64,000 nt of DNA from positions 1,093 through 65,092 of the forward strand of contig LWCA01000061.1 in NCBI GenBank assembly GCA_001642005.1, read 5' to 3'. A program made the translations under genes and the position numbers. Numbering within the stretch: the first letter of the stretch is position 1; each line of letters begins with the position of its first letter. The DNA is from Intoshia linei (lineage: Eukaryota; Animalia; Orthonectida). The notes beneath the pieces were generated by a model. The model worked only from the letters and a program-made list of their open reading frames with translations. It did no database searches and was not told the origin of the DNA. This document shows positions 1-64,000 of this stretch, in pieces.

Positions 1-2
1 AC

Positions 3-3000
3 CTGAATGCAACCATATGAATGAGTCACAATATTGATTTTATCTCCAGTTTCAGTAACATTAATAAAATGGTTCATACTTTTTACTATCGATTCATCTA
101 TATAAAAAAAATTATTGATAGGAATCAAGTTATAATAACCAGGAAGTATACAAATTTTTTTCAATCCCTTCATCAATAGTATTCATTCAATAAATTGTCA
201 ATCTAAATTGTCAAAACTCCAAATTACTCTTTTTTTGAATTAACTTAATTCTCAAAATTTTATAAAACATACATTCTGTGATAGTTTTTAAAAGCATAAA
301 TTCTATCATAGATCACAACTTCAAAAAGTTGCACCTTAACGATCAAAACCCAGATTATACTTTTTTTAAAAATAATTTCCTAGAATTTATAAAAAATCGC
401 CATTAATACTTATTTCCAGTTAACATACAAAATTTTTTCAATCTCACGCACTGATACCTTCACGGTCAAAAAATATTTTTAGTATTGCTATTTTTCATTT
501 CGTACCTATTTTATTAAATTATATAAAATATTAAATGAATAATAGTCCTAGAATTAAATAAAAACATAATTCTGATACATCCTATTTAACTTGATATACA
601 TATATAATAAATTATAATCGCAGAAGTCTACGCATTCCCGGTGAAAAATAACTTTTAATATATCATAGACAATATTTTTAAATGTTTGAATTAAACTTAA
701 AAATCCATCAATAATTTCAAAAAAAGTGGCAATTGCCTATACAATCCTAACTTATATAAAAGGCTACGCGATTTTTGTTTGTGTGTGTGTGACTTTAATG
801 AAATAACTACCTCTTAGAATTTTTTAAAGACCACATTTCAATTACAGTTTTTTCCGGGACGTATAATAAAATAAATTTCAACCTTCCAATTTCACATCTT
901 ATAAGTCAAAAACCCCTGTTGTCCTTCTTTTTGAAAATCAAACGAGTTGGAGAATTTAAAAAATATATACGCTGATAAAATCATAAACATTACCATAAAT
1001 TTAAATTTAAAAAATTATATCTTCAGAGCCAAAACCCAAATTACCTTTCTTTTTTAAATGAAAACAGCTCTAGAATTTCAAAAAATTTACAGGTTGTACA
1101 GTTGTATCCTGTTAACACACACATAAAATTTCAATCCGAATAAGTGACAACTCATTCACGGTCACGGTCAAAAAAACATTTTAGTATTCATATATTTTCT
1201 TTCGAAATTTTATTAAAACAAAAAATGTGAAATAATTAACGGTCCGAAAATTAAAAAAAAAGATTATTCTGATAGAGCTTATTCTAGTTGATATAAATAC
1301 CAAATTTTAACCCCAAAAATCTACGTATTCCCGGTGAAAAATAATTTTAAATATATTATGAACCAATGTTTTTCAAATATATCGATTAAAATTAGAAATT
1401 AAAAATGTAAATAATCATTCTATAATTTAAAAAATATGTGCATTGTACGTCTACTCATTTCCAATAGACATATGGGTGAAAATCTATATACAGTGAGGCC
1501 TCTCAATATCGCCAACTCTCAATACCGCCATAAATTTAACTTAAATTGGAACAAAAATATGGTAGCACTAGTTTACCATAAATTATTTTTACCTCCAAGT
1601 GTTACCAGTATTCTTCAACTACTCGATCAAGGAATAATTAACTCATTTAAGGTAAAATTTAATAAGAAAAAACTTTATGGGATCATCAACCAAATTGAAC
1701 AGGAGTTAATACATACATAGCATACAAGAGTTTCAATGTAAACGATGTCATTATTTATTGACAAATGGCATGGAGTGATGTAAAACAGGAAACGATAGTG
1801 AACTGTTTTAAAAAAGCGTTTAGTGTGGACGAAAATATTCCCATCGAAAATAAACCTAAGGTAATAGATTCTAATTTCACCAAACTGATTCCTTAAATGT
1901 GTATGTTATTGAAGGCATGGATATGCTTAGTAAACCATTAATGTTAGATGGAAAGAGGATATAAGGGATTATTTTAAAATATAAAATTATTTACAATTCT
2001 TAGTTGTATGTATTCTTAAGATAATAATTATATATTATTCATAGTATATTAATTTTATTTTATTATATTATTTTGGTTCGTTGAATTATCGTTTTTTCGT
2101 TATTTTACGTTACATATTTATGTTTATTGTTTAACCGTTCCTATATTATTTTTAAAATGCTTTACCCAAATGTTAAAAAACAAAAAATTAAGATGTAATA
2201 ATTTACTTTATAGTAAAAAGTAATGTGATATGGTGGTTCTACCTGAAACAAATTTGGGAACCACTCTTTTAAAAGATGGATAATAGTGAATAGTAGGATT
2301 TTTAAGTTAGATTTTCAACATGAATTTATTTTTTTGATATAATAAAAATTGCCTTCAGCAGAGCTAGGTGCTGTTTGTACGTAGTACATTACAGTCAAGC
2401 TAGTATATATATAAAACTGATATCAATTACTCGGATAAAATCTAAAGTCGTATGGTAATCCAAACATATTTACTTTATTTTTATACCCACTTCTAATCAA
2501 CATGTCAATAAATTTCTTGAATATTGGCTCTAAATAAAATATACGATATATATGCTTATTCCCTCAATCTCCATATCGGTGGTTCCCAAACTTTGTATTG
2601 TTGCGGCGCAATCCATATTAATGAAAGATTTGACGGCGTACCCAATATGTAAAAAAATTTCTTAAAACTTAAAAAATTGACGCGAAAAATTTGACTGGGT
2701 TTTGCTGGAATAGTCCCCAAAAAAAGTGAACTTATAGTGGAAATGTTAAAAAATGTTAAATGTTTAAATATTATCAAAATGACATCAAAACGTATGGTGA
2801 TTTGTTGTACGTTGAAATTATAAATTAAGGTCAATAACAAAAAACAAATATTAATTCAGGTATGAATCATATTTTTCAGACTCACTTATTTATTTGGTCA
2901 ACTTTTCTCTTTAATAAAGATTAAATGGGGTAAACGTTTAAAAACGTTGATAATTTTGAAAAAAATATTAATTTGATCTTAATATATCTTAGATTTCTAC

Positions 3001-5027
3001 AAATCATGTATTCATATATCAGTTTGCTACATTACCGTATTTTGTGTCTGAGTCAATATAGCAAATTTGATGCACACTATAATTTCCTAATTTAATATGT
3101 GATTGTGAATAATTATATTTATATCCATGATAAATACTATTTGAGTAATGCAATCTAAATAATCAACCTTTACTATACACTTTTCCGATTTATTTTTAAA
3201 AAGCTGACATTCAAATTAAAAAAACTGATATTCGAATTTTAATGCTAATTTTTTTTAATTTGAATCAAAAAAGTCAATTTAATTTATTTATTTACATTAA
3301 TTTACTTAATTTTGAAATAATATTAGACTTTCAAAATACAGAAATTAACTTACTGTAGAGATTTTATGAGATATCCAGACATTCCATAAACAACTGTACT
3401 GAAATTTGGTTTTATTGGCCACTGGACACATTCCCTTGAAGTATAATTTACACGGCAGGAATAATACATTTTTGATCCACCAAAACCAGGAACTAAATGA
3501 TTATACAAAAATGATATGTACAGATGGGCCTAGCTAATTTTATTCTTCAAAAGTCAATAAATTTTCAAATACCATATTCACAAGTTGTGAATCAATACCA
3601 GTGTCGGATCTAGGATTTTCAGATAAGGGGGAAAAATAATTATTAGGGGACAAACTCATATAATGTATTTAAATTAAAATTTTTGTATTATGTTAATGTA
3701 TTTCTATCCATAATAATTTATATTTTTTTTCTAATTTTTATTCTACAAAATTTTTCAAAAATTGCATCAAAATCGACAAGTTCTCTTTCGATTATCCATA
3801 ACGTTAAGTCCCATAATTTAACTTAAATTGCTGTTACTAGTATAACAAATAATACATATATTAATAACGACGTCCATTCTCTGGAGCGACATTCATTTGA
3901 GCGATGTATTTATTGGAGTGATACATCTTAGACTCTAAGATTTAAACTAAGTCTGTACCACCTGTAATTTTTTTAATTCTAGCGCTGTTTTCATAAAAAA
4001 AAGTGTAATTTGGGGTTTTGGTACTGAAGATATATTTTTTTTAAATTTAAATTTATGATAATATTTATGATTTTAAAATCCGTATCAGAGTGCATATTTT
4101 TTTAAATTTTCGAAATTGTTTGATTTTCAAAAAAAAGGACAATTAGTTTTTTGACCCGTAAGATGTGAGTTTGGGAAGTTAAAATTTATTTTGCTAACAC
4201 CCCGCAAAAAACTGTAATTTAAATGTGGACTTTTTAAATTCTAAGACTAAAACTAAACGATAACACACACAGACAAACAAATCATATTATGTAAATATAC
4301 ATTTTTTATATATTCCTCTTGATTTCGTTCAATATAGTTGAATTCTGTTAATAATTTAGTAATATGTAACGCAAAGGTTTACCGTTTCCAATCATATATA
4401 ATACTCCACATATCTATTTTATTTAGCACTTCTGTGATCTTCAAATATGTCAATTTTTGACACTTTTTCGAAATTTAGGCCTATTTTAAAAACAACCTGA
4501 ACGAGATACAGAAAAACTGATTATACCATCTTGTTGAAAATAAAAATCTCATTCAGGTGCACTAAATTTTACTCTTGCATTCAAAAAAAGTTGTTATTTT
4601 GTTGGACTGTGTAATCATTATATACATACAACGTAACAATGAAAATAAACATAATTCAATAAACCCAATTTGATGGGTCTTATAAATTTTTTAAATTTTA
4701 CACAATGTTAATACACAAATAAAAATATTTTAGTGACACATTTTCATGCCAGGGCAGCCGCACCCTACCGCTGCACCCACCTAGATCCGCTATTGATCAC
4801 AACCCTGCAATTCAACAACCATAAATAATATAATTACCTAATATGACAGTAGTATTGCTTTGGCTTACTTTTAGGTATTCTAGTACATGTATGTAATTAT
4901 ATAATTATTAATACCAATTACCTCGAATGTTCATTAAAACTAGGACGCATGAGAAAAACAGTAATGTTATAAGACTGCAGACATATAAAACAATGTTATT
5001 TTTTTGTTCTTTATTTTCTTGCATCAT
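3..5027 (-). CDS. LCAT / lysosomal phospholipase A2 (PLA2G15)-family acyltransferase/lipase, 5' part; runs off the left edge of the window
   Basis: Hand-spliced GT-AG exons 5027-4922, 4879-4838, 3492-3354, 3154-3036, 2529-2431 and 97-3 are all phase-compatible. They read MMQENKEQKNNIVLYVCSLITLLFFSCVLVLMNIRE...TTVILVPGFGGSKM...PIFKKFIDMLIRSGYKNKVNMFGLPYDFRFYPNE...KINIVTHSYGCIQ. VPGxGGS, LPYDFR and the xHSxG nucleophile elbow are LCAT-family hallmarks. Confidence 0.9.
745..2403 (+). mobile_element. Non-autonomous Helitron (subfamily A) interrupted by a pogo/Tigger fragment; inside a lipase intron
   Basis: Starts A|TCCTAACTTATATAAA followed by a GT microsatellite. Ends in the hairpin CTGTTTGTAC-GTA-GTACATTACAG then CAAGCTAG|T. 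A partial internal copy also lies at ~130-740. Confidence 0.75.
1491..1950 (+). pseudogene. pogo/Tigger (DDE_1) transposase fragment with left TIR
   Basis: TA|CAGTGAGGCCTCTCAATATCGCC terminus. Translation FLPPSVTSILQLLDQGIINSFKVKF...AWSDVKQETIVNCFKKAF matches the Tigger motifs FLPPNTTS-QPLDQGII and AW-V--ETIVNCF, with frameshift and stops. Confidence 0.85.
3599..4795 (+). mobile_element. hAT-type MITE (CAGTGGCGGATCTAGG family) containing a Helitron fragment (~3950-4300)
   Basis: TIRs CAGTGTCGGATCTAGG / CCTAGATCCGCTATTG; degenerate 8-bp flanks ATCAATAC/ATCACAAC. Same family as 19834-20266 and the lone end at 8640. Confidence 0.7.
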
Positions 5028-5385
5028 GTTTTGTATATTTAAAGAAAATGAAACATTTTATGTTATGTAAATATCGTTAAATATTCTAATAAAATTTTTT
5101 TATATAATCCGGTAAAATCAATATGAGCGAACATTCAATTGAACGATGAATCCTAGACTTTGAGACCTAGAATCTAACATAGTGTTTCTCAAGAGGTGCG
5201 CCCCGAGGCAATAGTGTGCCTCAGAAAATTTAAGTATACCTAACGAAAAATTGAAAGCGATCTATAAACCATTTCGTAAAGGGTCAATTACATGAGATTT
5301 TTTTGTTTGTTGTACCAAAACAACACTTTTTCAAATTTGCAGCTTTTTCATAAAAAATCTTATACATTGTACTACATACATTGTA

Positions 5386-5868
5386 CAGGGTGGGCCGTAA
5401 GTCGCTGTTTCCATCTATGTGATTGCACCTACGAATTATCTGCTGGCGAAGATGGTCGACATCTTCAATTCTTGTAGAGTACACTATTTGTTGGAGGTGG
5501 CCCCAAAAATAAAAATCTATTTAGGTCAAGTCAGGGGACCTTGGTGCCCATTCTACGGTGCCTCTTCGTACAATCGTTGCGTAATTAAGCGGGGCGTTAT
5601 CTTGCATAAACCAAAGGGGTTTTCTTTCACCGATGCGATCCATCTGTGGTATGAGATCATTTTGTAGCATTTTTAAGTACACCTCGCCGGTCACTGTCTT
5701 GTTGAAAAAGAATGGGCCCAAAACATGACTCCTCCAAAGTCCTCCAAAGTTATAGTAACAGATACATACAAAAAATGTTTCATTAATCTATAAAAGAACA
5801 TGTATTTTATACCCAAGGAGAGGAAAACTTCACCTAATTCTTTGGTGCGCGACTTATGACCTACTCTG
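5386..5868 (-). mobile_element. Internally deleted IS630-Tc1-mariner element with transposase C-terminal remnant
   Basis: TA-flanked TIRs CAGGGTGGGCCGTAAGTCGC / GCGACTTATGACCTACTCTG. Translation GPFFFNKTVTGEVYLKML...WFMQDNAP...WAPRSPDLT*IDFYFWGHLQQIVY has an in-frame stop. Confidence 0.85.
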
Positions 5869-6723
5869 TATAATAAAAATTTTCAGTAAACGTCCAACAA
5901 ATATGAAATTTTTATTGTTTTGTTATTTACGTGGTGGTCCATTAATTTTTAATTGCTTCCTAGCAAACCCCAATATCAACCTACCATATCAAATAATACA
6001 ATTGTTACAATTGAATTTGATTGCCTCAGCCAATAATAAAATTAGGTTAACCTGATAAATGATTTATGAACTTGCACTTTAAATTATGATAATCTTTTGT
6101 AATATTTATTGTAATATAATAATGAATGAAATTGGTTCATTAAATGAAAACATTAGTAATTGGTCAATTTGAAAGTTGTTGAAAAGTACCTGCTACTATT
6201 GATTATAATTGTTAAAATAATTTCAAGTAGTTAATAATTTATTGGCAATTTAAAGAAAAATTAATTACCACTTAACTAGCCATGAAAACGTTTTTAATGA
6301 AGCATCACTGATTGATTTATCATATTTGAAATATTAAGGTAATTTTTAAAAAAATATAAAAAACTTGTCATGATATCTAAAACAACGGCTCTCATTCCAA
6401 AAATAAGATTAAAAAATTAAACTATATTTTATTTAATCAATATATCGACATGTAATGTAACGTTAAAATGATTATTCAAATTTTAATTATGAATGAAAAT
6501 TTAAAATTTAACGAAATATTCGATTTATATTTCAATGCTTTCTATTTTGGGTACATGTTATTAGATTAACTATTTAGTAAATGTCAGTATTTGACATAGT
6601 TAACATTTATATAATGATTAATGAAGGAGAGTCGTTAAATTATCATTAATAAATGTGTACACAATTTAAACCCAAGTGTACAAAGTGTTTTTTCAAAAAT
6701 ATATAACTCTAGTGTAGATTTAA

Positions 6724-9700
6724 ATGGACCAAGATAATTCAGAATTAATTTCTAATAATGGTTCATTTTCTAAGGAATTATCTACCCATGACAGCACTTG
6801 TCTCGATATAAATGAAAATGACGAAAAATTCCATTTGCTTTCCAATTCAAATATTAAACAGCCTTCATTTAAAAATAGACTGATACGTGCTTACAAAAAA
6901 TTAATCATTATCAGCTCTGAACTGACATTTTTCTTATTCAAAGTTGCATCTTCCATGTATGATCCAACCGTTCGCCTATCTGCTTATGACAAGGTTTGCG
7001 TGTATGATTTTAATATTGATAGGGATATTTGCAATTCTCATGTCACCAATCATTTTTCAAATTCCTTCAAAAAGGTTCTCAATCGCGATGTTCAAAAATT
7101 GGCAGCATGGCATAATTTTATTTATCGCATGCTGGTTAATTTACCAGCCATTGTTATATCCTTGTTTACTGGACCATGGAGCGATAAGGTAAATTTAAAT
7201 TCATTGTAAAGTTAAAATTTAGCTGAATGCATGTATGGTTCCTGGTATAGTGCAGTGATTCCTAACCTATGGGTATTTACCCACGAGTGGGTAATTTGAT
7301 ATTTTTCAAAGGAAATAAACAAAATTAGTTTTTAAAAAATGGGAATTTTTTTATTTTTTTTCCGTCGCATGCAATGACGTATTATATAGTAGTCATATAA
7401 TAAATGAATATCGCTACGTACATATAACATTGAATATCTTTGTGTGTTACAGTTCATTTATAAAATTACCAGTCGTAAAATTTAATAAAAGTCAATATCT
7501 AATGCAGATTTTCGCAGGTATCATGAATGGCAACCTCAAAAAAGTGCATTTTCATAATAAAAACTCCAGATTATCCTTTTATTAAAAAATAAAAATAGTT
7601 ATAGAATTTTTTAAAAAAATTACAGTTGATACAGTTATATCTAGTTAACACACGCAAAAAACTTGAATCTGAAAAAGTGACGCCTTCACGACCAAAAAAG
7701 CACTTTATTATTAATTTTTTTATCTGGAAACTATTTTATTATCAAAAAAGTCATATTTTGATTATACGTGACAAAAAATAATAAATGGTTTTTATCTTAT
7801 CTTAAGCCGATATGTTCCAGAAAGTTAAAAATACAGATTCAAAGTAACATAATAATGGCATATTTTGAGCTCTGAGCAATTCTGCTAATAAGCTGATTCA
7901 ATTGATCCTGAAAAATGTCTTTAATTCGACTACATACTGTATCATTTAAGAGAGGTATTTTCCTTAAATTTTCACCGGATTTCATATCATACAATGCATT
8001 TTTTTTCATAATTATTAAAGTTGAAGGTAAAATCAATTTTCACCAATAGTAAAAAGCATGTTTTCTTTTGCAATAAGATATTTCATCAAATATTTTTCAT
8101 CAAGTAAAACGTGTTTTTTTAAATAATAAAATTTTGATTAACTATTACACGGTGTAACAAAATGAAACTTTTTTTGAAGATTTTAAAAAATATGAAATAA
8201 TTAACGGTCCGAAAATTAAAAAAAGAAGATTATTCTGATAGAGCTTATTCGAGTTGTTATAAATACAAAATTTCAACCCCAGAAATTGACGTATTTCCGG
8301 TGAAAAATAATTTTTAATTTATTATCAACCAATATTTTTTAAATATTTCGATTAAAATAAAAATTGAAAATGTAAATTTGATCCTACAATTTTAAAAATA
8401 AAGTGTATTGAACGTTACAAATTTCCAATAAAGAAATATACACCGCAGATGTTATTTTTATTGCATTTCTCATGCATGGTGTAATCATTCAGCGAGCTAG
8501 GGGAGCAGTGCCTGCAACGAAATGATATAGTTAATATCGAATTATCTGATTATGCCTCTTTAAAATACATTATTAACATGACAAAAGAGTCATTTATTAT
8601 TAATGTAACGAATTTAATATAAATGAGGATTAATAAGACCAGTAGCAGATCTAGGTGGGTGCAGGGGTGGCCGCCCCCTGGCGTTACAAATGTGGAAAAT
8701 AAGTATTTTAATTTGTGTAATAACATTGTGAAAAATTAACAAATTTTTCTAGTACCCATTATTTAGACTGACCATATTTTTGTCGTACTAAAAGTAGTAC
8801 TTTTATTGCTTATAAACAAAATATGTTTTTGATTAATTTTTGATTAGAAAAATTAACATTTAAGTTAAAGTTCAATTAATAAGTTTATTTAGTTGTGAAA
8901 AGTACGTCGAAAGTACGATTTTGGAACAATGAAAAATGTCGTACTTCTGGTCGCACTACATTATTTACGTTTTATGTATATAAGGATAATTTATCATTAA
9001 TCTAATTATCAATTTAAATATATTATAATATGTATGCTTTTGGCACACTAATAATTATAATTTTTTTTAGGGGACTTTAAAAAAATATATTACTAAAAAG
9101 GGGCGGTAGACAAAATTGAGTTTGTGAACCCCTGCTTTAAATCATTAAGACATTTTACATGCAATCTCCTAGTTTGAATATTAATATATAATGTTTTTAA
9201 ATTTAGATTGGACGACAAATACCTCTAATGGGCAGTATAACTGGACATATATTAGCAATGCTCGTGTTCATAATTTCACTATTTGCCAAATCATATTATA
9301 TGGTATTTTTTTCTTTGGCAAGTTTTATAATTGGAATATCAGGACGATCTTCAATAACGACATTTTCAGTATATAGTCACGTTTCCGATAATACATCCGT
9401 CAACACTCGAACATTTCGAATTGGAATGCTGTCTGGGTGTGGTTACATGGGACTATGCATTGGATCTCTTTTAGTAGCATTATTATCTCCTTACATTGCC
9501 GTCTATTATATACTTGCCATTGTTATATTTTTTTTAATACTATGTTTGCTAACGGTATCGTTTTTTCTGGTACCATATGTCGGAGAAAATGATACACGGA
9601 TAGAAATGAAACAATATGACGCTCTAAATGAAAATAAAGATGATTTCGAAAAGAAGTTAAATGTTTTAACAAAAGGAGAAAGTAGTAACGAACAGTTTTA

Positions 9701-10430
9701 TTATGCCTGGTGGAATTTTAAAAAGAGAGTAAAAGAAAAACCAGATCAAGATACAAAAATTTCTGAAAATTGTAAAAGAACCGCAACCAGTGTAATGACA
9801 CTTTTCAAAAAACGTGAAAACTATCAACGGCTTTATCTCAACTTTTTGATCATTTTTGTTTTTTTACATCAAGCCTCAAAAGCATATCATATTGATGCAT
9901 TGTTAATGATTACTAAAAGCGAACCTTTTTTCTTTACTACGGCCCAATTTGGATACCTATTATGTATCACTTATATAATATTTGGGTTGGGTGCTCTTGT
10001 TTTGACACCATTATTTACAAAAGTATTAATGTTAAATGATGTGGTATTGCTTAGTTTTGGTTGTATGGCTAATTTTGTACGATTTTTGTGTTTGACTCTT
10101 TCAAAAGAAGTTTGGATGATTTACGCCAGTGAGTGTATCATTGGTGGGTCCCTAGTAATTGCAGCCTTAAAATCAATTTTGTCTAAACAAATTTCCGCGT
10201 CTGAATATGGATCAATATTTAGTATTGTAAGTGCAATGGAAACTGTGGGAAACCTGATGGGTTCAGTTATTTTTGCAACCATATACACTCTGATGCTCAA
10301 AAACGACATTTTGATTACACTGTGTTTTACATTCGAAATTTGTAGCTACTTTTTTATTCTCACCACCTCACTTACATTGCATTTTTTAATCAAATACAAA
10401 ACAAAAATTAATAAACAATGTAATATTTAA
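6724..10430 (+). CDS. MFS transporter, SLC46 (PCFT/SLC46A3)-like, ~562 aa, two exons (6724-7188, 9207-10430)
   Basis: Phase-0 intron 7189-9206 (GTAAAT...TTTAG) joins GPWSDK to IGRQIPL, forming MFS motif A (WSDxxGR). Multiple hydrophobic helices, a Cys-containing loop after TM1, C-terminal LKSILSKQIS-SEYGSIFSIVSAMET, and an N-terminal EKFHLL acidic-dileucine motif. Confidence 0.88.
7839..8080 (-). pseudogene. hAT Charlie/Buster (ZBED5/8-like) transposase fragment in the SLC46 intron
   Basis: IAKENMLFTIGEKLILP...LRKIPLLNDTVCSRIKDIFQDQLNQLISRI resembles the Buster KKPHTIGEELILP...IPLSNNTVSRRI block. hAT-like termini lie at 7253 (CAGTGATTCCTAACC) and ~9135, without a matching TSD. Confidence 0.8.
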
Positions 10431-10813
10431 TTAAAATACATGATAGCGTGTCGAATTTCCAACAACATTTGGCCACCTCTAATATTGTAAGGATTGATGT
10501 AAGTTGTTTCGATGCGGTTCCCCACAAATTCAATATATTCCTTTTTTACGTCGTTGAAATTGATATTTATACAGAATTTCATTTCTTTGTATATTGTCAC
10601 AGGTATTTTACAGGTTGTGTCGTTTGTGTAAATTATGTAGTTTTGGTTAATTCCTCTCGATTTTTTTGTAACTAATTTTCGCATTTCAAATATTTCGGCT
10701 TCTGTATCTGCCCAAATGTGTTTGTTTTCCACTAGACTTACATTTAAAATAACTTGCTGTGTTCCTTCTTCGTGTTCAAAACATAAATTCTTGACATTGT
10801 TCTTGTCCGTCAA
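10427..10813 (-). CDS. Unidentified coding exon, probably the last exon of a gene extending to ~11413
   Basis: A 128-codon open frame is long for this AT content. It is immediately preceded by AAATTAG (possible acceptor), and upstream exon-like segments lie at 11223-11103 and 11413-11354. I could not complete the splice path or recognise a domain. Confidence 0.45.
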   Translation of the reverse strand: MTDKNNVKNLCFEHEEGTQQVILNVSLVENKHIWADTEAEIFEMRKLVTKKSRGINQNYIIYTNDTTCKIPVTIYKEMKFCININFNDVKKEYIEFVGNRIETTYINPYNIRGGQMLLEIRHAIMYFN

Positions 10814-11530
10814 CTAATTTTACTATGAAATAAAAAAGTACAATATAAAGATACATTTTAAAATGAATATTGAGTAAAACCAATATGTCGACAAACTTTT
10901 ATAAATTTAAAACTTTATAACACTGAAATATTTGGTGTTCATTTCTATTCATAATATTGATACATAATGTATCTGTAGTTCAATACATTATAATTGTCAC
11001 ATATTGATGTTTCATTAATTGAAGGAATTGACATTTATCAAAGAATGTATTTTGCTTATTTACTTTATTAAATTTTTATATTTAACATTTCCTTAATTTT
11101 ACCAAACTCTTTTTTGAAAAATTTATGCCGTTGAGGCAGAGTCGAAGCTATTATGTTTAAACTCCGAAAAGCATAATTCGTCTTCGAAAATTCTTTGCAA
11201 ACTATTAGTGATGCAATATAACCCTAGAAACCACTCCACCGATCGGTACTTGATAATTTCAAATTAACACATTAAATCTTTATGATTTTCAAAAATAAAA
11301 TTATTTCTAAAAATGAGGCCTTTACAAAATGTTTACAAAATTTTCATCGATACCTCGTGGAGGGTCTCGATACTGTAAATTCGTCTTTTTGTTGCGGACA
11401 ATTGGAGAACTATCTAGCTGGTTAAATAAAATACTATATGAATTCATCGTGAAAGATAAATCAGCTTTTTAGAAGAGACCAAAAATTAAAAAATATACTT
11501 TTTTCTGGTGCCCATATTTAAAATATAATA

Positions 11531-12225
11531 CAGTGAAATCCGGTTATAAGAGACGTCCGGATATAAGGGACAAAAAGCTAGGAACGGAATCAAACGCTTG
11601 TTTTGTATATAAATCACAGACGGATATAAGGGACAAAAATCCGCTTATAGTGTTCAGGCAATTTGTTTTTTAAAATGAATATTCAAAATTTTTTTAAAAT
11701 AAATTATTACATTTTTGAAACCTTAACATTTTGACTAATTGTTTTAATAATAAAGTTTAACCTCTAAAATGGCGTTAAACAGAAAATCACTAATATTAGA
11801 AGAAAAATTTGATTTTTTTAGTTTTATTGCTGTAATAAAAAATAATTAAGTATGTTATATAGAATGTGTAAAACTGTGATCAAAAAAATCTTAAAAACCC
11901 CCCTTGAAAGTTTGGTTCAAAAAAAATTTCCTAAAAGCCCCTTTTGTGAAAGTTTGATTCAAAAAAATTTCTTAAAAACCCCCCTTAAAATTTTGGTTCA
12001 AAAAAAATTACTAAAACCTAAAATTAAACTAAAGTATAAATGAAAGTTTTACATATTCTACGATTAACCCATAAAATGTGTACATTGCACAGTTTTACAC
12101 GTTCTATACGACATATATATTACTTAACATTTTATTTATTTATGATTTTTCGGATATAATAGACGTCCGGTTATAAGGGACAAATTGCTTGGTCCCGATG
12201 CGTCTCTTATAAGCGGATTCCACTG
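11531..12225. mobile_element. pogo/Tigger-type MITE with internal minisatellite
   Basis: TA|CAGTGAAATCCGGTTATAAGAGACG ... CGTCTCTTATAAGCGGATTCCACTG|TA, with repeated subterminal CGG(A/T)TATAAG(G/A)GAC motifs. A ~38-40-bp tandem unit (AAAGTTTGGTTCAAAAAAAATTTCCTAAAA.CCCC) lies at ~11870-12020. Confidence 0.9.
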
Positions 12226-12689
12226 TATATACGAAAATGTGCATCAAATTGCATTTTTGTGGGCACACTAGCTCACTGACATTACAATACCTTTTAAAAT
12301 TGTATTTTCAGTTCAATTTCCTATGGAAAAGTAATGATAAGATACATTATATTACATTAATTAATTACTACATAATAAATGTAGATTAAGTGTAATTGTA
12401 TTTGTTTCTGTACAAAAATTTTTTCATATTTCCAGGTTAAGTAAAATTAAGTTATGAAAACAAGGATTTGAAGATTGTTTCCAAAAGATTTCTGTTGATT
12501 ATTAAAATAAAGCTTTGGTGTAAATTTTAATATATTGGTAGTTTATGGGTTTACTCTATTTGACGCATATGCAGATTTAGAATTTTTTTTTATAAAAATT
12601 CAAATTTCATTGCGGTTTGAGGACTCCTGGTTGTTTCATACAAGTTTTCCATCGAATTAAAAAATAGTAGTTCCTAGAAGGGTACTTCA

Positions 12690-13524
12690 TTGAAATGTTA
12701 ATTTCTTTATTAGTATTTTCGAAAAATGTGCAAATGTGAAATTGCAGGATGAATATTTACTTTTTCATTTGAATCCAAAATTGGTTGATAATATATTAAA
12801 AATTATTTTTCACCAGGAATGCATAGATTTCTGGGCTTGAAATTTTGTATTTATATCAAATAGAATAAGCTCTATCAGAATAATCTTTTTTTTAATTTTT
12901 GGATGGTTAATTATTTCATATTTTTTGTTTTAATAAAATATTTTTTTGACCGTGAAGGCGTCACTATTCAGATTGAAATCTTTTTGTGTATTAACAGGAT
13001 ACAACTGTACCATCTGTAATTTTCTTAAAATTCTATGGCTGTTTTCATTTTAAAAAAAATGGTAATCTGGGGTTTATATTGTGAAAATTATCTTTTTGAA
13101 GTTTCCATTTATGATAATGTTGATGATTTTAAAAACTATCCCAGAATTTAAGTTGTATAAAATTCTAGGACTTTTTTAATTTTTACAAAAAAGGTAATTT
13201 GATGTTGTGGCCGTAAAGGTATAAGATTTTGAGATTGAAAATAATCTTATTGTTGATAATTTTTAAATCTGATAAGAGTTAAAAAATTTTTGATTTTTAG
13301 GACGGGTTTGAAAAAAAGGACAATTAAAGTTTTTGACTTGGACTCAATTTATGAAAATAAAATTTACGATAAAACAACACTCTCGGAAAACTATCATAGA
13401 AATATGGAATTTTTAAAACGAGACTCCTCTTATTTTCTTAAATAAACTTGAGCAAACAGACCGACAGACAAATAAATGTACAGTTTTATAATAACTAATG
13501 TAAATTACTTTATATAAATAAGTA
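12690..13524 (-). mobile_element. Helitron family copy (subfamily B-like), 3'-truncated
   Basis: Reverse-complement similarity to 17762-18600 throughout (e.g. AATAAGCTCTATCAGAATAATC, TTTTGACCGTGAAGGCGTCACT). Ends are approximate. Confidence 0.75.
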
Positions 13525-13825
13525 TTAGAGTTTAATGATCGTATTAATTTTTGGGAAGGTCTGATTTATACTTTAAATCAATAAAAAATGCAATTCCTAC
13601 ACATTTTTGTTTAAATTCACACAATCAATCATTAAATTAGACATTACAACAGTGATTTATAGAAACGACAAATCCATAAGAATTTGATTAGTAGCTAAAA
13701 ACTGATTTGACTATCAATTACATTCAAAACAAATACAATAAAAAGACTGAAAAAATACAAATAAAATAAAAACTAAAATATGATTTATTCTATACATAAT
13801 TAGACATTTGATCCAATTAACGGAA

Positions 13826-16800
13826 TCATACATTTTTGAACTTTAGAATGGGTTTTACATCAGATAAATTAAAAAATTCATTAATTTGAGGTTCCTGTTC
13901 AATTTGATTTTGTTTGTTTTTATAGACAATAGAATTGGGTTCACTAAAACGACAATAAGGAGAAACGTCGAAATTTTGAGGTAAATCAGTATTGGGAGAC
14001 GATTTGTGTGACAATTCATCATTTGAAGAAAACGTTGAGGCTCTTTGAGAAGAATCGGAATTTCCATTCCATTTATAAAATTTTTCAATGCAACATTTAG
14101 CATTTTCAGAATAATTTCCATCGAAAAATTTTTCAGTTTGAAAATTTTCAGGAAAAGAAATTTCATTTGGAATCATTTGGTTGACATTGGAAATAATATT
14201 ATAAGATTGACGAATTTGATTAGGTGGGTTTGGTAAATTTTGATTAATATTAGTGGAATATTGACAAGATGGTGGTATATTTTTAATTCCATTGTGCGGT
14301 GGATCATTTTCACGTGGATAGTTTTGATTACCATTTACAGTGTAATTTCCAAATGAATTGTCGACATTGACAGAATTTGGTTGGTTAAATGTCCATAAAT
14401 TGAAAGAATTTTGGCAATTAGGGACAATTTCCGGGTTAAAATTATTATTATTAAATTTAAAAGGTGGAACTTGATTTGAAAACTGGTTATGTACTTTGTT
14501 TATGGGAATTTCTTTAAACTGACCGGTATTATAATTTGGGTTTGTTTGATATGGGTAATATCTTTTCAAAGAATACTGATAATTGATTTCCATTTTTTCA
14601 AAATTGGACATGGAAGGATATTTCATTTGATTAAAATTTTGATTTCGATAATTACAATTGGAGTATTCATAATTTTGATTATTTGTATTAACTTTGTATA
14701 GGGGTCTCGTAGGGTCTAATGTGTATCCTTGAAAATATTGCGCATCTTTTACAGGATGAGAATAAATGGAAGGATTTACAGTTTGAGGGTTGTAGGAATC
14801 GGGATAAACTGAATGTTTTATATCCAAATCAGCATTTGGCATTGTAGGAGTATGTTTAAAATTTAAAAGTTTATCTTGAACGACTTGACGCAGTTTACTT
14901 CTTTCCGGTTTGAATTTTTTTTTTAATTTTAAATTTGTTTTTTTCATCTGATTGGATTTGGTGCACTTTTTATTTTTTACTTTTACATCAACAGGTTCAA
15001 CTTGAAAGGTTACGTAAATGTTGGATTCAAGATTACGTTTATATTTTTCAATGTCTCTATTACAAATGAAAATGAAAATAAAATTTTCAATTTCGAATAC
15101 ACATTCTTTGCAATTTCGTATTGTGGCCAGATCCAATGGAGTTTGATTATAAACATTACGAAGAGATAAATCAGCGCCTTTGTTTAGAAGAAGTTTCAAA
15201 CAGGTTGTATTATTACACATTGCTGCAAAATGCAATGGTGTTTGTCTTTTATTATTGGCAACAGACACATTGGTAAATTTCGTGAGGATAAGGTTTAAAA
15301 TACTAGCATCTCCAGATATACTAGCCCAATGAATGGGTAAAGAATGATTCATGGTATCAGGTATATTCAAGTCACAATTTGCGTCAAATAAAAGTTGAAA
15401 TGTTGGATAAAATTTTAATCTACTGGCTAAATTAATAGGGGTCAATCCACCTTGGCATTTCAAATTGGTTTTTACAGAAGCTTCCAACAAAACGGCAACA
15501 GTTTTCGCTGATAAGTAATAAACTGCCGTATGTAACGGCGTGTAACCTTCATTATCCAAAATATTTACATCGGATTTATATTTTATCAGCACTTTAATGG
15601 TTTCAACGTCCATACATGATGCTGCAATATGCAATGCTGTTTCACCACTTGTACAAGGATAATTAATGTCGTTCATGGATTGCTGAATGGTACATTCAAT
15701 TTGCCCATTTATTAAACTGACGCATTCGTGTTTCATAGACATTACTTGTTTGGTTAAAATCAATTCCATTAACTTAGTTTGATTTGACCTAAGGACATTT
15801 GAAGGTAATTTTTTAATCTCGGGAATTATTTTTACGGGATAATTTCCATCGTCTTTATTCGGTATGGATAAATATGCACCATTATCAAGAGGCCTCAAAA
15901 GTTTGTCTAAATTGAGCAAATTTCTAGGGTTTTTAGTGGCGCTATGACCTGATGGATAATATGTCAAATTTAAAAGTCGTTTTCTAATTACGACTAGCAA
16001 TATAAACAACGATACTACCAAAATATTGACTGCCACAATAATACTATAACTATAATCACTTTTATTCAAATCTACAGTTTCTACATCGTAAATTTTTCCC
16101 TCGTGAGGTAAACCACTGACACGTTTTGCCACAGCAGAAAGCAAAAAATTTTCAGCTTCTTGTTCAGATTCTATAAAAGTAGATGCATTGGCATTATTAA
16201 ATATACGATGTACAATATTACAACATTTCTGTTTGGAAGATGGGCACATGGTGTCTTGTACCTCTTCCAAGAGAATAGAATTTACATGAAAAAGTTTTTT
16301 TAAATTTGCAGTAACATCATACATATCAATTTCCATTAATTGACATTCTATGAAAAACAAAATTGACAATTTAATGTCAATCTTTACATCTTTAGCAACA
16401 TTTCCGCAGTCAAAACCATCAAAATTACAAACACTTGAATTGCAGTCATCATCGCAGTAATTATTTTTAAATTTCAAATGACAATTGGACGAAGAACAAT
16501 GCTGCCAAGCTTTTTTATAAAAGTTTGTAGAAATGGCTTCACATTTGTATCCATTTACATAATTTATGCAAATTTTTTGTGAACCACAAATATTTTTATC
16601 ACAATGATTTATAACAATATGGCATTGTTTCCCAGTAAAACCTATGGGACAATCACAATAAAATTTCCCAGCATTTTCAATACACTTTCCACCATTAAAA
16701 CACATTTCGCAAGATACATGTTGACACATTTCACCAGCGTAGAAATGGCTACAAATACACATTGGAGTCACTTTAGAATTTTCCACCTTCATTAAACATT

Positions 16801-19800
16801 TACCATTCAAGCATTTTTTAAAACAAGAACCTCCACTTTTGAATTCACAGTTAAGTCCATAAAATTCATTTACACATTCACAAATATAACCCAATTTGTT
16901 ACTTGATCGATGACATTTTCCTTCATTTGAACAATTGTTACAATTTAGATTTACATTTTCACAAAGTTTACCGGAAAATCCATCGATGCATTTACACGTA
17001 AAATTTTTGTCAGGTAGTTCAATGCAATTTGAATTATTTAGACATGGACTATTTTCGTAACAAATATGTTTTTTCGCCAAGTCACAGTATAAACCTGTAA
17101 AAGTTGGCAAACATTTACATGTATAATTTGGTCGTTTTTCAGAATTCAGTTGACAATATTTATTACCGTCGCAATTTGAATAGTTGCAAATTTTTGAAGC
17201 ATGGAATTGGCAATTTTTCCCAAAATAGTTTGATTCGCATTTACAAATATAATCACCGTTTGATATTGACGTGCATTTTGAGTTGTTATGACAGGGTTTT
17301 TCATAACATTTACTCTCGATTATTTCACAAATTTTACCTAAAAATTCATTAGATATAAATAATTAGTAATAAAAAAATCAAAGTAACACTAAAAAAAAAA
17401 ATTTTCGACATTTCCCCAAAAATTAAATAAACTTTACGGTAGTAATACATACATTAAAAAAATTAAAGATTCTACAGTGTGAAAACCATACAAGTTGAAA
17501 ATGCTTGTCTTGCATCATAAAAATGAAATGTCTATAGAAAAAGTTTGACACAAGTAAAAAACTGAAAATTAGTGAATCGCATAGAAAAACTTGTAAATCC
17601 ATTAATTTTAGAAGAATTTTATTATTAGCTTATCTAATCTGAAAAATAAAATTTTAGTCATGAATGTATGGATTTCTCAGGCTGACATTTTTGTTTTACA
17701 TCAACTGAAATAGACTATCAAAATAATCTTCTTTTTTTTAAATTCTAGGACCATTAGATAATCCTTACTTATATAAAGTAAAATGGTTAAAAATGTATGT
17801 CTGTTTATTTATTTGTTAAAAAAGTAAAGGGAGTCGAGTTTTACAAATTCCATATTCTTATAACAGTTTTTCCAGAGTGATCTTTTATCAAAAATTTCAA
17901 TTTCAGAAATTAAGGTTAAAAACCACATTCTCCTTCGTTTTTAAATTCAAATATCTTCAATAATTATAAAAAATATACATTCTAATAAAAACTTTTAAAT
18001 TCATCCATACTATGATAATTACAATTTTATGATATCTTCACGGCTAAAACCACAAATTACCCTTTTTTGTAAAAATTAAGAAAGTCTTAGAATTTTATAC
18101 AACACAAATTCTGGGATTGTTTTTAAATTCATAAAAATTATCATAAATATTAACCACAAAAAAATATCTTTCTCAGTCAAAAACCCAGATTACACTTTTT
18201 TTTAAAAATGCAAACAACCCTAGAATTTAAAAAAAATAAAAGATGATACAGTTATATCCAGTTAATACACTCAAAATATTTCAATCTGATCAAGTGGCGC
18301 CTTCATGGTCAAAAAAGCACTTTAATATTCATTTTTTCAATTCGAAACTATTTTATTAAAACAAAAAATTTGAAATAATTAACGGTCCGAAAATTAAAAA
18401 AAAGATTATTCTGATAGAGCGTACTCCAGTTGATATAAATACAAAATTTCAACCCAGAAATCTACGCATTCCCAGTGAAAAATAATTTTTAATATATTAT
18501 CAACCATCTCTTTCAAATATTGGATTAAAATTAAAAATGAAAAGTAAATAATCATCCTACAATTTCAAAAAAAAATGCCCATTGAATGTCTACCCATTTC
18601 CAATACAGAAACATGGGGGGAAATCTATATAATTGATTTCTTCGAATTTGTTACGCAATTCCTATTTCTCAAATACAAATTTTAAAAAAATTTTAGTCTA
18701 AAACTACAACGAAGTAGAACTAAAAGTAAAACTTTTTTATTATCATTTTAATATTTATTACTAATAAATTATTAGTAATAAATAAATAATGAATGCTTTG
18801 CAATGTTGATAATATTATCTGAAATATGTATCTAAATTGCAAAATTTCTCAGATAATAAAAACGTGCCCTCTGCAAGCTAGGTGCTGTTGGTACGTAGTA
18901 CATAACAGTCCACTAGTTATTTAATATTATAATAATTCATTTTATCACAATACTAAAATGTAATAGTAATTATTCTAATTAATACTTATAAATCAATAAA
19001 TAGTATAGTGCATATTTGATCATAAAGTATAATTATTACCGGTCGTTCCTTCTGGACAAGTGCATTCAAAATCGCCAATTAAAGACTTGCAACCTCCATT
19101 GTGTAAACAAGGATTATTTTCACAATAATCGTAAAATTTTTGACAATATATACCAACATATCCATCATTACATACACACTTTGGATTTGATTTCTTTACA
19201 ACGCAGTACCTAATTTTTTTTTAAATATTAATAAATTAAATCTGACCACCAAACCACGACTCGCGATTTTTTTTTAAAATGATAAAATTCAAAAAAATGT
19301 AATATTTACAGGTTGAGTTGGTTACTTGGTAAGTTGAAATTACTGGTGATACATATATTTATGTACTACTAAATTCTCAAAATGTTACCCATTGATGCAT
19401 TTATAATTTTGACAAAAATTAGTGTGATATTCGCAATTTTCTCCATAATTATCTAAATTGTTCATAAATAAATTCAATTGAATATGTTAAATGTACCATC
19501 AACACATTGGCACATATATCCTTTGGTATTATTGTGATGCAAACAATGCCCACCAAATTGGCAAGGTTTAAGACTACATGGGTCCGTATAAATATCACAA
19601 AATTTTCCAGAATAATCTAAAAATAATAAGATTAAATATAAGTTTAAATTACTGAAATCGCAGTCACATTTATAACCACTGACTCCGTCACGCAGACCAA
19701 TACACAATGAATGACTGCTACATAAATTCTTTTTAAGACAAGGATCATTGTAATTATTGCATGTTTCTCCGGTATAATCTAAAAATACATTGTTATATTA

Positions 19801-22800
19801 TGAAAAAGAGTTTTAAGAATATATTAGTTAGACCAGTGGCGGATCTAGGATTTTCAGCGAGGGGGGCTAAATTCATATATTGTATTTAAATTGAAATTTT
19901 ATATTATGTATATTAAATATTTCTATCTATAATAATAATTTATATTTTTTTTCAAATTTTTATTCTATTAAATTTTTCAATGTTGACCATTCAACTGTTG
20001 AGTTGTTCAACTGCATACAAATCGACATTTGAGGCAGGTTGTCTTTCGATTATGAACAACGTTAAGACCGATAATTTAACTTAAACTGATGTTACTAACA
20101 TAAAAAATAAGACATAGATTAATGATTATATACATAAAACGTAAACGATTGGTCCTAGAAATTTTTTTTAATTTTTCACAATGATAATACACAAATTAAA
20201 ATATTTTAGAGCACATTTGTCACGCCAGGGGGCGGTCTTCCCTGCACACACCTAGATCCGCTACTAAGTTAAACATGTTAAATAATATAGTGCAACCACG
20301 TCAAACGATCAACTATTTAAAAATTGGAACGGCTACCCACGAATTTTACATGTAATCCTTACTTGTAAAATATACTACGCGATTTTTGTTTGTGTGTGTG
20401 TTCCACTTTATTTAAATAACTACCCGTCTTAGAATTTTATAAAGTCCACATTTCAATTACAGTTTTTTCCGGGAGTGTTCGAAAAATAAATTTCAACTTC
20501 GAAACTCACATCTTACGGGTCAAAAACCCCAATTGTCTTTTTTTTGAAAATCAAACGAGTTGAAGAATTTAAAAAAATATATACGCTGATACGGACTTTA
20601 AAATCATAAACATTATCATAATTTTAAATTTAAAAAAATTATATTGTCAGGGCCAAAACCACAAATTACCCTTTTTTTATGAAAAAAAGGCCTAGAATTT
20701 AAAAAAATTTACAGGTGGTACAATTGCATCCTGTTAACACACAAAAAAATTTCACTCCGAATAAGTGACGACTTCACGGTCAAAAATCATTTTAGTATTC
20801 ATATATTATTTCCAAAATATTTTATTTAAACAAAAAATGTAAAATAATTAACGGTCCGAAAATTAAATAAAAAGATTATTCTGATAGATCTTATTCCAGT
20901 TGGTATAAATACAAAATTTCAATTTTAGGAATCTACGCATTCCCGGTGAAAAATAATTTTTAATATATTATCAATTAATATTTTTCAAATATTTCGATNA
21001 AAAAATGTAAAATAATTAACGGTCCGAAAATTAAATAAAAAGATTATTCTGATAGATCTTATTCCAGTTGATATAAACACAAAATTTCAATCCAGAAATC
21101 TAAGCATTGCCAGTGAAAAATCATTTTTAATATATTATCAACCAATATTTTAATGTAAATCGATTAAAATCAAAAATTGAAAATGTAAATATTAATCCTA
21201 CAATTTAAAAAAAGTGCATTGAACGTCTACACATTTCCAATAAAGAATATAGGTGAAAATCTATATAATTCATTTCATTACTACGCTATTTTAAATTTCA
21301 AAAACCTTATTTTCAAAACACTTTTAATAAAATTTAAATAGAAACTACAACAGTGGTTCCTAACCGGGGTGCACAGAGCTATTTTCAATTTTTTTTCTAA
21401 ATGAGTCAAATTAATTAACTGATATTTTTATTATAAACATAAAGATTAGATATAAGACATAATTTCATCTTGTAAGTTCTATTTTGGTAATGGGGAATTT
21501 ATAATAAAAAATGGAACACAATGTATTAATTCTTTCGAGATGAATAATCAGCCTGAAATTTTGTAGTAGTGATGCGAATCATCAAGGATTTGAATTTGAC
21601 ATACAGCGTAGAAGCCACATGTTAGGTAATGAAAAACTTTTATTTTTGCTGAAATTGAAGTTATTTATGAAAATTTTCAGGATTGTATTGTTTTACTTTA
21701 TTTGTAACATTATAAACTCATTCTCTTAACACATTAAGAACATGACATCATAAAATTGTTTTTAAAGGTACACAAATAAAAATAAAATTAAGTGGGATTA
21801 ATTCACTTTAAATTAAAATGTAATGTGACACGATGGGTTCCTGGTAAAACAAGATTGAAAACCACTCCTTGAAATATTGGTAATAGTGCAAGTAACACAT
21901 TTTGGTAAAATTAAAAAAGTTAGCCCTCAGCAGAGCTAACTGTCGTTTCCACAAAGTACATAACAGCCAAGCTCGTATAATTATATAAAAATAAAAAACA
22001 ACCTATTGTGCATTCACAGTAATATGTGTCTTTTACATGATGGCATACACCCTGATTTTCACAAGGATTTGACCAACAAGCATTAGATAATAACAAACAA
22101 CTAAAGCCTTCAAATCCCGGTTGACAATCACAAACATAACCTCCCAAAATATCCCTACACGTACCTCCATTAAAACACAAAGGATTTTCGGTAGGATGAT
22201 CTAAATGAGACGTGAATTTAAATTACTAAGTTATTTACGATGTATACATTCAGGGTAGTCAATATCGCAAAGATCTCCCATAAAACCCATTGGACAATTA
22301 CACTGTGCATCTCCAGTTGCAAAATTAACAACACAGGTGGAGTTTCCGTAACATTTGTTGTCAAAATAACATTTATCTTTAAGTTCGCATTTTGAACCTA
22401 AAATAAAAAATTAGGAATCATTAAAACATTTTAATTTAATACCAGTCGACCCTTTAGGACAAAAACAATAATAATGGTTATTTTTTAAATAACAATCTCC
22501 TCCATTGCAGTACTCTGAATCGCATTCTTCATACTTTTTATCGCAAATGTCCCCATAATACTTTAATTCACAGTTACAATAAAAACCACCATGAACATTG
22601 ACGCATTGTCCATGTTGACAAATATTTGTATCACATTCATCAATGTCAGTTTGGCAAAATAAACCTATAAATCAATTATATATTGAACTAATAAAAATAT
22701 ATACCAGTAAACCCCTCATCGCAATGACAGCTGTAAGAATTGTTTATTGGAACGCATAAAGAATCATTTTCACATTCATTGTTTTCGCAATAATTAATTT

Positions 22801-25800
22801 TCTTTTCACAGTCAGCACCTGTGTACCCTAAACATATATAGGTATTACGATAATATCAACCTTCTAAGCAGACACATTTGTATGTATAATTTCCTGTCAC
22901 AATACATTCTATAGCGTGCAAACACTTGTGCGATACACATGGCTTCATTGATAATTCACACGTTTTCCCGTGCCATTGAGGTGGACATTCGCATCTAAAT
23001 TAAAAATAATGGTTAGGAAAATTATCAAATTACTCAAAATCTGCCAATAAATTTCTACATTTTCCATTGTGAAAACAGGGGTTCAGTTCGCATTCATTTA
23101 AATCATCCAGACAGCGTGGACCCGTCCATCCATCTTTACAATGACAAATAAACATGTCAAATGATATTTGTTCACATTTCCCATTTCTTTCACAAGGGTT
23201 AGGATTACACAATGACGACATTTCACAATATGAACCTATTCAAATATTTTTAAGAGTGAGATATAGATACCATGGAATGGATAATTGCAGAGACATGTAC
23301 CATCTTCACAAACACCGTCGTTCATACATAGACAATTGGATTCTTTTGGTTTGTAACAGTCTAAATTTTTAATTAATGTGAAAAAAATTTCTAGATGCAA
23401 ATTTTGGTTGAAATTAAGTTAACTCGACGTATTTAGCGATTTTACTAATTTATGATATTATAGATTTTTAAGATAATTGTGGTTAAAATTTGGTAGGGTT
23501 TTAAGGAAAGTTTTTTAAGCCAATTTTTAAATATGTTGAAAAAATTTTGCGACCAAATTAGTAGGGTTTTTAAGAGAACATTTGTTTTACTCAATTTTTA
23601 AAGATAATTATTGTCTAAATTTTGGTAGAGTTTTTAAGGGAACATTTTTTATCACTCAATGTGTAAAGATTTTGAAGATTTCTTAAAATGTAAAAATATT
23701 CCCTTAAAATCTTACAAAATTATAGTCCAAAAATTAAAGTCACTATATTACTATTTTATCAAATTTTCTTAATATTGCCTAGTATTTTCACTTTAATGGT
23801 CCGTTGTGAAAAAATGTGGGAACCCCTGAGTTATGATATTCAAGAATTTAAGAAATTTTGAAAAATTTCAAAGAAATGAATTATATCGATTTTCACCCAT
23901 ATTTCTTTATTGGAAATGTGTAGACATGTTCAATGCACAATTCAATTTTTTCAAATTCTCCAACTCGTATGATTTTAAAAAAAAGGAAAATTGGAGTTTT
24001 TAACCCATAAGATGTGAGTTTGGGAGGTTGAAATTGATTTCGCTAACACCCCTGGAAAAAAAACTGTAATTGAAATGTGGACTTTATAAAATTCTAAAAT
24101 TGGTAGTTATTGAAATAAACGGTAGCACATACATAAATAAATATTGCAAAGGATATAAATACATTATATTAACAATAATAATATGTAAATAGTAAATCCC
24201 AAAAGTATTTATCAAAGAATGGAAAATGTAAAACTTAATATACAATTTAATTTATATATATACAATTGTACAATGTAAGACACTAATTTTAATTATATAA
24301 ACATTAAGTTATTCCAAACCCAAATTTTTGAACAAAGCTCAAAATTTGGCTGAAGCGCAGCGAAGAGTATTATGTAATTTCGCTGAAGGAAAAAAAAATT
24401 TTTGGGGGTCTCTTTTTCAAAAAATAATAACAGTTTACATACAATTTTTATTGCAATCTTCAAAATGAATGCTTTAAATTTTTCATAACAAATAGCACAT
24501 TTCAAAATGACTTCATGATGAATACTTTAAAAAAAAAAACAAATGACACAACACAAAAGACAAGATCAAAATCAATTATTTTCGACAATTATATTTTTGT
24601 TGAGTTTTGGCCATATTAATAAGGTTATTTTGAGCAGGCTGTTTTAAGTAGTTCATAAAGTCTTTGCATTCCATGTTAAAGTTGATTCTTATACTTATTT
24701 CTGCTTTCACTAAACTTATTCTCATTTTATTTCGATCTTTTCTCCACACAGATTCCATAATTGAAAAAATTCGTTTCACAAAAGCATTGTTTACTGGAAT
24801 TGACAAAATTATTTTTTAGAAGCTATTTTTTTAATTTCTGAAATATTACATGAAAAAAATTATAGAATATAAATAAAATATGTCTGATCTGATGATTTTG
24901 ATTGAAATAATTACATTACCCTGAGTAATATCACTTAACCCTGAACCCTGAGTTGAATTTGAAAACCCGAATTCTCAGGTAGAAAATAACGCAGTTGGCA
25001 ACCATGTGAGTAACCCAAAAGTGGATGAGATTCTACAGTTCCTAATTCTTTCTAATACCCGTAACGGCAACACATAAAATAGTCCATACAATCATATTAA
25101 TTCCATTACATTTCATAAATCATATCCTTTTAAGGGTAATATATAAATCACAAGGACTTGCAATAAAACCTACTTTGATTCTATACAAAAACATTTCTCC
25201 CTACAATTAGTCGGCAAATGCAGAAATAAAATATACGTTACAATTTAAATTTTAAAACATACAAATGTCTTGTCAACTTGTGTAAATTTCCATGAAATAA
25301 TAAATGTATAAATCAATATAAGTACCATCTTTATCGCATGTACAATTTATGGAAACGGTGTAATCTTTGATGATGGGATTACATATAGCACCATCGATGC
25401 ATTTATTATCTTTATTATAACAAGGATTTACATATTGGCATAAATTTCCGATATAATAATCATTGTTGCATCTAAAAATAAGATTTATTAGAAAATACAA
25501 ATTATTTGCAAAAGATGATGTGGACAATGTAATTATTAAAGCGAAATAAGTATCATGAGAAAATGAGTAATAAGAGCCTGATATTAAAATTAAAGTTACA
25601 AAGTTATAAACATTTGTAAATAACCAATTATGAACCAATTTTATGATTTTCACATACATATAAAAATGTAACTGAAACATGAAAAGTTACTAATTTTACA
25701 ATGCAATTGTTTTACAATAGTTAATAATTATACGTTTTTTGTCAATTTTTTTTCAGTAATTTTATAAATGTTAAAATACGGTTCTATAAAATTATCTAAA

Positions 25801-26041
25801 ATTACTGGCATTGAACTTTGCTCAATACGACATTAACCGAATCATGCAAGCAAGGCAATCGATAGGGTATATCTTCAAATATTGAACGTTTATTTAATTT
25901 ATGGTGTATTGAAGTATAATTTGAATTGGTTTCATTGATATAGGTAATATTGTCAGGTTTAAAATTTACATATCCTGAAATTGGACTTGAGAAGGAATAT
26001 AATTTGAATATGTACAGAAACAGAAATATAAACAATTTCAT
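13826..26041 (-). CDS. Notch: Notch receptor, ~1833 aa, 14 exons
   Basis: Exons 26041-25806, 25471-25326, 23360-23271, 23235-23034, 22994-22861, 22827-22705, 22664-22443, 22397-22239, 22200-22003, 19778-19653, 19616-19497, 19452-19389, 19209-19040 and 17337-13826 total 5502 nt, all GT-AG and in frame. Architecture: signal peptide, ~23 EGF, one LNR, NOD/NODP-like region, TM + RKR, 7 ankyrin repeats in Notch order (GETALHIAA, GYTPLHTAV, GLTPINLASRL, PIHWAS, QTPLHFAA, QTPLDLA plus a degenerate first repeat), basic NLS, N/Q-rich and Ser-rich tail. Confidence 0.95.
17762..18916 (+). mobile_element. Complete non-autonomous Helitron (subfamily B, 1155 bp) in Notch intron 13
   Basis: A|TCCTTACTTATATAAAG ... 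GCTAGGTGCTGTTGGTACGTAGTACATAACAGTCCACTAG|T. Shows TC start, CTAG end, subterminal hairpin, A/T insertion site, and no TSD or TIR. Confidence 0.88.
19834..20266 (+). mobile_element. hAT MITE (433 bp)
   Basis: TIRs CAGTGGCGGATCTAGG / CCTAGATCCGCTACTA; 8-bp TSD AGTTAGAC/AGTTAAAC (7/8 match). Confidence 0.85.
20356..21350 (+). mobile_element. Helitron subfamily A copy, 3' end replaced by a hAT-like element (21351-~21867)
   Basis: A|TCCTTACTTGTAAAA...TACGCGATTTTTGTTTGTGTGTGTG start, colinear with 745-1490. Contains the assembly N at 20999. Confidence 0.8.
23460..23690. repeat. Degenerate ~58-60-bp tandem repeat in Notch intron 2
   Basis: Recurring AAATTTGGTAGGGTTTTAAGG...CAATTTTTAAA units (3-4 copies). 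A similar TTGGTAAAA...GGATTTTT minisatellite lies at 54260-54450. Confidence 0.6.
24400..25005 (-). mobile_element. hAT element with C-terminal dimerisation-domain remnant (24576-24810)
   Basis: ILSIPVNNAFVKRIFSIMESVWRKDRNKMRISLVKAEISIRINF matches the hAT SxPxSNAxxERxFS...RN.L motif. Terminus CATGGTTGCCAACTGCG on the minus strand. A shorter sister copy lacking the coding piece is at 40346-40720. Confidence 0.85.
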
Positions 26042-27003
26042 AGGATAAATTACAATTGTTGTTTTAGTTTAGTTATGTATAAATGGATAAATTTGTAACT
26101 CAATCACTTCATTTTCATATTTTTATCTTGACGATATTAAATCTACTTGTTCATCTCGTATTCTTTGGTTGATTATATAATTGCACTTGAAAAATGACTT
26201 GAATTTCAAATGGCGATACCAAATTAGTTTACATAACAATAGAGGCGGTATTATCTACGAAGTATACAATTACTAAATTGTTTCAACTTGCTGAAAAACA
26301 ATTTAACAATAAATCATGTCACTAAATTCCAAGTTTTGGCATATTCTTTTGTTTGCAGATTGCAAATCAAAACTTTTCATATTTATTTGAGTATTTAATT
26401 ATGTTATGTTTTTGTTATTAATATATTTTTATTTAGTTCGTTAGTGCAAAAATGTTTTTTTTATTTCAATTGTCTTGACCTTTCATCAAAATGTTACTAA
26501 ATGTAAATGTCATTATTTAAGTCATTTTGACATCTATAATACGGTGGAAACTTAATTAAATAAATAATATTTTAGTCGAGTAGAAAACATTTACTTATTG
26601 AATCAAAAAAATTTATCCGAAACAGGTCAAAAATGTTTTGCGGCGTTAATCCATTGACAATATAAAAATAGCTTTCGTTTAAATTTTAAAATGTTACATT
26701 CCAAAAAATAACATTTTTAATGGATAAAAAATAGTTCATTGCCCCTTATATTATGGATAATCGAATATTATCAAACTCTTGGGAAAAATGAAAATTTTGT
26801 AAACGTAGGATTGTGTGAATGCGTAATATTACTAATATGTGACAAATTACAGTTAAAACTTGTATAAATTCGTGATTCATGATGTACAATATGTAATACA
26901 CATTGAGCGACAATTAACAGTGTCAATTTTACACTACTGTAGTTTCAAAAATAATTTATTCTACTTGTGTAATTTCTAGAAATTTATTCAAATTGATACA
27001 ATT

Positions 27004-29490
27004 ATGAATATTGCAAATAATATTCTAATAAAAAAGTGTAAATGTATCTACATTACTCAATTGTATAAATCCTATTCAAAATTTGAAAATATACACAAAA
27101 AAAATTCCATTCAATTAACTGCTTTGCAACAACATCTTTTGTCAATTACATCTTCTTATATGTGTCTTTTTCACCCTGAAAGAGGAGGTAATATTTTGAC
27201 TTTCTCTTTACATATTATAAAACGTATACGTGTTTAAGAACGGCATTACAAATTATAAGAAATTAAATCAGCAGAAATTTAATTTCATACCAAATGTACC
27301 AATGTATTACGAAAAAAGTAATCCTCTTAAAATCTACCGTTTTGAGGAAAATTTTTGCGTGAGATACCCCGCCTTTTGTGGCACTGTGATAAAATTACGG
27401 CCCAAACCGGGGTCAGATTGTATAGTTATTGTGCCGGAAAAAATACGGGAAAATATTTTTAACTACTGAAATAAAAAATTTTCATTTTCGAAAAAAAGAT
27501 AATTTATTTGAAATACATGTATTTGCGTTAATTATCCTTACTTACAGTATATACAATTATAATCCTTGCGTATGTTAATGGTTGAAAATGCATGTCTGTT
27601 TATTTGTTTGTTCCAGTTGATTTGAGACAGTAAGGGGAGTCGAGTTTTACAAATTCCATATTCTTATAACAGTGTTTCCAGAGTGATGTTTTATCGCAAA
27701 TTTCAATTTTAGAAATTAAGGTTAAAAACCACATTCTCCTTCGTTTTTAAATTCAAACCCGTACAATAATTATAAAAAATATACATTCTAAGGAAAAGTT
27801 TCAAATTCATCAATATTATGATAATTTCAATTTTATGATATCTTCACGGCTAAAACCACAAATTATTCCTTTTTGTAAAAATTAAGAAAGTCATATAATT
27901 TTATACAACATAAATTCTGGGATGGTTTTTAAATCCATAAGTATTATCATAAATGGTAATTTTCACGGTGAAAAACCTAGATTACCATTTTTTTAAAAAA
28001 TGAAAACAGCCCTAGAATTTAAAAAAAATTACAGATGAGTTATATCCAGTTAACACACCAAAAATTTGAATCTGATAAAGTGATGCTTTCATGGTCAAAA
28101 AACCAGTTTAGTATTCATTTTTTTTTTATTGAAGAAACTATTTTATTAAAATAAAAATTGAAAAATTAACGGTCGTATAATAATAAAAAAAAATTATTCT
28201 GATACAGCTTATTCCAGTTGATATAAATACAAAGTTCAACTCTAGAAATCTACGCATTTCTGGTGAAAATTAATTTTTAATATATTATCAACCAGTATTT
28301 TTCAAATCTAACATTATGTAAAATTTAAAAGGTAAATTCATCCTACAATTTTTAAAAAAATTGGAATTTACTGTGTATCAATTTTAAATACAGAAATATG
28401 GATTTCAATCCCATCAATTTATTACTTCTGTTTTTATATCATTGCTATGTAATTTCTCATTTTCAAAAACTTAGTTTATAATCAAATGAAGTATAACTTT
28501 GTTATTATCATACAGATGTATTGAGATTTATATTATTTTAACAGTCCATGGGCAATCAAATTTGGGAAGCACTCCTTTAAAAGAGTGGCAATGGTGAATA
28601 GGAGCATATTTATTTAAGATTTTATTTTTTGGGTAGAATTAAAAAAGTCCCCCTCGGCAGAGCTACATACTGTTTGTACGATGTACATTACAGTCTAGCT
28701 TGTAGTATATAAAATAATGGGTTGTAAGTAATTGATAACTTAGATATGGTTGCCACATTTGGTGAAGTATCTGCATCTTGCTTTGTACAAAACCTGCACT
28801 CAAAAATGCTTAAAAATAAAATTGGTTGTAAAATTTTAAGGTTAACTCTCAAACTAGTTACCTCATTTTTTCAATCTTTAGAGAAAAGCCAATTTTGTCA
28901 ACTAAATATTTAAATATTGAATATGAAAAATTACGTTGTCTACCGAAAGACACATTCGGATACGTTTACTACCAGTTTATGAAATCTAATGTAATGGATA
29001 GATACAGTACTTTTATATTTTGTGCTTAATTATCCATAATGTTAAAATGGTTGTAGAATATAAATATGGACGACCGACCACCAATTCAGTTTGTTAATGA
29101 CGTTGAATTGGCTTACGTTATGCTTAGATATCGACAAATCCATGATTTTATACACACATTAACTAATCAACCTACTAATTTAATTGGCGAAATTACAGTA
29201 AAAATAATTGAAGCATATCAAACTAAATTACCAATGTGTGTATTAGGATCCATTTTTGCTCCGCTGCGATTAAAAAACAAGTAACTTGTATCAAATTTAA
29301 AATATAATTTAGACATTTTCATTTTTTTTTAAAGCACAATTTGTACTGGGCAATAAAGACTGCTGCAATGTCTCCACTATTCATCAACGTATATTACGAG
29401 AAAGAATGGAATACACCTATTAATGAATTACGTGACAGATTAAAAATTTACAATATACCAAATACACCAATGAAAAAATTGTATAAATAA
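27004..29490 (+). CDS. COQ4: Ubiquinone biosynthesis protein COQ4, ~263 aa, 5 exons
   Basis: Exons 27004-27187, 28744-28840, 28882-28990, 29057-29280 and 29313-29490 total 792 nt. Translation includes FHPERGDMVATFGE, LPKDTFGYVY, DRPPIQFVNDVELAYVMLRYRQIHDFIHTL...GEITVKIIEAYQTKLPMC (HDxxH-x11-E zinc motif) and NVYYEKEWNTPINELR. Confidence 0.96.
27535..28702 (+). mobile_element. Near-complete Helitron (subfamily B) in COQ4 intron 1
   Basis: A|TCCTTACTTA start; colinear with 17762-18916. The 3' hairpin CTGTTTGTACGATGTACATTACAG is followed by CTAGCTTG|T. Confidence 0.8.
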
Positions 29491-29494
29491 ACGT

Positions 29495-32400
29495 TTATGA
29501 AAAATATAAATGATTTAAATCTCTCATAATATCTGCAATATTCAACAAATTAAATGAAGATTCGTAAATGTATCGTATGGCTAATTGAGATATTTTGGTG
29601 GAATATTGTTCGTTTTTCTTTGATAAAAGTACTTTAAATGTTTTTTCAGTGAATTTTACAAAATCTGACGAATAAGGTAAATCCCATTGTGACAAATGAA
29701 TTGAACTGTCGTATCTAACATTGTTATTTTTAGAATACAAATTTGCAGATAAAAACACTGCAACAAATGCCATGTATTGTACATATCTAGGTAACATTAG
29801 ATTTTACATTAAATAAAAATTACGGAGTAGCATTGTTGAGTGGTATAGGCATAATTGAATGTAAATGGCGTTTGAGCAATTTTACGTCAATTATTTCGAC
29901 AAAATCTTTAATTTCTCGACCCAGTTCTTGTAATAATGGGCTATCCGGGTATACAAGTTTATCAATAAAGGAAAACATGTCATTTAGTAATATTATTACA
30001 TATCGGGTTTGATTCATACTAAACAGTATAATTATCACATGAGCGTTTTTAAAAAATTACTCTGTACAAAATTCAATTATAATCTTTGAATACAATTTAA
30101 ATATTTCAATTAGTTTGTTTTTATCGCTCAAATATACATTTCGAAGGTATTTTATTAAAACTGCAAAAACTATTGCAGTTATAGGACATTTAGCCGGAAG
30201 TAAACTTTTTGTTAAAGTGTCGTTAATAATTTTTGACAGTGTTTTTCTTTTACTAAGAATTGGTCGGCAAGAATATAATGCTGTCTGAATGATATCATGG
30301 ACATGATTTACATTGGATTCCTTTATGTGCTCAATTATGACTTCAAATGAATTGGTTTCTATTTTAATAATCAAATAAATTGTAGTTTTGGACAACGTGG
30401 TCAATGATATAATTATTAATTACCTTTTGAAAAGTTATCCATCATGGCATTACAAAGACTGTACAAAATATCTGATCTATACATTCTCAACATAATGAGA
30501 GCGATAAACCTTTCAATGAAATTGCTCATTTTTTCATCGGTTTTTTGATTTGTTGATAGAACAAACATCCATTCAATGGTCGTGTTTATAAATAACTGGA
30601 TATTGTTGTATTCAACGCAATTTAGTAATGATATAATAGGCTTATATATAATGTCCATATTTTTCATTGAGTTTGTTGCTAATAAAAATATTATAAATAT
30701 TAACGTGAAAGTCAATATTCCGCAAAAATTGAGAATATATTACAATATCATTACAATAAATCACATTATAAACCAACCCAATTTTACAATGGTTTCGATC
30801 CCTCGGATTTATGCGACATTGTATGTACTCAATGAAATATAAATTAAACCACATTTTTAGTCAAAAGATCTGATGATTAGTTAGAGGTAATGAAAAAAAG
30901 ATTGGGAACGCCTGGATTAGATTGTACAAACATTTAATGGTTTTTAAAATTACTTGGTATCGATGAAAGAATAATAGTAACATCTTCCAATAACATTGAG
31001 TACAGTTTTATCGTAAGATTGGCATGGTTTGAAATTTTAGGTAACAATTGCTGTACAACTGACGTTATCATTACAACATAAATCATATGATGACTTTTTA
31101 CTTGTTCTTTATCATCTTCACTGCAATCATATTTTATGTTACATGTAAGGCTATGTAAAACTCTAAAATTAAAATATAAATCAGCTTTACAATGTCTACA
31201 TTTTTTGTTAGTATAACGGATTTTCAAATTATGGGCTGGCAAAAAACAAAATATGCATGTATTAGATAAAATTATCAATTTATGATTAATAACTATTTAA
31301 TTTATGATGAATTACTCTAATAAACTTTTTAAGATAATACAGTATCGAAAATTTTATTCTTAGAAATTGAAATTTTCAGGCTCAAACCACGATTTTCAAA
31401 AATTGAAAAAAACGATAAATATCAACACCCACATTCAATTAGGTATTTAAAATTTTATTTTTTCAACTTATTTTTGGTCTATCCGTTTGTCAATTAAAAA
31501 AGTCGGCCCTTGACACGGCCAATTACAGTTTGTACAAAATAGAAAACAGACAAACTAGTATTTAATATAATACTGTGCTAACACACTACCTGAACAAAAT
31601 GGAAAATTGTTCCAAGCTATCTATAAACATATCGATTGATAGATTATTCATAACAACTGTTACAGCCGCAACAAGAGAATCTGCGTCAATGTACTTACTT
31701 TTCAAATTTGTTATAACATTGATGTAGTCATAAAAGTCGTTTTTCTAAAATGATTTACATACAAAAAATAACGTAAATGTATTTAGAAAAGTCAATCACA
31801 AAAATTGACACACACCATAAAAAAAGGTAAAAATATATTATCATGCACCCACACCTTGCTACTTATCAACTTCGACATTTCCAGTAACCTGTTGAAAATT
31901 TTTAACTATAAAAGTATAGGCTTATAAGTAACCCTATTGAGCAGGCTATATTGTCATCAATGTAATCATCGTGAACATTAATACAGTACGTAAAATTTAC
32001 CTTTATTGGATTGTCGACGAGAGCATGGCAAAAGACTCCTAAAAGGTTTCTATGATAAATTCGGATGAAATTATCATCTTCTGTTTTTAATATTTTATTT
32101 GAAATGGAAATCCAATCTACATCCGCCAATATTTTCATAATAATTGGTTTATTATCATTAGTATTGCAGTATTTTGTCTATATGAATGATTTAACAAAAT
32201 TGTAAATTGTAAATTTTATTTATTTTACTTTTAAATTTAAAAAATTACCATCAACATAATTGTACTTTCACAGGGTTGAAAATGTTTCCAATTAATCTTG
32301 ACAAATTGATCCCGATAAACACAATTCATAAACAAACAATTTGAGTTTTCGATATTTTTTTCATAGTAATTTAAGGCCAAATTTAGAGGTAAATTATTTA

Positions 32401-35400
32401 CATTAATATCAAAATCTAATTGAAAACCATAAAATGTATAATGAAATGGTTTTTTTATTTATACAACGTAAAAAAAGTATTGTCTATTTAGCTCTACCGA
32501 GAGCGGACGCATTATCGTTGCCCGCAGGGGCGATTCATTCAGTTAGGAGACGATTTTAAATATATTACATGGACTAGTATATAATGTAGAGTGAGATGTT
32601 GATGAATTTTTTAGTTGTAAGGGTAGATTTTTATAGCAAGTTTTAGAAAATTTTATCAAGTGGCGGTCGACCAAACTATTTTGGAAACCCCTGGCTACAT
32701 TATCATAAAAAATTTTTGGAAACGTTTATATATACTTTATTTATATTATAAATATTTATTATATATACTTTACATTTATTATTACACATGTTGTTTGCGA
32801 CACGACAATTATTAATTATTATAAAAAAGAGCTTTCCAAATAATTTAAAATTTTGTTAAGTGGAATCGTTAGGTGATACAGGGACATGTACACGGAAATA
32901 GAGTAAGTTATATTTTAGATATATGTAACCAAATAATGGCAATGGATATATTTATCCGTTGTGGCGCGTAACTACGCACACAAATTTTTAACTTTTTCAT
33001 CGGTCAAAATTTTGTTAGACTTAAAAACGTTCAAAACCGATGAAACTGACATGCTCTAATATAGTATAATTAATCAAATGTTGCAAAAAGCAAAAAATTT
33101 TGATGAAAACGAAAAAATATTGAAATTTTTAAACAAATTTTTTCATAATTATGACAATACATTTATGTATTAATAATTATAATCAAATTTTCTACATGTA
33201 ACCAAGTTAATAGTAAATTTTCAACAAAGACCGCCTTCTAGCAGCCTCATTTTTCTAAAAACATGGTTTTGAAAGCAGCCATTACATCTATATATTTCTT
33301 GTAATGAAATCTAATTTGATAAAATATTAAAAATTTAAAATACAGTAAATGTAAATTTAAATTAAATTTGAGAATCAATAGTAACACAACTGTTTGAATG
33401 GACTAAAAAATTAAAAAATTAAATTTGTATTTCAGCGGTTGAAGGCTAGATAATCAAATTCTAAGTAAAAGTGTAAAATGACGTTTCTAGGTAGACTACC
33501 ATCGTTTCTAGGGAAACGGTAATAACTAGGATAACAAACATTATAATTCAATTGATTTATTTTTAAATGCCAAGTGTGGTTCTTTTAAGAGTTAGATAAA
33601 TTTTATCTAATGAATTATTTTATTTTGTTTGATTTTATGATAAAATCAAATACATTTTGTCTGTAATAAAAAGTTCTATCTTGCCCATGGGCTACTTTTT
33701 CATTTATAAAAAAGGAGTTTGAATATAGTTATATATACTTAAACACTGTTAACATATTTAGTATATAAAATTATATTTTTATAACCACATGTGTATTTAG
33801 AAATTTAGTAACCCTCGGCGTACAATAAAATTTAAAAAATGTGAAATTTAAATAAAAAACCTAAATATGTATCCATAAGTTTAACAATAACCGAAAAAAA
33901 CATTTCAATCATTTCATAAACATTAATTTCATCATTTTGATTCCACGGTAGATATTGGTTGTTCAAATCAGTGCTTTTAATTGGTTTAATCCAAGGTTCA
34001 TAGAATGTTATAATAGATTCCCACAATAAGGAAACTCCTAAAATAAAATAATTCGAAATAAAAAAAATAACAAATTACTTTCATCGTCTTTTAAAATGGA
34101 AAACGTCGGATCACTAAACGACATTTCAATGGATTTGATTGAAATCAAATGAAACAATTGACTAAACGGTGTAGTATACTTTGACCAAAAAGAATATAAA
34201 GTAGATTTTTCAGGTAAACTAACAATGTGTCCATTTTTTAACTGTTTAACCATTTCTACTTGATTTTCTTGACTTTTTAAATTGTACTTTGTATAGTTTT
34301 TTGTATCAATTTCAAGTTTTTCAATTAAACTTAGGCGATGCTTCATTAAATAATTTGAAACCAATTTCATTATTTCATGAACCTAAAAAAATTCAATTTA
34401 TTTCAATAATAAACATTATATACATCTTGAATCAGAATATTTTTTAAAATTTCTTCACCATTTTCTTTTGTAATATCATAAAGATCACTCCAAATTTGAG
34501 CATTATTAATTTTATTTTTAGACACTAAATTAAAATGATAAATTTTAAAACATACTAATCTACATTCGAGTAACTCAAATAAAACTACATGGTAGTGTGT
34601 TTTAAATGTATGAGTTATAATTATTTTGAAATGGTCTTTTATTATCTAAATTAATGATAAATGATTTCATTATACACATATTATATAATTTACCGTTAAT
34701 AAGGCATCAACTTGACTATTATTCATTTCGTTAATTTTAAAATAAGACTGAATTATAATTTTGTATATATTTTTAATATCTTCTTCGTCTCCTTTCAGTA
34801 AACTGTACCATTTTTTAATATCAAACTAAACATGAACAATTAAATTAATCAAAATGATGAAATAACTATAATTAATGTATATATTATTTAAAATTTATTA
34901 TACCTTAGGTAGTAAATTTAGTGTAAAATCAAATTTATTTTCTTCAATTTTATTGATAGTCGTTTCGTAAAATTTTACAAAATTATTAAAATTTGTAATT
35001 GGTTGAAAAGCATTACAAACAATGCTATTTTTACAATTGTTGTTCACTATATATTGAAATAGTATATAATTGTTTTTTACATCAGTTTTTATAAATTCCT
35101 AAATATAAATTATAAAAACTATTTCATCCTTAGTTATGTAAACCAAAATTTGAATTTTAATTAATTTAAAATAAAAATTACATTTCCAATCATGTCCATT
35201 GATTTTTTAATGTGTGAATTTATCCTATAATCATATGTGGCACATTCATTAAAAATTTCAATTAAAAAATGAAAAATATTTCCACAAATATTACAAATTT
35301 CAGTCAATTTTTTTTCATTTTTGTCTTTAAGAAATTGATTTTTTAATTCAATGTAAAATCTAAATAGAAAATGGTAACTTTTGAATGAAATTTTTTACTT

Positions 35401-38400
35401 TGTTATTTGCTCAAATTGTTCAATGATTGCTACAGGTCTAATATTCATATTTTTTATGATAGTAGAAATTAAATGAATTCTAGTGCTCATATTTTCGTTC
35501 ATATTTTTTTTTAGTACTTCATTTGAAATGACAGAGTTTATCTAAACATTATACAATTTAAAAATATAGTATAAAATATAATATATGAAGTTCAAACATT
35601 TTATTATAATTATTAAAAAAATAAATAAAATCAATTCAACTCTTCAACAAATATTCAAATTCGAATAGTAGACTTGCAAATACAAGAAAAATTAAAAATA
35701 ATATTTAACCATCAATTTTAATTTCACACAACATCTAAGATCTTTTAATCATTATTCATGATATATAAAATTACTTTCGAAAAGAATAATCAATTTACCC
35801 TTTTTTTTAAAACTGCCTCACCGCTGCATGATCCTAAATATTTCTTACATTCTGCTCGACATGAAACCTAAATACATGTATCAATAAATGTATATATAAT
35901 AAAAAGGATATAATAATATTTACTGTTAATTTAATTTAATTAATATCTTAGTATGATAGTTAGCGGTGTCAACTGTCATAAATTACGACAATAATTAATA
36001 GAACAAAACATTCGAAAGCTGTCTAAAGTAATTGTAATGATCTATAACAACAAATATCATGTATCGTTATCCAACAACTAGAATTAATATCTTGTTAACA
36101 TTAACGATCTAACTTAATATCTTTACAACAAACTTAACATATTAATTATTAGTAATAATTATTAGCCATTTGAATAGAAAAATTTGAGGAATTTTATTTA
36201 CTCCTAAATATGAATACAAAAACAGATGAACACATCAAAGTGACATTAGTTAAACATTTGATAGATATAAAAGCAGAAGATCTGATAAAAATAACTGGTG
36301 TAAAAGACAATTATACGTCTATAAAATAATTGTCTTTAAAATGAAAAAAAATCCTCTCTTGGAACGTATCAAGTTAAGGCGAACTTATCGAAATGATAAC
36401 GAAACATTATTTGACTTTATATGCAGACTTAGAAATAAGAAAAAATGATAGCCACTGGTCTAGATTTAATCGATCAATACAGTAAAGAAAAATTACTTAT
36501 TATTTAGAGAATATATTTACCTCGACTAAATTGATGTGTAGACTAAAACAATTATGCTACAACGCTACTGTACGATTACGATTATGTACGATTAGAGAAA
36601 ACAGAATAGTAAGTTAATATACATTAATATTAAGAAAACAGAAGTGTAAACGTAAATACTCTGAACATGATATGAAGTCTGATATGGGTATCGGTGTGAT
36701 ATTAAGACAAAAAGACAGTGATAGCCTATGCAAGTAAAAAATTGACTGATAGCCAACACCGTTACAGTGTGATGCAGAAAGAATTATATGCCATATTCTG
36801 GGCGGTTATGAAATATAAGTAGTATTTATTTGTAAAACAATTTACAATAATAACAGACCATAATCATCCACTCGTTAATATCAGGTTGTCAAAAAATATA
36901 AAAAATTGCGTATTCGGATGGTTGCAAGTATTAGCAGAATTTAAATTTGTTATACAGTACAGACCGGGAAAAGAAAATGTAGCAGATGATGCCCTATCAC
37001 GACTACCCACAGTAAAACAATTAATCCTTCAAAGCGATATGTTTAATGTAAAAAATGCCAAGCAGAAGATCCAGCATACATTGAATTATTCAATTGCCTT
37101 ACAAAAAACACAAAATTATCAAAAATAAATCCATATTTTAAATATCAGCGAAATATTTCTGTAGAAGAAAAAGTACTCAAATTTGAGCGTGGGCTACTAG
37201 GTAAATTACCTTTAATTCCTGAAACACTGATTAATTTAATCATTAAATTTTATCATGAATCACCTTTATATGCACACCCAGGTGCAACTAAACTCAGTAA
37301 AATTATTCATAAACTCTATTTTTTCCCAAAATTATACAAAAAAATATCAGAATTTATAAAAAATTGCTCTTTATGCCAGACATCCAAATATTAAAACCAC
37401 AGAAAAAAATTACCCTTAAATCCCGTTGTTTGTTCTAAGTTTAACGAATTCTATCAAATTGATATAATGGGTCCCTTGTCTATAAGTACTCACGGTAATA
37501 AATATATTATTTCGATGATAGATCATTTTACTGCGTGGCCAGAAATGGTTGCAGTTTCTAATATTTCTGCTTAAACAGTTTGCAATGCTATATGGCAACA
37601 AATTATTTCACGCTACGGACCACCTACAAAAATCCCAACTGACCAAGGTACTCAATTTACCGGATCACTAATGGAACAGTTATCTAGTATATTTAACATT
37701 TTACACATTCTGTAAACCTTATGTACATCAACAAATAGGTTCCGTAGAAAGACTCCACAGAACGTGTAGAAAAAAACTAAGGATCCTATGTCAAGATAAA
37801 GTAGATAAATCGGATATACATCTCGATTCTGTATTGGCTAGCCTACGCTTTACACCCGCATCTAAATCAGGTGTATCTCCACTTAATTTTGGTTTACGGC
37901 ATTAATGCCAGCATTAGGACATTCTCAAACCCGTTTAAAGGAGTTAACAGCTAATGCAAAAATTCATATAAAAAGTATATTAAGCGTATGAAAAGTTATC
38001 ACGACAACTCTATCAATCGAAATTATTCTCATGATTTACTATATGAACCCAATGTTCCAATTTTATCAAAAGATAATCCATATAGACAAAATTGTAAGGA
38101 AAAAAGGAAGTGTAGTTCGATCACCTCATTATTTAGTTCCATTTATTCAGCGAAATCAACATGAATCAGTGATTAAAAGTATGATCGAGCAAAATATAAT
38201 AGAACCTAGTCAAAGTTCTTATCGTTCGAGCTGTTTCTTTGTCAATAAAAAGGATGGACATAAACGTTTAGTGCAAGATTATCGTAAACTTAATGATGCC
38301 ACGATTCGTGATACATACCCACCACCTTCATTACGAAATTGTATAGATTTCCTTGCGGGTAACACTATCTTCTCAACATTGGACCTTACTAGTGGGTTTT

Positions 38401-41400
38401 ATCAAATTCCATTACGTAAGGTCGATCGACCAAAAACGGCTTTTAGTTCAACATATGGGGCAAAGTTATACCAATTTGTTGTCATGCCTCAGGGTTTAGT
38501 AAATGCGCCAGTGTCTTGCCAACGTATAATGAACAGAGTTTTTTGTGGTATTTCCAATATTATATTGTATATGGACGATATCTGCAGCACAAAATGTATT
38601 TGAATTGATAAAAACAAAAATTACTACTGCACCTATAATGTCACTTCCAATAGTTAATAAACCGTTCGTGTGAGAATGTGATGCGTCAGCATCTGGTATT
38701 GGAGCGGTATTACTACAAGATAGACATCCTATTGAATATTTAAGCAAAAAATTTACAGATACCAAAATGAGATAATGTACAATTAATATGGAATTCTACG
38801 CAATGGTATATAGTGTTGTCAAGTTTAAGCACTATTTATTAGGAATGCATTTTACTATAATTACGGATGATAATCCACTCGTTCATTTACGTGCCTCTAA
38901 AAATATTACTGACAAACAATTTCGCATGATGTCTAAATTGGAGGAACTTGATTATAATATTATTTATAGGCCAGGTCGATTAAATTTTACGGCCGATTTT
39001 TTGTCGAGAAATTAAAAAATTAACCAAATTTCCTTTCACGATTTCTCAAATTCATTACATCAATCTCAGGATGATGATATTCAACACATAATAAACAAAG
39101 GCGTTAATGATATTCCTCAATCAATTATTGTTAGTGAAAATATTTGTCATAAATAAATTCTTTTGTTGTGCAGCAGCTGTCACATTTTCATTGCATCGTA
39201 AAATATTTATAGCTAATAAATTAGTCTTAGTACGAGAAAAAATGGTTAAAATCATCACCTCTGGTAGTTCTCGTTATATTTTTTACTGGGTAGTTCTAAT
39301 ATTAATACTTTCTATCAAAACATTACAAGTATAGTAAAAAATACATAACACAACAGTAATGATAATTGCATTTTATTAACAGTAAGTTGTCAATATTCAA
39401 CTAAAAATCAGTCTTATAATTAACTACATTCTGCAGAGCTAGCTGATCTTTGTACAAAGTACATCACAGTCAAATTAGTGTATGTATAAAAACCTCTTCA
39501 GTAGAATTGTGATATAAATACGGAACCGAATCCGAAGTAGTCATATCCACTGAAATATGCTTGCTGACAATTGATCCATATGATCTAATAAATAAAATTA
39601 TATTTTAAATTTAAAAAATGTACGTGGCAGCAAGTTTTATTTGATTCAAATTTTCTTCTAAATCTTCATAATAATCATAATTTTCATTTTCAATTATTCT
39701 TAAGTATAATTTTTTCATTTCATTGATAATATTTTTGTAACAATCGCGGCTGATAGAATAAGAAAATATCTCGCTTGAATCGCTTGAATCTGATTGTATT
39801 TTTTCTTCAAAATGTATAGATAATTTTTTACAATTTGGTAATTTTGATAGAATTAATTTAATTTTTTCTTCTCGGGATACTATAAAGATAATTAATAAAT
39901 AATGACAAAACCAACAAATAACTAATTTCGTACAATACTGGTCTAAAAATTGCAAGTTTCAAATATTTACATTTAACAATCATTAAAAAAAATCACTTAA
40001 CTCATTCCGGAATCCGGATAAACCATTAAGATTTAAGGAAAACTAACATTTTAGCATTCCACTGAGAAAAATAAAATGTCAAAAATTTGCGATTAGTTAG
40101 GGCTACCATATTATAGTAGTACTAGCTTAGCTGGTTTGTACTTTGTACAAACAGCACCTAGCTCTGCCGAAAGCGAATATATCTAATGTTAGTATTAAAA
40201 ATTAAATCTATTATGGTTCAAATCACTTTTATGAACCAATTAAAGTAAGGCTACAAAAATGTATTATCGTAGATCATAACTTCATATAATTCTACTGAAA
40301 ATTTTCCTAAATGTATATCAGAATGAATACATTATGATGATTAATCAGGTTTGCCAACTGCGCTATTTTCCCCCTAACAGTTCGAGTTTTCAAATTCAAC
40401 TTAGGGATCAGGGTTAAGTAATATTTCACAGGGTAATTTAATTATTTCAATAAAAATCATCAGATCAGACATTTTATTTATATTCGATAATTTTTTTCTC
40501 TATGGTAAAAGACTCTTAGTGTTGGCAGTTAATTTTATTTTATTACTTAGAGACACCCATATTTTGTTTTTTTTCTCAAAAGTATTCATCATAAAGTCAT
40601 TTTGAAATGTGCTATATGTTATGAAAAATTTAAAGTATTCATTTTAAAATTTGCAATAAAAATTGTGTGTAAACTGTTATTTTTTGAAAAAGAGAGGATC
40701 CAAAAAAAATTTATTTATTTATAAAAAATTTCAGAATTAAATTTAAAGGTTCAAAATGAACAACCAAACATGACGACCAACACAAGACCACTCAAAACAT
40801 AACTACAGGATCTCATCGTAACATTCGAGTAAATAAAGTTATATTTTAGTTTTGTAGAACATTTTTGTATGAAATTTTTAAAATGGCAAGCTCTTCCACT
40901 AAAAATTTCCGAAAATTTTTCTTCTTTTCACGATTATCATAAAACTATCACACGCAACTTTATCAGTATTTGGACCTAATTTATAAAATTTTGATACACT
41001 CCTAATATACATGTATTATTTTCATGATCCATCAAATTTAAAAAATAATCTCAAATTTCATTTACATATTTCTTAAGATATCAAAAAAACAATTATTAAT
41101 TGCTTTTATTATTGTATTCCGTATCAACTCTATTGTTAAAAAAATTTTGTAAATTAAAAAAATATCGATTGTCTTTGTAACATATCACAACTAGGGTCAC
41201 AATTAACAAAAAGTTAATCACATTTTAACCGTTTTATGGCACATTCTTAAATGTATTACAGACGATAACCATATAAACTAAATTAAATTTAAAATTATTT
41301 AAATTTTTATTTTTATCATGTAAAATGTACATGTAATTTAGTGTAAATTTACACTAATTTTAACTTATATTTTATTTATTATGTATGTATTTTTATTTAT

Positions 41401-44400
41401 TATTATTTACTAAAATTTAATTTAATTTTTGTTAGTTGAAAGTACAATTTCAAAAAATTTCAATGAAAATTTATCAGAAAAACAATAATTTTGAAATTTA
41501 TTATCAATCTGCAAAATCTGCCCAAGAATGTGCCATAAGATAGTCAAAAAACGGTGGCCCTCATCACAACTCATGTGTATATTAAAATGAACCATTATTT
41601 ATTCATTCTAATTCTATTACTTAGCAACACGAGTAAAAAATTCATTATCAATCACTGCAGAATATAAATCTTATTGTAATTTTCTGCATTAAAACATTAA
41701 TCTACGATTCTTGTAACGTACAAATACTACAGTCTTTATGGGGCGATAATTTTATTTATGTTGAAAAATAGGCAATTCTCCAAAAAACGTTAAGAACCAC
41801 TGATATCATGATCTTATTGAGACGTCTATTCTTCATACTTTTTTCTGGTAAATGTTACTTTTCTTTTTGGCATTTTCAAACAATGAGTTATTGTTTTATT
41901 TATTTTATTTTATAAATACGCTGCTGTAGTGTTAAAATTTAAGTAAAGTTTATAAAAAAATGTTATGAAAATGAAAATTTGAAATTTAAAAATTGCTAAG
42001 AAATGAATTATATAGATTTTCACCCATATGTCTTCTTTGAAAATGTGTAGACGTACAATACACATTTTTTTTAAAATTGTAGGATCAATATTTACATTTT
42101 CAATTTTTAATTTTAATGGAAATATTTAAAAAATATTGGTTGATAATATATTAAAAATTATTTTTCACCATGAATGCGTAGATTTCTGAGGTTGAAATTT
42201 TGTATTTATATCAACTGGAATAAGCTCTACAGAAAAATCTCTTTTTAAATTTTTTGGACCGTTAATTATTTCATATTTTTTGTTTTAATAAAATATTTCG
42301 GAAAAAAATATATATGAATATTAAAATGCTTTTTTGACCGTGAAGTCGTCACTTATTCGGATTGACATAAATACTAAAACGATTTTTTGACCGTGAATTC
42401 GTCACTTATTCGGATTAAATTTTTTTATTTGTGTTCACATGATACAACTCTACCACCTGTAAATTTTTGATGAAAAAAATAGCACTATCAACGCAACTTA
42501 TTGACTTAAAAACTACTTTCTAGCGTTTATAATTTCGTGCAAAATTACATGCTTACAATTATATAAAGTCAATAAAATTAGCATTATCATCGAATTTTTA
42601 GTGCTATAAAATGTCGACTCTAGTGATGATATATATTCAGTATCACTTTAATAAAGGCAGTCTATTTATTAGCCATCAAATAAAATGCGCTAACATCAAA
42701 TAAAGTGACATAACATCAAATTGTAAATTCTATCATCAAATAAATACGATAGCAGTCAAAAGAAAGTAATTAGACAATACTAATTACTATATTAGTAGGT
42801 TAGTTAGTACTATACTATATTATCTATACTACTATACTATATACTATCTTTCATTTAATTTGAAGGCAATTTATTACGTCTAGCAACAATACATATATTT
42901 GTGCTCAAATTAAATGTTATACCATCAGTAAAGTTAATTTATCAAATAATAACATTTAAAGTCAAATTAATTTTATTCAACATCTAAATTTCATTCAGCA
43001 AGATTAATTTTAATTAACAAAGATTAAAAATTAATATTCATTAATAAATTTGAACAATATCAAAGGAAAATGGTCCGCTTCACTGAACATAAAATTTTAT
43101 TGCTCATTGTTGAGTCATATAATTTGAAATTGAAATATTGGAAACAAATGAAAATATATTTGATGGATATATGAAAAAATGTTCCAAGAATATGAAGTAT
43201 GTTATAAAAATCAGGAATAGAAGCTATCAACGTGTACTTGTCGATTCTTTTTAAAAAATTTTAAATGTAAACACTTAATATTGGTAGCAATGCATTTAAA
43301 TTTATTGAAAAATGATGATTTATTGGTTGAATCAAAATCAATTTTTGTCGGAGAGAAAAATGAGAGGACGCCCAAAGGAGTCACAATAGCTTTAATTGTA
43401 GATTAAATAAACATTAATCAGTAGTAAATTTACTGTTTTCCTCATCTTATTTATATATAATTTGATACTACACATGCGATTTAATTTGATATTTATTGTA
43501 ATTATTTGACTGTTCAATCAACTATTTTAATTTAAATTCAATTTTATATTCTTAAAAATATCTTTATTTTGACTTGATGTGTGTTAACATGATACAACTC
43601 TACCACCTGTAAATTTTTTGAAGTTCTAGGGCTGTTTTAAAAAAAAAGGAATGGAATTTGGGGTTTTGGCCATGAAGATAAAATTTTTTTAAATTTAAAT
43701 TTATGATAATGTTTATGATTTTAAAATCCGCATCAGCGTATATATTTTTTTAAATTCTCGAACTCGTTTGATTTTCAAAAAAAAGACAATTGGGATATAT
43801 ATTTTTTTAAATTCTCCAACTCGTTTGATTTTCAAAAAGAGGGACAATTTTTTAAATGCTCCAATTCGTTTAATTTTCAAAAAGAGGGACAACAGGGGTT
43901 TTTGACTCTTAAAATGTGAAATTGGGAGGTTGAAATATATTAATATACGTCCCGAAAAAAACTGTAATTGAAATGTGGTCTTAAAAAAATTCTAAGACGG
44001 GTAGTTATTTAAATGAAGTTGAACACACAGACACACAAACAAAAATCGCATAGCCTTTTATATAAGTTAGGATTATAATTTACATTTATTATCATCTTTT
44101 ATTACGTCCTGCTTGCAAACTATTTGTTCAATTGAAATATTTTCAAAAAACCATAAATCCTAGACAAAATTGTTAATATAAAAGATAAATTAAATTACAC
44201 GGTCACCTTCCACAAATTCTGTAAGTAAATCTCCATTATATTGACTTGGTAAAGGTAGTGTATACATATTTGAATCCAAAAACCTTTCTTCTTGAAGCCA
44301 ATAGCAAAAACTTTGAGAATAACTAAAAATATTATGAACAAAAACATTGAATTTAAACTTAAACTTTCTATACAAAAACAAAAATACCTAATTTTTCGGT

Positions 44401-47400
44401 TATAAAGTGTGATTGAATTTTCTAAACTTTTATTGTCTTTTTGAAAAGAAATTTCTAAAAAAGAATTAAAATTGAAAAAATGAAATAATTAGTAATTATC
44501 TCAAAATGTTACCTTTATTATATTTATCAAAAAGATCCAGTTTGTGTTTTTTAACCAAATTTGTATAATATATATTCAGTTCTTCTGCCATCAAATTCAA
44601 ATCATTAAATACGCTCTTTCCTTTTTTTAATTTTAAATACTTTCGAATTATCTGAGGATCAAAATTGGTTCTAATAAATATTTATAATTATTAGAGTTAA
44701 GAGTAGTGCAGTGCTTTCCAACCGGTGTGTCTTGACACTTTTGTGTGTCGCCAAACAATTTTATTTAATTTTTTTAAATTCCATTAGCAGACAATACAAT
44801 TGTAAGACTTAAAAATGCAAATCAAAGATATTTTTAGTGATAATGATAAATTTTACATAGCTTATTTTCAGATTATTATTAGAAAAAAATTAGTTCAACT
44901 ATATTTATCAATCAATCGTATATTTTTTTGATTGGTGTGTCGGGAAATTTTTTGAGATTAAAATATGTGTCGCTAACCAAAAATGGTTGGAAAGCATTGG
45001 AGTAGTGTTTCAGAATTAAAAATTCTTTGACAAAGTCATTAACCAGGATGGAATAAAACAGACCCGGATAAAATTAAGGCAATAATTAAATAGAACACCA
45101 TACAGTATGCTAACTTAATACAATAACACAGTAAATAACGTGTTGTAAATTAAACTTAAGGATAGTTAAATTGTAATCAGTTTTTCATTAAGTTATACTA
45201 TTTAACTAAAGTGCCCAGAAACATTTAGAGACAAAACTTTAGAAGTAAAATAAATGACAGATACCGCTTTTCACATATGCACTCCATTATCAAATTGTCT
45301 TCCAGTATTATGTTTTGTGGTGCCGTAATGGTGAAACGGAAGAAGGTCCCAGTCAAATTAATTTGGATGAATTGTGGATAATTATTAAGGTTTACATGTA
45401 ATCGTTAAATTTTAAGTATAGGTAATTATTAAAATCTCACATAAGATATTTTGATGTCTAAGGGTTAATGCATATTTGTGTTTCATCTGATAACAATGGT
45501 GACAATCTTTTTTTCCGCTAACACCGCTAACTTTTTTTTTCAATAATTTTATTAAAAATTAAAAAAATTCATTCATTAATACATAAAAACATTTTTAATA
45601 TGTATTGTTAATAATATATAAACATACATTTTTAACGTTTACCCTTGCCAGAGCTAGCTACTCGTTATACAACGTGAAAAATAGACAAGCTAGTAATATT
45701 AAAACAAACTAATATAATATTATCGATCACTCAAACATTCTATATTGAGGTAATGTAATAAAAGCTTAATAAAAATAAAATGTAGTAATAAAACATGAAC
45801 ATACCTATTATTAACCACCCTTTGAAATCGTTTAAGATAAATTGAAAAAAACCGATTCCAAGCATTCATAGTAATAATAGAATCAACACTAAGTCTTTTA
45901 ATGAATTCAACCCACAACAAAATGGATGTTGACGTTTTGGAAGGAATTCTACATTCATTTTTGAAATTCTAATTACATTAATACATTAAATACGAATAAA
46001 AATATGCCATTTACTTGTACAGATTCAAGAAAGTTGGAATCAGAAACATCATAATCAACGTATTTGATTTTTTTCCATAATTCATTTTTTTCTTCATACA
46101 TTTGAAGGCAGTAGATGAAATAAAATGATATATAATATGCATTTTTAAATTGATTGTTATATATTGTGCTTTGTACTGGCCATTTACTTGATATCCAAAT
46201 ATCTTTAAATGTTTTGTTTTCATCTTCATCTATATTCTTTTCTCCAGATTCTATTTTATAATATTTATCCAATATATCCTAAATTTTTTTTCAATTTAAT
46301 ATTATTTTAATTGAACTTCATAAATTTTTATTAAAAAATCTAATAGTTTTTTTTGGTAATTTGAGTTGTCACTACATTTTTTGAAAAGAGCATTTAGAAT
46401 ATTGACATTGTTTCTAAATTTTAATAAAATCATTAAAGTGTAGATTACAGCATAATAGAAATCCATAGATTAGTGCGATTTAGTAAATTGGTAAGGTAGG
46501 TTATGCATTATGAAATATTATAATTATCGATTATATTGAAATTGGTTGTTTATAAGCTTATTTATTTTGAGAATTGGATAAAGCATACTATGTTATTATG
46601 ATTTTTAAATAAATAGTACCAATAGATTGACTTTAGTTAATCAAGATGACACAATTTTTACTGCCTTACGAAATATCACAAATTCTTAGCTAATAGATAA
46701 TGGCCTAAATTACCAGCACGTTGGAATCTCGTTATATTTATAACTGGTTGTTCTACGGTTAACGATTCGCAACTTGGTATGGATTCTAGTTTCACTTATT
46801 AGCTAATTTCTTAAGTGAAAGTAACGGCACTAATCATTGCATAATAGTTATCTACATCAATTAACCATTTCGCTATCTACATTCTATGTTATGCCAGTAT
46901 AATAATGAAAAACGTTATTCTTTTATGCTATATGCTCCTATATTTTCAATGTGAATCACATTTATAATTTCAAATTATACAAATTTGAATTAAAATAAAT
47001 TTCAGACTGCGAAAGGGTTCATAAAAGCTAATTACTTTGATTCAAACCACATTTGCCAGGATATGATACTTTCGATAATGAGAAAAATTTCATCAATATT
47101 GTGCATTTGCTCCTATATTGATAATTATTTTTATTAGCCTGTGCCCTTACACAAATAAAAAAAATTATAAATGTAAAAAATATTAAAATTTCTATTCACG
47201 AACATTATTTGGAGATTCTAAATTCCTAACTCAAAAAAATAGCGAACATTTTAAAAACAATTTTTAATGCTAATATTCTATAAAAATATATAATGTAGTA
47301 GCCATCATGCTAATTAATGCTTGATAGTTGTTTATTTATTATTTTTATTTTGTATATTGTCATGGAAACTTTAGTTAATTGCATTCATTATTATATAATT

Positions 47401-50400
47401 ATAATTACCATTAAATTTCACTACAGTTGCTATGTTTTATGTCAGCGTTAATACAATTTTTAAACACGATAAATAACGTGTACCAGTTAACTGATAATAT
47501 ATAATTAATTCAAATTTTTTGTAACTATAGATTTTCAAATTTAATTTAACTTTAAATTTATTTTATTTGATTTTTTTCAAATATAATTTGATCTTTCGTA
47601 TTTATTAACTATCTGATCCTTTTACATTGCATATACAGTGCAATACAAATAAAAAACAAATAAAGTTGGAACCGGTCAATGATCTTAATTTTATATTACA
47701 CAACATTAAGGTCGTTACGGAGATACATACGACATATTTTGTGTAATTTAGTTTTAATCATTTTTCTTAAAGGGTTAGAGTTCATAAAAACAAACATTTG
47801 TTTTACAACGCTTATTTTATGACTTTTTCATGTACATTTGAACTAAATTTTAAGTCGAAAGTTTGTGTCATAATAGATAAATAGTTTTGGCTTAAAATTA
47901 ACACCAAATAAACTAAAATGGATATTTTTAAACATATTTTTATAATCACTTTAATTAAAATAAACATCGACGTTTTCGCTTTCAGTGGAGCTAGATACGA
48001 AGTACAAAGCAGATACGCTAGCATATAAGAGTATTCAAAATAATAATAATAATAATAAATTAATTTTTTTAAATACCACAAGGTAAACATTGTCTAATTT
48101 TTCGCATTGCAAATCATTAATTTCAATTTCGCCAATATATGTCATAATTGTGTGCTTGAATCTATAAATTAAGTTAATAATTAAACTGTGATACTTTTCT
48201 CTAATTTTGCCATCCGGGTCTTTAGAACTCAATACCCTTGGTATTATCAATCTTATTAAATCATTTGTACAATTTTTAAAATAATAACGATATGAAACAT
48301 TTTCAGATTGTACTATGATATCGACATGTTTGAGAATTTTCAATATATGCAATCTAAACATAAATAATATCTATAAAATTATATCATGACTTTATTGTAA
48401 AATTTGATGTGGAAGAAAATAGTCAAACACCAAATCAAAAATTTGCATAGTTGATATTAATACCAATCATTCAGTATAAGTCTATTATGCTATTTAAACG
48501 GACAACGAATACGAACTCTTAAAACAGAATTAGAAATACTTCTTAATATGTTGGTATATGTCGCGGACAACACAAAGTTTATGTATATTATAGTCTATGC
48601 TTCTTAAAAAAACATAATTATCCATCAGTACATCCATTGAATCTTGCTCTAACAAACGAAGTGGCCGAACGTGGAATACACAGAGTCCAATACCTTCGTG
48701 AAATGGCGTCAGTCAAGTATATTGATAATGAATTATTAAATGACAGTGTTAATCATCTTAAAAATTATATTACATTTAATAATTACTACTCAAAATAAAG
48801 TTACATTCAAATTAAAAGGGTAGTTTTAAATCGCTGAGTAGTCCGATGTTTTTGCAATAATATAAAAAACTAAAATAATAGAGGTTAGTTTTAACTGATT
48901 TATCACGTTGAACGACCCTGGATTTTTTGTTTTAGAAAAATGTTAACACCTTAATGCTCCATTTTCTGCTGACAAAAGTGCAAATTTACTAAAACTGCAC
49001 TAAAAACTTACCAAATATTTAGTACTTTTGGAGTGGTTGCTCTAATCCTTACCTATATAAAGTAATATCGCTAAAAATGTATGTCTCTTTATTTATTTGT
49101 CCGTTTCAATTTACTTAACCCTTAAACACCTTGATTTTTTTTACATGAAATTTTACAAAAGCTAATAATCAAAAAATCTAACCTTCAAAAATTTACATAA
49201 TTGAAGTAAAAATAAACTAGCTTCAGAATAAGCAATACAAATAAACACGCCTCTATCAAAAAGTGTGGTTCTATAACAAAAAATATTCAAATGGAATGTT
49301 GACAGTTTAATATTTAAAAAAAGTAATTAAATTTACTAGACAAAATAGCATGTCATCAATTTAAATTATTTCATGCGTATCAAAAAAATAATAGATAGGC
49401 GTGTTTATAGTCTAATCATTATAGACTACACATTAGACTCTAATGCATAAAATATAAATCTCATTTTGTACTTACATTTTCTATATTTTGTTACTTTTAG
49501 TTTATACTGTACTTACTTTATACTATATATTACTTTATATGTTACTTTTAACCCTTACGAGACTATGCTGATTTTCAAAATTGAAAGCAAAAAATTTCAC
49601 TTTTGCAATGTTAAAAAACACTAAAATTTAAAGCTTAAAATTCACAAATTTCAAATGTCATTGATTTGTAAAGTGAACAACTTAAATTTGGCTAAGAATT
49701 ATCAATAAAATATATTTAATTTATGACACACAACTACAATGACGTTGCGTCTATTGTATTTCGAATATAATTTATTTTATTGTTGACACAAAGTAAACAT
49801 TGATAATAAAATTAATTTTTACGCATATTACATGTTATTGTATGAGCAGTAATTTGTTCAAAATTTATATTGGTACCGCCTTATTATGGTTTGTATACAA
49901 ACCAATGTAAATTTATGACTGTAGTTTTTGGCATCTATACATGCAATTGTCTCGTAAGGGTTAAAACCTCACATATGAAATTATGGTGTCTAAGGGGTAA
50001 GAAAGTAAGAGGAGTCGAGATTTAAAAATTCCATATTTATAATACAGTTTTTCCAGAGTGAGGTTTTATGTCAAATTTCATTTTTAGAAATTGAGTCCTT
50101 CAATGTCAAAAACCTCAATTATCCTTTTTTTAATCATTGAACGAATCCTAGAATTATAAAAAATACACAATCAGTAGTTTGTGTTCAAAGCCGACCGAAT
50201 GGTGTTTCGCATCGGGTAAGTGACTCCAATGTTGACATCTTGACAGGTGGGATGGTTTCAACCAGATTATCAGAACCCATTATGTATTTACGGTGAGGTT
50301 CGAATATGGTAGGCTCCGATCTGAACTTTTAGATAAAAAGTTTTTTCTAAAACTACCTTTGGATGATATTAAAATATTTTTTACATTTCATTTGATTTCT

Positions 50401-53400
50401 TCTCATAGTATATGATAAAATTTACTTTTTACAGTGAAGTAATAAAAAAGCATAAAAATAATGTGCTATTTCATTATCAGACTTTTCCGATTCCAGCATC
50501 GTATTCAAACGACCCATTCTTTCGTCGTTTTTCAATTCTTTATCATTTTCAAAATTAAGTTTTGTGTTGTAGGTATTGATTAATCTTGAAACAACAGTTG
50601 TCATACATAATAATGGGTCGATAAAATTTCCCACACCCGAACGAGTAAAAGTGGAGGTAATCTAAATTTTAATATCATTTTCACATAAAAATGAATAATT
50701 TGGATAACTATTAAAATATACATTATATACATATAAAGTAGAATGTTTCACATTTCGAAAAATATTAGATTTTTATACAATTGAATTTCTTATATGAACT
50801 TGAATAGCTTCTACCCTAATAATTGCTAATATATTATTATATATTATATTATTAGTATTGCTTTCATACCGTGAAACACCTTAATATTAATATTAACCTT
50901 AGATATTGCACTAATGAAATAATCGTAATTTCCAATGTTTTTTTCATTGCTCCATAATTCTGTAACAATATGAACAGTTGACAAAAAATATTCAAATGTA
51001 ATTTCACTATCAAAAGACACTCGATTTAATAAATGTAAAAGTAGATTAATTTTGTCTTTCGATAAAGTTTCTCTGTTTTCAATAATAAAGAATAAATTTT
51101 GAAATGTATTGTAATCTAAATGTAACATTTCAACGGCAGTTGAAGTATTGAGATCATGAACAATTTCCTATAATAAAAAAAATAAGCTACAATAGTTGAA
51201 CATTGTTCAATGAACATGAGGTTGTCTATTTGCTTGTAACGATTCCGAAAAAATTAAGAATTTTACAATTCTGAAAATCCACAAATAATTTTTAATTTAA
51301 ATATTTAGACCCCTTTAAATTATTCTAAATTGTATCTTTACGGTCAAAAAACTCACTATTTTATAAACCGATATTTTGAAAATTAGTGCATAAAAATTAA
51401 AATTATCAAGTATAAAAGCATCGTATTACATTTCAATTTCAGAAATTTGCATCTTCAATATCAAAAAACCATGTAACCTTTGTGCTACAAAACATACACA
51501 GAAAACGCACTACCAAACAGACAAGCTATTAAATAGATAAAATTACCATTTCAGTGTTGATGATTCGATTAATATTAAAAACAATATGAATAGGCAAAGT
51601 AGAAAAAACTAAATTATGCTTTTTGTCTTTATTTTTAAAAGTAGACCAAAGAAACTTTGAAATAACCTGAAGATTATCAAAATATTCACAATTATTAAAA
51701 GTATCATTACTGATATAACATGTATCAAACAAGGCCATAGATATAGAATCATTAATTTTTGGGTTCTGTTTGGTTGACACTATAGACAAAAGTTTGATAA
51801 AATCAACAAGCTGCAAATGAGTTATTTTGGAATGAGTCAATATATAGTAGACATTGTTGTAAGCTTGTGTATACCGTTTAGCCGCATAAATGGTATTGAT
51901 ATTAGCCTCACAATGAGCAGTAAAAGCCCATATCAAATTGTACAATTTCTCTTTAGACATTCGATGTAGAGGTAGCCGACGTATAAGAGAAAAGGAATGA
52001 AAATTTAAAGTACAATAAATATCAAAAACGTTAAACAGTAAAAGATATTCAATTTCAGATATAACTTGTAAGAACATATTGATATCTTGACTAGTTTTCT
52101 CAAACTTAGCCAAAACACTCTTGTTGATTACAAAAAATAATTCATACAAATTACCCATAACACCAAAACATTCATTCGTTATAATGGAATCGTTCATTTT
52201 TTCAACAATTAATAGTAAATGACAGATTAAACATTTCATAAAATTTTTAACATCTTTATAAGATTCTATCATTTCATTAAAATCCACATTTTCAAATAAT
52301 TTAGATAAATCATATTTTTCATTGCAGCAATCAACGCCATATAATGATAAAAAAACATTTTTAAAATCAAATTGATTGAGCAAATTAATCATATCATCAC
52401 TCGAAGTTTTTGTATAAATTTCCTTATTAATTATATTCACATGACCATCTTCATCCATTTCAACCCATTCATTTTCCACAAGTATTGAATTTTCAGATAT
52501 AATTTTATTGTAAATACTATCCAAATCATGAAAATCAAACAATGAAATATTTGCAAGTAAATCAAAGTATTGAGACATGCCCACATTTATTAATCTTTTT
52601 GGATTTAAAAAAATACAACAGGTTGACATTGAATCATATGGTAAACGCAACAAGTGGTAAATTGTAAAGTTTTCTATAGCAAAATATGTCGACTTATTTT
52701 TTACGTTTTCTTGGATAAAGGAATACAGTTCATATAATAATTGTAGAAAATAGTTGATTACGAAATTAGATTTCAAAATGTATGATAATCGTAAACTGCA
52801 ATATATTTCATTTAAATATTCAAATATATTGCGCAATGAAGATGTATTTGTTTCACTTTTATCAAATTCTGTAGTCAACTTTTCTATTCCATTTTCAATG
52901 TCCATTCTAATACATTTAAATTAGATTTTTATGTGTTTTAAATTAAATTTCATTTATTTGAATAATATAGTCTATGGCAGTGACATGGGGGCCGGAATAA
53001 CTTAACAAAAAATCCGCGGACCAAATGGAGAATATACATGACGGTATTTTAAATTAACGATTTAAAATTTAAGTTCATGATCTAGAAATAACAAGTCTAT
53101 ACTATCGAGTCGATATATATTTAAAATCTAAGTCTATGATTGTTGTAATTTGTATGTATGATAATTTGTAAAATATCACCGGTGTATTTTGTAATAGATT
53201 TGTAATTTGTGGACCGGATAAAATTCAATTTCTGGACTGATTTGGCTCGCGGCCGTAGTTTGGTGGCCACTGGTCTATGGCATATATTCTATGCACATTC
53301 AAAATATTTATGGGACACACCATATACTTCAATATCTTTTGTTCTATAAAGAAGACCTTGGTAAAAATGTATGCCTGTGTACTTGTAACCATTTATACAG

Positions 53401-56400
53401 TGTTGTGCACTGAGATATGAGCTATTGTGCAGCTAAATAAACACAATTGTGCAATTAGATGCTAGTGTGCATCCACATATGGAGTATTATCCGCATGTGG
53501 ATGCACAATAGTGTCAATTTAGTTGCACCATAGCGTTTATTGAGTTGCACAATAGTACGTATCTCAGTGCACAACTCTGTATAGAAAACAGATAATCCCA
53601 GAAAATTTAAAAACATAAGTTATTACTAATAAATTATTAGTCAGTATGCTCCGATACAGAAATTAAGATAAATAAAAAATTTAAATCGCAAGAATTTACA
53701 TCTTTATGGTGAAAACCCCAAGATAACTCCTTTTTTAAGTCCTGGAATTAAATACACATTTTTTTTTAAATTGTAGGATGCTTATATTTACTTTTTCATT
53801 TTTAATTCTATAATCCAACAATTGAAAAATATTGGTTGATAATATATTAAAAATTATTTTTCACCGGGAATGCGTAGATTTCTCGTTTAAAATTTTGTAT
53901 TTATCAACTACAACAGTGCTTCTCAAACTTTTTTGAGCGTTCACCCCCAATAAAACAAATATTATGACATGTCATAATTGTGTAAGAATACACAATTTGC
54001 ACTTATAAATGTACTGAATTAATTAAATTTGAGTACACATGACGTCTTCATGTGATCACATCATTTTAAATTTTCATTGTTTGTTTTAGGAATCATATAT
54101 AATGCATGGTTTTTTCAATATTTTCATGAGAGTAAACATGTTTAAATCTACGTTGTAGATACAATTGTAGATGACCAACTTTAAAAAAATAATTGATTTA
54201 AAAATTTGGTTAAACTGAATGTATTTTCATAAAGAGTTAAGTCAATTTTGTACACAAAACATCTAAATTTGGTTTTTCAAAAAAATATTGGTAAAATAGG
54301 ATTATTTCCTTAAGGGTTGGTAAAATTGGGATTTTTCTTTTGGGATCTGATAGAGGGATTTTTTATCTATAAGTTTGATAAAATTGGATTTTTCAAAAAA
54401 TATTGGTAAAAAGAGTTTTTTTCCTTAGGGGTTGGTAAAACTTTGGTTTTTCACATATTTGACTAAATTGAAAAAAATATGTTAAAAATTTATCATTCCC
54501 CCTTATTCACCCCTTAGGGTGCACAGTCACCCCCCATGAGAAGCACTGAACTAGAATAAGCTGAATCAGAATAATATTTTTTTTAATTGTACGACCGTTA
54601 ATTATTTCAATTTTTTTGTATTAATAAAATAGTTTCCAAGTAAAAAAAAATGACTATTAAAGTGCTTTTTTGACCATGAAGGCGTCACTTAATTAAATTG
54701 AAATTTTTTGAGTGGGTCAACTGAATATAACTATATCGTAGCTTATTTTTTTTAAATTCTAGGGTTATTTTCATTTTTAAAAAAAAGGGTAATCTGGGTT
54801 TTAGACTGTGAAAATTACTTTTTTTGAAGTTACCATTTATGATAATGCTTATGAAATTTAAAAACCATACCAGAAGTTATGTTGTATAAAATTATAAGAC
54901 TTTGGTAATTTTTACAAAAAAGGGTAATTTGTAGTTTTGGCCGTGAAGGTATAAGATTTTGAAATTGCAAATTATCATAATATTCATCAATTAAAAACTT
55001 TTTATAATTCTAGGACTGGTTTAAATTTAAAAACAAAGGATAATTGTGGTTTTTAACCTGAAAGGACTCAATTTCTAAAATTGAAATTTGCAATAAAATA
55101 TGACTGGAAAAACTAATATAAGAATATAGAATTTGTAAAACCCAACTCCCCATACTTTCTGAAATAAATAAACAAATAAAGACATACATTTTTAACCATT
55201 TTACATTATATAAGTACGGATTATCAAAAATAATAATATAATATGTAATATCGCTCAAAAATATGTTTTAGTTTTTTAAAAATTTTTATATTGCTGGTAC
55301 GAGTGTCAGCATTTAATCCAGCCCTGTTAATGGTTGTTGTAGTAGGGAAGTTATAGTTCACTTTAATATTAAACTTCCTTTTAGTACATGTATTTTATCT
55401 ATAATTTAATAATGTTAGATTCGGACATTAAATCTACAAGATTCCTTCAGATCTAATAACCTATCTATTATATTACCACTACAATAGTTCTAGAATTTAA
55501 AAACTAAATTTAAAACAGTAATAATAAACTTAAATTAACAATAATACGACTAACAACTCTAAAAAGAATGCATACAAACTATCACAGCCAAGCACAAGAC
55601 CACCTGAAAATAAAAAATGGACCCAAAAAATTTTTTTGTAAATAATCACATTGTCTTTGTTAAATCAATTTCCTTGCCAGTATATTCATTGTACAATAAT
55701 TCTCTTAAATCAGACAAAGCTGTATTAAATTTGGTGATGGCAAATGTATCAAAAAGGGCTTCGCAATAATTCAAGATGAATGGTAAAAGATTTCCGTCTT
55801 TACATTCAATCTAAATTTGATTATGTATTAATATGTCAATATAAATTTAATAGAATTTAAATAAATTGAATCAAATGCACTAAAAACAAATTCCCATTTT
55901 AATATCGATGGGGATTAAATTTGAGTCTTGTTTCGTTTAATTGATATCAAAATTAGTTACGCAGTGTTACCAAAATTTTTTGTAAAATAACTCAAAAATC
56001 TACTCTTTTTCCCTCTAAAAAAGGAGAAAGAAAAGAGGCAAAAGGCCTATGATATTAACTTTGACTAACCTAATTTTAACTTTTTACTAAAAACTATCTT
56101 GAAATTATTTAGTTTTAATTTCATCAACTTGACCAAAAAAACGAAAAATCAAACCTTGACATCCTGTGTCTTATTTTCAATAGACCAACATTTCTCCAAG
56201 TTTAATTTTATTGCATTGTGCTTGTGTTCAATAAGAGTAATGTTGTTATGAATATAAATGGACTGATTACACGCATTTCTGAATGTGGTGATAAGTTTTT
56301 CGTTTCTGACGGTGTTTTTCTCTGCTATCAACTAAAAGTAATGATTAATTTTTGAAATGAAATGAGAATCGTTAGTCATGTAACAGATTAACTTATATAG

Positions 56401-57961
56401 AGTAATCAATGTACAATCTAAAAATGTGCCAATTTAGGTAAAACATGTGTCATCTCATTAACTTGTGTTTAGATAACTTAAAAACGAAAATTCTGAGTCA
56501 ATATTGTACGGTGCATAAATTAAGATATATTTCACTTTTAGAAATGTTCATTTTCATTGACCAAAAAAATCTAAAGTACCTCTTTTTTAGAAATAGTCTG
56601 TACTGAAAAAAACTTAAATTTTAAGTTTTTTATATCTAATGCAGTCTTATAAATTTTATTATCTGAAATTTGCATCTTCACGACCAAAACCCAGATTACA
56701 GATTTTTTAAAAAATATAAAGTAACAAGTCGTAGAAATTAAATAAAAATCAAATCCATTTTCCAGGTATTTGCAGTTAACATACAAAAAAATGTAAATAT
56801 CAGAATGTTACGCCTTACCGGTTAAGAAAAGGAATTGACTATTAACTCCGTTTTACATTACTGTACCAATTGTATTTATAAATTATTTCATTACCAAATA
56901 TTTCAGTATCAATAATATTTCATTTTATCATTCCACGCAATTTTTTATTTTCAAAAATTTTCAGAAATTATACACTTCAATCAAGTTTATTTAATTCTAA
57001 ACTTTGATAGTTTTGAAAATAAGAAATTGCGTAGAAATGATAAAAAAACCGAAGAAATTAATTTATGAGATTGAAAATAATATTTCTGTATTTCAAATAT
57101 CTATACATTCATTTCCACTTTTTTTTAAATTGTAGAATGAATATTTAAATTTTCATTTTTACATTTGTTAATTCAAAAATTTGAAAAATATTGGTTGATA
57201 ATATATTAAAAGTTATTTTTCACCGGGAAAACGCAGATTTCTGGGGTTGAAATTTTGAATCTATATCAACTGGAATAAGCTGTACCAGAAGAATATTTTT
57301 TTAAATTTTAAGACCATTATTTATTTTAAATTTTTAGTTAATTTAAAATACTTGTATACTTGTAGTTACCAAATAAAATAAATATAAATACCAACGCGCT
57401 TTTTTGACCGTGAAGGTGCCACTTTGTCAGATTGAATTTTTTTGTGTGTTAACTGGATATAACTGCAATTTTTTTAACAATTCTAATTTTAAAAAAGAGG
57501 TAATTTGTGATTTTTACGATAAATGTGTAAGTTTCAGCGGTTGAGATTTACGACAATGTTAATGCTTTTAATCTGTATCCCAGAATTTATGTTTTTAAAA
57601 TCCCAAGGCTGATTTTATTTTTAAAAAAAGTGGAAATTAAGTTTTTGATCCAGAAGTACTCAATTTCCGAAAATGAAAAGTGGATTACAACATCACTCTC
57701 GAAAATTATGTGACTAATCGGCTTTAAATACGACCAATAATTTTTTAAATAAACACACACACACTTAGTGACTCAGATATTCAATTTCATATCTGATAAA
57801 TGCATAATGTATAATTATAATACAATTAAAATTTGAATTTAAATTGAAATTCATTATTTCAAATTAATAAATATACATAAACTAATAATTGCCTCATTTT
57901 CATAATTATTATTGCCAATATAATCAGTTTTGCAAATAATTCTTTCGTCTGTAGTCTTCAT
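29495..57961 (-). CDS. EPG5: EPG5 (ectopic P-granules 5) autophagosome-lysosome tether, highly diverged, many exons; first exon tentative
   Basis: Motifs occur colinearly with EPG5 as I recall it: CWSIENKTQDVK|IECKDGN (56331-56155, 55810-55650); YHLLRLP and WVEMDEDG...DDMINLLNQFDF (52906-51547); SFCYWLQEERFLDSNMYTLPLPSQYNGDLL (~44320-44207); LYSFWSKY (~34190); LWESIITFYEPWI...YLPW (~34030-33940); ILADVDWISI (~32130). Stop at 29495-29497. Not every junction was resolved. Confidence 0.85.
36208..39015 (+). pseudogene. Degenerate Ty3/gypsy LTR-retrotransposon coding fragments (gag, RNase H, integrase, RT, second RNase H), antisense within EPG5 intron 35868-39493
   Basis: gag-like NPLLERIKLRRTYRNDNETLFDFICRLR (~36350). 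RNase H YSVMQKELYAI...ITDH...IQYRPGKENVADDALSR (36680-37000). Integrase zinc finger HESPLYAHPG...CSLC, plus IDIMGPL and TDQGTQF (37250-37800). RT KKDGHKRLVQDYRKLN...LDLTSGFYQI...MPQGL...YMDD (38100-38580). Second RNase H CDASASGIGAVLLQ...ADFLSR (38670-39010). Many stops and frameshifts. Confidence 0.92.
40122..44072 (-). mobile_element. Composite Helitron (subfamily A) filling an EPG5 intron, carrying hAT and MULE fragments
   Basis: 5' A|TCCTAACTTATATAAAAGGCTATGCG at 44072; body at 44072-43580 and 42470-41900; 3' hairpin + CTAG|T at 40122. Whether both ends belong to one element is inference. Confidence 0.65.
43140..43410 (+). pseudogene. Mutator/MULE transposase C-terminal fragment (SWIM zinc finger + AT-hook)
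   Basis: STCTCRFFLKNFKCKHLILVAMHL (CxCx7CxH), followed after a frameshift by RGRPK. Confidence 0.8.
44709..44999. mobile_element. hAT (Charlie-type) MITE, 291 bp
   Basis: TIRs CAGTGCTTTCCAACC / GGTTGGAAAGCATTG; perfect 8-bp TSD GAGTAGTG. Confidence 0.92.
48600..48745 (+). pseudogene. Short hAT-like (hATm-type) transposase C-terminal remnant
   Basis: VHPLNLALTNEVAERGIHRVQ resembles the L.VVND.AERG(V/I) motif. Short and degraded. Confidence 0.45.
49119..49996. mobile_element. piggyBac-type MITE (outer) inserted in a Helitron 5' fragment (49046-~50165)
   Basis: TTAA|CCCTTAAACACC ... GGTGTCTAAGGG|GTAA. Helitron B sequence resumes immediately afterwards (GAAAGTAAGAGGAGTCGAG, compare 17820). Confidence 0.8.
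49552..49960. mobile_element. piggyBac-type MITE (inner, 409 bp)
   Basis: TTAA|CCCTTACGAGAC ... GTCTCGTAAGGG|TTAA: perfect 12-bp TIR and TTAA TSD. Confidence 0.92.
52978..53272. mobile_element. hAT MITE, 295 bp
   Basis: CAGTG...CACTG termini; perfect 8-bp TSD GTCTATGG. Confidence 0.88.
53398..53579. mobile_element. Foldback (fully palindromic) Tc1/mariner-type MITE, 182 bp
   Basis: TA|CAGTGTTGTGCACTGAGATA ... TATCTCAGTGCACAACTCTG|TA. The arms pair all the way to a ~6-nt loop (GTATTA). Confidence 0.88.
53750..55220 (-). mobile_element. Helitron subfamily B copy split by a hAT MITE
   Basis: 5' A|TCCGTACTTATATAATGTAAAATGGTTAAAAATG at 55220; colinear with the 17762 copy on both sides of 53914-54548. 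Confidence 0.8.
53914..54548. mobile_element. hAT (Charlie-type) MITE, 635 bp
   Basis: Perfect 12-bp TIR CAGTGCTTCTCA/TGAGAAGCACTG; TSD AACTACAA/AACTAGAA. Confidence 0.9.
57000..57765 (-). mobile_element. Diverged Helitron family copy
   Basis: Shares ATTGGTTGATAATATATTAAAA.TTATTTTTCACCGGGAA and TTTTGACCGTGAAGG blocks and the (CA)n tract at ~57753. Ends are approximate. Confidence 0.7.
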
Positions 57962-58951
57962 TTAATTTTATATTTTAGAGATTAAAAATTATCATTTATA
58001 TCAAATGAAGCTATAGCAGTATAAAAATGTTTACACAATGATAAATAAATATTTTACCTTTAACACAGTTTTCATAATTTTATTTTACATATATTGTATT
58101 ATCTTTGTTTGAGATTAAATTTGTTTTCAGTTATAGAAAAATTGGAGCAATATTTTATTAATTAAAATATTAGTATTTTATAATGATTTATAAAGTAATG
58201 ATTCACCGAACTGAAGAGAACGCCATTGCACTTGGATACATTTCAGTTTATAATGACATTTTCCGTAAATAAACTTTTCAATTTATTAATTTCAATCACA
58301 ATTTATTTCAAAAATAGAAATTGACCTGAATATCTTTGGTTACACGGTTATTAAGGAAATTATACAATTATAACAACACTAATCATAATTAAACTATAAT
58401 TACATAGTATGTAATACATACTATGTATATTAGTGTGCTTCAAAAAAAAGAAAATTTTTAAAATTGAGAAAGAACATTTGATATTTTGATAAGGGTGGTA
58501 AATAATGATTGGCAAAAAAATTAATTCGATTCGATTAATTTTACTTTGGCACCCGAGTTATTATTTGACAAATATTAATTAAAACAATAATCCAATGGGT
58601 GACAAAGGCAAAGATTCATTTTATGAAAAAGTGAATTAAAAATAATAGTCGTATCGATTCGAAAAACGGAGGTTTTTTAACATAATATGTAATTTTTTAT
58701 ATATTTTAAAATTTGGACCAAAATTAAAATAAAATGATTTATAAATAAAAGAGCAAGTGTTTCATAATTTTAATTTATATGTAGTGTACCAGTTATTTGT
58801 TTAGTTGTTATAGCGTAGTTGTATAGTTTTCATAGAGTGAGCGAGTTGTCGATATTTAAAAATTTAAGAATGAGGAAATTATACAAATAAAATAAATCCA
58901 ATTCTACATTCTTACTTATATGATACAGTATCGGTAAAAAGGCTTGGACCC

Positions 58952-59264
58952 TCTGTGGTGAAAAATGTTATGCCTATCAAAATTTTATATCTATCAAATA
59001 GAAGATCAATATAGAAACAGCATTACACTAACAAAACAAGGTAATTGAGCACTGTTTAATTAATGATGAATGTATTTTAAGCCAGATTAATTGTAGGTTA
59101 AATAACAGCGTGCAAAATGCACGAAATAGTGTATTATAAGACAAAATTAATTTAGGTTACATTTCATCTTGAAAAATTATACTATACTATTTTAGTCAAA
59201 AATATTAACTAAAATTAAATCGCTAGGTATAAACTTTTGATAGGCATAACATTTTTCGCGACGG
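58952..59264. repeat. ~42-bp inverted repeat pair (TIR element remnant)
   Basis: TCTGTGGTGAAAAATGTTATGCCTATCAAAATTTTATATCTA pairs with TAGGTATAAACTTTTGATAGGCATAACATTTTTCGCGACGGA. Confidence 0.75.
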
Positions 59265-59269
59265 ATTGA

Positions 59270-59900
59270 TGTTATTGAAAAATTTTCGAACTACCAAAAA
59301 AAAATTTTTTTACACATAATTCACTTTTAACTGGTCATAAAAAAAGCCCTTAAAAATTATACCGTACACTATTAGCGCTTCAACGCAAGATTTTTAAATT
59401 TTATCAGTTTATGAAGAATAGATATTTAAAAAATATTATAATAAATAATTCCTGAAAATTAAAAATTGATTTTGTTTATAAAAATCAATAAGAAACGAAT
59501 TTTACAATAAAAGAGTTAATTTAGTTCTAAATTAAATTAAGCTATGTGTAAGAAAAGATAGAATTCCTGAAGATTACATTTTTAAACAATTGACAAGATT
59601 AGTTTTTATTGAAAATTTAAATCAGAGTTTAAGTTTAAAAGTTTGACACTAATTTTTAAAAATTTACAAAATAAACTCAAATTTCTTTTCGGTGTACCGG
59701 TTAAGAACTACTGCTTAACAGGAATATGAGAATATATTTAAACATGTACTATTTATCAAAGACTGATAAAATTTCAAAATTTTGCGTTGAAGCGCTAATA
59801 GTGTACGGTATAATTTTTAAGGGCTTTTTTTATGACCAGTTAAAAGTGAATTATGTGTAAAAAAATTTTTTTTTGGTAGGTCGAAAATTTTTGAATAACA
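59270..59900. mobile_element. Long-TIR foldback element (~150-bp arms, ~330-bp spacer)
   Basis: 59270-59421 is the reverse complement of 59749-59900, with a long identical core (CACATAATTCACTTTTAACTGGTCATAAAAAAAGCCCTTAAAAATTATACCGTACACTATTAGCGCTTCAACGCAA). Confidence 0.88.
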
Positions 59901-59909
59901 CTAATGTTA

Positions 59910-60080
59910 GCAATAATTTTTGGTGGTGAAATATCCCTAAAAAAACCTAGAGCATCGTCAAAGGCCAGATGGGTGTCTCATATAATTTATTGTGCTAAAT
60001 CGTTTATATTGGATATTAATAAATCCACGAAACAAAATGTTTCCTAATATGGGTGTTTTATGGATATTTAACATTTTGGC
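59910..60080 (+). pseudogene. hATm-like transposase fragment
   Basis: IFGGEISLKKPRASSKARWVSHIIYCAKSFIL resembles the KPGA.H.ARWM.KAIY block. TTAGGGTGTCAC and TTAGTGTGCTTC hATm-like termini lie at ~60132 and ~58430. Confidence 0.55.
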
Positions 60081-62039
60081 TAAGGGCATCTGATACACAG
60101 CAAATTAGGATCAATGGTATGGCCATGGTCATTAGGGTGTCACAATTTTAGAATTTAATGGGCGATTAGTAATCCCGGATTTAATTTAAGGAGTGGTTCC
60201 GAAACTTGTTTCAGGTGGAACCATCATATCACATTATTTTTTACTTTAAAGTGATTTATTCCATCTTAATTTTTTTTAGTTAAAATTTGCGTAAAGAATT
60301 TTAAAAATAATTGTTATCCCATTGTTTTAATTTATTAAACAGAATGTGTCTATAATATTAAAAATAAAATAAAAATAGTCCAATCCTAAAAATTGTCATA
60401 AATAGCATAAATTCAAAAAAAAAATAAAATTATAAAAACCTATTTTGTCAGTTTCAATGTGATAATATATATTCAGTACTAACTTAATAAATACTTAAAA
60501 ATACCAATTATGTATTATAATTAATTAATGTAAATAATATAATTAAATGTCTACTAATAAAAAATTTTGAATGCGTATAAAATTTATATGAGTGTTGCCG
60601 TTTTAAAAATTTAAACTTTTAAATTTTTGCAACAACGTGAATTTATTTTATAAGTATAATAAAAATGTGCCCTCGGCACAGCTAGGTGCTATTTGTACGT
60701 AGTACATAACAGTCAACCTACTATTATATAATCAGCATCATTCTTGAAAAAATAAATTAGATATTGGAAATATTAAATTCTACGACTCTTAGTTTTTTGA
60801 ATTTTTAAACTAGCAAAACTCACATAAATTTTATACGGATTCAAAATTTTTTATTAGTAGACATTTAATCATAATAATTTGAGCAAGTAGTATTATAAAA
60901 TGCTATGTATCTATTAATTATTTTGGAAATTGTTCAATTTATAATATGTGGAATTTGCATTTGGATATATATTAGTATGTACATATTATTATTTATATAT
61001 TATAGTGTATATTTAGTTAAATATGTTTAATTAACACAATGATGTGAATAACTAAAAATTTTTCACGTTTTAGTTTAAATGATTGTTATATGCATATTTG
61101 AATCCTATACTAAACTATATGACTTTCAAAGTATCATATATGTATATGAGTACAAAATATGTACTTACAATCAATATTAAACTCATTAAAATCAAACTTA
61201 CAATATGTTAATATTAAAATCTAAGTAATGGATAACACATTTTTTCAGAATTTTTTCATTTTAGGCTAAAATTGAGCTCATTTTTAGAAGCAAAATTAAT
61301 TTACAGTAGTACAATTTTATTATAACTTTTAAAAAAGTGGCCAATTATATGAATTTCGTATTAATTAGTATAGCCATTTTTCTAGCGTCTACCGCAGGAG
61401 TCATTTTAAGTTTTTATAATGAAAAATTTTTAACAGTAAATTTGAATTTGTAGTTGTCAAAAATCGTGTTATATTATCTTTGGAAATTTAAATTCAATGT
61501 AATTTGTACAAAAATTAATTGACTTATTGAAATTTCAGCAATATGTATAATGTATGTAAAGTTAATTTAATTCGAATTCTAATAAAGATTTGATATATAA
61601 ATTAACTTTAAATTATTGATTTTCAATTTTTTTATGATCTTATCCAGAGCCGAGCCTACAAATCTCGAGACCGTCCAATAATGAAAAATAGACCATTAAA
61701 AAAGTTTTCTCAAGAGTGGAGAGGGTTAAATAGCCCTATCCATCCATCAAATGCTCTTGATTTGCCATTTTAAATTAACGCACAAAATGGCATTCATTAT
61801 AATTTATAATTAACCCATTTTCTCCCAATGTGACTATATGGTCACTAGATATATGACTAATTCAAAAAATAATTAATTGTAAATACCTGTATGTTGGAAC
61901 AATGAGAAAATATATATGAAATAGTGTAGTCATTTCAAAATTCGTTGAAACTCAAAAAGACATACGCAATAATTGAAAAGCTTTATTTTATAAATAAAAT
62001 ATATAGTTATAACTCAATTGTCGCAATAAATTTGTAATT

Positions 62040-62690
62040 CAACTATATATCACTCCTATAGGAATCCCATAATTCTGTCATCACCTTTATGCTTTGCTCG
62101 GCAACAATATTTGTTCTAGGAACTTTAATAATGGGAGGTTCGAAATTGCAATGATTTAAAAAACACTTTTTTGCTTTAGGGTACTTTTCTAGTGCAATCT
62201 TCATACCACGTTGAAGAATTTTTTCAAAATACTAGTTATGAAACCACAATGAAGACTATTGATGAGATATAAAAGAGCACAACAATCTAAAGTCATTATT
62301 TTAGTGGCATTCAAAAATACAAAAATATGCAATCACGCATATATTGCAAGAGAGTTCCACCTAGCTATAGAAATTGACGGCAATTTATGCCATATAATTT
62401 TTGGAAAACAATTGTATCTTTCGAAAAATTCAAAATCCTTTGCTAATTCATATAGAAACTTGAAATCTGCTCTTCATGTCGAATTTTCTCTGTCAACTAT
62501 CTTTGTTGCCGTAAATTTATAATTTTTTACAAGATTTCCATAATTAGAAGTTACATCTGCTAGGAATTTGTGATTTAAATTAGGGGAACTACTTGGACAT
62601 CCTGATACATGATCTATAGAGTGTTTCAAAATGCGATCCAAGATATGATGTTGACACATAACATATTGGGATTTATCCAGAAAACGATTA
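62040..62690 (-). pseudogene. hAT-superfamily (hATm-like) transposase C-terminal half, disrupted
   Basis: QYVMCQHHILDRILKH (CxxH), RADFKFLYEL, KLPSISIARWNS, VPRTNIVAEQSIKVM; stops and frameshifts. Confidence 0.7.
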
Positions 62691-63400
62691 AAAAATTGTT
62701 CACAACATTTTTGAACAATTTCCAAGCACGTAATTCAATTTCTGTCATAGAACTATCAAATCTTTCACATTTAAAAATTTTATTTATTGGTGGTCCGGTA
62801 AAAATTGCATTTAATATTTTTGCATCGGATATATGAGGAAACAAATGTTTTATCACATGATCTACTGTAGGAGAATTTGGAGGGTTTCTTTGAATTTTAC
62901 AAATAAATTGTCTAGCAAGTCCAAGTTTAATATGGAGTGGAGGAGGGATGATGTTTTTTGATGGAATAAGAATAGGAAGATTGACATTATACTTACCAAT
63001 AATATTTTTATTTTTAGTTGGCCAAACTGGAGTTTAATAATGATGGATTGTACTCGTCGCATCAAAAAGATAAAATATACATGGATATTTTGTCTTTCCA
63101 CCTTGTAACCTCATAATAATGTTAACAAGTTTAAAGTCACACGATACTTTCCATTCATTTAAATTGTAATTAATTGATCATAACAAAATTTTTATATCTC
63201 TGTAATTTTCTTTAAGTAATGTAAAGTAGGAAATGGGAATTAGTGGATAAATATGTAATGAATGAATATGTACCGCCTTTAAGCTATTCATTGAACCGTC
63301 ATTGAACCAATTGAAATCTACCAATTTCTTTTGACGTATGTAATATTCATAGGATCCATTAACGGTTTAACATTATTACAAAAAATTAATGTATAAATGT
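62690..63400 (-). pseudogene. Chapaev3-like (CMC superfamily) transposase fragment
   Basis: One frame with two stops: DGSMNSLKAV...KENYRDIKILL*SINY...WKVSCDFKLV...LQGGKTKYPCIF...PPLHIKLGLARQF...FPHISDAKILNAIFTGP...AWKLFKNVVNNFL. Confidence 0.8.
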
Positions 63401-63419
63401 ATTAAATATTATATATAAA

Positions 63420-63620
63420 CTAGCTTGGCAGTTTTGTACTACGTACAAACAGCACCTAGCTCTGCCGAGGGCACTCTTTTATTATACCAAAAAAATAAAT
63501 TCACGTTAAAAATTCTATTATTAACTATCATCAATCCTTTGTTTTGTTAATATTTGCGTATAGAATTTAAAAACATTTATCCCATTTTTTTAATTTATTA
63601 GACAGAATGTGTGTATAATA
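63420..63620 (-). mobile_element. Helitron 3' end
   Basis: The minus strand reads GAGCTAGGTGCTGTTTGTACGTAGTACAAAACTGCCAAGCTAG|T. Other family 3' ends are at ~39478 and ~60721; related variants at ~31558 and ~45693. Confidence 0.8.
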
Positions 63621-63639
63621 TTAAAAATAAAGTAAAAAC

Positions 63640-63945
63640 AGTCCAATCCTAAAAATTGTCATAAATAGCATAAATTCCAAAAAAATAAAATTAGTCCAAT
63701 ACTAAAAATTGTCATAAAGGTGTGAGTTTTGGAAATTGAAATTTATATTATTATATGTAAAAATTGTCATAAATAGCATAAATTCCAGAAAAAATAAAAT
63801 TAAGAAACCTATTTTGTCATTTTCAATGTGATGACATATATTCAGTATCAATTTAATAAATAAATCCTAAAAATTGTCATAAATAGCATAAATTCCAGAA
63901 AAAATAAAATTATAAACCATTTTGTCATTTTTAATGTGATGACTA
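63640..63945. repeat. Local tandem duplications of a ~45-120-bp unit
   Basis: AAAATTGTCATAAATAGCATAAATTCCA(G)AAAAAATAAAATTA recurs at ~63651, 63760 and 63869 (partial at 63705), and once at ~60389. Confidence 0.8.
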
Positions 63946-64000
63946 AAGTCGACAAATGCAATTTTTTATGGCACTAAAAAATTTCTAGCACTAAAGTTAC

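What the first reader, a model, noticed from the sequence alone, without database searches (positions are those of the whole stretch)
16060..16610. Minimal Notch negative regulatory region: one LNR, a half EGF, and no S1 furin loop
Seen, all inside one continuous exon so no exon can be hiding: the last EGF stops after 4 Cys (CDKNICGSQKICINYVNGYKC). It runs via EAISTNFYKKAW into a single LNR (WQHCSSSNCHLKFKNNYCDDDCNSSVCNFDGFDC), then NOD/NODP-like segments with no RxxR site between them, then KIYDV at the S2 position. Known: canonical Notch has three LNRs wrapping the HD domain to hide S2 until ligand pulls. The surviving repeat best resembles LNR-B (NOTCH1 PWKNC...CLFDGFDC), and NF..AW resembles the A/B linker plug. 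LNR deletion de-represses Notch. Inference: a naturally re-engineered mechanosensor that is low-threshold, ligand-independent or stabilised differently (extra Cys in MCPSSKQKCC). This is the strongest candidate for new biology in the window, and relevant to synNotch design.
Basis: partly seen in the sequence, partly recalled or inferred. Interest (0 to 1): 0.8.

Follow-up and report, generated by a model that had tools for sequence, protein, structure and literature searches.

The report
One-LNR Notch receptor of an orthonectid
The only Notch receptor gene of the tiny parasitic worm Intoshia linei has a juxtamembrane safety-catch region cut down to one LNR module (instead of three) on a shortened domain with no furin loop. 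This is a natural minimal version of a switch that is otherwise nearly invariant in animals, and whether it still works as a switch is untested.

Summary
On the minus strand, one uninterrupted 1169-codon terminal exon (13829-17335) encodes, in order:
- EGF repeats
- an EGF that stops after Cys4
- an 11-residue linker
- one Pfam LNR (37 bits)
- a 117-residue cysteine-poor domain with no RxxR
- KIYDV 13 residues before the membrane span
- ankyrin repeats

The contig is Intoshia linei (orthonectid), not human. GenBank calls the protein 'EGF-related protein 1'.

A six-frame search of the whole 41.6 Mb assembly finds no other LNR, NOD or NODP, and no canonical NRR paralogue. DSL ligands, presenilin, an ADAM10-like protease, furin-like convertases and a weak CSL are present. 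Two AlphaFold models (pLDDT 63-65) give a beta-alpha-beta-beta-alpha-beta domain. Their top ten PDB matches are all Notch1-3 NRRs, at low TM-score.

- Small HMMs score the module as A/B-like (44 bits each) rather than C-like (30 bits), so it is not clearly LNR-B.
- 'NOD/NODP-like' is not detectable by Pfam.
- Leakiness or a low force threshold cannot be read from sequence.
- No orthologue, transcript or independent assembly could be found.

Verdict: a real, new variant of Notch, of moderate interest. The scan had already noted this same stretch in an overlapping window.

The parts
13829..17335 (-). Terminal exon of the Notch gene (P0001 residues 665-1833). It holds the last about 7 EGFs, half EGF, LNR, HD-like domain, TM, RAM region, ANK repeats and an N/Q-rich tail.
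   Evidence: Continuous ORF. Exact match to GenBank model P0001.
19038..26041 (-). 13 upstream exons: signal peptide and EGF array (P0001 residues 1-664).
   Evidence: P0001 peptide mapped onto the window's frames. Pfam EGF hits. The exons were not joined by me.
16541..16603 (-). Half EGF: CDKNICGSQKICINYVNGYKC, Cys1-Cys4 only.
   Evidence: Cys spacing 4/5/8 as in the neighbouring EGFs, with no C-x-C after it. The model shows the EGF beta-hairpin.
16508..16540 (-). Linker EAISTNFYKKA, with T-N-F at the gatekeeper/plug positions of the NOTCH1 LNR-A/B linker.
   Evidence: phmmer alignment to NOTCH1 'FNDPWKNC'. Role of the plug residues from PMC3145759.
16406..16507 (-). The single LNR module, WQHC...FDGFDC. 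It has six Cys and all the invariant D/N/G positions of the family.
   Evidence: PF00066 at 34.1 and 37.4 bits. Only LNR match in the genome. Invariant columns matched.
16055..16405 (-). 117-residue HD-like domain, predicted beta-alpha-beta-beta-alpha-beta, with no S1 loop and no RxxR.
   Evidence: Length 117 against 130-147 in homologues.
16220..16249 (-). Cys cluster MCPSSKQKCC. C-x6-C spacing equals that of the NOTCH1 HD disulfide.
   Evidence: Placement relative to the canonical pair is ambiguous.
16082..16096 (-). KIYDV, the S2-equivalent strand, 13 residues before the TM.
   Evidence: Aligned to P-I-Y-x-V / KIEAV of homologues. Predicted last beta-strand.
15986..16042 (-). Transmembrane span IIVAVNILVVSLFILLVVI, followed by RKR.
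   Evidence: Sequence and hydropathy.
15953..15964 (-). TYYP at the place of the RAM hydrophobic-W-hydrophobic-P motif (no Trp).
Evidence: Sequence only.
15071..15733 (-). Ankyrin repeat domain.
   Evidence: Pfam Ank families. Single-stretch alignment to the NOTCH1 ANK structure 2qc9, E 5.9e-22.

Best explanation
This is the genuine and only Notch receptor gene of the orthonectid Intoshia linei. Two in-frame losses have compacted its negative regulatory region.

- One loss removed the second half of the last EGF together with LNR-A. It left the first EGF half joined to a remnant of the LNR-A/B linker.
- The other loss removed one further LNR, so a single calcium-type LNR sits directly on the heterodimerisation-like domain.
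- That domain is itself shortened to a four- or five-stranded SEA-like alpha/beta sandwich. It has no S1 loop, so the receptor is a single uncleaved chain.

Inferred, not shown: it still works as a proteolytic switch. A DSL ligand binds the EGF array. The linker and the one LNR cap the last strand (KIYDV) until they are displaced. An ADAM10-like protease then cuts there, gamma-secretase releases the ankyrin-bearing intracellular part, and that part acts with CSL. How tight the autoinhibition is cannot be told from sequence.
For: Gene and architecture:
- Continuous 1169-codon exon in 26% GC DNA, with no gaps or repeats at the junctions.
- EGF/LNR/ANK architecture.
- One LNR above the Pfam cut-off, carrying every invariant residue of the family.
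- Even cysteine numbers in each module.

No alternative receptor in 41.6 Mb: no other LNR, NOD, NODP or NRR-like paralogue.

Partners present:
- two DSL domains
- CSL
- presenilin
- ADAM10-type metalloprotease
- a MIB_HERC2 domain

Homology of the juxtamembrane domain:
- PDB phmmer alignments run from the LNR into HD-N of NOTCH1/2.
- The alpha3-beta5 stretch aligns to an HD profile and ranks first against 2000 shuffles.
- Two AlphaFold models built from different alignments both have Notch1/2/3 NRRs as their ten best Foldseek hits.

What is kept matches what matters most in human NOTCH1. The LNR-A/B linker and LNR-B give most of the contacts that protect S2. LNR-A makes few contacts and LNR-C binds most weakly (PMC3145759). 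S1 loops are structurally dispensable (PMC2726630).
Against: - No RNA, read-level or orthologue evidence could be obtained.
- The models are of low confidence (pLDDT 63-65, TM 0.25-0.42), so packing of the LNR on the S2 strand is not shown.
- HD similarity taken alone is marginal: 9.4 bits, tied with the best of 2000 shuffles.
- The RAM motif lacks its Trp (TYYP), and CSL matches only weakly. Canonical nuclear signalling may therefore be altered.
- In fly and human Notch, lesions of LNR-C, of the gatekeeper and of the HD disulfide activate the receptor (PMC13436963, PMC3145759). By analogy this NRR could be leaky.
- Neuralized was not found.
Confidence: 0.6

Rival explanations
1. De-repressed receptor. 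The gene is real, but the stripped NRR no longer hides S2. The receptor would then be shed constitutively or at very low force. Signalling would be set by expression level, trafficking or ligand cis-inhibition rather than by a mechanical gate.
For: - Two of three LNRs are gone, and the first gatekeeper position is Thr instead of Leu.
- The HD is 13-30 residues shorter than in homologues.
- Removing LNR-A, the linker and LNR-B activates NOTCH1 (PMC3145759).
- LNR-C, gatekeeper (LGI-AAA) and HD disulfide (CC-SS) lesions are gain-of-function in the fly (PMC13436963).
- Neuralized was not detected.
Against: - The retained LNR keeps every calcium-site and cysteine position, and the linker keeps N-F and W-x-x-C. 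That argues for continued selection on an LNR-HD interaction.
- DSL ligands and a Mindbomb-type domain are kept.
- A constitutively active Notch is usually deleterious.
Confidence: 0.22
2. Decaying or re-purposed gene. The protein is made but no longer signals through CSL. It might act as an adhesion or EGF-scaffold protein, and the NRR is eroding under relaxed constraint in a genome that has lost many developmental genes.
For: - RAM Trp lost (TYYP).
- Weak CSL match.
- HD unrecognisable to Pfam.
- The LNR is missed in full-length scans.
- I. linei is fast-evolving, with fewer than 10,000 genes and about 64% of the BUSCO Metazoa set (PMC11521371).
Against: - An 1833-codon frame is intact in 26% GC DNA.
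- Cysteine frameworks are regular across about 21-22 EGFs and the LNR.
- The ANK domain aligns end to end with NOTCH1 ANK.
- Presenilin and an ADAM10-like protease are kept.
Confidence: 0.12
3. Assembly or annotation artefact. LNR-coding DNA was collapsed or deleted during assembly, and the true gene has three LNRs.
For: It is a draft assembly of 3520 contigs. No independent contig, transcript or orthologue could be found to cross-check it.
Against: - Both junctions lie in unique, gap-free sequence inside one long ORF, and the frame is kept.
- LNR modules of one Notch are too unlike each other at the DNA level to collapse.
- Two separate in-frame losses with even cysteine counts are not what a collapse produces.
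- No stray LNR exists anywhere else in the assembly.
Confidence: 0.06

Closest known systems
Canonical Notch negative regulatory region (human NOTCH1/2/3; PDB 3ETO, 2OO4, 4ZLP)
   Same: - Same place in the protein, between the EGF array and the TM.
- An LNR with the same Cys and Asp/Asn framework.
- A W-x-x-C linker.
- An alpha/beta HD-like domain.
- An S2-like K-I-x-x-V strand about 13 residues from the membrane.
- These are the best structural matches of both models.
   Different: - One LNR instead of three.
- First LNR Cys to TM is 148 residues, against 242-271 in complete homologues.
- No S1 loop or RxxR.
- No Pfam NOD/NODP signal.
- Thr for the gatekeeper Leu.
- The preceding EGF is truncated after Cys4.
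Engineered Notch variants: S1 loop-out NOTCH1/2 and LNR-deletion constructs
   Same: Like the loop-out receptors, it has no furin loop. Like the LNR-deletion constructs, it lacks LNR modules.
   Different: The engineered LNR-A + linker + LNR-B deletions are constitutively active (PMC3145759). Here the linker-like segment and one LNR are kept, and the protein is a product of natural selection. Loop-out NOTCH2 signals normally (PMC2726630).
Short Notch receptors of other reduced or early-branching animals (C. elegans LIN-12/GLP-1, sponges, placozoans, myxozoans)
   Same: Reduction of the ectodomain is known. EGF number ranges from 10 to 36. NOD/NODP is undetectable in sponges and some bilaterians (PMC2770060, PMC12166595).
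   Different: Those surveys treat three LNRs as the rule. I found no report of a bilaterian Notch with one LNR. A Monosiga 'Notch-like' protein with 2 LNRs is not considered a true Notch (PMC2770060).
SEA-domain juxtamembrane modules and synthetic minimal Notch cores
   Same: A compact beta-alpha-beta-beta-alpha-beta sandwich next to the membrane carries a protease-sensitive strand (predicted topology).
   Different: No SEA sequence signature was tested or seen. The comparison rests on low-confidence models and on my own knowledge of SEA and synNotch work.

Membership tests
Notch receptor (diagnostic domains EGF + LNR + ANK, after Gazave et al. 2009, PMC2770060) | Tandem EGF repeats in the ectodomain | tested here: met
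   Pfam EGF, 13 stretches, E 4e-59. About 21-22 six-Cys units.
Notch receptor (diagnostic domains EGF + LNR + ANK, after Gazave et al. 2009, PMC2770060) | At least one LNR (PF00066) between the EGFs and the membrane | tested here: met
   34.1 and 37.4 bits against a cut-off of 21.2.
Notch receptor (diagnostic domains EGF + LNR + ANK, after Gazave et al. 2009, PMC2770060) | Single TM followed by an ankyrin repeat domain | tested here: met
   Hydrophobic span 15986-16042. Ank families E 1e-25 to 1e-29. Aligns over its whole length with NOTCH1 ANK 2qc9.
Canonical Notch NRR | Three LNR modules (A, B, C) | tested here: not met
   One module only. Just 4 further Cys lie between it and the TM. No other LNR in the genome.
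Canonical Notch NRR | HD domain recognisable as NOD (PF06816) plus NODP (PF07684) | tested here: not met
   No hit at E<=10 on the isolated region or genome-wide. Only weak profile similarity and fold similarity.
Canonical Notch NRR | S1 furin site (RxxR) in a loop of the HD | tested here: not met
   No R..R or [RK].[RK]R in residues 316-410. Furin-like convertases do exist in the genome. This feature is not universal in Notch (PMC2726630).
Canonical Notch NRR | S2 strand about 12-14 residues outside the membrane, covered by the LNR-A/B linker | tested here: inconclusive
   KIYDV aligns with the S2 strand. A T-N-F..W linker is present. Covering cannot be judged from models at pLDDT 63-65.
Canonical Notch signalling pathway | RAM hydrophobic-W-hydrophobic-P motif after the TM | tested here: not met
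   TYYP at residues 463-466, no Trp. Read from sequence only.
Canonical Notch signalling pathway | Ligand, S2 protease, gamma-secretase and CSL encoded in the same genome | tested here: met
   DSL 58.9 and 47.6 bits. Reprolysin_2 34 bits. Presenilin exons. LAG1-DNAbind 26.9 bits, just over the cut-off.

The most novel reading that the evidence does not exclude
A natural minimal mechanosensor. One LNR plus a remnant of the A/B gatekeeper linker, sitting on a four-stranded SEA-like domain without S1 cleavage, would be sufficient for ligand-gated autoinhibition of Notch. That would define the smallest working NRR and show which of the three LNRs' contacts are truly needed.
Probability: 0.3. Interest if true: 0.7.

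Novelty: new variant of a known kind. Interest (0 to 1): 0.5.

Why it matters
The three-LNR negative regulatory region is treated as a constant of Notch, from sponges to humans. It is the site of leukaemia mutations, the target of therapeutic antibodies and the core of synNotch designs.

A receptor that has kept ligands, proteases and ankyrin domain while shedding two LNRs, the S1 loop and part of the HD is a natural deletion experiment. If it is still gated, it shows the minimal set of contacts needed to hide S2 and offers a roughly 150-residue module for synthetic receptors. If it is leaky, it shows how an animal with very few cells can live with a different mode of Notch control.

It also illustrates an annotation blind spot. 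The LNR is missed in full-length Pfam scans, and the gene is not labelled Notch in GenBank.

Tried and rejected
Searches for relatives, all negative:
- Word-index search with the exon, region 250-760: swamped by ankyrin proteins. Its only use was to identify P0001 and the species.
- Word-index searches with the NRR, in the length classes of full-length proteins and of fragments of 116-369 aa: nothing but the protein itself. So there is no orthologue, no transcript fragment and no independent assembly.
- Full HMMER scan of 1.84 billion representatives with the NRR: 36 hits, all through the LNR and all canonical Notch or LNR proteins. There is no second one-LNR receptor and no close relative.
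- ESM Atlas: no usable hit.

Paralogue and hidden-sequence checks:
- Canonical paralogue: rejected. The better ANK match on contig C1562 is a soluble ankyrin protein with no EGF or TM.
- Hidden frameshift at the half EGF: the other two frames run into stops within 7 codons. A 12-nt identity with an upstream EGF in a different frame may be a relic, but about 0.3 such matches are expected by chance.

Typing and structure:
- Assigning the LNR to class A, B or C: not resolved.
- Assigning HD strands: two readings remain. Either the beta2-beta3 hairpin plus S1 loop was lost, or the canonical disulfide loop was lost.
- VIA-align second look: the HD-like part matches many ferredoxin-like folds at Z about 7, so it does not discriminate.

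Literature: Mikhailov et al. 2016 and Sanchez-Irizarry et al. 2004 are not held.
Full report
**Source and gene**

The window is 26% GC throughout. It is contig C2126 of a 41.6 Mb, 3520-contig assembly. The protein it encodes is identical to GenBank 'Epidermal growth factor-related protein 1 [Intoshia linei]', 1833 aa (P0001). The DNA is therefore from an orthonectid and is not human.

Matching P0001 to the window gives 14 exons on the minus strand. The last is 13829-17335 and holds 1169 codons. Every search of my own used single-exon references or the database protein P0001.

**Checking the observation**

Translating 17350-13826 on the minus strand gives one open frame. The features, numbered from 17350:
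- regular EGFs up to Cys243
- CDKNICGSQKICINYVNGYKC, with Cys at 250, 255, 261 and 270, the 4/5/8 spacing of Cys1-4 of the neighbouring EGFs, and no C-x-C after it
- EAISTNFYKKA
- WQHCSSSNCHLKFKNNYCDDDCNSSVCNFDGFDC (residues 282-315)
- 117 residues holding only four Cys (336, 369, 376, 377) and no R..R or dibasic-R motif
- KIYDV (419-423)
- a hydrophobic span (437-455) followed by RKR
- TYYP (463-466)
- ankyrin repeats

Pfam finds one LNR: 34.1 bits in the exon and 37.4 bits in the isolated region, against a cut-off of 21.2. It finds no NOD or NODP, even at E<=10. The LNR carries every invariant column of two family alignments: six Cys, D30, N34, D41, G42 and D44 in A2 numbering.

The only N of the window lies in an intron at 20999. 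No meaningful DNA repeats lie near the junctions. Only the wording 'NOD/NODP-like' goes beyond what the family models can see.

**Is another, canonical Notch hiding in the genome?**

No. Six-frame searches of the whole assembly give these results:
- one LNR, which is this one
- no NOD and no NODP
- with a complete small canonical Notch as query (P0124: three LNRs, NODP, ANK), matches only to EGF and ANK regions and none to its residues about 270-560, the NRR

The strongest ANK match in that search (contig C1562) is a soluble ankyrin protein with no EGF or TM.

**Pathway context**

| Component | Result |
|---|---|
| DSL domains | two, 58.9 and 47.6 bits, 1.7 kb apart on C1942 |
| CSL DNA-binding domain | weak, 26.9 bits |
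| Presenilin | found in pieces |
| ADAM10/17-type metalloprotease | 34 bits |
| Furin-type P domains | three |
| MIB_HERC2 domains | present |
| Neuralized | none |

The proteases and ligands of canonical signalling exist. The missing S1 site is therefore not explained by a lack of convertases.

**Relatives**

No close relative was found:
- Word-index searches in three length classes return only the protein itself for the NRR.
- A full HMMER pass over 1.84 billion representatives returns 36 hits at E<=1e-3. All come through the LNR and all are ordinary Notch or LNR proteins.
- The ESM Atlas gave nothing.

Hence I have no orthologue from another orthonectid, no transcript-derived fragment and no independent assembly. 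The sequence rests on one draft assembly. This is the main gap in the evidence.

**Which LNR survives?**

The evidence does not settle this.
- phmmer against PDB aligns the module to NOTCH1 LNR-B together with the preceding F..W..C linker (21.9 bits). It also aligns it to LNR-C running on into HD-N (24.4 bits), and only weakly to LNR-A (6.5 bits).
- I built class-specific HMMs from nine three-LNR homologues. They classify 26 of 27 left-out modules correctly, usually by 20-40 bits. They score the Intoshia module A 43.6, B 44.4 and C 29.7.
- MAFFT aligned it to LNR-B in one alignment. In another it aligned it as a chimera with an LNR-B head and an LNR-C body.

So the module is A/B-like in sequence but sits where LNR-C normally sits. 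The clear B-type marks are W-x-x-C before Cys1 and Phe in FDGFDC.

The linker reads S-T-N-F-YKKA-W, against S-L-N-F-ND-P-W in NOTCH1. There, L1482 and F1484 fill the void between strand beta5 and helix alpha3, and N1483 bonds E1720 (PMC3145759). The fly gatekeeper is L-G-I (PMC13436963), and my invertebrate homologues read SLG(I/V)NPW. The conserved elements are thus a hydrophobic residue and the Trp, both kept here, while the gatekeeper Leu is Thr.

**The HD-like domain**

Measured the same way in all proteins (last LNR Cys to TM), it is 117 residues, against 130-147 in five homologues. The distance from first LNR Cys to TM is 148 residues, against 242-271 in the three complete ones.

Sequence similarity is faint:
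- The PDB alignments extend through beta1 and alpha1.
- A profile of homologous HDs aligns STFIESEQEAENFLLSAVAKRVSGLPHEGKIYDVETV to the alpha3-beta5 part at 9.4 bits. That ranks first of 2001 but ties with the best shuffle.

Two AlphaFold2 models from different alignments have mean pLDDT 65.5 and 63.0. The LNR scores 70-86 and the HD 50-77. The second model gives beta1 (IKLSILFFIE), alpha1, beta (NSILLE), a Cys-rich turn, beta (KCCNIVHRIF), alpha (EQEAENFLLSAVAKRV) and beta (GKIYDVETV).

In both cases the ten best Foldseek matches in the whole PDB are Notch1, Notch2 or Notch3 NRRs. E-values are 2e-4 to 1e-3 and 4e-5 to 4e-3, and probabilities 0.93-1.0. TM-scores are only 0.25-0.42, so the mutual placement of LNR and HD is not reliable. 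Taken alone, the HD part matches many ferredoxin-like sandwiches at Z about 7.

Two readings of what was lost remain open:
- The beta2-beta3 hairpin and S1 loop were lost. SILLEEVQDTMC-x6-C would then be the canonical beta4 plus HD disulfide, which has the same C-x6-C spacing as NOTCH1.
- The canonical disulfide loop was lost, and the Cys cluster is a new staple in the beta2-beta3 turn.

In either case there is no room for an S1 loop.

**How it probably arose**

Two separate in-frame losses are needed. One runs from after Cys4 of the last EGF to the A/B linker. The other removes one LNR.

Directly after Cys4, 12 nt are identical to the sequence after Cys5 of an upstream EGF (...CICSHFY...), but in a different frame. 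This may be a frameshifted relic of the lost EGF half. About 0.3 such matches are expected by chance in 900 nt, so I only note it. The alternative frames hit stops within seven codons, so a sequencing indel is not hiding an intact EGF.

**How it most likely works**

Shown: the architecture, the single LNR, the absence of a furin motif, and the presence of the pathway partners.

Inferred: a single-chain receptor with no S1 cleavage, in which the last beta-strand (KIYDV) is shielded by the linker and the one LNR. On ligand engagement it would be cut by the ADAM10-like protease and then by gamma-secretase.

The parts kept are those that contribute most to protecting S2 in NOTCH1. LNR-A makes few HD contacts and LNR-C is the most weakly bound (PMC3145759). 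S1 loops can be removed without structural damage, and loop-out NOTCH2 signals normally (PMC2726630).

Against a tight gate:
- Lesions of LNR-C, of the gatekeeper and of the HD disulfide are gain-of-function in flies (PMC13436963).
- The gatekeeper Leu is lost here.
- The RAM Trp is missing.

My weights are: gated switch 0.6, leaky or ligand-independent 0.22, decaying or re-purposed 0.12, artefact 0.06.

**Comparison and novelty**

By the diagnostic domains used in comparative work (EGF, LNR, ANK; PMC2770060) this is a Notch. It fails three features of the canonical NRR: three LNRs, NOD/NODP and S1.

Published surveys describe reduced ectodomains and undetectable NOD/NODP in several lineages, but treat three LNRs as the rule (PMC2770060, PMC12166595). 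Full-text searches found no mention of a one-LNR Notch or of Notch in orthonectids. The genome paper itself is not held, so I cannot exclude that it remarks on this.

The gene has been public since 2016 but is not labelled Notch. The Pfam LNR hit disappears when the full-length protein is scanned (and the precomputed list).

I class it as a new variant of a known kind, with interest 0.5. It is a clear exception in a very conserved module and a ready-made construct for testing minimal autoinhibition. But it comes from a lineage where reduction and fast evolution are general (PMC11521371), and there is no functional, transcript or orthologue support yet. The scan had noted the same stretch in an overlapping window (s1-728670).

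Noticed in passing
P0001 (whole protein) versus window 13829-17350: The Pfam LNR hit is present when the terminal exon or the NRR alone is scanned. It vanishes when the full 1833-aa protein is scanned, and it is absent from the protein's precomputed Pfam list. This is probably why GenBank names the gene 'EGF-related protein 1' and not Notch.
   Followed up: partly
L002/L003 (G000:C1942:8133-10032, minus strand): Two DSL-domain matches above the Pfam cut-off lie 1.7 kb apart on the same strand. They are either tandem Delta-like genes or one unusual ligand gene.
   Followed up: no
window 16527-16544 and 16739-16756: A 12-nt identity (AGCCATTTCTAC on the coding strand) follows Cys4 of the half EGF and also Cys5 of an upstream EGF (CICSHFY), read in different frames. 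It may be a frameshifted relic of the lost EGF half, or chance (about 0.3 expected).
   Followed up: partly
window 17809-17928 and 27600-27734: Two near-identical short ORFs (MWFLTLIS.IEI.DK.SLWK.CYKNMEFVKLDS), one in the last Notch intron and one upstream of the gene. This looks like a dispersed repeat family.
   Followed up: no
window 15953-15964: TYYP stands where the RAM hydrophobic-W-hydrophobic-P CSL-binding motif is expected. The genome's CSL DNA-binding domain also matches Pfam only weakly (L005/L006, 26.9 and 22.9 bits).
   Followed up: partly
window 9228-10430 (+): An intronless 400-aa ORF with many hydrophobic segments (transporter-like) lies just downstream of the Notch 3' end.
   Followed up: no
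whole genome G000: No Neuralized NHR domain was detected. MIB_HERC2 domains occur at C2318 (in a 2372-aa open frame), at C3393 and, below the Pfam cut-off, at C1988.
   Followed up: no
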